DNA of 59,671 nucleotides, counting the filler. It is 6 parts of 6 records of this genome, joined end to end, with 100 filler letters (N's around TTAATTAATTAA, not from the genome) between each part and the next. Parts side by side here need not be neighbours in the genome. Positions count along the whole stretch, not along the records: positions 25,125 to 46,462 come from SRR31156797_2419; 5 more parts are not named here. One strand, written 5' to 3'. Made by a program: the position numbers and the translations under genes. This document shows, piece by piece, positions 1 through 59,671 of the stretch (positions are counted from its first letter, which is position 1; each line of letters starts with the position of its first letter). Below the pieces are notes generated by a model. It was given only the letters and a program-made list of their open reading frames with translations, ran no database searches and was not told the origin of the DNA.

Positions 1-454
1 TGCAAACTTCTTTGATGAGATGATGAAAGAGGGTATTTCAGGTAAAAATGCTGCAACTTGGCTAACGGTAGAGCTTCCTGCTAGATTTACAGAGGGTATG
101 AGTTTAGAAAACTCACCAGTTGATGCTAAAAAACTTGCAGGTGTAGTTAAAGCTATCGAAGATGGTTCAATCTCAGGAAAAGCTGCAAAAGAAGTACTTG
201 ATTATCTTATGGAGAAACCAGAAACAGAAATTGATGCTGTTATTGATGAGCTTGGATTAAAACAAGTTTCTGATGATGGTGCAATTTTAGAGATAATTGA
301 TGGTATCTTAGCTGCAAATGAAGATAAAGTTGCAGAATATAAAGGTGGAAAAGAGAAACTATTTGGATTCTTTGTAGGACAAACTATGAAAGCATCAAAA
401 GGTAGTGCAAATCCAGCTAAAGTAAATGAACTTTTAAAAGAAAGACTATCATAA
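1..454 (+). CDS. gatB: Asp-tRNA(Asn)/Glu-tRNA(Gln) amidotransferase subunit B, 3' part
   Basis: GatB/Yqey C-terminus ([10 protein letters not shown]...[23 protein letters not shown]); 5' end lies outside the window. Confidence 0.95.
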
Positions 455-476
455 ACAAAGAAGCAAAGTAGAAGCT

Positions 477-1613
477 CTACTTTGCTCTTCTTAATGTAAA
501 TAAAATCAAAGAAGACAATGCAGAAAGTAATGCCGCTACCAAAAATGGAAGATGCATATTTTCAAAAACTCCCGCAATATAACCTGATAAAATAGGTGCA
601 CCAGCAGCACCAAGCCATCTTAAAAAGTTAAAACCTCCAGAGATAATATTTTTTTCAAACTCCAACTCCATAACATAAGATGTTAAAATAGAGTTATTTA
701 TCCCAGATAAAAGTCCAGAAAGAATTATCATAAATGACATAATTGCTTTTGAATCTATTTTCATTAGAATCAATAATAAAACAGAAAATATAAATATACT
801 GATAGGTATTATCTCTCTTACCTCGAAAAGCTCTTCAAGTTTTGTACTAATAAAAAATGAACCAGCAGCTAAAGCTAACCCCCAGCCAAAGAACAATAAA
901 CCCATCTCTAAAGGCTCTAAACTAACAACCAATGGTGAATAAGCTAATATAACAATAAAACCATAGAAATAAAGCATTGCAGCCAAAGAGATTAAAAGAA
1001 ACTTTCTATTAGTAAATAATAGTTTTAAATCTTTAAAACCAATAGATTTTCTTTTGTTTTCACTTTTTGGTAAGCGAACAAAAAATATTACTGCAAAAAA
1101 TGCTATTAGGGTTAACATCCCTGTAGCAAGAAAAGGATACCTCCAAGAGTGTTCACCTAAAAAACCACCCAATAAAGGACCACATGAGATTCCTAAACCA
1201 ACAGCACCCTCAAAAAGACTTACAGCTTTATGGTAATCATTTGACAATGCAATAAGTATAATCAATGCAGTAGCGAAAAATAAAGCATTTGAAAAGCCCC
1301 AACCCGCTCTAAATAAAGATAAATCAGTAATTGATGTAGCAAAGGAACATAAAGTTGCAAAAATAGCAACCATTCCTAAGCCTATAACCATAATTATCTT
1401 ATCACCGAATTTTGCAGCTAATACACCTGCAGGAAGCATAATAAAAGCCATCATAAGAATGTATGCACTAAAAAGCATCTCAACTTGCCAATGGTTTGCC
1501 CCAAGCTTTAAAGCGATATCTGGAAGAATAGGATCAACGACTCCCATCCCCATAAATGCCAAAAATATTGCTAATACAGTGATATTTCTACCAAATGTAT
1601 TATTTATCACCAT
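477..1613 (-). CDS. MFS efflux-type transporter
   Basis: About 12 hydrophobic segments; motif-A-like GVLAAKFGDK; GPLLGGFLGEHSWRYPF. Confidence 0.9.
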   Translation of the reverse strand: MVINNTFGRNITVLAIFLAFMGMGVVDPILPDIALKLGANHWQVEMLFSAYILMMAFIMLPAGVLAAKFGDKIIMVIGLGMVAIFATLCSFATSITDLSLFRAGWGFSNALFFATALIILIALSNDYHKAVSLFEGAVGLGISCGPLLGGFLGEHSWRYPFLATGMLTLIAFFAVIFFVRLPKSENKRKSIGFKDLKLLFTNRKFLLISLAAMLYFYGFIVILAYSPLVVSLEPLEMGLLFFGWGLALAAGSFFISTKLEELFEVREIIPISIFIFSVLLLILMKIDSKAIMSFMIILSGLLSGINNSILTSYVMELEFEKNIISGGFNFLRWLGAAGAPILSGYIAGVFENMHLPFLVAALLSALSSLILFTLRRAK

Positions 1614-2043
1614 TGTACCTGTCGATATTATCAGAAACTTTTTCTATTAAAGAGAAAATAGTATCAACCTCTTCATCAGTAAAACCTTCTAATACAGCAG
1701 CTCTAAACTCAATAATTGTTGGAGTTGTTTCTTCTAAAACTTCTTTTCCTTTATTTGTAAGAGAAATAAGTTTTACTCTTTTGTCCTCTTTACACCAGTT
1801 TCTACTAATATAACCTTTTTTTTCAATAGCATCTAGTGTTCTGGAAACAGTAGTTTTATCTTTTCCTAATATTGCTGTTAATTCATTTTGGTTTATTTCG
1901 CCATATCTTTCAACAAAATACAAAATTGCTCTTTGTTCTGGTGCAACACCAAATGATTTTAAGCTACTTGATAAAGACTGATTTATTTTGTTTGATGTCT
2001 GTGCAATCTTTAATGCAACAGAAAACTTTTCATTTTTTTTCAT
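1600..2043 (-). CDS. MarR family regulator
   Basis: DKTTVSRTLDAIEKKGYISR..EDKRVKLISLT; overlaps the MFS start, consistent with an operon. Confidence 0.92.
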   Translation of the reverse strand: MKKNEKFSVALKIAQTSNKINQSLSSSLKSFGVAPEQRAILYFVERYGEINQNELTAILGKDKTTVSRTLDAIEKKGYISRNWCKEDKRVKLISLTNKGKEVLEETTPTIIEFRAAVLEGFTDEEVDTIFSLIEKVSDNIDRYNGDK

Positions 2044-2062
2044 TGTAATCTCCTATTACAAT

Positions 2063-2078
2063 AGTTGCATATGCAACT
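2063..2078. promoter_or_regulatory. Palindromic operator, probable MarR site
   Basis: Perfect 16-bp palindrome AGTTGCATATGCAACT 20 bp upstream of the marR start. Confidence 0.65.
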
Positions 2079-2216
2079 TTATAATAACCTTAAAAGACTA
2101 CTCTATTTTGTACTAATTTAATATTATACAATTTTTTTTATGAAAAGTATAAAGAATATGAGTTAAAAGCAATATTTTGCTAATATCTGAAATAGTTTAT
2201 TTATAAAAGGTATTTT

Positions 2217-3110
2217 ATGGCAGAAATAGCAGTAATTGGGGCTGGGAAATGGGGTCAAGCCTTACATTTTGCTCTTAGTCAAAAACAAGAGTGTTTAATC
2301 ACTTCAAGAACAAAAAGAGATATTAAAAATTTTGTATCACTAGATAAGGCTTTAGAGTGTGAATATCTAGTTATAGCTATCCCAGCTCAAGAGATTAGAA
2401 GCTGGTTAAAATCAAACTTCAAATATATAAAAAATCAAAAAATATTAGTAGCATCAAAAGGGATAGAAGCCTCAACAGGAGAGTTTCTAAATGAAATCTA
2501 TGCAGACTTTGTTCCCGATGAAAGTATAGGGTTTATCTCAGGACCATCCTTTGCAGCTGAAGTTATAAAAGGCTTACCTTGTGCATTAGTTTTAAACTCA
2601 AACTCTAAAAAAATCTATAACAAATTTAAACCATTTTTTCCAGATTTTATAAAAGTTTATTATAGTGCAGATGTTATTGGTGCCGAAATTGCCGGAGCTT
2701 ATAAAAATGTATTAGCCATTGCAAGTGGTATTTGTGACGGTTTAAACTTAGGAAACAATGCAAGAGCATCATTAATCTCAAGAGGTTTAGTAGAGATGCA
2801 AAGATTTGGTAAAAAGTTTGGGGCAAAAAAATCATCATTTATCGGTTTAAGTGGTGCTGGTGACCTTTTTCTTACAGCAAGTAGCACATTAAGTAGAAAC
2901 TTTAGAGTAGGGCTTGGATTGGCTCAAAACAAAAAATTAGAAGAAATTTTAGAAGAGTTAGGGGAAGTAGCAGAGGGTGTAAAAACAGCCGAGGCTATTC
3001 ATAAACTTTCTAAAGAGTATCAAATATATACTCCAATAGCAAATGAAGTTCAACTTATTTTAGATGGCAAAAATCCTAAAGATAGTTTGAAGGACTTATT
3101 AAAGGGCTAA
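2217..3110 (+). CDS. gpsA: NAD(P)H-dependent glycerol-3-phosphate dehydrogenase
   Basis: GAGKWG, SKGIE, SGPSFAAEV, GAGDLFLT, SRN and AEGV motifs. Confidence 0.95.
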   Translation: MAEIAVIGAGKWGQALHFALSQKQECLITSRTKRDIKNFVSLDKALECEYLVIAIPAQEIRSWLKSNFKYIKNQKILVASKGIEASTGEFLNEIYADFVPDESIGFISGPSFAAEVIKGLPCALVLNSNSKKIYNKFKPFFPDFIKVYYSADVIGAEIAGAYKNVLAIASGICDGLNLGNNARASLISRGLVEMQRFGKKFGAKKSSFIGLSGAGDLFLTASSTLSRNFRVGLGLAQNKKLEEILEELGEVAEGVKTAEAIHKLSKEYQIYTPIANEVQLILDGKNPKDSLKDLLKG

Positions 3111-3111
3111 T

Positions 3112-3801
3112 ATGCAAAATATCTCTTTTGTAAATCTTTTGTTTACACTTATACCCTTGGTATTTGTGTGGTATTACTACAAAAAGTGGACAAAAGACTC
3201 AAAAGAGATAATTGTATCAACACTTAGAATGTTGATACAACTAATAGCAATAGGTTATCTTCTAATTTTCATATTTGAAAACAAAAATATACTTGTAGGG
3301 TTTTTTATAATATCTTTTATGATAGTTATTTCTTCATGGATAACTATAAGAACTACCATTAACAAAAGTTTTAAACACTATATTCATATTCTAATCTCAA
3401 TATTAATTTCAGGTCTTATAAACCTAATAGTAATAATCTTTGTATTAAATCTAGAATATGCATATGAACCAAGATATATTATTCCACTAGCAGGGATGAT
3501 ATTTGCAAATACCATGAACGCTTTATCATTAGCAATTGAACGCTTTGAAAAAGAGACACAAAGAAAGGTTATGTTTAAAAATGCAAGAGAGATTGCTTTT
3601 AAAGCATGTATGATTCCACAAATCAACTCACTTTTAGCAGTAGGATTAGTTTCTCTCCCTGGTATGATGACAGGACAAATTTTGAGTGGTATAGACCCAC
3701 TTATTGCAGTTAGATATCAAATACTTATTATGACTATGATTTTATCAAGTGCAGGTATTAGTACTATAGTTTATTTTCTATTAAAAGGTATTAAGAGGTA
3801 A
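3112..3801 (+). CDS. FetB/YbbM-like (UPF0014) ABC permease
   Basis: [42 protein letters not shown]. Confidence 0.85.
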
Positions 3802-4144
3802 CATCCTTATTCTTTTTATGAATCTCTCCCCATAAATAAAGTTGTTTTAAAATAGGTTTTAATGTTTGACCATACTTCGTTAAAGAGTATTCAACTTTAG
3901 GAGGAACAACTGGATAAACCTCTCTATGAACTATTCCATCATTTTCTAGTTCTCTTAACTTTTGAATCAGCATCTTTTGCGTTACTCTTGGAAGCATTTT
4001 TTGTAACTCACTAAATCTTAATGTATCTCTTCTTAAATACCATAAAATTAAAATCTTCCATTTACCTGCTAATACATCAAGGGCAGTTTCAACTGGACAC
4101 TTTTCATAATCTGTTTCAATTTTTTCAATTTTTTTTGTCATCAT
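3791..4144 (-). CDS. HxlR-family wHTH regulator
   Basis: [15 protein letters not shown]...RFSEL...[14 protein letters not shown]. Confidence 0.92.
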
Positions 4145-4166
4145 AAACCCCTTAATCTCACTAAAG

Positions 4167-4201
4167 TATCTTTTTTGTTAGTACCTATCTTTTTTGTTAG
4201 T
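4167..4201. repeat. Tandem 16-bp direct repeat in the divergent hxlR/yhdH promoter, probable operator
   Basis: TATCTTTTTTGTTAGT at 4167-4182 and 4186-4201. Confidence 0.6.
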
Positions 4202-4261
4202 TCTTGCTATTATATCATATATTAGTTAGAATTTCTGCAATACAAATATGAAAGGGAAATT

Positions 4262-5236
4262 ATGAAAGCATTTGTTGTAGAAAAAGTTGAAGAAAAAAAG
4301 TTTGAAGCAGGAATACAAGATGTTGAAACTCCAAAAATAGAAGAGGGTGAAGTTCTTATAAAAGCAACTTATTCATCATTAAACTATAAAGATGCGCTAA
4401 GCTCTGTAGGAAATCCTGGAGTAACAAGAGTATTTCCGCATATTACAGGTATTGATGTAGCTGGTGAAATAAGTGAATCTAAATCAAAAAATTTTAAAGT
4501 GGGAGAAAAAGTACTAGTTACAGGGTATGACTTAGGAATGAACACAAATGGTGGACATAGTGAATATGTAAAAGTTCCAGATTCATGGCTTGTAAAAATA
4601 CCTGAAGCAATTTCTGATAAAGAGATTATGACTTATGGAACTGCTGGACTTACAGCCGCATTATCAGTAAACGAACTTTTAAACAATGGAATAACAAGCG
4701 GAAAAGTATTAGTAACAGGAGCAACAGGTGGAGTTGGAAGTATCGCTGTTAGTATCTTAAATAAGCTTGGATTTGAAGTTACTGCAATCTCTGGGAAAGA
4801 GGAAAAAATCGATTTTCTAAAATCATTAGGTGCACAAGAAGTGGTTCTAAGAAAAGATTTTGATGTAGAAAATAAAAGACCAATGGGAAGTGAAAAATTT
4901 GATGGAGTTATTGATACTGTTGGTGGTACTATTCTAGCAGAAGCACTTAAAATTATAAAATATGATGGTGTAGCTACTTGTTGTGGATTAACAGCATCAC
5001 ATGAATTACCAACGAATGTATTTCCATTTATATTAAGAGGTGTTAGGCTAATAGGAATAGACTCAGTTGAATGTAAAATAGAGAAAAAAATAGCTGCTTG
5101 GGAAAAAATTGCAAGTGAATTTAAAATAGACTCTTTAGAGGATTTAACTACAGAAATCTCTCTTGATGAAATAGGGCAAGCATACAAAAACCTTTTGGCA
5201 GGAGAAGCTGTAGGAAGATATTTAGTAAAAATATAA
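4262..5236 (+). CDS. YhdH/YhfP (AcuI-like) MDR-family oxidoreductase
   Basis: SSLNYKDAL, GTAGLTAAL, TGATGGVGS, PFILRGVRLIGIDSV. Confidence 0.9.
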   Translation: MKAFVVEKVEEKKFEAGIQDVETPKIEEGEVLIKATYSSLNYKDALSSVGNPGVTRVFPHITGIDVAGEISESKSKNFKVGEKVLVTGYDLGMNTNGGHSEYVKVPDSWLVKIPEAISDKEIMTYGTAGLTAALSVNELLNNGITSGKVLVTGATGGVGSIAVSILNKLGFEVTAISGKEEKIDFLKSLGAQEVVLRKDFDVENKRPMGSEKFDGVIDTVGGTILAEALKIIKYDGVATCCGLTASHELPTNVFPFILRGVRLIGIDSVECKIEKKIAAWEKIASEFKIDSLEDLTTEISLDEIGQAYKNLLAGEAVGRYLVKI

Positions 5237-5246
5237 AGATTAGCAA

Positions 5247-5843
5247 CTATTTAGTTGCTAATACTTTTTTAAAATCCTCTTTTGTATCAACATCCAAAGA
5301 GTATTTATCGTCTAAAAGCACAAACTCTTTTGGATTTTGCATTATAATTTTTTTTGCACCCTTATCTCCACTTAACTTTTTAAATTCATCTAAATATTTA
5401 TAAGGAAATATTGCCGGAACAAAAAAGTCATTTTTATATTTTGAACAAACGATAAGTTCTTGGTTTTCAAAATACTTTTCTATAAGTTTTTCATAATGAG
5501 TTATTGGAACTAAAGGCATATCACAAAGCATTATTAATACTGTTTTTCCCTTTATGCTTGAAATACCAAGTTTTAAGGAACTTGCCATTCCAGAATCAAA
5601 ATTTTTATTTTCTAAAATATCTACATCGAAGTTTTTTATTTGCTCTTTACATAAAGAACTATTTGCACCTAATACAACTTTTACATCATCACTTAAAGTT
5701 AAAGCTTTTTTAACAGTATTTTTAAGAAGAGTTTCTCCATCAATTTTAAGTAATTGCTTTGGCTCTCCAAGTCTTGATGATTTTCCAGCTGCTAATATTA
5801 CTATAGCTAATTTATTTGTTTTACTCGATAACACAGTTTGCAT
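5247..5843 (-). CDS. MocA-like nucleotidyltransferase
   Basis: ILAAGKSSRLGEPKQLL, GMASSL, LCDMP, GDKGA, DVDT. Confidence 0.85.
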   Translation of the reverse strand: MQTVLSSKTNKLAIVILAAGKSSRLGEPKQLLKIDGETLLKNTVKKALTLSDDVKVVLGANSSLCKEQIKNFDVDILENKNFDSGMASSLKLGISSIKGKTVLIMLCDMPLVPITHYEKLIEKYFENQELIVCSKYKNDFFVPAIFPYKYLDEFKKLSGDKGAKKIIMQNPKEFVLLDDKYSLDVDTKEDFKKVLATK

Positions 5844-6177
5844 CTTTTACAATGTCTATTTTGTTTTCATTAGCATATTCTTTTCCCCAATCATGAAGTT
5901 TTTCAAGTATAGGGATAAGTTTTTCACCACTTTTACTTAATCTATATTCAACTTTTGGTGGAATAACAGGATATACAATTCTTTCAACAACTCCAGCCTC
6001 TTCTAACTCTCGTAGTTGTTGTGTTAACATCTTTTGACTAATATTTGGAATCATCTTCAATAACTCACCATTTCTTTTAACATCTTTTTTCAATGCCCAA
6101 AGAACAATAGACTTCCACTTCCCACCAATAATATCAGTTGCAAGTTGAAAAAAACAGTTATACTCTTTTATATCCAT
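5821..6177 (-). CDS. HxlR-family wHTH regulator
   Basis: CFF...IIGGKWK, ISQKMLTQQLRELE, PPKVEYRL; divergent from trxA. Confidence 0.9.
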   Translation of the reverse strand: MDIKEYNCFFQLATDIIGGKWKSIVLWALKKDVKRNGELLKMIPNISQKMLTQQLRELEEAGVVERIVYPVIPPKVEYRLSKSGEKLIPILEKLHDWGKEYANENKIDIVKDANCVIE

Positions 6178-6321
6178 ATTTTGTCCTAATGCTTTTTGTT
6201 ATTCTAATAAAGTTCCTTTTAATAGTAACTTAAAAGTAACTATAAAACTTTTTGGTGTATACTTGACTTTTAGAAATTATTTAGATAACATCTTCATCAC
6301 TAAAAAATTAAAGGATTTTAT

Positions 6322-6423
6322 ATGGCAGGTTATATTGAATTAACAACTGAAAATTTTGATTCAACTGTTGGTACTGGTGTATCTTTAGTTGATTTCTGGG
6401 CTCCATGGTGTGGACCTTGTAGA
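6322..6423 (+). CDS. trxA: Thioredoxin, 5' part (cut by contig end)
   Basis: Translated by hand: [34 protein letters not shown], with the WCGPC active site and an AAGGA RBS. Confidence 0.92.
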
Positions 6424-6523
6424 NNNNNNNNNNNNNNNNNNNNNNNNNNNNNNNNNNNNNNNNNNNNTTAATTAATTAANNNNNNNNNNNNNNNNNNNNN
6501 NNNNNNNNNNNNNNNNNNNNNNN
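6424..6523. other. Artificial contig linker
   Basis: N run containing TTAATTAATTAA. Confidence 0.99.
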
Positions 6524-7905
6524 TTTGTTTGGAATGCTATTTGGTCAATTACTTCTATAGCTTCATTTATCGAACTAATTTGAGTATTAATCTCTTCCAT
6601 AGCAGTTGCAGTTTTATTTGCAAGTGTATGACCATCTTTAGCTGCATTTGTTACATCTGAAGCTAAGTTTGACATCTCAACAGTTGTTTGAGTATTTCCT
6701 TTAATATTTGCAGTAATCTCTTCTAATGCTGCTGCAGTTTCTTCTAAAGATGCCGCTTGTTGATTTGATGATGCTGATAAACTATTTGATGCTGTTGACA
6801 ATGTATGAGTATTTTGATTTAAAGAATCACCAGTATTCATAATCATTGCTAAGATTTCAGATGTGTTATTCCCAACTAGTTTAATTCCAGCAGTTAAAGA
6901 GCCTAAATCTCCATAAATACCTTTGTCATCTATTCTATAGTCAAATTTCGATTCAGAATAGTATCTTAATGTTGTGTTTATTTTATCAAGTGTTTCTTTT
7001 GTATGTAAAATCATAGTGTTAAGTTTATTTTTCAAATCTTCAACATATGGATTAGCGGCAACAGCTTCAACTTGATAAACAAAGAAGCCATTTCCAGTTT
7101 TTTCTAAAATATCGTTTGCTTCTTCAATAACAATTTCATCTTTCTTCATCCCTTCTCTTACTTTATCCATATAAGAGTTAAATAAACCTGCAACCTCTCC
7201 AATCTCATCTTTTGAAACTATATCAAGTTTAATACTTGCATCATTTGATTCAAGCAAGTCTTTAAATCCTTTTTTGAGTGATTCAATAGGTTTTGTAGCT
7301 CTTTTTACAATAATTAGAATTAGACCGATTGTAACCCACCCAAGTACTGTTGATGATAATAAAATATCTATTACCAAGTCGCCAATTCTTTTATCTGAGC
7401 CATCTAATGAGAAAGTTAAGTCCATAACCCCTATAACATCACCTTCTTGTTGATTAACATGACAAAGCAAACACTCTTGACTTGCAACCATAGGTTTAAT
7501 CATTCTTAAAGTATGAGTACCATTTTCATTTTCTTCAAGGATTTGATTTTGTTTAGTTTTGAAAGATTTTAATACATCTTTATCTTCTGTATATTTAGTT
7601 CCAGGAGCATACATATCAATCAAAGGTTGACTTTTTGCAATAGTTAATTGCTTAACTCCTTTTATTGTTCTTGCTTCATCTTCAGCTTTTTGAATCTGTG
7701 CTGGATCTCCGGTATTCATTGCATTTCTTAGGCTTTGAAACATTGCCGTATTAAGCATATCAAGGTTTTCTTTAGTTGTAATAATTGCATCTTCTTTAAC
7801 TTTTGTAGTAGTGAAGTATGTTACAACTAAACTTGATAGTGACATAAGTATAAATAAAGCAAATATAATTTTATTGCTTATCTTTCTTGTAACTAACTCT
7901 AACAT
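6524..7905 (-). CDS. Methyl-accepting chemotaxis protein (3' truncated)
   Basis: Two TM segments, periplasmic CLLCH heme-c-like motif, HAMP, QQAASLEETAAALEEIT...IDQIAFQT; probable start at 7905. Confidence 0.92.
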
Positions 7906-8002
7906 ATTCTCGTCCCTGATTATTAAGTTCATTTATTATATAATCTAAATCATTTATTATAAATAAAACACATAAAAATTACATAAAAATATTGGGAAAA
8001 TA

Positions 8003-8566
8003 ATGATAGTTGGAATAGAAGGAACAATTGAAAAAAAAGAACCTACTTTACTTCATGTAAATGTAAGCGGAATTATTTATGAAGTTTTTGTTTCAGTTAA
8101 CTGCAGTTCTAAGATTACAGAAAAGAAAGTTAAACTTGTAACAACTCATATAATAAGAGAAGATGCTCAAACACTTTATGGCTTTTTAGACCCAAATGAA
8201 AAAAAGCTTTTTGATACAGTTATAAAGATTAATGGAGTTGGACCAAAAGTTGCTTTAGCTATTTGTTCAACATTTACTCCAAGTTCTTTTTCTCAAATAG
8301 TTAGTGCAAACGATATATCAATGCTAAAAAGAGTTCCAGGAATTGGGCCCAAAGGTGCAAGTAGAATATTAGTTGAGTTATCTGGATTTATTATTGATGG
8401 AGAAGGAGATGAGGGTGATGGTTCATCAGCATCAGTTCTAGAAGCAAGCCTTGCTTTAGAATCTTTAGGGTTTAAAAAAGATATAGTTTCAAAAGTATTA
8501 AAAAGTTGTAGTGGTTCAACAACTGGTGATTTAGTAAAACAAGCACTTAAACAGTTACAAAAATAG
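8003..8566 (+). CDS. ruvA: Holliday junction branch migration protein RuvA
   Basis: [40 protein letters not shown]. Confidence 0.96.
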
Positions 8567-8575
8567 GAGAGTATA

Positions 8576-9610
8576 GTGAAAATAGGAATAGTTTTTGGTG
8601 GAGTATCATATGAACATGAAATTTCAATTGTTTCAGCAATAGCAATGAAAGATGTTATAAAAGAGGAATTAATTTTTATTTTTTGTGATGAAAATAGAGA
8701 TTTTTATCATATTCCAACTGATACAATAAAATCAAAACTTTTTAGTAGTGGCGAATATAAAAAATGCGATTTATTAACACTTAAAAAAGGTGGTTTTACA
8801 AAAAAAGCTTTTTTTTCTGAAAAGAATTTAGATGTTGATGTTTATTTAGACCTTTCTCATGGTGGAGATGGTGAAGATGGATTATTTGCATCTATGTTTG
8901 AGCTATACAACCTTCCATATATTGGTCCTAGAAAAGGTGCTTGTAGTGTAAGTTTTAATAAGTTTTTAACAAAAGGTTATTCACTTAGTTGTGGCGTTAA
9001 AACTATTGATTATGAGTATTACACAAAAAATGCTGATGTTGAATTAGAAGCATATCCTGTGATTATCAAACCTGTTACTTTAGGTAGCTCGATTGGTGTT
9101 TCTATTGTAAAATCAAAAGAAGAGTTAGAGTATGCACTTGATGTAGCATTTGAATTTGATGACGCCGTTATAATAGAACCTTTTATTCCAGGGATAAAAG
9201 AGTATAACTTGGCAGCTTGCAAAATAAATGGAGAGTTTAACTTCTCTATAATAGAAGAGCCACAAAAAGCAGACTTCTTAGACTTTGACAAAAAATATCT
9301 AGATTTTGCAAGAACTTCAACTGCAAGACAAGCAGATATAAGTGAAGATTTGGCTCAAAAGATAAAAGAATCATTTGAAAAGATTTATAACAATACTTTT
9401 GATGGTGCTTTAATAAGATGTGACTTCTTTGTAATCAATGAAGAGGTTTACCTAAATGAGATAAATCCAGTACCTGGGTCTATGGCAAATTACCTTTTTG
9501 AAGACTTTAATCAAACAATTGTTTCTTTGGCTTCATCTTTACCAAAACCAAAAAATATTAAAATTACATATGATTATGTAAATAAAATTCAGAGTGCAAA
9601 GGGTAAATAG
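8576..9610 (+). CDS. ddl: D-alanine--D-alanine ligase
   Basis: FGGVSYEHEISI, HGGDGEDG, GSSIGV, RCDFF, NEINPVPGS. Confidence 0.95.
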   Translation: MKIGIVFGGVSYEHEISIVSAIAMKDVIKEELIFIFCDENRDFYHIPTDTIKSKLFSSGEYKKCDLLTLKKGGFTKKAFFSEKNLDVDVYLDLSHGGDGEDGLFASMFELYNLPYIGPRKGACSVSFNKFLTKGYSLSCGVKTIDYEYYTKNADVELEAYPVIIKPVTLGSSIGVSIVKSKEELEYALDVAFEFDDAVIIEPFIPGIKEYNLAACKINGEFNFSIIEEPQKADFLDFDKKYLDFARTSTARQADISEDLAQKIKESFEKIYNNTFDGALIRCDFFVINEEVYLNEINPVPGSMANYLFEDFNQTIVSLASSLPKPKNIKITYDYVNKIQSAKGK

Positions 9611-10330
9611 TTGGCTCTAAAGAGTATAGTTGTAGATAAAAAAGAGTTTGATATTTCGTATGAGATTGTTAATCCTTCAATGGATAAAACAATAGTTTTC
9701 CTCCATGGATGGGGTTCAAATAAAGAGATTATGAAGCAGGCTTTTTCTTCACATCTTAAAAACTTTAAGCATGTCTATCTTGATATGCCCGGTTTTGGAA
9801 AGAGTCCTACACCTTATACTCTTACAACAATTGAGTATTCTAATATAATAAAAGAGTTTTTAAATACTCTTAACTCAAATGTAGTTGCAATAGCAGGACA
9901 CTCTTATGGTGGAAAAGTTGCTACTTTATTAAATCCTGATAATCTTATTCTTTTAAGTACGGCTGGTATTTTAGAAGAGAAACCTTTTGATGTAAAACTA
10001 AAAATAAAACTTGCAAAAGTATTTAATAGTTTAGGCTTAGGAAAAATCACAAAAGCATTTAGAAGTAAAGATGTTAATAAGATGAGTGAAAATATGTATG
10101 CAACTTTTAAAAATGTTGTAAATGAAGATTTCACTAATAATTTTAACTCTTATGAAAAAAATGGTATGATTTTTTGGGGAGAAGATGATAGTGCAACTAC
10201 ATTGCCTTCAGGGAAAAAGATTCACTCACTTATAAAAGGAAGCTCTTTTTATTCATATAAAGGGGACCATTACTTCTTTTTAAAATATGCATCTGATATC
10301 TGCCAAAAAATTGAAAATGGGATTCACTAA
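9611..10330 (+). CDS. Alpha/beta hydrolase
   Basis: FLHGWG, DMPGFG, GHSYGG nucleophile elbow, catalytic His in GDHYFF. Confidence 0.9.
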   Translation: MALKSIVVDKKEFDISYEIVNPSMDKTIVFLHGWGSNKEIMKQAFSSHLKNFKHVYLDMPGFGKSPTPYTLTTIEYSNIIKEFLNTLNSNVVAIAGHSYGGKVATLLNPDNLILLSTAGILEEKPFDVKLKIKLAKVFNSLGLGKITKAFRSKDVNKMSENMYATFKNVVNEDFTNNFNSYEKNGMIFWGEDDSATTLPSGKKIHSLIKGSSFYSYKGDHYFFLKYASDICQKIENGIH

Positions 10331-11769
10331 TGGAATATTTATACATATTTACTCATATCTTACTGATAATGTCACTTGGATGGTATATGATTACCAATTT
10401 ACAATGGTACAACTACAAAATAGAAAGAGTTGTTTTAAAGCACCATAAATGGCAGTGGCATATCACTTATTTTCTTTCACCCATAGTTTTCTTTTATATT
10501 CTGCCTGAGTTGTATTTTACTATTTATTTTTATATTTTATTTTTTACAAGTTTTATACTATGGAATAGAAAACTAGATAGACCTTTAGTTTTAACTGGAA
10601 GAGTAAAAAGATTTTTAGCACTACTTTTATTTATCACTTTTGCAATAATTGGATTATGTTTAGCAAAAGAGGATTGTAATGGTTCAGCTGTATTATTTAT
10701 ACCTCTAATACTAACTTATGTGGTTTCATTTTTACTTGAAAAAATGTTTTTTATATCATTTAAAAACAAAGCAAAACAAAGACTTGAAACTATTCCAGCC
10801 TTAAAAATAGTTGCAATTACAGCATCTTATGGAAAAACATCAATCAAAAATTATTTATATCATGTATTAAAAAGAAAATATAAAGTATATAAAACACCAA
10901 GATCTGTAAACACAATGGGTGGAATTGTTCTTGATGTAAATAGAGACTTGCCTTTAGATTCTCAAATATATATTGCAGAAGCTGGAGCTAGACAAAAAGG
11001 TGATATTGAAGAGATTACATCTTTCTTAGAACCTCAATACTCAGTATTAGGAAGTGTTGGTGAACAACATATCGAATACTTTAAAACACTAGATAATATT
11101 ATAAATACAAAAATGGAAATATTGGGTTCTCCTAGACTTATAAGAGGTTTTGTTCATGAATCTGTTCCTATCAAAGAGTATGAAACTATTACAAAGTTCC
11201 CTGAGAATCTACATGTGACTATGTCAAATCTTGATGGTATTTGGTTTGATATCATGATTGATGGAAAACAAGAGCACTTTACAGCTCCCATCTTAGGAAG
11301 CTTTAATGCTGTAAATTTAACAGCAGTTATACTTGTGGCATATGAACTAGGAATGAGTATCGATGAGATTAAACTTGCCCTAAAAGATTTACCACAAGTT
11401 GAACACAGACTTCAAAAAATAGAAGCTGGTGGAAAACTTATTATTGATGATAGTTTTAACGGAAACCTAGAAGGTATGCTTGAAGCAATAAACATTTGTT
11501 CTCACCACGAAGGAAGAAAAGTTATTATCACTCCAGGTTTAGTTGAGTCTACATCTGAAGCAAATATACTTTTAGCAAATGAGATAAATGAAAAGTTTGA
11601 TTATGCAATTATAACTGGAAGTTTAAATGCTCACCTTTTAAGTTCAAATATTGACAACGAAAAACTATTTGTTTTAAAAGAAAAAGCAAATATGGAGAAA
11701 ATATTAGCAGAGAAAACAAAAGCAGGGGATTTAATCCTTTTTGCTAATGATGCCCCAAACTTTATATAA
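10330..11769 (+). CDS. murF: MurF-type Mur ligase with N-terminal membrane segments
   Basis: AITASYGKTS, EAGAR, EHRLQ, IIDDSFNGN; in an operon with ddl. Confidence 0.85.
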   Translation: MEYLYIFTHILLIMSLGWYMITNLQWYNYKIERVVLKHHKWQWHITYFLSPIVFFYILPELYFTIYFYILFFTSFILWNRKLDRPLVLTGRVKRFLALLLFITFAIIGLCLAKEDCNGSAVLFIPLILTYVVSFLLEKMFFISFKNKAKQRLETIPALKIVAITASYGKTSIKNYLYHVLKRKYKVYKTPRSVNTMGGIVLDVNRDLPLDSQIYIAEAGARQKGDIEEITSFLEPQYSVLGSVGEQHIEYFKTLDNIINTKMEILGSPRLIRGFVHESVPIKEYETITKFPENLHVTMSNLDGIWFDIMIDGKQEHFTAPILGSFNAVNLTAVILVAYELGMSIDEIKLALKDLPQVEHRLQKIEAGGKLIIDDSFNGNLEGMLEAINICSHHEGRKVIITPGLVESTSEANILLANEINEKFDYAIITGSLNAHLLSSNIDNEKLFVLKEKANMEKILAEKTKAGDLILFANDAPNFI

Positions 11770-11785
11770 AATAGGATATTTTTAG

Positions 11786-12274
11786 ATGGAACATTTATAT
11801 GCACCTTGGCGATATGATTATGTAACAGATGAAAAAGTAGAGGGTTGTATCTTTTGCCATATTTCAAAACATGTTACTGAAGAAAAGTATCAAGTACTTT
11901 TTCATGATGATTTATGTTATGTAGTGATGAATAAATTTCCATATTCTCCCGGACATCTGATGGTTATACCATATTTTCATACTGACAAAATTGAAGAGTT
12001 AAAAGCAGATGTATGGGATAGAATGAGTGTTAGAATAAGACAAGCAGTTAGCTTACTTAAAGACACTATGAACTGTGAAGGTGTAAATATAGGTATGAAC
12101 CTAGGTAAAGCAGCTGGAGCTGGTATTGAACAGCATGTGCATTATCATGCGCTTCCTAGATGGCTTGGAGATACAAATTTTATATCAAGTATTGGGGGAG
12201 CTAGAGTTTACCCAGCAGATTTTGATGAGATATTTACAAAACTAAAAGAGAAAGCTTCTAAGTATTTTGTTTAG
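11786..12274 (+). CDS. HIT family hydrolase
   Basis: APWR, CIFC, NKFPYSPGH, HVHYH triad. Confidence 0.93.
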   Translation: MEHLYAPWRYDYVTDEKVEGCIFCHISKHVTEEKYQVLFHDDLCYVVMNKFPYSPGHLMVIPYFHTDKIEELKADVWDRMSVRIRQAVSLLKDTMNCEGVNIGMNLGKAAGAGIEQHVHYHALPRWLGDTNFISSIGGARVYPADFDEIFTKLKEKASKYFV

Positions 12275-15200
12275 TTAAAGTCCAGTAAAAAATGATATAT
12301 AACTGTATCATTTTGATTCTTTTGTCTTATTTCTCTATATAGTTTTATTCGAGAACTTTTACTATCTAATATATCAATTGTTTGAGGTAAATTAAGTGGG
12401 TCAAAGCCAGCATAATTAATAGATGATATTTTTTTCTTATAATTTTCTGAATATTTAGAAAAATCATTTTCTATTGTATAAACAAAGATAACTATTAATT
12501 TAAATCCTTCTGCATTATATTTGTCAAGTTTATCTAAGTGGTCTTCAATTTTTGTTTTAAAAGCTTCAAAAAGAAAAAGCTTTTTGTCTTTACTGTTTTT
12601 TACAATGAAATCTCTTTCTCCTATTCCTTCGTTATTAGTTCCTGAAATTCCTCCTCTTGTTTGGTCTAAAACTTTCCATGAAAGATAATTTTTTCTTTGG
12701 GTTAATAAAGAGCAAGTCCAGTCATTAATTATATCTTCAATTTCTAAATCTAATTCATTATTTTTATTTAGCCTATTTAAATTAACTTTTCTTTTCAAAA
12801 TTTCTTCTGCAATGTTTAACATGATATTTTTTATATAGTCTTCTAATGAACTTTTTGCAAAAATAAAAGAGTGCTCATCATCATTCATATCCTTGATTTT
12901 TCTCCAATATTCTTGGGCAGTGTCTTTATTTAAACTATTAGGTTTATCAATAGTTATATAGTTTGAAAGGTCTTGTTCTATTTTAGTTGTTATATTTTTT
13001 TCTAAATTTACGATAGTACTTTTATCTTCTTTTGAAAATGTACCATGATATTTTTTTACATGATTAATAAATTCTAATGCTTCTTTATGCTGATTATTTG
13101 ATTGTAAAAACTTATATCTGATTTCTAGAATGTACATATTAAATTTATAAGTATCAGGTATTTCTTCCCAAAGTTTATTGAAACATTTTACATCATTTAT
13201 TGTGTTATAAATAGATAGTAACACTTGATAATCAAATAAGTTTTTTTGATAGTCTATTTTTGAATCATATATATTATAAAGTTTTATAATATATTCAAAT
13301 TTTTCTTTTTTATTTAAGTCATCTTTATATTTATCATAATATGCTTTTAACAAGTGATTCAAATATAATTCATTTAAAGATTTATCACATAATTCTTTTA
13401 AAATATTGAATCCTTTTAAATGCTCATCATGATGAATATAAACTAATGCAGTTATAAATGTTTTATAATCAGCTAAATTAATTTCATTTATTTTTATTTT
13501 AGATTTTTCTAATTTTGGTAAAGTAAGGTGATTTATTTTTTTTAGCTTTTCTTTTTTAGTTTCTTTTGAAAAACAAATATCAATTAAATCTTTTTTATAT
13601 TTAACTGTTTTAAATTTACACTTCTTCTCTTCTTGAAATAATTGTTTTTTTCCTACCATTTTTTCATAAATATTAATTAATTTATTTGAAATGTCATCTA
13701 ACCCTTCATTTAATGCATAGTTTATAGACTCCTCAATATCTGGATATGATGAAAAATTATCTAGATTTAGTAAATCAATTTTTTCTTTTATATATTCTTT
13801 TTTTGTAGTTGATTGGGTAGTAGAATAAAGTTGTAAGTAAGTTTTAATATCGTTAAATTTTAAAAAGTTATCTAAGAAGTATTTGTATCCTTCTTTACTG
13901 AAAATATTAACAGTTTTTGAAAAACTATCAAATATTTTATAATCTTTTTCAAAAAAGAAAATGCCTAATCTCTCTTCAAAACCAAATTTAGTGATTAAAT
14001 CTACTAATAGCTTTTCTAATTTTAAAGTAGGTTCTCTTTCATAAATGCTAATTAATATATTAATATAAAATCTTATTAAATCTGAAACATAAAAATTATT
14101 ATCAGATTGCATATCTTCTTTTAAAATATTTAAATCTAATAAATCTAACCATTTGTTTTTTATTATATTTGATGATGCATCATAAAATATTGAGAAATTT
14201 ATTTTCTTCATTTCATTTGAAAAAATATGAAAACTTTTATTTTTTATTGATTGCGTAAATATTTTTTTGATATTTTCATAAATAGCTTTTGTAATTTTTA
14301 TTTTCTCTTCTGAGTAATCGATATCAAGAACTTTTTCAAAGTAATCTATTTTTTCTAAGTACAAAGAAAATAAAAAATAATTCGTAATATCAAATTCATT
14401 TTTTTTACTTATATCTTCAATTTGTTCATCTATAAGAACCTTGATAATTTTATTAAAGATTATTTCATTTGAGTTTTTGTATGTAGTGATTTTATTTAAA
14501 AAGTTCTCTAAAGATATTGAAATGATATAACTATATGAGTATTTATAATGCCATAATGTTATTGTATTTAATAAATTAAAAAAGTTTAATTTATCTTTAT
14601 TTTCAATAATTTTATTTTTAAAATTATTAAATAATATATCTATAATTTGAGAAGAAATCATATCTATCCAAGTTTTTGCATAATCTTTATTTTCTGTATT
14701 TAAGTTATGTGGGAAATTATTCATTTTTAAAATATTTAGAAATCCATATGCGTAATATCTAGAATTAGATAATAAATAAGTATTAAATCTAATATTCTCT
14801 GTTGTTAATATTTCACTTATAATTAAATAGTCATCTTCGCATTCTTTTAAAATTTTATTTATTCTTTGAAAAGAATTTTCATTGTAAAAGTACGATTTAG
14901 TTACTTCATTTTTAATTAGACAATAAGTTAATGTACTTCGTATATCTTTTGCAATATATTCAAATAAAAATTCATTCTCTTTTTTTTCTTTAAAATAACT
15001 ATAAATATCAAATAAAGTAGTAAATTCTCTTGGAGCATTTTCTATATCAAAATATCTGACATAATTTGGTTTATTTTCATAAGATAGTTTAATTTTTTGG
15101 TACCATTGCTCTTTAGGAGTTTTATTTTCAATTAAGTATTTTGTAATTTCATCTAAGAACTCTTCTTTAACTTCTTTCATTTCTGAAACTTCATTAACCC

Positions 15201-15561
15201 AATACCATAGACCATTTCCAATACTGTATTTATGAAAACATTTATCAATAATATTTAGCCATAATTTAAATCTATTTTGTTTTTTCTCAAAATAAAACTT
15301 TTCAAAAAGACATATTCCTATTTTTGAAAAATAGTTAGGATTATATTTTAATTTATGTGATTCTATTTCTAAATTATCATTGTAGTTATTATTGAAAAAT
15401 TTAATATCTTCATATACATTTTTATCATTGTATAGATTTAGAACTATATCAGTTAAATCTTGAAGTTTAAAAGAAATATCATTAATAGGTTCCTCTTCTA
15501 TTTTATGTGAATAAAATGCTAGTTTTTTTTCTAAGTCTAATAGTAAATCTTGCATAAACAA
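12271..15561 (-). CDS. Large helical-repeat protein with C-terminal PD-(D/E)xK-like nuclease motif; candidate defence protein
   Basis: 1096 aa, extremely AT-rich; C-terminal EDIIND...DQTRGG...GERDFIV...LFEAFK; no Walker A seen. Confidence 0.55.
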   Translation of the reverse strand: MFMQDLLLDLEKKLAFYSHKIEEEPINDISFKLQDLTDIVLNLYNDKNVYEDIKFFNNNYNDNLEIESHKLKYNPNYFSKIGICLFEKFYFEKKQNRFKLWLNIIDKCFHKYSIGNGLWYWVNEVSEMKEVKEEFLDEITKYLIENKTPKEQWYQKIKLSYENKPNYVRYFDIENAPREFTTLFDIYSYFKEKKENEFLFEYIAKDIRSTLTYCLIKNEVTKSYFYNENSFQRINKILKECEDDYLIISEILTTENIRFNTYLLSNSRYYAYGFLNILKMNNFPHNLNTENKDYAKTWIDMISSQIIDILFNNFKNKIIENKDKLNFFNLLNTITLWHYKYSYSYIISISLENFLNKITTYKNSNEIIFNKIIKVLIDEQIEDISKKNEFDITNYFLFSLYLEKIDYFEKVLDIDYSEEKIKITKAIYENIKKIFTQSIKNKSFHIFSNEMKKINFSIFYDASSNIIKNKWLDLLDLNILKEDMQSDNNFYVSDLIRFYINILISIYEREPTLKLEKLLVDLITKFGFEERLGIFFFEKDYKIFDSFSKTVNIFSKEGYKYFLDNFLKFNDIKTYLQLYSTTQSTTKKEYIKEKIDLLNLDNFSSYPDIEESINYALNEGLDDISNKLINIYEKMVGKKQLFQEEKKCKFKTVKYKKDLIDICFSKETKKEKLKKINHLTLPKLEKSKIKINEINLADYKTFITALVYIHHDEHLKGFNILKELCDKSLNELYLNHLLKAYYDKYKDDLNKKEKFEYIIKLYNIYDSKIDYQKNLFDYQVLLSIYNTINDVKCFNKLWEEIPDTYKFNMYILEIRYKFLQSNNQHKEALEFINHVKKYHGTFSKEDKSTIVNLEKNITTKIEQDLSNYITIDKPNSLNKDTAQEYWRKIKDMNDDEHSFIFAKSSLEDYIKNIMLNIAEEILKRKVNLNRLNKNNELDLEIEDIINDWTCSLLTQRKNYLSWKVLDQTRGGISGTNNEGIGERDFIVKNSKDKKLFLFEAFKTKIEDHLDKLDKYNAEGFKLIVIFVYTIENDFSKYSENYKKKISSINYAGFDPLNLPQTIDILDSKSSRIKLYREIRQKNQNDTVIYHFLLDFN

Positions 15562-15584
15562 TTATAACCATATAAGAAGAGCTT

Positions 15585-15857
15585 TTAGTCTTCCATCTCT
15601 CCACTCTCTTCAATCATTCTTTCGATTTTGTCATAAATCTCTTGTGCTTGTTTATCATCCATTTTATTTTCATTTATTGCTTGAACAATATTTTGAAGTT
15701 CTACAAGGAAAGATTCCATATCTCTTACCTCTTCCATTGTGTCTTCTGTTTGTTCTTTTTTTTCAATAATTTCATGTAAGTCTTCAATATAAGCTTCAAC
15801 TTCAGGAATCATTGCAGTTTCTACAATCTCAAGTAAGTCTTTTTTTATTTGCGTCAT
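15585..15857 (-). CDS. Small acidic hypothetical protein
   Basis: 90-aa ORF with AAGGA RBS. Confidence 0.75.
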   Translation of the reverse strand: MTQIKKDLLEIVETAMIPEVEAYIEDLHEIIEKKEQTEDTMEEVRDMESFLVELQNIVQAINENKMDDKQAQEIYDKIERMIEESGEMED

Positions 15858-16036
15858 TTATAAATTTCCTTTTATTTTTTATATTATAACTTATGTTACC
15901 ATTTATCCTTATAACTTTATTCAGTTATAATAAATAAAAAACTAAGAAGTTATTATGCCAAAAGAGAAAAATTGAGAAAATTTTAAATTAAACTCATAGT
16001 TAGGAATTTATATACTTCTAAAAAATTGGAGAGCAA

Positions 16037-16387
16037 ATGATTATACGAAAACAAGTAAATGAAAAGATGAGCAGAATTGTTGAATACAATGGTACTGTAT
16101 ATTTTGCAGGAATAGTATCAGATGATAAGGAGTTAGATATAAAAGTTCAAGCAAAAAGAGCTTTAGAAATTGCAGATGAAAGATTTAAAGAAGCTGGTGC
16201 AAGTAAAAATACTATTTTAAGAGCAGAAATATTTTTAAAAGATATCTATAGAGATTTTGAAAGTTTTAATGAGGTTTGGAAAGAGTGGATTCCCTTAGAT
16301 AACAAACCTGCAAGGTCTTGTGTCCAATCAAATATGGCAAGTCATAATACACTAGTTGAGATAGTGTTTACAGTTGCAAAAGCATAA
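16037..16387 (+). CDS. RidA/YjgF family protein
   Basis: MSRIV..NGTVYFAG, FNEVW..W, PARSCVQ, VEI. Confidence 0.9.
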   Translation: MIIRKQVNEKMSRIVEYNGTVYFAGIVSDDKELDIKVQAKRALEIADERFKEAGASKNTILRAEIFLKDIYRDFESFNEVWKEWIPLDNKPARSCVQSNMASHNTLVEIVFTVAKA

Positions 16388-16487
16388 TTATTTAATTTAT
16401 ATATTAATCTAGTTAAAATATATACAAAAAATCAACATATTTCTTGTAATATTTTAGTATGATTAAAATAATAAATCTAAAGGATAC

Positions 16488-17738
16488 TTGATGAAAAGAG
16501 ATATAATCATTATTGGTGGCGGAATAGTTGGACTTTGTACAGCTTATTATCTTCAAAAAAGTGGAAGAAAAGTAACTGTAATAGATGAAAATGATATCAC
16601 AGATTCTACATCTTTTGGAAATGCAGGACTTTTATCTGCTTTTGATAAATCACCTTTAAGTTATCCTGGAGTAGTATCTAACACTTTAAAACTGATGTTA
16701 AAAGGTCAATCTCCTGCAATAGTTCATCCAACTTTAGATGCAAAGATGTACAAGTGGTTATTAAACTTCACATTAAGTGCAAATGAAAAAAGAACTAAAA
16801 AAACAATGATGCTTTTTGAAAAATATGGAGAGATAACATTAAATCTTTATGAAAAAATGATATCAGAGGATAATCTAGATTTTGATTATCATAGAGATGG
16901 AATGCTATCAGTATTTACTGAAGATAAAAGTTATGAAGAAAGATTAGCCAAATACGATTATATTGATGATGATAGATTTAATATCCTCAAAAAAGATGAG
17001 ATTTCTGAATATTTACCAAGTGGGGAACTTGAAAAAATAAAAGGTGCAATTCTTTTCAAAAAGAATGCATATTTTGACCCACAAAGAGTTATGCTAGAGA
17101 TTAAAAGACATCTACAAGAATCTGGAGTAGAGTTTATATTTAGTGAAAAGATTGAAGACATAAAACTTGAAGATAAAAAAATCAAATATATTTACTCTGA
17201 AAATAAAAACTTCTATGAAGCAGAACATTATATTATGTCTACTGGATATCAAACTATACTTGCAAACAAAACTAAAAAAGACTTGATGATGATTCCGGCA
17301 AAAGGTTATAGTATTACTTTTAATATGCCTGATGAGTACAAGCCTAAAACATCAACAATATTTAATGACTTGTTTGTTGTAATGACTCCAAGAAGAGATG
17401 ATGTGAGATTCACTTCAAAACTTGAAATTGGAAGTGATGATACGCAAGTGGTAAAAAAACAAATAGAGAGTATCAAAAAGAACTTCTTTCAATACAACAA
17501 AGACTTTGAAATTTCAAATGAAAAATATTGGGCAGGATTTAGACCACTTACACCAAATGATATCCCTCTAATAGGTAGAGATGAAGATATTTTAAACTTA
17601 ACTTATGGAATGGGACTAGGCTGGCTTGGAATGACTTTTGGTCCAGCAGTTGGAACTATACTAACAGATTTAGTAGTAAATGACAAAAAGAATGCTCAAA
17701 ATGATGACATTCTTTTATTTTCAGGTTTTTATCAATAG
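16488..17738 (+). CDS. FAD-dependent D-amino acid dehydrogenase (DadA-like)
   Basis: IIGGGIVG, TSFGNAG, PAKGYS, WAGFRPLTP..IPLIG. Confidence 0.88.
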   Translation: MMKRDIIIIGGGIVGLCTAYYLQKSGRKVTVIDENDITDSTSFGNAGLLSAFDKSPLSYPGVVSNTLKLMLKGQSPAIVHPTLDAKMYKWLLNFTLSANEKRTKKTMMLFEKYGEITLNLYEKMISEDNLDFDYHRDGMLSVFTEDKSYEERLAKYDYIDDDRFNILKKDEISEYLPSGELEKIKGAILFKKNAYFDPQRVMLEIKRHLQESGVEFIFSEKIEDIKLEDKKIKYIYSENKNFYEAEHYIMSTGYQTILANKTKKDLMMIPAKGYSITFNMPDEYKPKTSTIFNDLFVVMTPRRDDVRFTSKLEIGSDDTQVVKKQIESIKKNFFQYNKDFEISNEKYWAGFRPLTPNDIPLIGRDEDILNLTYGMGLGWLGMTFGPAVGTILTDLVVNDKKNAQNDDILLFSGFYQ

Positions 17739-17749
17739 AGAGTTTAGGT

Positions 17750-18094
17750 TTATTTTAACCCAATCTCTTCCACATCAAATCCATCAAAGCTGTGTATATC
17801 ATATTCTTTTGCAAAATGATTAAATTTTTTGCATATTTGATGTAAAGATTTTTTATTGTGTTTTTTTATCTCTTCAATACATAAGTAATATGTTTTGTTT
17901 TCATAAAAGATTTCGTGAGAAATATATCCTTCTTCTCTTAATATCTTTTTTGCCTCGCGTAAAGTTTCTTTATTTTTATCGCTAAAATAAAATCCCCAGC
18001 TTAAAACTTTGTTAACATCTATATTACTTTCATTTGCAATATCTTCAAAAAATTCATCTACAATACTATTCATTATTACTCTATCCATAATCAT
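17750..18094 (-). CDS. RraB-like domain protein
   Basis: WGFYF...L...GY...FAKEYDIHSFDGFDV pattern. Confidence 0.55.
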   Translation of the reverse strand: MIMDRVIMNSIVDEFFEDIANESNIDVNKVLSWGFYFSDKNKETLREAKKILREEGYISHEIFYENKTYYLCIEEIKKHNKKSLHQICKKFNHFAKEYDIHSFDGFDVEEIGLK

Positions 18095-18215
18095 AAAAGA
18101 ATTTTATATGTAAAAGTTAAATTATGAGTTAAATATTTAAGTAAATTTTCTAATTTGACTAAAAAACACTGATATTTGTGACTTTTCTTGTGACACTTTT
18201 GTGTCACTAGAAAAT

Positions 18216-19495
18216 TTATTTATTTAGTATTCCATTCACTGCTCTAATACCTGATGCCCAAGCTGCAGTAATACCTCTACTTGTTCCTGCACCATCACCT
18301 ATAATATAATAACCATCTTTAACCATAAAGTATTCATTTATAAAGTGTGGTTTGTTTGAGTATGTTTTTATCTCAGGATAATAAAGTATAGTTGATGGAT
18401 GCAATACTCCGGGTACAATTGAGTCTAATTTTTTTAAGGCACTCCAAATATCTCTTAATATTTTAGCTGGCATACTAAGACTTAAGTCTGCAGCAACTGC
18501 ATTTGATAATGTAGGTTTAAAATCATATAAATCGTCATTAAAGGTTTCTTTTTTACTTCTTTGTCCTAACCTAAAGTCTCCAACTCTTTGCATAATAACA
18601 GAACCCCCACTTAGTTGCATTACCATCTCTCCAAGAATTTTACCAAACTGTTGACCACTTACAACTGGTTCAGTTAATCTTATAGTTTTTAACATTGCAA
18701 AGTTAACTAAATTATTTGGTTTTTTTCTCTAGACATTGAGTGTCCATTTACTGAATAGTAACCTTTGTATTTTTCTCTAACTATATGTGCACAGCCAGAG
18801 TTTGTACAAAAAGTTCTTACTTTATTTGGAAATAAAATTTTTGGGTCATAATACTCTTTAACTATAGGATAGTTTTCCTCTTTCATCTCAACTCTTACTC
18901 CTATATCTACAATATTATCACTATATTCAACTCCAAGCTTTTTCATTTGCTCTTGCATCCAATCATAATCAGCTCTTCCTGGAGCTAGTATAATATCTTC
19001 AAATTGGATTTTGAAATCATCAGCTAAAGTTAACTCTTTAATATTTTCATTTAACTCTTTTACTTCTGTTTCTAATGCAACAGTTACTCCCAGCTTTCTT
19101 AACTGTTCAATAAGACCATTTATCAGTTTTGATGATTTATCAGTTCCAACATGAGCTTGGTCAATTGCTAAAATATTAACATCAAGCTTTTTTGCTCTTT
19201 GTATATACTTATCAATATTTAATCTAGTTTCCATTTTTGGCTTAAGATGATTTGCAACTTCAACCAAAAGTTTTTGAGCATCTTTTTCTTCCCAGTGTTC
19301 AAAAGGAAAGCCAACTGGATAAGTGTAGTTTTGTTTACAGTCATTTCTTAAACCACCTGAACTAATCTTCTTTTTCTCAATAAGAAGAATAGATTTGTTT
19401 GAGTTTTCTGCAAGTTTAAATGCGGCTCCAAGTCCTGCCGGTCCTGAACCAACAATTACTGCATCATAATATGAGTTTAATGTTAAAGTTTCCAT
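18216..19495 (-). pseudogene. FAD/NAD(P)-dependent oxidoreductase split by a 1-nt homopolymer deletion
   Basis: ORFs 19495-18707 and 18695-18216 join (NGHSMSREKKPNNLVNFAML) if the T7 run at 18720-18726 is T8; GSGPAG and IGDGAGTSRGI motifs. Confidence 0.85.
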
Positions 19496-19727
19496 TTAAA
19501 TAGTATAACAAAAAAGATTCTATATTAAAAGAAAATAACTATAAAAAATATAACCATATTGTTATTTAATTTAAGTATTAATGTTAGAAATTGAATGAAA
19601 TAATCAATTATATTGACAAATTTTATTTTAAACTTATTATTAACTTAAATAGATATTAAAACCAAACAAGTTATCCTTATAATAAGGATAAAAAATTTAC
19701 AAATTATACTTAGAAACACCATAACTA

Positions 19728-19756
19728 TTGACATTTAATGAAAATTTAATTATAAT
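19728..19756 (+). promoter_or_regulatory. Sigma70 promoter of the S10 operon with GC-rich discriminator
   Basis: TTGACA-17-TATAAT followed by GCGCGTCC. Confidence 0.85.
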
Positions 19757-19823
19757 GCGCGTCCACTAAATGTGGTTAGAGTGCGATTTATCGTACGTCT
19801 AACGAGTTCTTTAAAGGAAAAAC

Positions 19824-19851
19824 ATGGAAAAAATTAGATTAAAGCTTAAAG
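19824..19851 (+). CDS. rpsJ: 30S ribosomal protein S10, 5' end
   Basis: MEKIRLKLK after an AAGGA RBS and a perfect promoter. Confidence 0.85.
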
Positions 19852-19951
19852 NNNNNNNNNNNNNNNNNNNNNNNNNNNNNNNNNNNNNNNNNNNNTTAAT
19901 TAATTAANNNNNNNNNNNNNNNNNNNNNNNNNNNNNNNNNNNNNNNNNNNN
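19852..19951. other. Artificial contig linker
   Basis: N run with TTAATTAATTAA. Confidence 0.99.
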
Positions 19952-19991
19952 TGAAGGGTTTTTTTATCTTTGGTTTTTCAATAGGTAAATC

Positions 19992-20897
19992 ATGAAACTT
20001 CGTTGGCTTTCAATTTTGTTTCTTTTTTCAATTATTAATTCTACCGGACAAGAAATTTTTGCTGAATATGAATGGTGGAATGAAATGCATGGATGGGAAT
20101 CAGGAGATCCCGGATGGCGGAACTGGATGAAAATAACACCCGGTTATTTTGGCCCCAATGCATTGCCAATTCCTGAAGTTAAAAAAGGATTTATTCCGGC
20201 ATTGTCGGAAATTGAAGTTTCATTTTCTAATCATTTTAACAGCCACGATCCAACTCAGGATATTTCGGGGCGTTTATTTATTCCTTTTGCAAAAAACAAA
20301 ATTGCAGTTGAAATGTATGGGGTGGCAATTGAACATTACGCATTCTCGGAGCAAATTAGAAATGAAAGAATTGCGCGCGACAAAGATGGTAAAGGTTTTG
20401 CCGTTGGCGATTTTTATTTTAGCACATTAATACAAATCAGTAAAAACCGGAAATTCCCGAATACTTTATTACGATTGGCAACAAGAACAGCTTCGGGAAA
20501 TCAACTGGAAGCGGCACGTTTCACCGATAATCCCGGATATTTTTTCGATTTAAGTTTTTCCAAAGAATTTGGAGAAAAAGAAACCGGATTAATTCGGCCA
20601 TTTGGAGGGTTTGGCTTTTATTCGTGGCAAACAATGGACGAACTAAACCTTCAAAATGATGCATTAATGTATTCGGCAGGAATTGATTATGAAAGAAATA
20701 ACTGGCTTTTTTCCGGTTCCTGCTCAGGGTATTCAGGATATAAAAACAGGCGAGACCGCCCGGCCCGGTTGAATGCAGAAATACAAAGAGATTTTAATGG
20801 AAAAGCTGTTCGGGTTCAATATTACCATGGTTTGAGTGACTGGAATTACAAAACAATAAAATTTTCATTTTTGTGGAAATTTAAAGCAATCAATTAA
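19992..20897 (+). CDS. Exported, possibly outer-membrane, hypothetical protein
   Basis: Signal peptide, aromatic alternating beta-strand-like segments. Confidence 0.7.
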   Translation: MKLRWLSILFLFSIINSTGQEIFAEYEWWNEMHGWESGDPGWRNWMKITPGYFGPNALPIPEVKKGFIPALSEIEVSFSNHFNSHDPTQDISGRLFIPFAKNKIAVEMYGVAIEHYAFSEQIRNERIARDKDGKGFAVGDFYFSTLIQISKNRKFPNTLLRLATRTASGNQLEAARFTDNPGYFFDLSFSKEFGEKETGLIRPFGGFGFYSWQTMDELNLQNDALMYSAGIDYERNNWLFSGSCSGYSGYKNRRDRPARLNAEIQRDFNGKAVRVQYYHGLSDWNYKTIKFSFLWKFKAIN

Positions 20898-20981
20898 ATC
20901 ATTTTTTATGATGTTGAAATGTTTACTTTTGCAATAAAATCAGACAGATATAGTTTCAATATAAAAACAGAATAAGAAACA

Positions 20982-21926
20982 ATGAAAAAACTTTCGCTGG
21001 TAATTTGTGTATATAACGAAGAACCGAATATACAACCTCTTTCAGAACAGATAACAAATGCCTTAAATAATATAGATTTTGAAGCCATATTTGTTGATGA
21101 CGGCTCTTCCGATAATACGGTTGCGGAAATCAAAAAAATTAACGATGAGCGGTTTATTTTAGTTGAACTTAAAAGAAACTACGGTCAAAGTTCGGCGCTT
21201 CAGGCTGGTATCGACCAGGCGGAAGGAGAATTTGTTGCGCTAATTGACGGAGACCTGCAAAACGATCCGGCAGATATTCCAATGATGCTGAAAATGATGG
21301 AGAATGAAGAGTGGGACATGGTTGCCGGTGTTCGAGCAAACAGAAAAGATGGAATGTTCCTACGGAAAGTACCATCAAAAATTGCCAATTATATGATTCG
21401 TAAATCCACCGGAATTCAAATGAAAGACCTGGGATGTACGTTGAAAATATTTACAAAGGAAATTATTAAAAGTATACATATTTATGGTGAATTGCACCGG
21501 TATATTCCTGCACTAATTGCATTGGAAGGCGGTACAAATATTACACAGGTCGATGTAAACCACAGGCCACGCCAGTTTGGAACCTCGAAGTACAATTTAA
21601 GTCGTACAACACGTGTTATGAGTGATTTAATTCTTATGGTATTTTTTAAAAAATACCTTCAACGCCCCATGCATTTTTTTGGAGCCATTGGAATTGTTAC
21701 GCTTGGAATTGGTGTGCTTATTAATTTTTATATGTTGGTTTTGAAATTAATGGGCAACGATATTTGGGGAAAACCACTGTTGTTACTAGGAATTTTAATG
21801 GTTATGGGCGGCATTCAGTTTGTTACAATTGGTATAATAGCAGAGTTGCAGATGCGTACTTATTTTGAGTCGCAGCATAAAAAACCATACCGGGTAAAAA
21901 AAGTGGGACCTGCAAAAATCAACTAA
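20982..21926 (+). CDS. GT2 (DPM1/ArnC-like) polyprenol-phosphate glycosyltransferase
   Basis: VYNEE, VDDGSSD, RNYGQS.A, DGDLQNDP, two C-terminal TMs. Confidence 0.92.
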   Translation: MKKLSLVICVYNEEPNIQPLSEQITNALNNIDFEAIFVDDGSSDNTVAEIKKINDERFILVELKRNYGQSSALQAGIDQAEGEFVALIDGDLQNDPADIPMMLKMMENEEWDMVAGVRANRKDGMFLRKVPSKIANYMIRKSTGIQMKDLGCTLKIFTKEIIKSIHIYGELHRYIPALIALEGGTNITQVDVNHRPRQFGTSKYNLSRTTRVMSDLILMVFFKKYLQRPMHFFGAIGIVTLGIGVLINFYMLVLKLMGNDIWGKPLLLLGILMVMGGIQFVTIGIIAELQMRTYFESQHKKPYRVKKVGPAKIN

Positions 21927-22102
21927 TCTTCATGTAAAATTAGTTTTATAATTTCAGCAAAATTTTTCCCCAAGCGTAAAAATTAATGCCAAATAGTGGT
22001 TGAAAAACATATCTTTTATTTATAAAAGTTTTGATAGTTAAACTATTATAGTTCAAAATGGTCTAACTTTGCAATAACTTAATCACCTAAATTAATTTAG
22101 CC

Positions 22103-22783
22103 ATGAGAATCATAAAATGTTCTTTATTCATTATTATCCTGATTTTTATTGTTTTCTCTAATTCTACGGCGCAAGATAAAATTGTTCATGGAACAGTTAC
22201 CACTTTCGACAGTATATTAATAAACAATGCGAGTGTGAAAGTTCGAAGTACCAAACAGGTAGTTTATACCGATAGTTTGGGAAATTTCTCGGTTGGAGTT
22301 GCCAATAAAGATATTCTTGTTGTTAACGTTAAAGGGTTTTATAAAAAGAGCGTAAGATTAGAAGAGAAAACAAGGTTTGCTGCAATTAACCTGATTCTGA
22401 AGCCAGGAGATAAATCAAAAATGTATGCCATTGGAAACAGTCATATTTCCGATACAGAAAAATTTAATTCTCTTGCATTACTAAATAAAAACAACAAAGA
22501 TTATTCGATGTATAGAAATGTTTTTGAAATTGTACAGAGCCAGTTTGCAGGGGTATTAATTGTTAATGGTCATATTCGAATTCACGGCGCAAGCTCTTTG
22601 TATTCAAGTGAGGCAAATGCGGCTACAATAATTTTAGATGGCCTGGTAGTAAATGAATCTACTATAAACTCAATTCCAACTTCTCAAATCAAAAGTGTTC
22701 AGGTTATAAAAGATGGAAATGCAGCAATATATGGAACACGTGGAGGAACTGGCGTAGTTATTGTTGAAACTAAAAAATGGTAA
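22103..22783 (+). CDS. TonB-dependent receptor plug-domain protein without beta-barrel
   Basis: Signal peptide, carboxypeptidase-regulatory-like domain, plug end IKSVQVIKDGNAAIYGTRGGTGVVIVETK then stop. Confidence 0.8.
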   Translation: MRIIKCSLFIIILIFIVFSNSTAQDKIVHGTVTTFDSILINNASVKVRSTKQVVYTDSLGNFSVGVANKDILVVNVKGFYKKSVRLEEKTRFAAINLILKPGDKSKMYAIGNSHISDTEKFNSLALLNKNNKDYSMYRNVFEIVQSQFAGVLIVNGHIRIHGASSLYSSEANAATIILDGLVVNESTINSIPTSQIKSVQVIKDGNAAIYGTRGGTGVVIVETKKW

Positions 22784-22841
22784 AAATAATTTAATTCAAT
22801 CGTTCTGAATATCAAAAAAAATCATTAACCTAAATAGAGTC

Positions 22842-23522
22842 ATGAAAAATAGAACATCATATTTATTAATTTTAATTTTTTTTTCGCTGCTTTCAGCTAG
22901 TCTCCATGCTCAGGAAAAAGTAATTCATGGCATTGTTACTACTTTCGATAGTATTCCGTTAAATGGAGCCAGTATTACGGTGAAAAGTTCAAAACAGGTA
23001 ATTGAATCCGATAGTCTGGGGAATTTTTCGGTTGGTGTTGCCGACAAGGATGTGCTGGTTGTTAAAGCAAAAGGTTTTTATAATCAAAAGGCTAAAATTA
23101 CGGCAGGAACAAAAATAGTGGCTGTTAATTTGAATCTTAAACCTGGTGTAAAAAGCAGAGAGTATGCCATTGGATATGGTTATGTTACCGACGGTGAAAA
23201 GTTAAATGCACTTTCTTCGCTAAACAGAGACGACATGAATTTCTCACAATATAATAGTGTATTCGATATTATTCGTGGTCGTTTTGCTGGTGTGCAGGTT
23301 ATTAACAATGAAATTCAAATCAGGGGAGTAAATTCAATTAACCTGAACACTAATGCTTTAATTATTCTTGATGGAATTACAGTTAGCGGAGCCACATTAA
23401 ATACCTTATCAACATCGAATATTAAAAGTATAAATGTAATTAAAGATGGAAGTGCCGCAATATACGGCTCTCGCGGAGCTAACGGTGTAGTTATTGTAGA
23501 AACACTCGACGGCAATGACTAG
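22842..23522 (+). CDS. TonB-dependent receptor plug-domain protein without beta-barrel (paralogue)
   Basis: Same architecture; IKDGSAAIYGSRGANGVVIVET. Confidence 0.82.
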   Translation: MKNRTSYLLILIFFSLLSASLHAQEKVIHGIVTTFDSIPLNGASITVKSSKQVIESDSLGNFSVGVADKDVLVVKAKGFYNQKAKITAGTKIVAVNLNLKPGVKSREYAIGYGYVTDGEKLNALSSLNRDDMNFSQYNSVFDIIRGRFAGVQVINNEIQIRGVNSINLNTNALIILDGITVSGATLNTLSTSNIKSINVIKDGSAAIYGSRGANGVVIVETLDGND

Positions 23523-23668
23523 TATTCGATTTTTGATTCTTGAATGTACTTGTTTTAACCCTTAATCCATATGCTTTTTTGTTAAAAAAAACTGTCCCTT
23601 TTGTTTCTGGGTTTTAAAAGCAAAACTATTAATTCTTATCTTCGGTGCATCAACTAAAACCTGAAGTG

Positions 23669-25024
23669 ATGCAAAAGTTTTCCAGCCTTATTTTAATTGC
23701 TGTATTTTTATTTTTCTCCTGCGCAAAGTCTCCAAATCAAAAAAAAGAAGATTTAAAACTGTGGTACGATAAACCTGCCGATGAGTGGATTGAAGCGTTG
23801 CCGGTTGGAAACGGAAGGTTAGGAGCGATGGTATTTGGCTCTGTTTTAAAAGAACGTATTCAGTTAAACGAAGAGTCGTTATGGACCGGCGGGCCAATTG
23901 AAAGATTGAATCCGGAAGCAAATGAAAACCTGAATAAAGTAAGGGAGCTTTTGTTTGAAGGGAAATATGCTGAAGGCGACAAACTTGCCCAGCAAAAACT
24001 TATGGGCAAAAGAATTGAAAGCGGATTAATTACCTACCAAACATTGGGAGATTTATTAATTGATTTTGAAGGAATTGATAATGTTATCAACTATAAACGC
24101 GACCTTGATTTAAGAACTGCTGTGGCTACTACCCGGTTTGAAGCAGATGGTATTAGTTACAAACGGGAGATTTTTTCTTCGCGCCCCGATGGAATAATTG
24201 TTGTTAGACTATCGGCTTCGGAAAAAGGCAAACAAAATTTTAAAATTTCGATGGAACGACCGGGCGAAGCCGAAACAATTTCGGTGGGTGAGAATCAGTT
24301 ACTGATGACAGGATTTGCTGAATATGAAGGAAGGGGAACGCATTTTGTCTCGGTTGTTCATGTGAAAAATAAAAATGGTGAAATTGCTTCAACAGAAAAT
24401 AATTTGATTGTAAGAAATGCTGATGAAGTGGAAATTCTGATTTCAGGGAGAACCGACTTTTGGGGTGAAAACGAAGTGAAAACATCGGCCGATGATGTAA
24501 AAAAAGCTAAAGAATTAGATTTTGCTGAAATAAAATCAAAACATATTGCTGATTATCAGGAACTTTTTAATCGGGTCGATTTGGTTTTAAGCGAACCAGA
24601 TACATTAAATCTTCCTACAGATGAACGGTTGGAAAGAGTAAAGGATGGTGAACCCGATTTGAATTTAACCGAACTTTATTTTCAGTACGGACGATACCTT
24701 TTAATCAGTTCTTCGCGTCCGGGTGGTTTGCCGGCCAATTTACAGGGAATTTGGGATGCTACTTTAGCACCGCCCTGGAATGCCGATTATCATATCAATA
24801 TAAATATTCAAATGAATTACTGGCCGGCACTGGTTACTAATCTTGCCGAATGTCAGCAACCGTTCTTTGATTTTGTAGATGGACTGCGGGAAAATGGTTC
24901 AAAAACGGCTAAAGAAATGTATGGTTGTCGTGGATTTGTTGCACATCATACTACCGACATTTGGAAATTCACAGAACCAATTGGTGAAACAGGTTGGGGA
25001 ATGTGGCCAATGGGTGCAGCCTGG
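23669..25024 (+). CDS. GH95 alpha-L-fucosidase, lipoprotein (3' truncated)
   Basis: LWYDKPA..W.EALPVGNGRLGAM, FQYGRYLLISSSRPG, PANLQGIW, YHININIQMNYW. Confidence 0.92.
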
Positions 25025-25124
25025 NNNNNNNNNNNNNNNNNNNNNNNNNNNNNNNNNNNNNNNNNNNNTTAATTAATTAANNNNNNNNNNNNNNNNNNNN
25101 NNNNNNNNNNNNNNNNNNNNNNNN
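25025..25124. other. Artificial contig linker
   Basis: N run with TTAATTAATTAA. Confidence 0.99.
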
Positions 25125-27159
25125 AAAAAAAATTAAAATTATTGATAATCAAAATTTAGAAATAATTGAAATCCCTGAAGTTGCAGCTTCAAATGGAGTG
25201 GTTCCAACACCAAAAATTATTGTAGATCAAATAGTAAAAGAAACTTTATCCCCTTTAATTAAAAATAAATCAATAGAGGAAATAAAAAAATTAAAAATAG
25301 CAGATATTTGTTGTGGATCAGGAACATTCTTAATATCAGCTTATGATTTTATTTTGAAAAATATTTTAGAAAAATTAATAGAAAGTAAGAATGACTATAG
25401 AGATTTAACTCGTAGAAATAAAAATGGTTCAATAATATTATCATTAGAGGCAAAACGAAATATTATAAAAGATAATTTATTTGGAATAGATATTAACCCT
25501 TATGCAGTAGAAGTTACAGAGTTTAGTTTATTATTAAAATTACTAGAAGATGAAGATGAGATTTCTATAAATGATTTTATTAATGAAGTTTCTGAAAAAA
25601 TTCTACCAAACCTCAAAAAAAATATTAAATGTGGAAATTCAGTTGTAGATTACAATTTTTTTAATTTTTTACCAGAAATATTAGATAATGATGTTATTCT
25701 CAATGAAATCAAACCTTTTAATTTACATAAGGAATTTAGCTTTTTAGATAAAAGAAAGGGTTTTGATGCAATAATTGGAAATCCTCCATATGTTAGAATT
25801 CAAAATTTAAAAAAATACAGTCCTGAGGAAGTTAAATATTATCAATCATCTGATTATGGGTATGAAGTAGCAAAGAAACAAAATATTGATAAATACTTTG
25901 TTTTTATTCAAAGAGCCATTGAGCTATTAAATGATAATGGTCTTCTTGGTTATATAGTTCCTCATAAATTTTTTATAACAATAAGCGGAAAAGAGTTAAG
26001 AAAATATATCATAAAAAATAGCCAAATTAATAAATTATTACATTTTGGTACAGTTCAAGTTTTTCCTAAAAAATCAACATATACCGCTATATTAATTTTG
26101 CAAAAGTCTAAATCACCTGAATTTCAATTTGTAAAAATTAATAAAATTTCAGAAGAAAGTTTTCAACAAGAAAATAATAGGTGTACATATAAAACTGATG
26201 ACTTTAGTAATAATCCTTGGATTTTTCTATCTAAAAATACAAAAAATATTTTCAATAAACTTAATAATAAAAATTCTATTCAACTAAATAAAATTGCTGA
26301 GATAGTTGTAGGGCTTCAAACTAGTAAAGATGAAATATATATTTTTAAACCAAAAAAAGAAGATGAGAAATATTATTTCTTTTCATTAGAAGATAAAGTG
26401 TTCAAAATTGAAAAAAGTATTTGTAAACCAGCAATTTATAAAATGAGCTTTGATTTATTTGACACCATAGTAAATAATGCACAAATAATTTTTCCTTATA
26501 AAATAACTAATGGTAATGCGCAACTTTTAGAAGAAAGTGAACTAAAAGAAAAATATCCTTTTGCTTGGAAGTACTTAAATGAATTTAAAAATATTCTTGA
26601 AAAAAGGAGCCTAAATGGCAGAAACCCTATTTGGTATCAATACGGTCGATCTCAGAGTTTAAATAAGTTTCATAATGAAAAAAAATTAATTTGGTCTGTT
26701 TTAGCTACGACCCCACCTTATATTCTTGATGAAAATAATATTCAATTTACTGGTGGAGGTAATGGCCCATATTATGGATTATTAAAAAACTCTGATTATT
26801 CACTGTATTATATATTAGGAATTCTTTCTCACCCAGTTATTGAAAAAATGGTTAAGTCAAGAGCAAGTGAATTTAGAGGTGACTACTATTCACATGGAAA
26901 ACAATTTATTAAAAAACTACCAATTAGAAAAATTAATTTTGACGACAAAATAGAACTAAAAAAATATGAAAAAGTAATAAAGTTAGTTAAGAATTTGATT
27001 TCCAGTAAAGAGCGGTTAAATAAAATAGATCTTGATTATGAAAAAGATAATATGAAGCGAAAATATAATTTTTTATATGAAAGCTTAATAAATGTTATAA
27101 ATGATCTCTATGACATTAATGACGAGGAATTTCAAACAATAATAAATGAAGAAATATAA
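25125..27159 (+). CDS. Type IIG restriction-modification enzyme (BpmI/Eco57I-like), C-terminal part
   Basis: PEVAASNGVVPTP, DICCGSGTFL (motif I), GNPPY (motif IV), TRD; in frame with 45462-46462 across the circular junction, about 1001 aa in total. Confidence 0.92.
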
Positions 27160-27183
27160 AAAATAAAATAGGAGAAATATAAA

Positions 27184-28824
27184 GTGAATCAAAAAGAAAA
27201 AAAATCATCACAAAAATTAAGAGGAGGATACTATACACCTAGAGAAATCACTGATTTTTTGTGTAAATGGAGTATAAACTCTGAAACTAAAAATCTTTTA
27301 GAACCAAGCTGCGGAGATGGTAATTTTATTGAGGCAGCAATATTAAGATATAAAGAGCTTGGTTTTAATGATAATGCTATTGAAAGCAAAATACAAGGAG
27401 TTGAGTTAATAAAAGAAGAGGCTGAAAAGGCATCTCAAAGAGTAAGGGAATATGGAATAAAGTCAGAGCTGATAAGTAATTCAGATTTTTTTCATTTTGC
27501 AAAAAATAACAATTGTAAATTTGATGTTATTGTTGGTAATCCTCCTTTTATTAGGTATCAAAATTTTCCTGAAGAACATCGAGACATTGCTATTAAATTA
27601 ATGAATGATTTAGGGATGAAACCTAATAAATTAACCAATATTTGGGTTCCTTTTCTTGTTATTTCTGCATCACTTTTAAATGAAAATGGAAAACTTGCAA
27701 TGGTTATTCCGGCTGAATTATTTCAAGTTAAATATGCTGCTGAAACTAGAGTTTTTTTATCAAACTTTTTTGATAGAATAACAATTGTAACTTTTAAAAA
27801 ATTAGTATTTAAAAATATTCAACAGGAAGTTGTATTACTTCTATGTGAAAAAAAAGTTACTTCAAAAAAAGGAATTAGATCAATAGAATGTAACAATCTT
27901 AATGATTTAAAATTGCTAGATTTTAATACTATCAATAGTTTAAGCGTAAAATCTATTGATCATAATTCTGAAAAATGGATAAAATATTTTCTAGAAGAAA
28001 ACGAAATTGAATTATTAAGGAAACTAAAAAATGATCAAAGAATAATTCCTTGTAGTGATATAATGATTACAAATGTTGGGTTAGTAACAGGTAGAAATGA
28101 ATTTTTTATGTTAAACAAGGAACAAGTAAAAAAATGGAACTTAGAAGACTCAACTATACCTGTAGTGAGTAAATCTAATCAACTAAAAGGGATAAAATTT
28201 AATGAGGAGGATTTTAATAATAATTCTGAGGAATTGAAGTCGATCCATTTATTTTTACCTCCTGAGAAAGATTTTGAAAATCTACCTGAAGCTTCTCAAG
28301 AATATATTAAGTATGGAGAAGAAAATGAATTTCATACAGGGTATAAAACCCGTATTAGAAAAAGATGGTATATTACTCCGTCAAGATGGATTCCTGATGC
28401 TTTTGCTTTAAGACAAGTGGGTTTGTTTCCTAAACTTATATTAAATGAAACAGGAGCAATGTCAACAGATACAATACATCGAGTTAAATTTAAAAATGAT
28501 ATTAATCCAAAACTTGCTATAATTGCATTTTTTAATTCTTTAACATTTGCATTTTCAGAGATTACTGGTAGAAGTTATGGTGGTGGAGTAATGACATTTG
28601 AACCAACAGAAATTCAAGAAATTAGAATACCTAAATTTGATAAATTAGATTTAAATTTTGCTATAATTGATGAACTTATTAGAGATAAAGAAATTGAAAA
28701 AGTTCTTGATATTGTAGATGAAGCTCTTTTAATAAAAATTCATGGTTTTAAAAAAGAGGAAGTTAAAATATTAAGAAATATTTGGAAAAAACTATCTCAA
28801 AGAAGAATAAATAGAAAAAAATAA
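27184..28824 (+). CDS. Companion N6-adenine DNA methyltransferase
   Basis: QKLRGGYYTP, EPSCGDGNF, GNPPF, GRSYGGGV; the Eco57I/BpmI-type RM+M arrangement. Confidence 0.9.
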   Translation: MNQKEKKSSQKLRGGYYTPREITDFLCKWSINSETKNLLEPSCGDGNFIEAAILRYKELGFNDNAIESKIQGVELIKEEAEKASQRVREYGIKSELISNSDFFHFAKNNNCKFDVIVGNPPFIRYQNFPEEHRDIAIKLMNDLGMKPNKLTNIWVPFLVISASLLNENGKLAMVIPAELFQVKYAAETRVFLSNFFDRITIVTFKKLVFKNIQQEVVLLLCEKKVTSKKGIRSIECNNLNDLKLLDFNTINSLSVKSIDHNSEKWIKYFLEENEIELLRKLKNDQRIIPCSDIMITNVGLVTGRNEFFMLNKEQVKKWNLEDSTIPVVSKSNQLKGIKFNEEDFNNNSEELKSIHLFLPPEKDFENLPEASQEYIKYGEENEFHTGYKTRIRKRWYITPSRWIPDAFALRQVGLFPKLILNETGAMSTDTIHRVKFKNDINPKLAIIAFFNSLTFAFSEITGRSYGGGVMTFEPTEIQEIRIPKFDKLDLNFAIIDELIRDKEIEKVLDIVDEALLIKIHGFKKEEVKILRNIWKKLSQRRINRKK

Positions 28825-29267
28825 TGGTTTAAAAATATGGTAAATGTTTTTATGAATCCTTTTTTATTTAAAATAATTACCGCAATTTTGGGTATTGCTA
28901 TAAACTTCAACAAAAAGTCCAATAAGGAATTTATAAAAAGTTTATAAATCTTTATTTAGGCTTAAGGATAATATCTCTGCTCTCAGGGACAATAAGTTTA
29001 TTTTTAACTTAAAAAAACATTGATTTTATTGGTTAAATTTGATGATTGCTTTTGAAAAAGATGTGAACACAAGTTTTTTTAAAGTTTTTTTAACAAACTA
29101 AATCACAAACCTATTTTTTTAAAGATTTGTAAAAGAACTTAAATATTATAACCTGTGCTTATGATATATTTTTACAGGTTGTTTTTTTCTTATTGCCCTT
29201 CAGGACACGAATACTCTCTCTACACCTAAATGAAAATAGATTTATTGGACCGAGAAATTAAAACATT

Positions 29268-29295
29268 AAGAGCCTTTTTGTAGGCTCTTTTTTTT
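29268..29295 (+). terminator. Intrinsic terminator
   Basis: AAGAGCCT-TTTTGT-AGGCTCTT followed by a T run. Confidence 0.75.
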
Positions 29296-29343
29296 ACATT
29301 GTATGAGTCTCTATAGAAAAAGATTAATATTTAAAAAAAGTAT

Positions 29344-29372
29344 TTGACATCCATGAGAATTAAAGTTATACT
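29344..29372 (+). promoter_or_regulatory. Sigma70-type promoter
   Basis: TTGACA-17-TATACT upstream of three small ORFs. Confidence 0.75.
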
Positions 29373-29482
29373 TTATCGAATGAAAATAATTCATCTAAGT
29401 AAAAAAAACACTTATAAATATATAATATATATAAAAAAAAGTATTAAAATTATACCTGGTTGAATAGAAGGGAGAGTGTGTT

Positions 29483-29794
29483 ATGAGCTTTTTATCAGGA
29501 GCAGCAGTTCCAAGTATTGAAATACGATTAGCAAAAACCGTTGAAGAGGTTAACGATGTTGTAGGAGGTCAATTAAATATTAGGGGATATATTGAGTATT
29601 TAATCAAAAAATATCAAATAGTTGGTGATATGTATATAAACTCTTTAGTGGAAAATGTTCTTTTAGCTAGAACCTATATTTTAAGTAGAAAGAATGTAAA
29701 TGTTCATTTAGAAAATTATAGAGAACTAAAGAAAAATTTAAATATACATGAGCTTATTAAATTAATAGAAAAAGGAAATGGATTAGCAGCATGA
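29483..29794 (+). CDS. Hypothetical protein
   Basis: 103 aa, GGGAG RBS; ATGA coupling to the next ORF. Confidence 0.7.
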   Translation: MSFLSGAAVPSIEIRLAKTVEEVNDVVGGQLNIRGYIEYLIKKYQIVGDMYINSLVENVLLARTYILSRKNVNVHLENYRELKKNLNIHELIKLIEKGNGLAA

Positions 29795-30219
29795 TTAATA
29801 GTAATCAAAATTTAATATATCATCTTCATAACGCACTAGCCGAATTTCAAAAAGAATCAAATGATTTTTTGAAGGAAATAAAGTCTTTTCATGATTATAT
29901 GTTACAAAGATATCAATTTGGAGATATTGACTTTGAAGATATTCAAGCAATTAACATTGAATTTGAAAATTTTAAACAAAAAACGAGAAGTCAAAATAAA
30001 AAATTTCGCGATGTACTAGATTCATATATTAAAAGAAGAGGATATAATTCTTTGACAGAGATTGATAAAATTAATATTAATAACGACTCTAAATTATATG
30101 GAATGCCTCAATCTGCTTTAGCAGATAAATATTATACATATCAAAAAGTTATACATCGAGTATTAAAAGAAATTGAAGATGCAAGTAAATTGTATAGGAA
30201 AAATTATCCTTTCTATTAA
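29791..30219 (+). CDS. Hypothetical helical protein
   Basis: 142 aa, translationally coupled. Confidence 0.7.
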   Translation: MINSNQNLIYHLHNALAEFQKESNDFLKEIKSFHDYMLQRYQFGDIDFEDIQAINIEFENFKQKTRSQNKKFRDVLDSYIKRRGYNSLTEIDKININNDSKLYGMPQSALADKYYTYQKVIHRVLKEIEDASKLYRKNYPFY

Positions 30220-30316
30220 GGTGCTCAGTTTTGAATCGGTAGAGAATTATTTAATAACATCGAAGAAGTTGAAAAATAAAAAAAATAGAATATAAATAAA
30301 GTAAGGAGTGAGTTAA

Positions 30317-30535
30317 ATGAGTAGGTATAGTGATATGATGATTGAAATGCAACAAATAGAGTGGGAAGAAAACTTAAGAGAACAACTAGGGGATTCAAAA
30401 TTTGAAGAGTATCAAGAATTGTTAAATGCTAGAGATGAATATGAAGCTAATACTCCTAAATGGTATACACGTGCTGATGATGTAAAAAGCTTTGAAGATG
30501 CAAATGGACTTACTAATGAAGGCGATGATGAATAA
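30317..30535 (+). CDS. Small highly acidic protein
   Basis: 72 aa, about 21 D/E versus 7 K/R; AAGGAG RBS. Confidence 0.75.
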   Translation: MSRYSDMMIEMQQIEWEENLREQLGDSKFEEYQELLNARDEYEANTPKWYTRADDVKSFEDANGLTNEGDDE

Positions 30536-30734
30536 AAAATAAATTGAATAGTAATGAGCAAGTGCTATTAAAAGAAGTTTTAGAATAATGATTTAAGTTT
30601 GAAAAAAATAAATATAATAAATATTAAAAGTCGGAGATAATTTCTTTGGCTTTTTTTGTTTAAAAAAGTATAGTTGCATTTTATAGATTGACTTAAAATC
30701 CAAAAGTGCTATTATTATAATGGGAGGGAATAAA

Positions 30735-31319
30735 ATGAGGAAATTAAAGCATTTAGTGTTATTTTTAATGATTTCAATCGTTTTAGTGGCACATTCAGGA
30801 CGAATTGATAAAAATGGTGGCCACACAAACAAAAAAACAGGGAAATATCACTATCACAACAAGAAAATTTTAACGCAAGAATCCGTCAAAACAACTGTTA
30901 AAGTTGAAAATAAATTAATTGGTCAGGTAAATTATGTTTCTGATGGAGACACCTTTCATTTACTTGTGGATGGCGTTAAATATAAAATAAGATTATATGG
31001 TGTAGATACTCCGGAAAAGCTTCAAGAGCACGGCTTAGAGGCTAAAGAGTTTACAAATAAATTAATTTCAAGAAAAGAAGTAACAGTTCTGGTAAAAGAT
31101 AAAGATAGATATGGTCGAATTGTTGGTGAGGTTTATATTGGAAGTATCAATTTAAACTTAGAATTGTTAAGGTCTGGAAATGCTTGGTGGTATGAATACT
31201 ATGCGAAGAATGAAACGGAGTATAGAGCAGCTCAAGAAGCCGCGAGAGCTTCAAAATTAGGTTTATGGTCTTCAGTTAATCCTATTGCACCATGGAAATG
31301 GAGGAAACTGAACAAATAG
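30735..31319 (+). CDS. Secreted thermonuclease (SNase) with N-terminal YHYH-like motif
   Basis: Signal peptide, HSGRIDKNGGH...YHYH, VSDGDTF, IRLYGVDTPE, DRYGRIVG, ARASKLGLW. Confidence 0.9.
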   Translation: MRKLKHLVLFLMISIVLVAHSGRIDKNGGHTNKKTGKYHYHNKKILTQESVKTTVKVENKLIGQVNYVSDGDTFHLLVDGVKYKIRLYGVDTPEKLQEHGLEAKEFTNKLISRKEVTVLVKDKDRYGRIVGEVYIGSINLNLELLRSGNAWWYEYYAKNETEYRAAQEAARASKLGLWSSVNPIAPWKWRKLNK

Positions 31320-31377
31320 CCCTATAATTTAGTTTAATGAAAATAAATTATTTTATACATAGTCGGAGGGCCTAAAC

Positions 31378-32317
31378 ATGAACAATCCTACTGTTATTCC
31401 TAAATTAAACTACTCTAAACGTTCAAGAGAGTTTAATAAATACACTGACGAACAAAAAAGTAAATGTGTTTTCGCTTATTTATTTGAAAATAGAAGTCAC
31501 CGGTGGCTTGATGAAAATATTCTTCAGCTAGATAAAGAAGAAAGCAAAGGTTATCAATCAATGGGAATTTTACACTTCCTGGGAAGTTATCACACCAGCT
31601 TATTTTTCTAAAGAATTGGATAAATCCGCATTTGATTATCATGGATCAGGAATTCCAGTAGGCTTACGTAACTTCTTTCATTCAGAAACCTTAGGGCCTG
31701 GCGACTACCTTAAATTGCTTCTTCAATACGGCAACAAGGAGTACAACGCCAAAATTACTAGAGAATCAAGTAAAATGAGTAGAACTCGAATCTTTTGGGA
31801 TAAAGAACTATCAGAAGTACTCAAAAATCGTTATCCTGAATATTATGAAAGCGTGCAGCAAAAAAAAATAGAAGGTAACAAGCCTAAAATGTTCTTTGAA
31901 AGTATCGATGAGAACAAGTATCTCATTACACTAAGTTCAGTTAAGCAATTTAAAACTATGAAAGAGTATGAAGGAGAAATTGATAAGGCTATTCAAAAGA
32001 GTAAAGCTGATAACTCTTTGAAAAGAAAAGAGAGGTTAAAAGCTGCTGCTTCAAAGCCAGCCTCTTTAATTGTAAAAACTACAGTGTATAAACGAAATCC
32101 TGATGTGATAGCAGAAGTTCTTAAAAGAGCAAATGGCTTCTGTGAAAAGTGTGGCTCAAAGGCCCCTTTCATTAGAGCAAGCGATAACTCGCCTTATTTG
32201 GAAGTGCATCATGTAACTCCTCTTGCTGAAGGTGGAGAAGATACAGTAGAAAATGCTATTGGAGTATGCCCAAATTGTCATAGAGAATTACATTTTGGAT
32301 TAAGTTTTAGGAGTTAA
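31378..32317 (+). pseudogene. McrA-like HNH endonuclease, out-of-frame junction near 31577
   Basis: ORF1 ends ...MGILHFLG; a second frame continues SWEVITPAYFSKELDKS...; C-terminal CEKC...YLEVHHV.PL..GGEDTVEN...CPNCHRELH. Confidence 0.75.
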
Positions 32318-32354
32318 TAAATTAAAAATTATGCTTAGAAAAATAGGTGATTAA

Positions 32355-33278
32355 ATGAATTTAGGAAAATTACAGAAAGTTGAATTAAGAGATGTTTGGA
32401 AGCATGAAGCGCTTAATTTTACTAAATGGTTAGCAAAAGATGAGAATATCATTGAGCTTTCAAATGAAATAGGGATTGATATTGAAGTACTACAAACAGA
32501 AGCAAATGTAGGTAGTTTTAATGTTGATATCTTAGCAAAAGAGAGTGAAAGTGAACGTAAAATTATAATAGAGAACCAACTTGAAAAAACAGATCATGAC
32601 CACTTAGGAAAGCTTATTACTTATGCTTCTGGTTATGATGCAGAGTTTATTGTTTGGATTGTTAAAGCGGCTAGAGAAGAGCATGTAAATGCAATTCAAT
32701 GGTTAAATGAAAATATGGGAGAAAATATTAATTTTTTTCTAATAGAAATTGAACTATGGAAAATAGGAGACTCAAGTCCAGCACCTAAGTTTCAAATCAT
32801 AGCAAGACCTAATGATTGGGCCAAAACTATAAAAAGTGCTTCAAATAAAGGTGAACTTACTAACACTAAATCATTGCAGTTAGAGTTTTGGGAAAGCTTT
32901 AATGATTATGCAGAAGGGAAAGTTAGTTTTAATTTGAGAAAACCAAGACCTAGACACTGGTATGATTTATCTTATGGAAATTCTAATTCACATTTATCAT
33001 TATCACTTGATAGTAGAAATAATTTGATAAATATTCGACTCTATATCCCTGATAATATGGAACTATTTGAGGAATTATTAAGGAGTAAAAATCAGATAGA
33101 GAATGAGTTAGGATTTAAAATGGAATGGCAGGAACTTTCAACGAAAAAAGCTAGTAAAATTAATTATGAGATAAGAAATTTCAAATTAGAAATGAAAGAA
33201 AATTGGGATAACTATTTCCAATTAAGTATAGAAAAAGTGGAAAAGATAAAAGAAGTTTTTATAAGATATGTAAAATAA
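32355..33278 (+). CDS. NucS-like PD-(D/E)xK nuclease plus DUF4268
   Basis: LRDVWKHEA..FT.WL, VDILA, IIENQL..TDHDHLGKLITYA, Q..FW, HW. Confidence 0.85.
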   Translation: MNLGKLQKVELRDVWKHEALNFTKWLAKDENIIELSNEIGIDIEVLQTEANVGSFNVDILAKESESERKIIIENQLEKTDHDHLGKLITYASGYDAEFIVWIVKAAREEHVNAIQWLNENMGENINFFLIEIELWKIGDSSPAPKFQIIARPNDWAKTIKSASNKGELTNTKSLQLEFWESFNDYAEGKVSFNLRKPRPRHWYDLSYGNSNSHLSLSLDSRNNLINIRLYIPDNMELFEELLRSKNQIENELGFKMEWQELSTKKASKINYEIRNFKLEMKENWDNYFQLSIEKVEKIKEVFIRYVK

Positions 33279-33326
33279 CCACCACCTAAACTAACAGTCC
33301 GATAATATTAATAACTGAAAATTTCT

Positions 33327-33354
33327 AACCGCAGCCTAATTAGTTGCGGTTTTT
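33327..33354 (+). terminator. Intrinsic terminator
   Basis: AACCGCAGC-CTAATTA-GTTGCGGTT followed by Ts. Confidence 0.75.
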
Positions 33355-33542
33355 CTGTGTCCAATATCATTTAATAATTACACTCAAGCCCTCTTAGAGC
33401 CTCACTAATAAATTTAATTATACTTTTACCTAATGATGCCTGGTAAATTCTTTTCTTGCTAAAAAATTGCCAATCACAACTTTAAACAAACCTAATTCAA
33501 TTCTACTCTTGGGCCTCTATTGCAGGCTGTTAGTCATTATAA

Positions 33543-33971
33543 TTAATTATAGGACTTTTTATTCTTACCTTTTATTTGCCAAAAGATAACTTCTACCGGC
33601 ACTCCAAAAACTTTCGAAATAGCTTCCATTTTCTCTTCAGTAGTTCTTTCACCCTGAATGACTCCCTGGATCGTTCTAATGCTACAGTCTAGTTCTTTAG
33701 CTAATTGTTTAGCAGGAACGTTGTGAGCAAGCATTAGGCCGTAGAGCACCGTATTGGTGTTCTTGTTTAACTCAATAGCTCTGAAGTGGTCTTTTTTGGA
33801 TTTTCTCTCAATTTTTCTATTTCTCATTGTCTCAAGTTCCTTTAATGCTGTCACTATTGTTGATTTTGATTTATCTGGAAAGTGTAATTGTAGTGTTTTT
33901 AGATTCGTTTCTTTTAATTTATAAAGAGTTTCTAATTCTTCTTTAGACCAGTTAGTATTCATTTTCATCAC
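33543..33971 (-). CDS. Xre-type HTH regulator with Myb-like N-terminus, divergent from ori/rep
   Basis: NWSKEELETL at the N-terminus; AKQLAKELDCSIRTIQGVIQGERT...ISKVFGVPVEVIF. Confidence 0.7.
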   Translation of the reverse strand: MMKMNTNWSKEELETLYKLKETNLKTLQLHFPDKSKSTIVTALKELETMRNRKIERKSKKDHFRAIELNKNTNTVLYGLMLAHNVPAKQLAKELDCSIRTIQGVIQGERTTEEKMEAISKVFGVPVEVIFWQIKGKNKKSYN

Positions 33972-34159
33972 CAGGTTGATTATATCATCATTTTGAATTT
34001 TATAATGGTCAATTTGACCGATTAAAGTATAAGATATATAAAAGAAAAGTTGATTAATTTATATGAGTTGCACTGTAGTAGTATTTATAATGATTATATA
34101 ATGATTAAGGGGAAGTGCACTCCATTGAGTTTAAAGGGTTAAAACACAAACTTAACACG

Positions 34160-34435
34160 TTAAGGCTACATTAGTTCAAACTTTAACCCTACATTAGTTT
34201 TCACGTTAAGTCTACACTAGTTTCCCCGTTAACCCTACATTAGTTTTAAAAATGCACTTTTTTTCCTTAACCCTACATTAGTTTTTTACAATTGATTATT
34301 TTTTTAATTTTTTTTTGCATTTATAGATTAAAAATGGTAGTATTTTACTACTATTAACGTTAAAGGTACATTATAATGATGTAGGGTTAGCGTGTTTTAG
34401 TGGTGAAAAAGTACATAAATACTGTAGGGATAACG
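34160..34435. repeat. Iterons / replication origin
   Basis: TTAA(CC/GG/GT)CTACAYTAGTT at 34160, 34183, 34206, 34229 (23-bp period) and 34267; degenerate inverted copies (TGTAGGGTTAG) near 34380 and 34423; AT-rich tracts; directly upstream of rep. Confidence 0.88.
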
Positions 34436-34538
34436 TTAAAAATGATATTTTTTTTACAATTTTTTTTTTACGTTTAAAATTATTATTTATTTTACCATAA
34501 AGTTTTGTAAAAAGATAACAAAAATAAAAGATAAGGGT

Positions 34539-36413
34539 GTGTTTATGAAAAAAAATGATAAGTTAAGTCCCTTTGAAATGCAAGAAAATATTACCGTTCA
34601 AAGTAAAGTTGAAATTATAGAAGAATATAAAGATGTTGATAAATCTCTTATTGAGTTAGAAAAGAATACTAATATTATCAGGTTAGACATGAATACAATT
34701 GAGCATCCATTGTTCTCTAAAGCTAAAAATAGATTAATTAATCAGGGGAAAAAGTATTTTTTCAAAACAGATGGTACCTCTTATCTTGAAGTTACTCCAA
34801 CTTTAAATAGTAAAATACCTGGTGAGTTTGAGGAACGTATTTTTTTAGCACTAATTAAAATTATGCGGGATAATAATTATAGTAGTTCATTCTATACAAC
34901 ATCAAATGAGATATTAAGAAATATGAGTATTAACAATATATCAGGCTATTATCAGAAAAAATTGAAAGAAGGAATAGATATAATTGCCTCAACTACCTAT
35001 ACTTTTTTTAATTCAATGTACTCATATGAAGAAAAAGGTATTATTAAAGAGGAAATTAAAACTAGCATAATGGGTATTAGGCGAATAATAAGAGGTGAAA
35101 ATATAGAAGAGAGTATTGGAAAATTTAAAGACAAAAGGGTTAAAGAAGTTTATCAAATTTCACTATCAGAGCAATTTTATAAGAACATCATTAAAAAAGG
35201 TTATTTGACATTTGATTCTGAAAAACTTTTAAATATGAAAAATCCAACTACTAGAAGTATTTACCAGCTTATAGAAAAGTGGCGAGGATATGATCATTAT
35301 TTAAAACGTAAAGCATTTCATATTGCCAGACGAATACCTTTATCATGGGATAAAAGACATCTAACCGAAACTATTAATAGGTTAAAAGCAAGTTGCGATG
35401 AACTAAAGAAATTAAAATTGATAAGAGATTATGAAATGATAAATTATGAGAAGTTAGAGCTTTCTGAGTTTGAGTTTTTCTTTGATGAATCACATAACCT
35501 TAATAAAAGAGCTAGTTTTTATGATGATAAAGACTATACTAAAGGATTAGAAAAGTTAATAACTCATACAGAACCAACTAAGGTAAAAGATAAAAATGGA
35601 CATTTGGAAGATGCTTTAATAGTAAAAGATAAAAAGAAATTAACACCTAAACAGGTTCAAAGAATAAAAGAAAGCTTACCAGTTGCAGCGCAAAAGTTAA
35701 AAAGTATCGATAGAGCTATCAAAGAGCTTGGTAAGCAATATGAATTTGAGTATCTGTTAATTTGTGCTGAATACACAGCTAAGAATGCTAAGAAAAGCTA
35801 CAGAAGATACTTTATTGATACGGCAGAAAATGATTGGGCAGAAGAGCTTAGAATTAAAAAAGAACGGCTAAAACGAGCCAAAAAAATAGAGGAAGCTAAA
35901 AGAGAACAGCTGCAATTGAAAGCAGAAAAAGAAAAGCAGAGGAAAAAAGCAGAAAAAGAAAAGCAAGAAGAAATATATCAGCAGTATCTAGGGTTGTATA
36001 AACCAACACAGGAACACATAAAAGAAAAAGCGATAGAAGAATTTAAAAGTTTTTATGGTTCAAATGAAAAATTAGCTGAAAAGATACTTAATCCTGAAAT
36101 GATAAAATCTTTTATTATTACATACTTAGAAGTTAATCCACTTGAAACCTTGAAATCACAAGAAAAAAATGAAAAAATTATTGCTACCGAAAGCCAAGAG
36201 TTATATAATATAGAAGAATATTTTGATAGTATTGGAATGTTTGCTTACAAAGTACTTGAAATTTTAGAAAACCTTGAAATTGAAAACCATTCGCGAGTAC
36301 TTGAAATTCTTAAAATGTTCAAAGAATTTAAAGGAACACTTGACGAGTTTGAAATAGATATAAAATTTAATGAACTTGAAATGAGTTATATTAAAATAAG
36401 TAGGGAGGGATAG
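34539..36413 (+). CDS. Plasmid replication initiator (RepA/TrfA-like wHTH) with long C-terminal extension
   Basis: DMNTIEHPLFS, PGEFEERIFLALIKI, TRSIYQLIEKWR, IARRIPL; between the iterons and parA. Confidence 0.8.
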   Translation: MFMKKNDKLSPFEMQENITVQSKVEIIEEYKDVDKSLIELEKNTNIIRLDMNTIEHPLFSKAKNRLINQGKKYFFKTDGTSYLEVTPTLNSKIPGEFEERIFLALIKIMRDNNYSSSFYTTSNEILRNMSINNISGYYQKKLKEGIDIIASTTYTFFNSMYSYEEKGIIKEEIKTSIMGIRRIIRGENIEESIGKFKDKRVKEVYQISLSEQFYKNIIKKGYLTFDSEKLLNMKNPTTRSIYQLIEKWRGYDHYLKRKAFHIARRIPLSWDKRHLTETINRLKASCDELKKLKLIRDYEMINYEKLELSEFEFFFDESHNLNKRASFYDDKDYTKGLEKLITHTEPTKVKDKNGHLEDALIVKDKKKLTPKQVQRIKESLPVAAQKLKSIDRAIKELGKQYEFEYLLICAEYTAKNAKKSYRRYFIDTAENDWAEELRIKKERLKRAKKIEEAKREQLQLKAEKEKQRKKAEKEKQEEIYQQYLGLYKPTQEHIKEKAIEEFKSFYGSNEKLAEKILNPEMIKSFIITYLEVNPLETLKSQEKNEKIIATESQELYNIEEYFDSIGMFAYKVLEILENLEIENHSRVLEILKMFKEFKGTLDEFEIDIKFNELEMSYIKISREG

Positions 36414-36414
36414 T

Positions 36415-37128
36415 ATGATAATCTACATTAAAAATCAAAAGGGTGGAGTAGGAAAATCTACTATCACAAAAAATTTAGCTTCAGGATTGGAAAAATTAGA
36501 AAATAAAACAGCTATTATTACTTTTGATGCTCAAAATGATAGTTTAAGAATGCTAGGCCATTTATATGAAGATGGAGATAAAGGGTTTAAGCATTTTGTA
36601 AAAACTGGTGAAGATGTTAAGATTCATGTAAGAGAAAACCTTTGGTACTATCCCCTTGAAACAGATATTTTTGCTAATAATATGAAAACTAAGATTAAAA
36701 ACTCTTTAAAGAAATTAGAAAACGAATATGATGTAATTTTAATAGATGGAGCTCCAGCATCGAATAACATTCTTGATAAAGTAGCTCTTGAATTATCAGA
36801 TAAGTTTATAGTACCTATTCAATTAAACGAAGCTTCAGTAAGAGGAATTAGTAGATTGTTAGACAATGATAAAGGTTCAGATATTGATGTGATTGTTCCA
36901 AACTTTTTTGGGAATACTAAAGTAAATAAAGAGTATTATGAAGCATTGAAAGATCATTTAGAGGAGAGTACTATAAATATTATTACTCCAATTAAAAGAA
37001 GCTCGATTGAAGAAACTCTTGCTGAAAAGGGGAAATCGATATTTGAAACTGAATCGCAAAAATCTATTGATTTACGAGAAAGATACTTAGAGCTGATAGA
37101 GGTGTTGTTTAATGAAGAAAATAGTTAA
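36415..37128 (+). CDS. parA: ParA/Soj ATPase
   Basis: KNQKGGVGKST deviant Walker A, DAQN, YDVILIDGAP. Confidence 0.93.
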   Translation: MIIYIKNQKGGVGKSTITKNLASGLEKLENKTAIITFDAQNDSLRMLGHLYEDGDKGFKHFVKTGEDVKIHVRENLWYYPLETDIFANNMKTKIKNSLKKLENEYDVILIDGAPASNNILDKVALELSDKFIVPIQLNEASVRGISRLLDNDKGSDIDVIVPNFFGNTKVNKEYYEALKDHLEESTINIITPIKRSSIEETLAEKGKSIFETESQKSIDLRERYLELIEVLFNEENS

Positions 37129-37855
37129 GTCAAATGTTGCAAACTTAAAACTTAGTAAAAAACATAAAAAAACAGCCCCACCAAAAAATAAGGAAGTAAT
37201 AGAACCTGAAATTATAGAAGATAAAGTTCCTAGTGCGGTCAACTTGACCGAAGTAGAAAAAATTGCAAATGATATTGACTTTACTTTTACTGAAGACGTT
37301 AATATAAACAACTTCTTAAAAATAAAAACAGTAGAATTATTAAATACACAAGGAAAAGCATATATTGAATTCGGAAGAATATATCAAGAAGTTTATGATA
37401 AATTAGGAGGAGACAATCATCATAATGGTTTATATACAAAATGGCTTATAGCTAATGAAATTTCTCCTAAAACAGCTCATAGGTATAGAGATAGATATAA
37501 ACTCTATAAAAAAATGAAAACTGATTCAGCAAAAACTATTATAGCAACTATTCCTCATAGAGTTATTTTAAGTGTATTGAATTCAAAAGAAAAAAAAGTT
37601 AGTATAATTAACTCTCTAAACAGAACAGATGAAGGTATGACGAGAGAGCAGCTTTTAGAAATGTTTAGTCAAGTAAAGCCAAAAAAAATTGAAAATAAAC
37701 CAAATGATATAGAATTAGCGTATAAAGAATTTAAAGAAAAGTACTCTCACTTTAACTTGGAGAAAATACCATCAAAAAAGCAAGAAAAAGCTAATCTATT
37801 ATTAGCTAAAGTAAATAAATTATTGGAGCAACTTGAAAAATTAGAAGAGAAGTAA
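37112..37855 (+). CDS. ParA partner (non-canonical ParB-like partition protein)
   Basis: Overlaps parA; GRIYQEVYD...GLYTKWL...KTAHRYRDRY HTH-like block. Confidence 0.7.
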   Translation: MKKIVKSNVANLKLSKKHKKTAPPKNKEVIEPEIIEDKVPSAVNLTEVEKIANDIDFTFTEDVNINNFLKIKTVELLNTQGKAYIEFGRIYQEVYDKLGGDNHHNGLYTKWLIANEISPKTAHRYRDRYKLYKKMKTDSAKTIIATIPHRVILSVLNSKEKKVSIINSLNRTDEGMTREQLLEMFSQVKPKKIENKPNDIELAYKEFKEKYSHFNLEKIPSKKQEKANLLLAKVNKLLEQLEKLEEK

Positions 37856-37869
37856 TTAAAACTATCTTG

Positions 37870-37891
37870 GAGTCGGAAACGGCTCTTTTTT
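37870..37891 (+). terminator. Intrinsic terminator of rep-parAB
   Basis: GAGTCG-GAAA-CGGCTC followed by T6. Confidence 0.8.
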
Positions 37892-37967
37892 ATTTTGTAG
37901 CCTATATTAAAAAAAATATTCTGAAATAAAAATTGAATTTTTTAGATTAATCTGCTAAAATAAACTA

Positions 37968-38143
37968 TAAAAGTTATGCAGGGAAAATTTAAGGGTCAAG
38001 ACGACGGCACCTTGATTTTATTAGAATTTCTCTTGACACCATTTTATTTACTAGTAACACTTAAAATATAATCAAGCCGAAAACTTAAGAGTTTTGTAAA
38101 AATTCCACGCTAAAAGTGGCATTTTTTCGGTACTCTTTTTTTT
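37968..38143 (+). ncRNA. Candidate ~175-nt small RNA
   Basis: Promoter TTGAAT-17-TAAAAT (37933-37961, extended TG); long stem-loop at 37979-38035; second stem ending in a T run at 38136-38143; no ORF. Confidence 0.4.
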
Positions 38144-38180
38144 GTTTTTAGCATTGAAAATAAAAAGTTTTAAAAAAAGC

Positions 38181-38209
38181 TTGACTTTAAAAAAAAGATA
38201 AAGTACAAT
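38181..38209 (+). promoter_or_regulatory. Sigma70-type promoter
   Basis: TTGACT-17-TACAAT. Confidence 0.8.
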
Positions 38210-38223
38210 TATCGTATAGGTAG

Positions 38224-38250
38224 TTAGCACTCATCTAAGGTGGCTGCTAA
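38224..38250 (+). promoter_or_regulatory. CIRCE (HrcA operator)
   Basis: TTAGCACTC-N9-GGCTGCTAA against consensus TTAGCACTC-N9-GAGTGCTAA (16/18), just downstream of the -10. Confidence 0.75.
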
Positions 38251-38288
38251 TAAAAATTTAAAAATAAAATAAACATAGAAAAAAACAA

Positions 38289-38573
38289 TAATGGTGAAGA
38301 TGCCATTAGATAAAGGGGGTTAAATGAAGAGAGAGAATTAGTGACGAAGAAGTCATTAGATGGTTTTAATGAGGTAAAAGATGATCTAGAAAGGTCATTT
38401 GATAGAAAAAGATTTTTGAAGGTATAGCCTAAATAAATAATAAAAGCAGAGAAAATACAGAGGACACCGAATAGAAAAGATTTTTTTAGTTGTGTCAGTC
38501 TGGTGACGGAGAAGTCATCAAATGGTGAAGATTAATACGAAGGTACACAAATTGATGGTGAAGATACTATCAA
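38289..38573 (+). repeat. Array of short hairpins with GRAGAW hexaloops in a long untranslated leader
   Basis: Hairpins at 38289-38308, 38338-38359, 38501-38520 and 38552-38573; variant at 38379-38400. Confidence 0.7.
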
Positions 38574-38659
38574 ACGTAGAAAGGAAGTAACACGATTGAA
38601 AAATTATCCAGAATACGGTTTTGTGATGCCACAAAATGAAGAAAAATAGGAGAATTAAA

Positions 38660-39433
38660 ATGGAAAATAAAACAGCAGAACAAAGAGAAGAATTGAATCA
38701 AGATTGGCTAATAAATACAATTATTACTGGTGAATTAGTAAGAGTTAGTGACAATAAAGAACTAGACTCGTTTGCATTTGAGACTTTAAACAAAGTAAAA
38801 ACAGCAAATGCAGCTAATAGAATTTCATCAGGAAAACGTCTTCAAAAACTTTTTGAAAGATGTGAACAAGAGGAAAGTAATAAAGATAAAAAACTTTATA
38901 CTAAATACCTAGAAGAGCATAACTATTCAGTAAAAACAGCTTTAAGATATAGAAATAGATACAACGTTTTTAAATTTATGAATACTGATGATTCAAAAGC
39001 TATTATTGCGTCGGTAAATGATGAAGTTATTACTGGAATCAAAAAATTAACTGATCAAAAAAGGTTTGAGCTTTTTCACGAATTAAACAATGGAATGAGT
39101 AAAGACGAGTTAATTAAAAAAATTCTACCTGAACAAGAAGAAGAAAACAAAGAAGTAACAGTTAAAGTACTTCAAGAATCAGAAAAAGTTTTTCATAAAA
39201 CGTTTACTCCTGAAACATTTGAGAATTTAAACAAATCAGAAAAAGCTAAAATTAATAAATCTTTAAAAAGTATTATTAAAGTTTATGAAGATAAAGAGAA
39301 AAGAGCGGTTAAAGAAGAGGTCGAGGCAAGACTGAAAGAAGAACGTTTGAAAATTGAAAAAGAAGTTAGAGAAAAAAGAGAATCAGAAACAATGGAACCA
39401 ATAGCTGATAGTGAGGAGCTTAGTTCAAAATAA
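38660..39433 (+). CDS. Paralogue of the ParB-like partition protein
   Basis: LYTKYL...SVKTALRYRNRY..FK.M.TDDSKAIIA aligns with LYTKWL...SPKTAHRYRDRY..YK.MKTDSAKTIIA of 37112-37855; AGGAG RBS before 38660. Confidence 0.75.
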   Translation: MENKTAEQREELNQDWLINTIITGELVRVSDNKELDSFAFETLNKVKTANAANRISSGKRLQKLFERCEQEESNKDKKLYTKYLEEHNYSVKTALRYRNRYNVFKFMNTDDSKAIIASVNDEVITGIKKLTDQKRFELFHELNNGMSKDELIKKILPEQEEENKEVTVKVLQESEKVFHKTFTPETFENLNKSEKAKINKSLKSIIKVYEDKEKRAVKEEVEARLKEERLKIEKEVREKRESETMEPIADSEELSSK

Positions 39434-39524
39434 ACAGTTAAGAGTTTTGTTAAGCTGTCTAGGGAATTATTTCTAGAAGCTTTTCAGAGCTCTTTTTATA
39501 ATGTAAAAAACGAAGGAGAACAAC

Positions 39525-39895
39525 ATGAACAACAATTCAAAAGCAGCTACCAATTAATAGATAAGGAATTCAAGCATGATACTAAATTTCTGGTTGATGC
39601 TAACGTTGCTGAACAGTTCATTCATGAAAGAATTCATTCTCATGGAAAAGTATTAACTTATAATGGAGTATAGTTTTATTCTTTTTATCAAGAAACTAAA
39701 GAGAACTCAATAGTCCTTTATGATGTTGATAAGAGAATTAGAGTCACAGATGATGCTTCTGAAATTAAGCAATTGAAATTAAATGGTTATCAAGAGTTAC
39801 TTTTATCAAAAGAGTTGGTTAATCTAAATGAAGTTCAAATGGCTAGAGCTATAATGTCGGGCCTTTATGGTGTGAAGTACAAACAAGCTTCATAG
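39525..39895 (+). pseudogene. Degraded ~120-codon gene
   Basis: AAGGAG RBS and ATG at 39525 give only 10 codons; the -1 frame is coding-like to 39895 with one internal TAG at 39671. Confidence 0.55.
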
Positions 39896-40374
39896 TGAGT
39901 TTTTAGTTGATAGGTGTGTGATGAAAACGTCATATACCTATCGGCTCAGCAAACGAACGAAAGTGAGAACGCTTAGTTTAACAGACTAACCTTTAAATAA
40001 AAATCTTAATGATAAAACTTTATAAATCAACCGTTATGACATTTGACCGTTTAAGTCTAATAAGTTTAAATGTTCAACGTCTAACAACTCTCAACCCTAA
40101 ATAAGCAGCTCTCCTAAAAGAGCAAGCGTTTATTGTTAATGATAATATAATAGCTCAATCAATTAATCGCTCACCATGACCTAGTGGCCAGTTCGCTTTT
40201 ATAGTTTAATTTAAAATCAAAGTATAATATAAATATACGACGATTAACAAATATTTTGGTTTTGAAACTAATAATTTCAATGGCTAGATAAATTATATGC
40301 ACATTTCAATTTGAAAGGACAGGATTCGACAGTTGCTTCTATAATTAGTACACTATTAATATAAAAACAAATTA

Positions 40375-41067
40375 ATGGAGGTAACAGAAGAAATGAAATA
40401 TAAAAATAGAAGTGAACTAACGATTATGGTGATAGATAATGAAACAGGAGAAATTTATGCTGATAGTAGTGAAGGATATCAAATTAAAAAAAGAGTTAAA
40501 CAGTATGAACCTCTGATTACTTCAATTAATGAAGCTAATAATGATATAAAATTAATAGAATCAAAAATTAGAAGAACTAAACAAATGAATTCTTATAAGC
40601 AAATCTATATTAAAGGTCAATATGACTCTAGAGAATTACAGGAGATAGTATGTAAATCAAATTATGGAACAGAAATTTTTCGGTTAATGAGATTAGTCAC
40701 CAGCAAATCATCAATGATAGCAAGGTCAAAAGGAAATAAAAATGTTTGTTCACTTTGGAAGGAGCTACATGAAGCACTTGAGATAAATGGTTCAAAAAAG
40801 CAAGCTGCTTTTAAGAAGTTCTGTGAAGAAAATCATATTATTAGAATGTATGAAGATAGACTCTACTTCAATCCAACTTATTATCGTGACCAAGTTTATG
40901 TAGGAATCAAAGCTTGTGGAGTTTTCAAAGATTTTACTTTGAATAGAATGAACGATTATGCGAAGCTTTACCTTTACGTCAAATGTGAATGCGTAACAGC
41001 TGAAGATATTAAAAATAGTAATTACAATCTTGAGAATGATACACCTGAGAAAACATTAATTGCTTAA
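40375..41067 (+). CDS. RepL-like (pSN2-type) wHTH replication/maintenance protein
   Basis: VIDNETGEI...NSYKQIYI...SMIA...KELHEALE...EENHIIR...LYFNPTYYR follows the RepL pattern (IDEESGEV/NFVKAYI/EEGNIIKR/LMLNP) as recalled. Confidence 0.6.
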   Translation: MEVTEEMKYKNRSELTIMVIDNETGEIYADSSEGYQIKKRVKQYEPLITSINEANNDIKLIESKIRRTKQMNSYKQIYIKGQYDSRELQEIVCKSNYGTEIFRLMRLVTSKSSMIARSKGNKNVCSLWKELHEALEINGSKKQAAFKKFCEENHIIRMYEDRLYFNPTYYRDQVYVGIKACGVFKDFTLNRMNDYAKLYLYVKCECVTAEDIKNSNYNLENDTPEKTLIA

Positions 41068-41150
41068 CCGGTAATAATAAGAGAAAATTACGTTTAAAAG
41101 GACCCTCAAGATAGTTTGTTTAGACTTAAGTATGTAAAAAATAAATTAGA

Positions 41151-41180
41151 CCTCTCTATAACAGGAGAGGATCTTTTTTT
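41151..41180 (+). terminator. Intrinsic terminator after the repL-like gene
   Basis: CCTCTC-TATAACAG-GAGAGG followed by ATCTTTTTTT. Confidence 0.7.
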
Positions 41181-41294
41181 GGAGAAAATTTATAAAAATT
41201 GGAATGGGGGGTAGGTATAAACAACAGGAGAAAAAGAAAAAAGTTTCGAGCCCCCAGGTTCAATTATTAAGACGTTATACATTTTTTTTAATAG

Positions 41295-41665
41295 ACTTCA
41301 AGTGACTAATAGAGAACGCTGATTTGTAAGTTGATGATGAACTTGAAAAAACATCAATTGACAGGAACCTTAATAAAAGAAAGAGAATACGTCTGGCTGA
41401 ACCCTTAAAGTGGCTGACTGAGCTTTTTTGCCATATACTACAACCTCGTGAAAGTCAAAACCTTCGTTCATGGAAGTTAGTATAGAGTTGCTAGTGAGTT
41501 GAGAATGCCCAAAGTATCCAAACCACCGCCTCGCCGAGAGTTAGTCTAACACCAAGTACCTCCTTGGTCGGCGGTAAGTGTTAAAAACCTTATACATGTA
41601 ATCTTTGTTGGGTTATGAGAGAGTGTAACAGTCAAATACCAGTCATTAGAAGAAAAAATTGGTGA
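41295..41665 (+). ncRNA. Candidate large structured non-coding RNA (unidentified)
   Basis: No ORF; GC higher than the plasmid background; several nested helices (see finding). Confidence 0.5.
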
Positions 41666-41689
41666 TTCGATCTGGGAGGAGGTAAGTAA

Positions 41690-41998
41690 ATGATTTATTT
41701 TATTGTGTTCATCGTGTTTTTCTGTTTGAGTGTATTTGCAATTTATTACTTTAAAAAAGTTGGGGTAATAGTGACTGGTATCTTCGTGGTGATAGCTTTG
41801 GTTAGTTATTACCCTGCGGAATTACAGGTTAAGTATTACGTGAAGATAATAGAAGTTCAGTCAGCTTATATTATTGAAAATGTTCATAAAGATGAGGATG
41901 ACAAAAAGTATAGATCTGCAAAAAGAAAAAGGTTAAAAAAAGAAAGTGAATTAAAAATCCTGGTCTTGAAAGGGAAGGTTTGGGGTTTGTTTAAGTAA
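41690..41998 (+). CDS. Small membrane protein (2 TM, basic tail)
   Basis: GGAGGAGG RBS; two hydrophobic helices. Confidence 0.75.
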   Translation: MIYFIVFIVFFCLSVFAIYYFKKVGVIVTGIFVVIALVSYYPAELQVKYYVKIIEVQSAYIIENVHKDEDDKKYRSAKRKRLKKESELKILVLKGKVWGLFK

Positions 41999-42059
41999 TG
42001 GTTTATTGGCGATTTTGGCTAATAATACTAAGAAAAAGGTTAAAAAAAGGAGGATTAAA

Positions 42060-42485
42060 ATGATAAAATTTGTAATGGTAATGATTGACGGGAAAAAGGT
42101 TGTTGTACCACTTAATATCGTAGTTGGTTTTTGTGTATGGGAGAAAGGAATAAACGAACCAAGCAGTGAAGAACACCCGAACTTCTTTAAGGAGTATGAC
42201 AATGCGAAAAAGTATTACAGAAATGCCAGAAACAGAGGTGAAGTTGTAGAGCGTCCAATGCCTTATACTTCAGGTGATGAATACAATAGAATTTTCTTTG
42301 AAGTAAAATGTCAAACTAACAACAAAGAAACGGCTACAAAAGTGGCAGGAACCGCGGTTTATAACAAGTACTTCAAAGCTGGTAAGCCGTTTAACTATAA
42401 TGAAAGAAAAGAAAGTATAAAAAAATTAAGAAAAGAGCAGCAAAATAAAAGTTCTATAAGTTATATTCATTGTGAGAGCGGGTAA
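42060..42485 (+). CDS. Hypothetical protein
   Basis: AGGAGG RBS before the ATG at 42060. Confidence 0.7.
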   Translation: MIKFVMVMIDGKKVVVPLNIVVGFCVWEKGINEPSSEEHPNFFKEYDNAKKYYRNARNRGEVVERPMPYTSGDEYNRIFFEVKCQTNNKETATKVAGTAVYNKYFKAGKPFNYNERKESIKKLRKEQQNKSSISYIHCESG

Positions 42486-42609
42486 AAATTTTAGAAAGAA
42501 CAAATTGATAAAGAATTACCTTACGAAAACTCACACCTTTTTATTTCAAGATACTCGAACACATAAAAAGAACACATTATAATATACTAATTTGTTTTAA
42601 AAAATGAAC

Positions 42610-42638
42610 TTGACTTGAAATTGTGAATGAATTATACT
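42610..42638 (+). promoter_or_regulatory. Sigma70-type promoter
   Basis: TTGACT-17-TATACT. Confidence 0.7.
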
Positions 42639-42679
42639 TTACAATAGGGATTTTAAAATTTACTAGGAGGAATTAAAAA

Positions 42680-43519
42680 GTGTTAAAGAAAATGACAGTT
42701 TTTTTATTAATTATGGAAATGTTTTTTATTTTCGGTTGCGGTAAGGAGAAAAAGGTTGAAATTTCTGTACTCTATGAGCAATTTGAAAAACAACAACTAA
42801 GTTCAAAAGGTGAAATAAGCAAATCAATTGGATACGGAGAAAATGAAGATGAAAGTTTAGCTTATTATTTTGGGAAACCTCAGCAAATAAAAACGAAAGA
42901 ATATCGTAATTTTAATTATAGTGTTGTAAATGATAAAATTATAATAACTGGTTATATAGGTAAGAATCCAGAAATTATCATACCTGAAGAAATTGAAAAT
43001 AAAACAGTTATAGGAATTGCTATGAATTCATTTAAAGATTTAGAATTAACAAAAGTAATTTTTCCAAATACAATAGAGCATATAGGTATGGGAGCATTTT
43101 ATAAAAATTATTTAGGTTATTCAAAAGAAGTAATTCTTCCTACTTCACTAAAAGTGATAGGGGAAGGTGCTTTTGCATACAATCCTATAGAAAAAATTGA
43201 TATACCTGAAAATGTAGAAACTATCGGTAGAGCAGCCTTTTATGATACCAATTTAATAAATATAAAGTTTCCAAATTCGATTAGAATAATAGGGTCTTGG
43301 GCTTTTGCTTCTAGTTATTTAAAGGAAGCTGAAATTTCTGAAAATGTAGAAATAATAGAAGAATCAGCTTTTCACCATCACAGTATAAGGAGAGGGCATA
43401 GCTTAATAATTAAAAGTGTGAAGAATTCAGTAGCTGAGGAGTATGTTAAAAATTATAATAAGTCTATTGAAGGAGATTATATTATACATCTAAAAGCTAC
43501 TTTCGAATCAATAAATTAG
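42680..43519 (+). CDS. BspA-type (LRR_5) leucine-rich repeat lipoprotein
   Basis: Lipobox IFGC; ITGYIG...IIIPEEIE; repeated LxxVxFPxxxxxIGxxAF. Confidence 0.88.
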   Translation: MLKKMTVFLLIMEMFFIFGCGKEKKVEISVLYEQFEKQQLSSKGEISKSIGYGENEDESLAYYFGKPQQIKTKEYRNFNYSVVNDKIIITGYIGKNPEIIIPEEIENKTVIGIAMNSFKDLELTKVIFPNTIEHIGMGAFYKNYLGYSKEVILPTSLKVIGEGAFAYNPIEKIDIPENVETIGRAAFYDTNLINIKFPNSIRIIGSWAFASSYLKEAEISENVEIIEESAFHHHSIRRGHSLIIKSVKNSVAEEYVKNYNKSIEGDYIIHLKATFESIN

Positions 43520-43527
43520 AAATTATA

Positions 43528-44379
43528 ATGGAGGAAAAAATGAAAAAAAATAATTTTATAGCAATAGTTTTTATTATAATATCAACTTGCTTAATGGCGA
43601 AAGTTAATGAAAAAGATCTGAGAATGTATAAAAAAAATATAGAAAAAACGAAAGTTTATAAATATAAAATTGATGATGATTTTTACTTAAATAGAAATAA
43701 TATGAAAAAAAGAGATAGCAAAACTCATAATAAATTATTAAATGACTATTTAAAAGCAGATTTGAGTTATTCGGTTGATACAGAATTACTTTTGACTAAG
43801 TTTTCTAATATTAGGCAAGAGTATAGTAGAAACAAAGAAATTGATTTAAATGAATACGAAAAACTATTTTTGAGACTATTAAATGAAATTTATTCTAATA
43901 ACTATATAAAACCCACTTTTACTAAAAATAAAAATGATATAAAATTAGATTTAGAAATAATTTTTCATGATACATCATTTTTTGCAGATGAAGGGGGTGC
44001 AATGGGGGATATAATTAGAGGAGTAATGTTAACTTCTGAAGGAAAAAGCGTGAAGTTCCCTGTTAAAAATTTAAAAATAAAAACTATACTTGCAATTGAT
44101 ATAGTGGATGAAACAACTATAAAATTTTATAAATATTCTGCAAACATTTCTTTAGATTCTATGACACTTAAAGAATTAAAAAATATTTACTTAAATGAGA
44201 ATATTGAATTTTCAGTTTATGGAAGTTACAACGATAAGTTTATAAATATTACAGATCATAGAATAGAATTTTTAGAAAGAGGCTTAGAAAGAAGTGAAAT
44301 AACAATTAAGAAGTTTGATTCAAATAAAAGAATGGCATTTACAACAATGTTAAATAGTTATTTTGATGAAATAAATTAA
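43528..44379 (+). CDS. Exported hypothetical protein
   Basis: Signal peptide after MKKNN (probable start 43540). Confidence 0.7.
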   Translation: MEEKMKKNNFIAIVFIIISTCLMAKVNEKDLRMYKKNIEKTKVYKYKIDDDFYLNRNNMKKRDSKTHNKLLNDYLKADLSYSVDTELLLTKFSNIRQEYSRNKEIDLNEYEKLFLRLLNEIYSNNYIKPTFTKNKNDIKLDLEIIFHDTSFFADEGGAMGDIIRGVMLTSEGKSVKFPVKNLKIKTILAIDIVDETTIKFYKYSANISLDSMTLKELKNIYLNENIEFSVYGSYNDKFINITDHRIEFLERGLERSEITIKKFDSNKRMAFTTMLNSYFDEIN

Positions 44380-44474
44380 AAAAATGAAAAATAAACTTTT
44401 CTTTAACAAGCTTCCCTCTAAACCTAATTTAATTACTTACCTTAGATAAAGGAGAATTGAAGAGGCCCGAAAGT

Positions 44475-45179
44475 TCAGGCTTCTTCTCTCAGCTTTCTTT
44501 TGTATTTAACAAGTGTTGGTTTGCTTACTCTATATGCTTCCATGAACTCTTTATCTGTCATTGAACCACCGAATGCTCGACTGTGCTTCTTCAAGTTCTC
44601 TTGAATCAGCTGTCCTCTTTTAGTTGTCCAAGAATCACCTTTTTGCGTTCCAATTCTCTTACCTGCTGCTCTAGCTCTTTCTATTCCTTCTTTAGTTCGT
44701 ACTCTTAAATCCTCAACTTCTTTTTCTGATTGTTCAAAAGCTTGTCTTACTTGTTCTTTGGCTTGAATTACTAGGATATTCCTAATAAATTTTTCAGTTT
44801 CTTTGATGAGTTCACTTTCAGCGTTTAAACTAATTTTTAAACTATTCTCTATTTGCTCTTTAATAAGCTCAGAGTTAATATGGGCCTCTTTAAGAAATAC
44901 TAACTTGATTCCCTCATCCATCAATTCGAAATAGTCTGTTTGCCCTTCAGCAGCGTTTCTTGACATTCTACTGATTGAATCAAAGACAATAGTGTCTTCT
45001 GGATTCACTACTTTCAATAATCTTTGAAATTCTCTCCTGTCTTGAGTTGTACCAGTAAACTTTTCTCTATAGATGACCATACCTTCAGAGAACTTCTCTA
45101 AATTGTGTATTTGCCGTTCTATCTTTTGAAGCTCTGTACTTACCCTGGCATATCCATAAATCATTTCAATCAACTCCAA
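44475..45179 (-). CDS. Serine recombinase (resolvase)
   Basis: YGYARVST..Q...RQ, EKFTG, DTIVFDSISRMSR, RTKEGI..AR..G. Confidence 0.93.
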   Translation of the reverse strand: MELIEMIYGYARVSTELQKIERQIHNLEKFSEGMVIYREKFTGTTQDRREFQRLLKVVNPEDTIVFDSISRMSRNAAEGQTDYFELMDEGIKLVFLKEAHINSELIKEQIENSLKISLNAESELIKETEKFIRNILVIQAKEQVRQAFEQSEKEVEDLRVRTKEGIERARAAGKRIGTQKGDSWTTKRGQLIQENLKKHSRAFGGSMTDKEFMEAYRVSKPTLVKYKRKLREEA

Positions 45180-45183
45180 TTTT

Positions 45184-45289
45184 AGGTTTAATTTTAACGT
45201 TCGTTATTTTTACACCTAAATTATACCAGGCAAAATGAAGAAATACAAGTTTAAACTAAACCTTTTTCTATAAGGTTAGAATTAAACCT
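45184..45289. promoter_or_regulatory. Probable res site (three subsites)
   Basis: AGGTTTAATTTTAACGT (45184), AAGTTTAAACTAAACCT (45247) and AGGTTAGAATTAAACCT (45273): related imperfect inverted repeats upstream of the resolvase. Confidence 0.6.
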
Positions 45290-45461
45290 ATCAGTTGTAG
45301 TTTTAATTTACAATTATAGTTTTTTCATAATTTTAAATTCTTTCTATTTGCTTTGTTTTAACTATGTTATAATAGTTAAGCTAAAAATTATTGTTTATTA
45401 ATATTGTTATTTAAAATAATCGAAAACTTAGTTTAATTATTATAACTGGAGGAAATTGTAG

Positions 45462-46462
45462 ATGAAAATTGATGAACTAGTCAAAAAATATTCTAAAGGA
45501 AGAAAAAACTTCTTGAAATCATCGTATAATGAAACTCAATTACGAAATGACTTTATTGATCCATTGTTAAAAATTTTTGGATGGGATGTAGATAATTCAA
45601 AAGGAAAGACTGAGATATTAAGAGATGTTATGCAAGAAGAATCAATTTTTGTACACGATGAGATAAGAAAGAAAAATCCTGATTATACTTTACGTATCGA
45701 TGGAAGTAGAAAACTATTTGTAGAGGTTAAAAAACCTTCAATAAAAATATTAAATTCTAATAAATCTGCTTTTCAAATTAGAAGATATGGGTGGAGTGCA
45801 AACTTAGGTTTTTCTATTCTTACGAATTTTGAAAACTTAGTTATTTATGATTGTCGTTACAAACCAAATCAAGATGAGTGTGAAAAAATAGCTAGATATA
45901 AAATTTATTCATATAACGATTACGTCGAACTATTTGAAGAAATAAAAGACTTGGTTTCATATAATTCAATAAATTCAGGAGCTATTGAGCAAATATTGAA
46001 AAAAGATACAAGAGATAAAGAAACTTTTGATGAATATTTTTTAAATCAAATAGAAACATGGCGAGAAAAATTAGCTATATCAGCAATTAATGAAAATAAA
46101 GACTTAAATGAAAAAGATGTTAATTTTATAGTTCAAAGATTGTTAAATAGAATTATATTTTTGAGAATTTCTGAAGATAGATCTATTGAAAGATACGAGA
46201 CATTAAAAAAAATTAAAACATACAAAGAGTTAAAAAAATTATTTTATTATTCTGATAAAAAATTTAACTCTGGACTTTTTAATTTTATTGAGGACTCACT
46301 AACTGAGAGACTAAACATTAATTCAGATGTTTTAATTGAAATTTTTAATGAACTTTATTTTCCTTTAAGTCCATATGATTTTTCAGTTGTTGATTCAAAT
46401 ATATTAAGTCAAATTTATGAACAATTTTTAGGAAAAAAAATTAAAATTATTGATAATCAAAA
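45462..46462 (+). CDS. Type IIG RM enzyme, N-terminal nuclease part (continues at 25155)
   Basis: NETQLRNDFIDPLL..GWD, NPDYTL...FVEVKKP, Q.RRYGWSA, LTNF. Confidence 0.92.
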
Positions 46463-46562
46463 NNNNNNNNNNNNNNNNNNNNNNNNNNNNNNNNNNNNNN
46501 NNNNNNTTAATTAATTAANNNNNNNNNNNNNNNNNNNNNNNNNNNNNNNNNNNNNNNNNNNN
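46463..46562. other. Artificial contig linker
   Basis: N run with TTAATTAATTAA. Confidence 0.99.
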
Positions 46563-46801
46563 TAGGATTTAAAAAAATGAAAGTTGATGACAACTGTAAT
46601 AGCTGTACACTTTGCTCAAAAGTCTGTCCGGTTAAAAATATAAATATGAGTAATAACAAACCTGATTTTAGTAATAAATGTGAAATTTGTTTTGCCTGTA
46701 TTCATAATTGTCCGAAGCAATCTATTAAATTCAAAAGAATGAAAGTCAAAGATAATTATCAATATAAACATCCGGAAGTTAAAATTAATGAATTAGGTTA
46801 A
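46563..46801 (+). CDS. EFR1-family flavodoxin/ferredoxin, 3' part
   Basis: Two CxxCxxCxxxCP motifs, then YKHP. Confidence 0.75.
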
Positions 46802-46807
46802 ATATAA

Positions 46808-46830
46808 AAGAGCGGCAAATTGCCGCTCTT
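46808..46830. terminator. Terminator between convergent genes
   Basis: AAGAGCGGCA-AAT-TGCCGCTCTT. Confidence 0.75.
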
Positions 46831-46843
46831 AGCTCTTAAAATA

Positions 46844-47311
46844 TTAATCTTCTTTATGTCTAAATGTTATCAGATGGTTTCCAATAAAATTAAATATCAT
46901 AGCAACACCAATTGCAAACATTTGAGAAATTATTTTAACAAACTTATCGATATTAGCTTCTCCTAAATATGTTCCAATCAACTGTTTTATAAATTCTGTA
47001 TTTCCAAATACTCTGACGAATAATTCAAGAAATACATAGTTTACTCCCAGATTAATCACACTAATTGTAAAAAACTGAATATATTTGCTTTTTAAACTTT
47101 TATCAGTTGCTCTCTCTTTAAAAGTCCATTTAAAATTAAGTATAAAGTTATTCGTTACAGCTACTAAAAATGCTCCGATTAAAGCTAGTTGATAAGCAAC
47201 ACCTCTTGATACAAGAAGTGAAAATATAATTATATTTATTACCGCTCCGGAAAGACCAACTATTCCGAATTTTATAAATGTTATAAAAGTTTTATTTCCT
47301 AAAAGTTTCAT
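46844..47311 (-). CDS. GtrA family flippase
   Basis: FIKFGIVG, NNFILNFKWTF. Confidence 0.88.
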   Translation of the reverse strand: MKLLGNKTFITFIKFGIVGLSGAVINIIIFSLLVSRGVAYQLALIGAFLVAVTNNFILNFKWTFKERATDKSLKSKYIQFFTISVINLGVNYVFLELFVRVFGNTEFIKQLIGTYLGEANIDKFVKIISQMFAIGVAMIFNFIGNHLITFRHKED

Positions 47312-48803
47312 ATTTTTCTCCTCTATAGTTAAAGCATTTATAGATATAATATGTTCTATAAACTTTGCCTTTTTTAACTATATCTATCTCTTTAAATAAT
47401 TCATAATTATCAAATTTACTATATTTATCAGGTTTTCCATCATAGTATGAAGATGTGATAAATATACCGTTTTTTCCTTTTAGTTCTCTCCAATCTTCCC
47501 AGAAATCAAACTGCTCGGTTCTTTTATTTAATGAATATACATAATCCTTTTCAGGTAAATAAAATGCAAGCTGAGATGTCATTTGATATCTATGCGAGAA
47601 TAAGAACCATTCATCTTTTCCAAGCTCATTATATACTGTTTGTACCTCTTTAGCGACTTTGTTCCAGCCATACATATCAATTGTAATATCATCTTTTGGT
47701 GGAATAGGTAGTATAAAAAATACAAGATGCGCATAAACAATTATTGTTAAAGTTAAGGCAATTATATTTCCCAATTTTTTAGTTTTTTCTTTAAAGTTTG
47801 AATATCTCATAAAGATAATCAGTAAAGGAACATATGCAAGTGTTGCCCAGTGAAGTTTAAACTGATTAAATAAAGAACTTGCTAAAAATATTCCAAATAT
47901 CGGGAAGCCGTAAAAGAATAATAGTTTAACATCTTTTTTCTTAAAGTTCTTTGCTGATGAAACAAAAAATCCTGTAAATACCACAGGAGATACTATTATC
48001 ATCTGTGATAATATAAACTGCGTAAAGTAATGAAGTTTTAACTCATAACTTTTACTCTGTCTCTCATATAAATGAAAGGAAAATGATGCCCAATCATGTT
48101 GCATATTCCAGATAAATATCGGCGCTATCATTAGCACAGATATTAAGAATGCAATATACGGCTCTTTTTTAGTAAGCCAATATCTCTCATCTTTATCAAA
48201 TATTAGATAAAAGAAAATAGCTGGATAAATCAAGAACATGTTATATTTACTCAAGATTCCCAATCCTGTTAAAATTCCTAATAGATACCAAAGTTTTGCA
48301 TTTTTATCATAAATAATTTTGATAAACACATATAAACTTAAAGTATAAAAAAGAATAAGCGGTGAATCAGGAAGAGTCATTACTCCTCCAAGTGCAAATA
48401 AAGGAATGATATTCATAACGAATACCGCTTTATACCCTAAGCTCTTATCTGAATATAATTTATCAATTATCAGATAAACGATATAACTTGAAATAGTTAT
48501 ACTCAGAGTTCCGGTCATTCTGACAGCAAAGTTATTTTCGCCGAATATTGATGTGAAAAATCTAATCATATAAGCAACCACAGGTGGATGATCATAATAA
48601 CTTACTCCCAGATATTTTGCCCATACTGCATAATAGGCTTCATCATCACTTAACCCCAAATAACTTCCTATCGCTAATCTAATAACGGTTATTATTAGTA
48701 AAAGTATCAGGACTTTTTTATCCCAATTATTCAATTTTTGTTTTTCCAATTTTATTAATATCTCCTTTTTTTGAATTTTAAGCATAATATAAAAATTGCT
48801 CAA
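47292..48803 (-). CDS. ArnT/GT39-like (PMT) membrane glycosyltransferase
   Basis: DEAYY..W, YYDHPP, TLPDSPL, GLGILSKY, WN..HDWASF. Confidence 0.9.
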   Translation of the reverse strand: MSNFYIMLKIQKKEILIKLEKQKLNNWDKKVLILLLIITVIRLAIGSYLGLSDDEAYYAVWAKYLGVSYYDHPPVVAYMIRFFTSIFGENNFAVRMTGTLSITISSYIVYLIIDKLYSDKSLGYKAVFVMNIIPLFALGGVMTLPDSPLILFYTLSLYVFIKIIYDKNAKLWYLLGILTGLGILSKYNMFLIYPAIFFYLIFDKDERYWLTKKEPYIAFLISVLMIAPIFIWNMQHDWASFSFHLYERQSKSYELKLHYFTQFILSQMIIVSPVVFTGFFVSSAKNFKKKDVKLLFFYGFPIFGIFLASSLFNQFKLHWATLAYVPLLIIFMRYSNFKEKTKKLGNIIALTLTIIVYAHLVFFILPIPPKDDITIDMYGWNKVAKEVQTVYNELGKDEWFLFSHRYQMTSQLAFYLPEKDYVYSLNKRTEQFDFWEDWRELKGKNGIFITSSYYDGKPDKYSKFDNYELFKEIDIVKKGKVYRTYYIYKCFNYRGEKYETFRK

Positions 48804-48880
48804 TTAAAGCAATAATGTGAAATACATATTATTTTATCACACTACTATAAATTTTTTCAATAAATTCTCTTACTAAATAC

Positions 48881-48905
48881 AAAAGAGCTGACTTCAATCA
48901 GCTCT
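48881..48905 (-). terminator. Intrinsic terminator
   Basis: AGAGCTGA/TCAGCTCT stem followed by a U tract on the minus strand. Confidence 0.65.
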
Positions 48906-48930
48906 CCGTTTTAATTATTTATTATTTATC

Positions 48931-49350
48931 TCACTCTTCATTTTGAAACTTTTTAAGTTTTTTATTTATCTCTCTAAACTCTATTACTTTTATGTGAGTA
49001 AAAAACAACGCTAAAACTAATGCTACTGTTCCGGAAAGAATAAGATAAAATACTTCTTTCTGGCCAAGAAAATAGGTCACTATTATTGTTATTATAAATA
49101 CAAGAATTCCCTCTACTATATATGCCATTACAAAATTTTCAGTAAATTTATTTGCAATATAATTAAATGCAAGTTTTGCCATGAAACCTATAAATATTCC
49201 AACTAATGCACTAAGCAAAAAACTTTTAATTATCGGTCTTACTCCTATATGCTCTGTTAAAACAACTAACAAACTAATATTGCAGACCACTAATCCTATT
49301 CCCGCTGATATTATTATATGCTGTAATTGAGCTTTCATCTCTTTATTCAC
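48931..49350 (-). CDS. DUF3021-like 4-TM protein, putative LytTR inhibitor
   Basis: Four TMs, C-terminal EINKKLKKFQ; directly downstream of the LytTR gene. Confidence 0.65.
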   Translation of the reverse strand: MNKEMKAQLQHIIISAGIGLVVCNISLLVVLTEHIGVRPIIKSFLLSALVGIFIGFMAKLAFNYIANKFTENFVMAYIVEGILVFIITIIVTYFLGQKEVFYLILSGTVALVLALFFTHIKVIEFREINKKLKKFQNEE

Positions 49351-49362
49351 TTCTCTCTCCTC

Positions 49363-49920
49363 CTATATTCCTAAATGAGCCTTAAATCTCTTCAGATAAC
49401 TTCTGGTAACCTCTACAGTTTGATTTGTTCCTTTAAATTTTAGCAGCAATTTACTACCAAACCAGGGAAGTATCTCACTTATATTCATAATATTAACTAT
49501 ATTAGATTTACTTACCCTCAAAAATATTTTTGAATCTAATTTTTTTTCCAGTTGGTACAATTTATCTTTAACTTTATAGTAGCTTTTATCATTTTCAACT
49601 ATGCAGAATATATCATTATTGTCAGCCTCGAAGAACTGCACTTTTTCATATGGAAACAGCTCAAATTTTTCATCTGATTTCACTGCGATCATATTTTGTA
49701 CATCATCACTATTCTCTGTATTTAATTCATTCAGAAAAATCATAAATGAATTAAGATCACTTGGATCAAAAGAGATAAAGGTTTTAAGCTCAGACTCATT
49801 CTCCATTCCTTTCTCTACAAAAGCAATGGATGAATCATCATTTATAACAAAACCTTTTGATTTCAGTATCTCTTCTATGATTTTTTTCATTATTTTAGAG
49901 CTTATTACCGCTACTTCCAT
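49363..49920 (-). CDS. LytTR DNA-binding protein without receiver domain
   Basis: KLYQLEKKL....FLRVSKSNIVNI, VTRSY. Confidence 0.88.
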   Translation of the reverse strand: MEVAVISSKIMKKIIEEILKSKGFVINDDSSIAFVEKGMENESELKTFISFDPSDLNSFMIFLNELNTENSDDVQNMIAVKSDEKFELFPYEKVQFFEADNNDIFCIVENDKSYYKVKDKLYQLEKKLDSKIFLRVSKSNIVNIMNISEILPWFGSKLLLKFKGTNQTVEVTRSYLKRFKAHLGI

Positions 49921-49992
49921 ATTTTCTCCTTTAATTCTTTCTAGAAAAAGTTAGCATCCAGCTCAGTTATTATTAAATTAATGCCCTATAGA

Positions 49993-51627
49993 TTAACCCC
50001 TTGCTACTTTTGCAGGGTACCAATCCGCAAACCATTTAGTAAATGCTAACATCGATGCAAATGATATAATTTTACCAATAAGTATATATACAAAATTCAC
50101 TTCATTATCTACAGCTAAATACTCACTAAGTCCTATTATTAAATATACCAAACTCCAGGCAAATGTCAAAATTCTATTTGTTTTTATAAAAATAGGATTA
50201 TTGAACAACTCTGCTCCGTAATCATTAACTGAATAGTAAGCTGTTAACGGAATTTTAGTCGCACAGGATGCTCCCCAGATGACAGCTAATATTGTATAAC
50301 TTAAAGGTGAAATATTAGAAAGGTTTACTCCTGCCAGTATCGCTAAACTTAGCAAAGATACTGCTGTCATATTTATTTTATCATATATTGTTAATTTATA
50401 TTTATCAGAAAACAGATTTATTCCTGTAACCATTAATATTCCTCCTATAGCTGACAGGATTCCATTTACTGACCAATATGGTATCCAAGGTATAAATAAT
50501 AATCCCATATTAGTTTTTTTCTCACTACTTTTATTTTCTTCTTTGTTTACTTTTTTATTTTCATCACTACTTTGTGAACCGGCTCTAAAATGATTAGCAA
50601 AATCCATCATCAGAGAGAAATCACCATAAACTTTATATTTATTATCCATAATTGCCTGAGCAGCATCAACCTCCCCTCTGGATATTTGCTGCCATAATTC
50701 AAACGAAGTTTCTATCTTTGTATCATATTTTTCAAATTCATCTGTACTCAATTCACATCTGTCTTTAAAGAGTTTCAGTTGATATTTTTCCTCAATATCA
50801 GTAAAGTAAAATTCAAATATTATTCCTTCTCGTTTTAAGGATTTGGAATTATAAATAGTTGTCATAAGTTTCATAGGGAGTAAAGCTTTTGTTTTAGATT
50901 GAAGTAGAGAAGTACTTCCCTCCGCTTCCTGCATCTGCCAGCTGGTATTAGCCATCTCCAAAAATATTTCTGTTGGATAAAGTTTTTCTTCTAATTTGAT
51001 TCTTGTATCTTTACTGATTTTTTCTTCTAAAATATATTCTTCTCCAGCCTTAAAAACATGAGACAGATATTCATCCGTTCTTTTTTTTAGTTCCGGTACT
51101 GAAAAAAGCTCGCCTTCCGGAGTTAATATTTTCTCCAGTTTATCTTCAAATACTATATTAAACTGCTCTATTAATGCTTCATAATTATTATTCACAGAGT
51201 GAAAACCGCAAGTTGAAATAAGTATATATTTCTTATTACTCATATCATATCTTGATGGATGCTGGCCACTTCCATCTTCTGTCTTTTCTATATGTGGTAA
51301 ATTAAGTGGAAGCATTCTGTCCATAAATGCTTTTATTTTTGAAGGCATTCCAAAGTAATAAAGTGGAAAACTCCATATAATTACATCTGCTTCTAAATAC
51401 TGTTTTAGTAAACTCTCTACATCATCTTTAATAACACATTTACCAGGTGTTTTTCCCCAACATGCAAAACACCCTAAACAATGGTCAATTTTTAGCTCAG
51501 TTAAATTTACTACTGTAGTTTCAATTTTACTCTCTGCTTTTTTCATTCCATTCAAAAAAGAGTTAGTTAATTTCATTGTATTACTATTTTTTCCTCTGGG
51601 ACTACCATTTAGAACTAAAACATTCAT
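49993..51627 (-). CDS. Iron-sulfur flavoprotein/FMN reductase fused to SCP2 and a membrane domain
   Basis: NGSPRG..SNT, CLGCFACW...C...DD, FPLY; SCP2-like W..I..G..D...A....YKVYGDF; hydrophobic C-terminus. Confidence 0.8.
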   Translation of the reverse strand: MNVLVLNGSPRGKNSNTMKLTNSFLNGMKKAESKIETTVVNLTELKIDHCLGCFACWGKTPGKCVIKDDVESLLKQYLEADVIIWSFPLYYFGMPSKIKAFMDRMLPLNLPHIEKTEDGSGQHPSRYDMSNKKYILISTCGFHSVNNNYEALIEQFNIVFEDKLEKILTPEGELFSVPELKKRTDEYLSHVFKAGEEYILEEKISKDTRIKLEEKLYPTEIFLEMANTSWQMQEAEGSTSLLQSKTKALLPMKLMTTIYNSKSLKREGIIFEFYFTDIEEKYQLKLFKDRCELSTDEFEKYDTKIETSFELWQQISRGEVDAAQAIMDNKYKVYGDFSLMMDFANHFRAGSQSSDENKKVNKEENKSSEKKTNMGLLFIPWIPYWSVNGILSAIGGILMVTGINLFSDKYKLTIYDKINMTAVSLLSLAILAGVNLSNISPLSYTILAVIWGASCATKIPLTAYYSVNDYGAELFNNPIFIKTNRILTFAWSLVYLIIGLSEYLAVDNEVNFVYILIGKIISFASMLAFTKWFADWYPAKVARG

Positions 51628-51713
51628 ATTCTCTCCTCCTCATATAAATTTTGTTCTTCTCTTATATTCAGATTAATTATAGAGTATTTTTAATATTTTA
51701 ACTCTTATATGCT

Positions 51714-51743
51714 GGTATAATGATTGTTAATTTTGGTGAAATG
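51714..51743 (-). promoter_or_regulatory. Possible LytTR binding direct repeat
   Basis: Minus strand CATTTCACC-N12-CATTATACC upstream of a TATAAT. Confidence 0.45.
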
Positions 51744-52001
51744 CAATATTTAATTGCAAAAATCAACATAATTTATTATTCATCTAAAATATATAACTCA
51801 ACAAATAAGCATTGTAAACATTTGGCTTGTCCTATTCCAAACGGTATAGTACAAGTAATTGAAGTAGAGTGTGGGCTAGCTTTAGCTGCTGAAGTTCAGT
51901 TCAAAATTTCTAAATAAGTTTTTGCTTCACTTTTCATTTGTGATTTATTAGATAAAATAGTATAATCTAAAGAGTTTAATTAACAAGATGAGGTGAAGTA
52001 A

Positions 52002-52502
52002 ATGAAAAAAAAGATGAAAGATTTAAATACTAAGCAAAAAATTGAATATATTTATGATTATTATAAGTGGCATATAATTATTGCAATATTTGCAATCACT
52101 GCAGTATTCAGCATAACTAAAAGTATTTTGTCCCCGCCTAATCAAAATCTGTTAAACGTAATAGTTTATGGAAGAGATATAAATACAGATTTTCTTAGTG
52201 AAAAAAATAAAGAAACTCAAAGTCAATATGACAAAAAAGAGATCTATATTGATGGTTGGGATATTGCTGTTATTCCAAGTTTAGTTCAGAAACTACAAAT
52301 CTATATTTCAACCGGAGGAATTGATGTCCTTGTCACTGATGAAAAAACAGCAAAAGATATGATAGAATATGAGGTATTCAGAGAGTATTTTGAGATAGAG
52401 GGTAAATATTTTTATGATAATAAAAAAGCATTTGCCGGTATAATTTATACTAGTAAATCAAAAGAAGAAGCAAATGAAGTATTAGAACTATTAAAAAAGT
52501 AG
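52002..52502 (+). CDS. Membrane-anchored hypothetical protein (solute-binding-like fragment)
   Basis: KIEYIYDYYKWH plus TM; GIDVLV. Confidence 0.7.
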   Translation: MKKKMKDLNTKQKIEYIYDYYKWHIIIAIFAITAVFSITKSILSPPNQNLLNVIVYGRDINTDFLSEKNKETQSQYDKKEIYIDGWDIAVIPSLVQKLQIYISTGGIDVLVTDEKTAKDMIEYEVFREYFEIEGKYFYDNKKAFAGIIYTSKSKEEANEVLELLKK

Positions 52503-52563
52503 CTAGAATTTTTATACTCATTGGTATATGAATTTAAATGAAATTTTCTTAATATAAAAAACA

Positions 52564-52583
52564 GTAGGGGCGATTCATGAATC
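52564..52583 (+). repeat. GTAG-type REP element, cut by contig end
   Basis: GTAGGGGCGATTCATGAATC[GCCC expected]. Confidence 0.65.
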
Positions 52584-52683
52584 NNNNNNNNNNNNNNNNN
52601 NNNNNNNNNNNNNNNNNNNNNNNNNNNTTAATTAATTAANNNNNNNNNNNNNNNNNNNNNNNNNNNNNNNNNNNNNNNNNNNN
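52584..52683. other. Artificial contig linker
   Basis: N run with TTAATTAATTAA. Confidence 0.99.
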
Positions 52684-52829
52684 CGATAAACGTTGAATTC
52701 AGAATTATGCAAGAAACCTTGATAATGCTTCTTAGATGCCACCACACAGGTCAGGTGTTTTCTGTTTCTGTTCGAGATGAAAAGGATGGCTTTACAGGCA
52801 TTCTGAATCTTGATAGAAGTATTGGCTAA
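52684..52829 (+). CDS. 3' end of an unidentified gene
   Basis: Open frame INVEFRIMQETL...LDRSIG* from the contig start. Confidence 0.4.
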
Positions 52830-52897
52830 TAAACAGTGACCATCAGTTCACTGTGCCCGGTTTTCTTCTAAAATTTAAACTCAAAGGGCATTCTGCC

Positions 52898-55800
52898 ATG
52901 ACTCAAGCTGAAATAATAGATCTTACAAAAATTGCTCAAAGTTTTCCCGCCATTCCTGAACCAGAAATTTCAAGAGAAAATATTCTTGAAACTATTGACA
53001 CACTCTTTGACACTGGAAATCAAATTGCAATTGTTGAAGGTCGAGATGGTATTGGTAAAACTAATATTTTATCACAGTTTGTTAGAAAATACCCTGACAA
53101 TGCCTTTTCAATCTTCATAACTGCTAATTGTATTTGGGGTTATGATCCATATATCATTAAGCAGGATTTATTCGATCAAATAAGGGTAGCTATAGATTTT
53201 AACAATATTGGTGAGTCCGAACCTGTATCAGATTCCAATTTTGGGACGTGTATTTATAATTTAAGAAAAAAAGCTAAAATAGAAAATCAGATCTTCTACT
53301 TCGTTATTGATGGTTTATCCGATATCCCTAAAGACAGAGAAGATGTACAGCAGGAAATATTAAAATGGCTTCCACTTTCCTTTCGTAAGTTTCGTTTTTT
53401 ACTCTCTGGGGATTTATCTGAGAAAATAACAGGAAACTCTTTAAAAGATTTAAAGGTTAAAAGCTGCCCCCTTCCGGGATTTAGTTTGGGGGAAACTGTC
53501 CAATATTTCAGGGATTCAGAAAGCGCCCCCGCAGACATTGAAGAAATTCATAAAGTTTGTAAAGGAATTCCTGGATACATAGAAAGTATTCGTAGGATAA
53601 TCAAGGATGGGAAAAATGTTCAAACCTTGTTAGATGAGATGCCAGACCATTTGCCGAACTTATTTAAGTTGGAATGGGAAAAGGTGAAGGACAACGAAGA
53701 TCAACTTATTTTACTTGCCATTATCGCTTATGGTCGTTGGCAAAATACAGTTAAAGATCTATCAGAAATTTTGAGTACTGATTTTGAACTAGTCAACGAA
53801 ACGATAGAGAGTTTGCCCTTTATATCGATAGAAGGTAAAAATCATCATGTTACTTTTGTATCTGATGTATTTCGAAAATTCGCAATTTCTCAATTAAAAG
53901 GCTTCAAAAACCGAGCAAGTGAGATCCTTATAGATAGTTTGCTCAATAAAGGGGATAGCTATCTGTCATATAAATACCTTCCTATTCTTTATCAAGAGCT
54001 TGGAAAATCAGATGATCTTCTTAATTACCTTTCATCAGAACAAGCAGATAAATTAGTTGACCATTTTAAATCTATTTTACCTCTCCAACAAAAAGCTTTA
54101 ATGGGCGTAACAACAGCTTTAAAATTAAATCGTGCTGATGACTTAGTAAAATTTAGCATGCAAAGTTCTGCTTTAAAAAGTTTATGGGAAACTAAAATTT
54201 TGCATTCTGAAATCGAAGCTTTAATGGCATTAGATAAGTATGATAAGGCCATAGCCTTAGCTAACAGTAATGTTATCTATGAAGAAAAGCTCCAGCTACT
54301 GTGTTTAATAGCTAAATCAAAATCCGAGCAAGGGTTATCTGCTGATGAAGATTTAATTGAACAGATAAAAGAGCTTTATGCCAAAATAAATATTGAAGTT
54401 TTAGGTGACGAAGCAATAGAAATTGCATCGAATTTAATTTATTCGGTACCAGAATTAGCCATCGATTTAGTAGAAAAAACGACTAATAACTCTTCTAAAA
54501 CCAAAGGTGCCGATTGGGGATTTAGAAAATTATCTTTTGCAGTTTTAAATGATTCAAGCACAAAGAAAATTAAATTTGATGCTATCGAGAACATTAAAAG
54601 AAATGTTACTGACCCTAACTTAAAAAACTTTTCTACAGGTTTAGCCTTACTATTAGGAGAATATTCTTCACAAAAGGTCATTTCAGAAAGTCAAAAAATG
54701 CAAGGGCCTGAAGAGCAGTTATCATTATTACGTGCCTGGACAAAAGAAAATCTACATAAGGATGATGCATTAGAGGTAATCGAACACGCCCTAACTTTAA
54801 TTCTTAAATCTACAAGGCTATCTCCAACGGCTAGAGTCTTATCCGAATTATCAATGCCCCTTCCTAATATGAAAAATGCAATTAAGATAAAATTGCTTGT
54901 TGGAAGGTTTGACACATTTATTGACACAGCCAAAAAATTAGGCCCAACTAAGGACTATGTAAATTTACAGTTGATATTAGCGGATGCGGAATCGAAATAT
55001 GATTTTGTAAATGCTGGCAGTAGGATAAAAGAGGTCTATTCCTATGTAGGAGAAATTAACGATATTCTTTTAAAAACTGAGTGTTTGATCGGCATAATGG
55101 TCGCTCTTAAAAAAATTGATAATTTAATGGTTATAGACAATGAATATAAAATTCATTCTTTAATTCAAAAAGAGTTAGACCCACAAATTGAGAATTTGTT
55201 AAAAAATACAGCGGACCACTATGAAACCTCCAAAGATATTATAAATTCGCTTACCAAATCTGACCCAGATCGGGCAATAGCTCTCGCAGAGAACCTCAAT
55301 ACTGAAGACCGTAGAGACCACGCCCTATTCGAATTTATAAATTCCGCTCTTGAAAGACCCGAATCAAAAATAAACTTGGATTCGATAAAAAAAGCGTTAT
55401 CAAAAATACAAGATAAAGAAGTTATCGACTTGAGCATCGGAGAAATAATAGAACGCTTTGCTAAATTCGACAACAATCAACTAAATAGGTCTTTATTACC
55501 CTTAATAAATGAAGCTCAAAAAATATCTAATTCGATCAATAAGTGTAAAACCCTTTCGTATAGCTATATTCTTCTAAAAAACGATGTAACAGGAAAATTT
55601 GAGAGTTTATCCGAAAGAGTATTAAAAGTTCTACGAATCTCTTGGGAATCCATTGATATAGAGTGGGAACAAATAGACACAGGCTTTAAGATAGTAAAAA
55701 CACTTGCATCATCATCAATGGAATTATCTCAGCAATTCCTATCAAAAATTGAAGAAAAAAGAAAAAGCATAATTATCGACTCTGGGGCTGTTGCCGTTTC

Positions 55801-57841
55801 ATATATTAATTTTGTTCGATTAGCAATTAGAAGTCTCTCTGGGTTAATGGCTAAAAATTTGGTTTCCTCAGATGACATAGAAGAATTGCGTGACTTAATT
55901 GAACAAATAGCCTCACGTGTAGTTAGATCAAATTTATGGTCCAGATTAGCTATTAGATATTATATTAATGGTGATAAAAATAATTGTGAAAAAATAATAA
56001 TAGAACATGTAAAACCACTCCTTCAAAAACTCCTGAAAGAGAATTCTGATGACAAAATTCATGCAATAATTGATTGTGCTCCGTCATTGCACTGCGCACA
56101 TAAAAATTCTGCTTTTGAAATGATTGAATACTTACCACCGTTTGAGAAAGATTATGCCTACTATAAAATCTGTGAATTTATAATTCGAAACCACCCCCTG
56201 TCAGACCCATTTGATAACTCAACAAACTCTATGACTCCAATAAGTTATGAGAAGCTTTTAGATCTTTGTGAAATTATAAATAGAATGAAACATGACTCTC
56301 TTATTTATGGAATCATTGATAGTATATCCGATAATATTAAAACAAGAAAAAAGTGGAAGGTTTTATCAGAAGACCAACTTAAAGATATCTCAAAAAAAAT
56401 TATTGATGTCATAACAAGTAAATTCCCTAATCCGAATTATATTCAGCATGATGGTTATAAAATTATTTCGAAGGCCCAAATTTTAAGTATTAATAAAGGT
56501 AGCAAAGAGGGCGATTGGAAAAATCTCATCCAAGAAGCCCTGAAAATACCCAACTTGGCAGACAAATCCCACGTTTTGCTGATTATTTCAGTCCTCCGTC
56601 CATCAAAATATAATGCAGATAGACAAACTTTGATTCAGCAATGTATCGAAATTGCAAACTCAATTCCTTCAAGCGTTGAAAAGATAGAGCATTTTGAAGG
56701 TATCGCTTCAAAGATTATGGATATTGAGTCAACCCTGGGCAAAGAATGTCTGAAAGTTGCTATGGAAGAATCATTGCGCAGTGATAACCATGAGTATGCT
56801 ACAGCTCAACAAAAATTAGTTGATATAGCATATAGATATGATCATGATTTTGCAAATTCATTAGCTTCATTAGCAGACGAAGATCCTGGAAGAATAATGG
56901 CCAGAACAAATATTAATAAAAGACTTAATCGTTTGGAACTAAAGAAAAAGCTGATTGAGGCTTCGAAAGAAGTAACTCTTGAAAGTGATAGAGTCAGAGA
57001 TTATCCCAATGCGGCATGGATGCGTTTAGGTTCTTTAAACTCAAATAGAATTGAATCTGTACATATAAATGACACATATAGACTATCAGAAATTGCCGCT
57101 TTTCTACCAATAACTGACGCCTATCCAATATTCTCGTACACTATAGAAAATGCAATCAAAAGATATTCTAAAACGGATCAAGCGGGTACGTATTTTAGGC
57201 CAATGTATAAAGCCGCATCTACCGCTGCAATATTATCACTTAAGCTTGCTCAGAAATCTCTTAAGCACAGGGAAATTCCATTAGCATGCACAATAAGAAA
57301 ATGTGGATCAGATAATATTATTATTCGTTCAGGTGAAAGAGAAAAAGCAGAACTATTCATTCAAAATTGGTTTGAAAAGAACGTAAAAACCTATTTAAAA
57401 ATATGTGATCCTTATTTTGGTCCAGACGAATTGGATTTAATCAAGTTGTTTTCGAGCATAAACCCAAATGCAGAAATTTTTGTTCTCACAAGCAAAAAAC
57501 ATCAGAATCAAGAGTCTATTAAAGGGTCTCTCGAGGAATACTATCGAAAAAAGTGGAAGCAAGATATTTCTGATAATGATCCTATTTATACAGATTTCGT
57601 AATTGTTGGAACTAAGGGGAGTGGAGATCTTCCAATACACGACAGATGGTGGCTAACTGACAACGGAGGCTTGCGCTTTGGTTCTTCCTATAATGGTATT
57701 GGCTTAAAGAAGGATTCAGAAATTTCAATATTAAATCACCAGGAATCAGTAAAGTTTGAATCCGAAATTGACAAGTACCTGAATAACTCTAAAAGAGAAC
57801 ATCAAGGAGAAAGGTTGCTCTATACAAGATTCAATCTATAA
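52898..57841 (+). CDS. STAND-like ATPase with long helical-repeat region and C-terminal PLD-like domain
   Basis: Walker A GRDGIGKT, Walker B FYFVIDG, GIP motif; C-terminal ICDPYF...IHDRWW...FGSSYNGIG.K. Confidence 0.75.
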   Translation: MTQAEIIDLTKIAQSFPAIPEPEISRENILETIDTLFDTGNQIAIVEGRDGIGKTNILSQFVRKYPDNAFSIFITANCIWGYDPYIIKQDLFDQIRVAIDFNNIGESEPVSDSNFGTCIYNLRKKAKIENQIFYFVIDGLSDIPKDREDVQQEILKWLPLSFRKFRFLLSGDLSEKITGNSLKDLKVKSCPLPGFSLGETVQYFRDSESAPADIEEIHKVCKGIPGYIESIRRIIKDGKNVQTLLDEMPDHLPNLFKLEWEKVKDNEDQLILLAIIAYGRWQNTVKDLSEILSTDFELVNETIESLPFISIEGKNHHVTFVSDVFRKFAISQLKGFKNRASEILIDSLLNKGDSYLSYKYLPILYQELGKSDDLLNYLSSEQADKLVDHFKSILPLQQKALMGVTTALKLNRADDLVKFSMQSSALKSLWETKILHSEIEALMALDKYDKAIALANSNVIYEEKLQLLCLIAKSKSEQGLSADEDLIEQIKELYAKINIEVLGDEAIEIASNLIYSVPELAIDLVEKTTNNSSKTKGADWGFRKLSFAVLNDSSTKKIKFDAIENIKRNVTDPNLKNFSTGLALLLGEYSSQKVISESQKMQGPEEQLSLLRAWTKENLHKDDALEVIEHALTLILKSTRLSPTARVLSELSMPLPNMKNAIKIKLLVGRFDTFIDTAKKLGPTKDYVNLQLILADAESKYDFVNAGSRIKEVYSYVGEINDILLKTECLIGIMVALKKIDNLMVIDNEYKIHSLIQKELDPQIENLLKNTADHYETSKDIINSLTKSDPDRAIALAENLNTEDRRDHALFEFINSALERPESKINLDSIKKALSKIQDKEVIDLSIGEIIERFAKFDNNQLNRSLLPLINEAQKISNSINKCKTLSYSYILLKNDVTGKFESLSERVLKVLRISWESIDIEWEQIDTGFKIVKTLASSSMELSQQFLSKIEEKRKSIIIDSGAVAVSYINFVRLAIRSLSGLMAKNLVSSDDIEELRDLIEQIASRVVRSNLWSRLAIRYYINGDKNNCEKIIIEHVKPLLQKLLKENSDDKIHAIIDCAPSLHCAHKNSAFEMIEYLPPFEKDYAYYKICEFIIRNHPLSDPFDNSTNSMTPISYEKLLDLCEIINRMKHDSLIYGIIDSISDNIKTRKKWKVLSEDQLKDISKKIIDVITSKFPNPNYIQHDGYKIISKAQILSINKGSKEGDWKNLIQEALKIPNLADKSHVLLIISVLRPSKYNADRQTLIQQCIEIANSIPSSVEKIEHFEGIASKIMDIESTLGKECLKVAMEESLRSDNHEYATAQQKLVDIAYRYDHDFANSLASLADEDPGRIMARTNINKRLNRLELKKKLIEASKEVTLESDRVRDYPNAAWMRLGSLNSNRIESVHINDTYRLSEIAAFLPITDAYPIFSYTIENAIKRYSKTDQAGTYFRPMYKAASTAAILSLKLAQKSLKHREIPLACTIRKCGSDNIIIRSGEREKAELFIQNWFEKNVKTYLKICDPYFGPDELDLIKLFSSINPNAEIFVLTSKKHQNQESIKGSLEEYYRKKWKQDISDNDPIYTDFVIVGTKGSGDLPIHDRWWLTDNGGLRFGSSYNGIGLKKDSEISILNHQESVKFESEIDKYLNNSKREHQGERLLYTRFNL

Positions 57842-58173
57842 TTCTAATCAAGGATTATACTATCTTTGATCCAGAGGAAATTAAACAGGGCATAGTCTTG
57901 ATTTTTGGGCAGCATGCTAAAAAGATGGCTACATACCATATGTTGTGGTTTGGATCAGGAGAAAAAGCGACAGCTAATACCATCATTGGTCGCTTCTGCT
58001 TTGCTAACTTATCTTGCGTATGGGTTTGATTTATTAGGATTTTTCGAATACAAACTGTAAATAACTTTGAACTCTTTTTTTATACTTTAACTTAGAGTAT
58101 TCGTTATTAAGTGAGATGAAATTGTTTTAGTTTGTTGATTAAAATCTCCATTCTCAATGAATAGGTGAAAAAA

Positions 58174-59671
58174 ATGCACGAAAGCTCATTAAACAACTTT
58201 ATGAAATCGGGCCTCAGTGTTGCCTTAGAAGGAATACCTTATGCTGGAAGGATTTTTGCTGTTCTAAATGAAATGGAGAATCAAAAAAAAATTGGGCAAT
58301 TGGAAAAAATATCTATATCAAACTCCAGTGAGCTAAATACAATTTACAGAGCACTATATACCATTGAAAAAAGAACAGAAAATATTGAAGATACAGTCAG
58401 AGACTTGAAGGAATATAGCGAATCCAATGATTTTGTTATGCTACCTCAATTATTACATGGCGACCCTTCTTTTGAGAGTTTCTGGCGTAGTCCATCACAA
58501 TTTGGTGGGATAAAAGAACTATTGATAGAAGCGCAAATGAAACCGGATTGTTTTTCTTTTCTGAAAAATGATTTAAACAATCAAAAGTGGATATATCATA
58601 TTCCAATATATACATTTGGTTTGCTTTTAAAAAACAAGTTAGCAGGATTTCAAAAACATCCCAACATAATTGAATATGATAAAATATCAGGAACTTATTG
58701 GGTAAAGAATGAATTGGAAAAAGCACAAGAGGAATTGAACCAGGCAGAGAAATTTGTTCAACTCGATAATTTCTCAAAAAGTGGCACTAAAACATTTTCT
58801 GTAGCGGGATTACACGCTGATAAGCCCCCAAATGACAAGACGGGTAATCAAGGAACTCTCTATCAGTCTGATGGGAGTATATACGTAGGTCAATCCAAGA
58901 ATGGTAAAGCAAGCGGTCGAGGAACTGTCTACAAGAAGGACGGCACTATTTATGTCGGTCAATTTCATAAGAATAAAGCGAACGGTGACGGGACGTTATA
59001 CGATAATGGTGGAACTATAATTTACGAGGGCGAAATTAAAGACGATAAATTTCACGGACAAGGCACAGCCTACTACAATGATCGAATTAGATATTCAGGA
59101 CAATATAAAGACAATGAATTTTATGGTCAAGGGACTTACTACTATAATGATGGAGCCAAATATGTAGGACAATTCAAAGATGGGAAAATGAGCGGCCAAG
59201 GTAGTTTTTACAAGCCTGATGGTACCGCTTCATATAACGGTTTGTTTTTAGGGAGCGAAAAGAATAAAGAAGGTACCTACTACCAAAATGATGGGACTAT
59301 TTATAAAGGCCAGATTCAAAATGATGAACCAAACGGTAAAGGTTCTCTTTATTATGATGATAGCACTATTTTTGAAGGTCAATTCAAAAATGGGAAACCG
59401 AACGGTCGAGGTCGTTTTTACAAAGCTCATGAAGCTACTTCATGTAAAAGTTTATTTGAGACTCTACATGGTAAAGGAGAAGATAAAACAAAATACGTCT
59501 ACAATCATAAAGGCAAGTATTTAGCCCAATTTTCAGCAGTTAGAAAAGGACAGGGTATTTTTGACAAGCTTAATCGAACTATTCTATACGAGGGCAAAGT
59601 TAAAGAAGGAGAACCTCATGGTCAAGGAACTTACTACTTTAATGATGGAGTCAAATATGTAGGGCAATTCA
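58174..59671 (+). CDS. MORN-repeat protein, runs off the window (absent from the ORF track)
   Basis: Open frame from the ATG at 58174 to the window end; repeated YVGQFKDGKMSGQG / YEGEIKDDKFHGQGT units from about 58850. Confidence 0.88.
   Translation, partial: MHESSLNNFMKSGLSVALEGIPYAGRIFAVLNEMENQKKIGQLEKISISNSSELNTIYRALYTIEKRTENIEDTVRDLKEYSESNDFVMLPQLLHGDPSFESFWRSPSQFGGIKELLIEAQMKPDCFSFLKNDLNNQKWIYHIPIYTFGLLLKNKLAGFQKHPNIIEYDKISGTYWVKNELEKAQEELNQAEKFVQLDNFSKSGTKTFSVAGLHADKPPNDKTGNQGTLYQSDGSIYVGQSKNGKASGRGTVYKKDGTIYVGQFHKNKANGDGTLYDNGGTIIYEGEIKDDKFHGQGTAYYNDRIRYSGQYKDNEFYGQGTYYYNDGAKYVGQFKDGKMSGQGSFYKPDGTASYNGLFLGSEKNKEGTYYQNDGTIYKGQIQNDEPNGKGSLYYDDSTIFEGQFKNGKPNGRGRFYKAHEATSCKSLFETLHGKGEDKTKYVYNHKGKYLAQFSAVRKGQGIFDKLNRTILYEGKVKEGEPHGQGTYYFNDGVKYVGQF

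Follow-up and report, generated by a model that had tools for sequence, protein, structure and literature searches.

This locus raises the question of whether a gene-poor stretch of a Fusobacteria-type plasmid holds one stress-inducible second system for replication and partition, as a sequence-only reading had proposed, or separate parts. The stretch (38181-42485) lies beside normal replication and partition genes in the window, the 59,671 nt of DNA analysed as a whole. Coding sequence makes up 51% of it (window median, 84%), the sixth-lowest value among 277 sliding windows, which agrees with the claim that about half of it is non-coding. The iteron replicon described for the plasmid is also there, upstream, with 23-bp repeats at 34147-34373. 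Apart from two non-coding stretches, the features listed below are on the + strand, and several of the stem-loops are specific to that strand:

38181-38209, +: sigma-70-type promoter TTGACT-17-TACAAT, matching 10 of 12 consensus positions
38224-38250, +: putative CIRCE-like HrcA operator, matching 16 of 18 consensus positions and starting 14 nt past the -10 hexamer
38289-38573, +: five stem-loops with stems of 7-8 bp and purine hexaloops, within a leader of ~440 nt
38636-39433, +: orphan paralogue of the ParA-partner ("ParB-like") protein; likelier start ATG 38660, with an AGGAG ribosome-binding site
39440-39500, +: long intrinsic terminator (stem 39440-39493, z = -4.85, then a U run)
39525-39895, +: decayed small ORF with one frameshift and one in-frame TAG
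39905-39950, +: 17-bp stem-loop with five G-U pairs and without a U run (z = -5.52)
39951-40374, no strand: non-coding spacer 5' of the RepL-like gene, with negative GC skew, a trough of 16% GC at 40200-40279 and no iterons
40375-41067, +: gene for a winged-helix protein of 230 aa, distantly related to RepL as judged by profile-profile comparison
41151-41180, +: intrinsic terminator of the RepL-like gene (stem 41151-41170, then a T run)
41181-41689, no strand: 510-nt non-coding stretch with no detectable structure and no long open frame
41690-41998, +: 102-aa ORF with a GGAGG ribosome-binding site; hydrophobic N-terminal half and basic C-terminal tail, as read from the translation
42006-42485, +: 159-aa ORF; likelier start ATG 42060 (141 aa), with a GGAGG site

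Most features of the sequence-only reading are real: the promoter with CIRCE, the hairpin array, the ParB-like paralogue, both long stems (the first of which is the intrinsic terminator), the decayed ORF, the terminator behind the RepL-like gene and the two orphan genes were all recovered. The G6 and C5 tracts are present in the sequence, and their presence alone is established. The paired ssi-like motifs did not hold up, as the only repeats in 39890-40400 are a 21-nt and a 10-nt direct repeat, each present twice (the 21-nt copies 76% identical). The large structured RNA placed at 41180-41690 was not found either: this segment folds with z = +1.14, 90 of 100 shuffles fold at least as well, no sliding window falls below z = -1.73, and no Rfam model matches, whether at the gathering score or with E relaxed to 10. 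The RNA-based control element suggested for 41.2-41.7 kb is likewise unsupported. The 102-aa ORF behind this segment gave nothing significant in Pfam, NCBIfam or PHROGs, and a word-index search found no relative of the 141/159-aa protein. A strongly folded stretch lies inside the 102-aa ORF (41760-41880, z = -4.1).

Because terminators (~39440-39500 and 41151-41180) and a pseudogene intervene, the region consists of at least three separate + strand units and is not one operon. Its parts were also not found together elsewhere. In 17 related ParB-like loci, no relative of the RepL-like, 102-aa, 159-aa or decayed ORF turned up, nor did a CIRCE upstream of the par genes. The test is weaker than the count of 17 implies, since several loci are near-duplicates (identical tblastn statistics for L003/L029 and L008/L035) and four are under 4 kb, the other 13 being of at least 7 kb. 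In the 16.4 kb examined of Fusobacterium phage phiKSUM, a RepL-like gene is present and no ParB-like match was found. Judged by whether the parts occur together elsewhere, the claim of one system fails on present data; the individual parts stand.

The part on which a second replicon would depend is the 230-aa protein, which is, judged by its profile, a remote relative of RepL replication proteins. Comparison of its 22-member family with 11 true RepL proteins by hhalign gave a probability of 73% (score 38.9) in local mode and of 92.9% (score 42.95) in global mode; the global alignment pairs the N-terminal TGE motifs. Control comparisons gave scores of 16.8-20.9, and the best of 30 column-shuffled alignments had 18.35. 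The Pfam RepL model (PF05732) placed none of the 22 members above threshold; the earlier label "RepL-like" thus stands as a remote relationship between profiles and not as a Pfam match. RepL, exemplified by the sole gene of the Selenomonas plasmid pONE430, shares with the family an N-terminal TGE motif, a winged helix and an NP motif after the wing, in the same order. The family differs in ~50 inserted residues that separate the TGE motif from the winged helix, in the lack of any match among 72,556 plasmid records (two members as queries) and in its replication role, which is putative here. Replication activity of the gene is possible.

In a functional second replicon, the RepL-like protein would, like P1 RepL, initiate replication within or beside the gene that encodes it. 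The ParB-like paralogue would serve partition or control, and release of HrcA under stress would alter copy number or segregation. Besides the remote homology, this is favoured by the RepL superfamily itself, which initiates replication: one plasmid of 1,527 bp has no annotated gene other than RepL, and 268 plasmid records contain it. The RepL-like gene has remained intact and is separately terminated, and the CIRCE promoter holds up as real. The gene was found to be accompanied by neither iterons nor DnaA boxes. RepL-type origins can do without them, and missing iterons are no objection because in P1 the origin is internal to repL and requires an AT-rich tract, according to PMC9948254. In favour are also two AT troughs, one just 5' of the gene at 40200-40279 and one within it at 40520-40599 (19% GC), with a local GC-skew minimum at ~40240; at 29% GC, however, these troughs are unremarkable. 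Against a second replicon also stand the lack of family matches in those plasmid records and of Pfam-recognised members, the weak fragments of the family in only 3 of 190 Fusobacteriota genomes, the terminator and pseudogene that separate the RepL-like gene from the CIRCE promoter, and the missing co-occurrence. The P1 lytic replicon, according to PMC9948254, has a repressor-controlled promoter upstream of repL and its origin inside that gene. It resembles the locus in a repressor-controlled promoter upstream of a RepL-type gene and in AT-rich tracts in or beside it, and serves as a working analogy only. Here, a terminator and a pseudogene part the promoter from the gene, and the part of the repressor would fall to a heat-shock regulator of the host. 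We therefore regard a functional second replicon as unlikely.

The same protein could instead be a winged-helix transcription regulator of phage origin, active in an early-region switch or in exclusion and without a replication role, which would make the region ordinary accessory cargo. Its phiKSUM homologue (E = 1e-12) is encoded in the early region and adjoins Rha and anti-repressor genes. The predicted structure has a confident core at residues ~80-175, a winged helix, whose best solved-structure matches are generic (Z at most 5.1; ORC2 winged-helix and MarR/Crp-type domains). In addition, Crp- and GntR-like regulators of Fusobacteriota also score slightly above the cut-off of the Pfam RepL model, so the fold is common to regulators. 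However, the colinear match to RepL extends past the helix-turn-helix and includes the N-terminal TGE and post-wing NP motifs, and the unrelated and shuffled control alignments score far lower. This makes a pure regulator rather improbable.

The ParB-like gene at 38636-39433 is a paralogue of the copy at 37112-37855, with 33% identity over 116 aa (E = 1e-14). Its product retains all 14 invariant columns of alignment A2, over which it is 24-28% identical to other family members, and shares the core around TALRYRNRY with this unnamed family of Fusobacteriota plasmid ParA partners. It matched no Pfam family, including canonical ParB (ParBc); a minority of the family's language-model look-alikes have DUF3102 or UPF0137. 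A ParA gene lies immediately upstream in all 17 related loci, whereas the orphan is the only copy seen without one. It is also the most divergent copy, with an extra acidic/basic C-terminal tail; the similarity to the related loci reaches E = 1e-33 for the first copy of the window and 1e-13 for the orphan. The terminator behind it is paralogous to a hairpin at 38078-38145, with which it has the outer stem sequence in common.

Upstream of this gene, the five stem-loops carry the hexaloops GAAGAT, GAAGAA, TAGAAA, GGAGAA and GAAGAT. In block shuffles, the whole 59.7-kb window averages 1.3 hairpins of this type (stems of at least 5) per strand. The leader (38210-38640) folds with z = -4.26, and none of 100 shuffles was equally stable. 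Folding is far better on the + than on the - strand, and the G-T pairs, which make up 7 of 38 stem pairs by our count and become A-C mismatches on the other strand, are consistent with this energy gap. No comparable array was found in 20 related loci totalling 225 kb. Plasmid centromeres are usually arrays of short inverted repeats beside par genes, e.g., sopC of F. The array could be a centromere or operator in double-stranded DNA, i.e., five imperfect palindromes bound by one or both ParB-like proteins, rather than an RNA leader; it would then serve the resident par system as its partition site, downstream of parB as on many plasmids. Its position fits, as the first ParB-like gene ends 434 nt before it and the second follows it directly, and a 16-nt core (at most one mismatch) has four copies in the array and one elsewhere in the window. 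Yet the arms covary between copies around a constant loop, which is the signature of base pairing and not of a protein reading identical half-sites. The G-T pairs leave the stems much weaker on the - strand, and in the 17 related loci the par genes have no array of this kind nearby. A centromere thus seems improbable as well.

The operator in front of this leader is, by its sequence, of the stress type (HrcA/CIRCE) and occupies the usual position for one, just past a strong promoter. The inverted repeat has two mismatches to TTAGCACTC-N9-GAGTGCTAA, both in one arm, and fits TAGCA-N15-TGCTAA as quoted in PMC8762339. At up to three mismatches, it was the one match in the window, and none of 100 dinucleotide shuffles had any. 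We found HrcA in all four Fusobacteriota genomes examined, with 1-4 CIRCE sites per genome (reversed-pattern control, 0) that precede hrcA, groES and htpG. The -35/-10/operator layout of these promoters equals that of the window, the operator there starting ~9-15 nt past the -10 box by our reading. Variant sites in these genomes depart from the consensus in the inner part of the half-sites and mostly retain the outer TTAGCA, which also holds for the window site. The known regulon (hrcA-grpE-dnaK and groESL operons of Gram-positives, Chlamydia and Fusobacteriota) shares with the locus the exact outer TAGCA...TGCTAA and the placement just downstream of a sigma-70-type -10 box. It differs in that the target here is a partition-type gene and not a chaperone, that a long leader with five stem-loops lies in between (410 nt from CIRCE to the first possible start codon, against apparently ~20-70 nt in chaperone operons), and that the element is plasmid-borne, with HrcA binding putative. 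A non-functional fossil or chance look-alike with a constitutive promoter, for which the mismatches within one arm, the non-chaperone gene and the unusually long leader could speak, is very improbable given the empty shuffles, the position and layout as in host-type chaperone promoters, and the htpG site of one relative with two mismatches at identical inner positions.

Between the two terminated genes lie the remains of a third. A Shine-Dalgarno site and ATG 39525 are followed by ten codons and then stops, and the adjacent frame is open for 79 and 73 codons around a single TAG; of 5000 shuffles, 5 produced two in-frame openings of this kind. No match was found in plasmids or PHROGs. The stem-loop behind it is strand-specific (-43.7 against -20.0 kcal/mol).

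We favour, at a probability of roughly 45%, a mosaic, partly decayed second maintenance cassette beside a working iteron replicon (rep, parA, parB-like). It builds on established sequence features, family relationships and lack of co-occurrence. In the first unit, the CIRCE operator would lie in the first transcribed bases of the strong promoter. By analogy with chaperone operons of the same phylum, host HrcA, whose presence in the actual host is assumed from relatives, would bind it at normal temperature and be released under heat or protein-folding stress. The predicted transcript would have a leader folding into five similar stem-loops, encode the orphan of the ParA-partner family and end at the long terminator. 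Without its own ParA, the orphan is most likely a DNA-binding partition or regulatory factor whose supply would rise under stress. The second unit would be the dead small gene followed by the 17-bp stem. The third, separately terminated, would be the winged-helix RepL relative, which may be a leftover or an auxiliary initiator; as a leftover, it has against it that the reading frame is unbroken and separately terminated, as would suit a functional gene equally well. No flanking repeats or composition break were found at the region and no DNA-level relatives anywhere, so that the idea of a remnant of another replicon lacks direct support. If the favoured reading is true, a ParB-like gene in the host HrcA heat-shock regulon would be a new wiring of known parts.

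The stretch at 38181-42485 is a 4.3-kb region downstream of the replicon and par genes of a Fusobacteria-type plasmid, and all of it is read on the + strand. The replicon lies around 34-37 kb of the window, which is AT-rich (GC about 29%). The relevant features are:

34147-34373: four to six 23-bp iterons, the plasmid's real iterons.
3' of the iterons: gene of a 624-aa initiator.
36415-37128: ParA ATPase (Pfam AAA_31/CbiA), followed by the 247-aa protein, which has no Pfam family.
38181-38209, + strand: sigma-70-type promoter (TTGACT, 17 nt, TACAAT).
38224-38250, + strand: CIRCE-like inverted repeat, matching at 16 of 18 positions and beginning 14 nt after TACAAT.
38636-39433, + strand: 265-aa ORF, a ParB-like paralogue of the 247-aa protein (E 1e-14).
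about 39433-39500, + strand: long hairpin with a U run, the intrinsic terminator of the orphan ParB-like gene (z -4.85).
3' of the dead gene (about 39525-39895), + strand: 17-bp stem with five G-U pairs and without a U run (z -5.52).
40375-41067, + strand: RepL-like gene, encoding a 230-aa protein.

We read this stretch, tentatively and with a probability of about 0.45, as a partly decayed second maintenance cassette in which a ParB-like gene came under the control of the host's heat-shock repressor, with a separate RepL-type gene beside it. The reading follows from three observations: two intrinsic terminators and a pseudogene split the stretch, its parts do not co-occur elsewhere, and no insertion repeats were found. 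For lack of such flanking repeats, an inserted element was dropped as an explanation. The ParB-like gene would be controlled by host HrcA through the CIRCE promoter, and the RepL-type gene would be expressed separately from the ParB-like unit. The sequence-only reading had proposed a single stress-inducible system and had suggested looking for CIRCE, ParB paralogue and RepL together in other replicons. This combination was absent from 17 ParB-like loci and from the stretch of Fusobacterium phage phiKSUM. Relatives of the RepL-like gene, of the two small downstream genes and of the dead ORF are missing from all 17 loci, none of which has CIRCE upstream of its par genes. The phiKSUM stretch examined has the RepL-like gene and gave no ParB-like match.

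The region is gene-poor, as had been noted (coding fraction 51%, median across the window 84%). About half of it had been described as structured non-coding DNA; by our estimate from sliding windows, only about one third of its non-coding DNA is significantly structured. DNA relatives of 38000-42600 were found neither in PLSDB (near and distant modes) nor among phages (distant mode). A PHROGs search with the proteins of the region gave nothing better than E 0.006, and the sequencing-run search listed no RNA run as containing the stretch, which occurs solely in the DNA run that is its probable source. Among 72,556 plasmids, the 624-aa initiator has relatives only in 11 records of Cetobacterium somerae and in one of Sebaldella, the Sebaldella protein being annotated as 'replication initiator protein A'. 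Thermonuclease and HNH genes lie upstream of rep in the window, and thermonuclease genes adjoin rep on plasmids of cold-seep Fusobacteria too. A serine recombinase (resolvase) gene at 44475-45179 on the - strand, 2 kb 3' of the region, probably provides the plasmid's multimer-resolution function. The true terminator of the rep-parA-parB operon is at 37869-37896. Further 3' lies another long hairpin, 38078-38145 (z -2.86), which carries a U8 tail. Before it stand TTGACA (38033) and TATAAT (38058), 19 nt apart, and the unit as a whole (38033-38145) may be the gene for a small RNA of about 75 nt.

The proposal of a CIRCE site behind the promoter held up well. With up to three mismatches allowed, the consensus TTAGCACTC-N9-GAGTGCTAA matches the window at 38224-38250 and nowhere else, and none of 100 dinucleotide-shuffled sequences has a match. 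The site also matches exactly the form TAGCA-N15-TGCTAA, which De Barsy et al., as quoted in PMC8762339, give as a relaxed HrcA-binding form. Four Fusobacteriota genomes, reached through loci fetched for another purpose, were checked: all four encode HrcA, and each has one to four CIRCE sites (up to two mismatches), compared with none for a reversed-pattern control. These sites precede hrcA, groES-groEL and, with two mismatches, htpG. Variant sites differ at inner half-site positions, and most retain the outer TTAGCA, like the site in the window. The arrangement of -35, -10 and operator is that of seven chaperone promoters of the relatives. Because of the match statistics and the equally arranged sites in this phylum, we regard the operator as real by sequence and position. 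In a Psychrilyobacter MAG, a CIRCE site with two inner mismatches (L021, 1501-1527, G001:C175) lies 21 nt before htpG (Hsp90), which points to htpG as a member of the HrcA regulon in that organism.

Normally, the genes under HrcA form a small and closed group, all of them for chaperones. The first gene 3' of the operator is here the ParB-like paralogue, not a chaperone or protease gene; besides this unusual target, the distance from operator to start codon is unusually long (410-435 nt). A limited literature search on CIRCE/HrcA with plasmid partition and on DUF3102 with ParA returned no CIRCE-controlled plasmid partition gene.

The leader between operator and gene contains the hairpin array that had been predicted. 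The segment 38210-38640 folds far better than its own shuffles (z -4.26), and a hairpin scan found five purine-hexaloop hairpins with 7-8 bp stems at 38289-38573 on the + strand. The rest of this strand has only two weak ones with 5-bp stems, and a shuffled window has on average 1.3 on each strand. Between the copies the loop is nearly constant while both arms vary together. We count 7 G-T pairs among the 38 stem pairs printed, hence the much better folding of the + strand than of the - strand. The covarying arms, a pattern seen in five copies from one sequence, point to pairing in + strand RNA or ssDNA more than to half-sites that a protein would read in the duplex, which is suggestive but not proven. 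A comparable array is absent from 20 related loci (225 kb in total), so that a hairpin motif common to other par loci was dropped. In our reading, the leader is not a decayed chaperone gene (frames are broken and no chaperone remnant is left), nor a gene for a repeat peptide (repeats fall in different frames).

The paralogue is well founded, with tblastn matches to 17 loci in addition to its similarity to the 247-aa protein. Translation more likely starts at ATG 38660, behind a good ribosome-binding site. A cold-seep Fusobacteria isolate has relatives on two plasmids, and there is one on a Fusobacterium hwasookii plasmid; others lie on four genome contigs and, from a metagenome scan with the ParB-like alignment as query, on ten metagenome contigs. 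The 17 loci include several near-duplicates, and four are shorter than 4 kb. In all 17, a ParA gene ends just before the family member, and thus the family is a ParA partner. Each related locus has one copy, to which the 247-aa protein is much closer than the orphan 265-aa protein (tblastn, 17 loci). The orphan retains every invariant column of the family alignment, and the gene looks intact. It is not directly downstream of parA: 780 nt of non-coding DNA precede it, and the nearest ParA gene (36415-37128) is already paired with its own partner. No family of Pfam or NCBIfam, the canonical ParB domains (ParBc, HTH ParB) included, matched the orphan at E up to 0.1, and a word-index protein search was empty.

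Two Fusobacterium-type contigs (L009, 7066-10580; L034, 7223-10751) have a parA/ParB-like pair beside a solute-binding protein gene and convergent to groEL-groES with a perfect CIRCE. These perfect sites belong to the neighbouring opposite-strand groES-groEL operons and were rejected as par operators. The setting looks chromosomal, and therefore the ParA-partner family does not appear to be confined to plasmids. On pZRK30-1 (L002, 5875-6561), the ParB-like relative weakly matches UPF0137 (E 0.0015, below the cut-off), the family to which Pgp6 of the Chlamydia plasmid belongs. According to PMC8762339, pgp6 and four others of the eight plasmid genes rise upon heat shock in Chlamydia.

The long stems and the decayed ORF of the sequence-only reading were confirmed. 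The outer stem of the terminator at about 39433-39500 is paralogous to the hairpin at 38078-38145. Behind it, a ribosome-binding site and an ATG (39525) begin a frame only ten codons long. In the frame next to it, a single TAG separates open runs of 79 and 73 codons, and such an in-frame open pair occurred in 5 of 5000 shuffles. The dead ORF has no relatives in plasmids (tblastn) or PHROGs. The frame of the 265-aa ORF is itself open for 79 codons past its TAA (39434-39673), across the terminator hairpin; this is probably chance, as an equal or longer run occurred in 850 of 5000 shuffles.

For the 230-aa protein, Pfam, NCBIfam, PHROGs and a word-index search gave no match, and tblastn with it and with its homologue P0001 gave none in 72,556 plasmids. 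Searching 1.84 billion representatives with HMMER brought up 21 distant relatives, the best at E 3.9e-13. The homologues P0001-P0010 are mostly from Logan assemblies, and one relative is in the early region of phiKSUM. A profile search of 190 Fusobacteriota genomes returned weak fragments of the family in three only, and viral-contig scans with the homologue P0004 and the RepL alignment yielded no confirmed relative. A single-sequence fold was poor (pLDDT 36.9), and an AlphaFold model using the 21 relatives was confident (pLDDT 81.5). Its predicted core is a winged helix, for which VIA-align gave generic matches only (Z up to 5.1); in Foldseek searches of PDB and BFVD, no match reached E 0.001.

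Pfam RepL (PF05732) matches none of the 22 family members even at E up to 10. The link comes from alignments: three strong matches in a search of Fusobacteriota genomes for true RepL have the family's N-terminal TGE and its NP after the wing. With the RepL alignment extended by eight RepL proteins from diverse plasmids, TGE is near-invariant and the NP after the winged helix invariant in both the family and RepL, and the motifs co-align. Comparing the two with hhalign gave a probability of 73% (score 38.9) locally and 92.9% (score 42.95) globally over the whole length, with the TGE motifs aligned. The controls scored 20.9 for reversed RepL, at most 18.35 for 30 column-shuffled alignments, and 16.8 and 17.7 for two unrelated pairs. 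Because the hhalign scores are far above these controls, the 230-aa protein is, judged by profile comparison, remotely related to RepL and carries an insert of about 50 residues, and at this level the label 'RepL-like' is justified. Pfam RepL also scores 20-27 bits, just over its gathering threshold of 20.3 bits, on the helix-turn-helix of proteins of 220-250 aa in L039, L043, L044 and L047, which by their N-terminal sequence look like Crp- and GntR-type regulators. Marginal RepL calls in Fusobacteriota are therefore unreliable.

RepL proteins are genuine initiators: RepL is the sole annotated gene of a 1,527-bp plasmid and is present on 268 plasmid records. A functional second replicon is a rival reading on these grounds, which we consider unlikely. 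Beside the RepL-like gene, iterons were not found, the repeats in 39890-40400 amounting to two weak, short two-copy ones; these were also all that could be recovered of the proposed paired ssi-like motifs. DnaA boxes are absent from 37800-42700. An origin would be compatible with these absences because in phage P1, according to the abstract of PMC9948254, the RepL origin is inside repL and needs an AT-rich tract. AT troughs are present just upstream of and inside the RepL-like gene, which is weak evidence in such AT-rich DNA. A test of 39990-40130 for ssi/sso structure by folding energy gave sliding-window z values of -2.3 to +0.9 on the + strand and nothing significant on the - strand. The segment 39920-40280 is the only negative GC-skew stretch of the 25-44 kb + strand block, and it ends at a 16%-GC trough (40200-40279) just 5' of the gene. 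A terminator-like hairpin lies on the - strand at 40123-40108. A - strand counter-transcript at 40100-40230 was rejected, as the fold is not significant (z -1.81) and promoter-like matches are at chance level (24 against 19.8 expected).

The large structured RNA suggested for 41180-41690 (510 nt) was not recovered: the segment folds no better than shuffles (z +1.14), no sliding window across it is significant, and it has neither an Rfam match nor a long open frame. Further downstream, 41760-41880 inside the ORF of the 102-aa membrane protein has a strong + strand-specific fold (-35.8 kcal/mol, z -4.1), a feature reminiscent of small membrane toxins, whose mRNAs are structured. The same 20 nt occur, as an exact direct repeat, at 41923-41942, at the 3' end of this ORF, and at 42030-42049, just before the ATG (42060) that is the likely start of the 141-aa protein. 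The latter has no relatives in a word-index protein search.

The P1 lytic replicon is driven by a C1-controlled promoter. That the stretch is a plasmid counterpart of it, an auxiliary replicon gated by host stress, seems to us quite improbable. Heat or protein-folding stress would inactivate HrcA, the CIRCE promoter would fire, and the hairpin-array RNA and the orphan ParB-like protein would activate or release a RepL-type origin within or near 40200-41067. The plasmid would thereby gain a copy-number burst or an escape route, and the five stem-loops, with their similar loops, would form a new kind of regulatory leader that binds protein or RNA. Both replicons would be repressor-gated, the plasmid one differing in its use of the chaperone regulon as sensor.

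To our knowledge, few replication or maintenance parts have been described for Fusobacteriota. A small, mostly metagenomic and phage-linked family tied to RepL initiators widens the set of candidate replication proteins for plasmids and phages of this phylum. The five stem-loops, which share a conserved purine loop and are so far known from one sequence, make a clean and testable candidate for a new regulatory leader. A partition-type gene behind CIRCE would, if true, mean that a mobile element reads the protein-folding stress signal of its host, and a partition gene wired in this way bears on the timing of plasmid maintenance functions.
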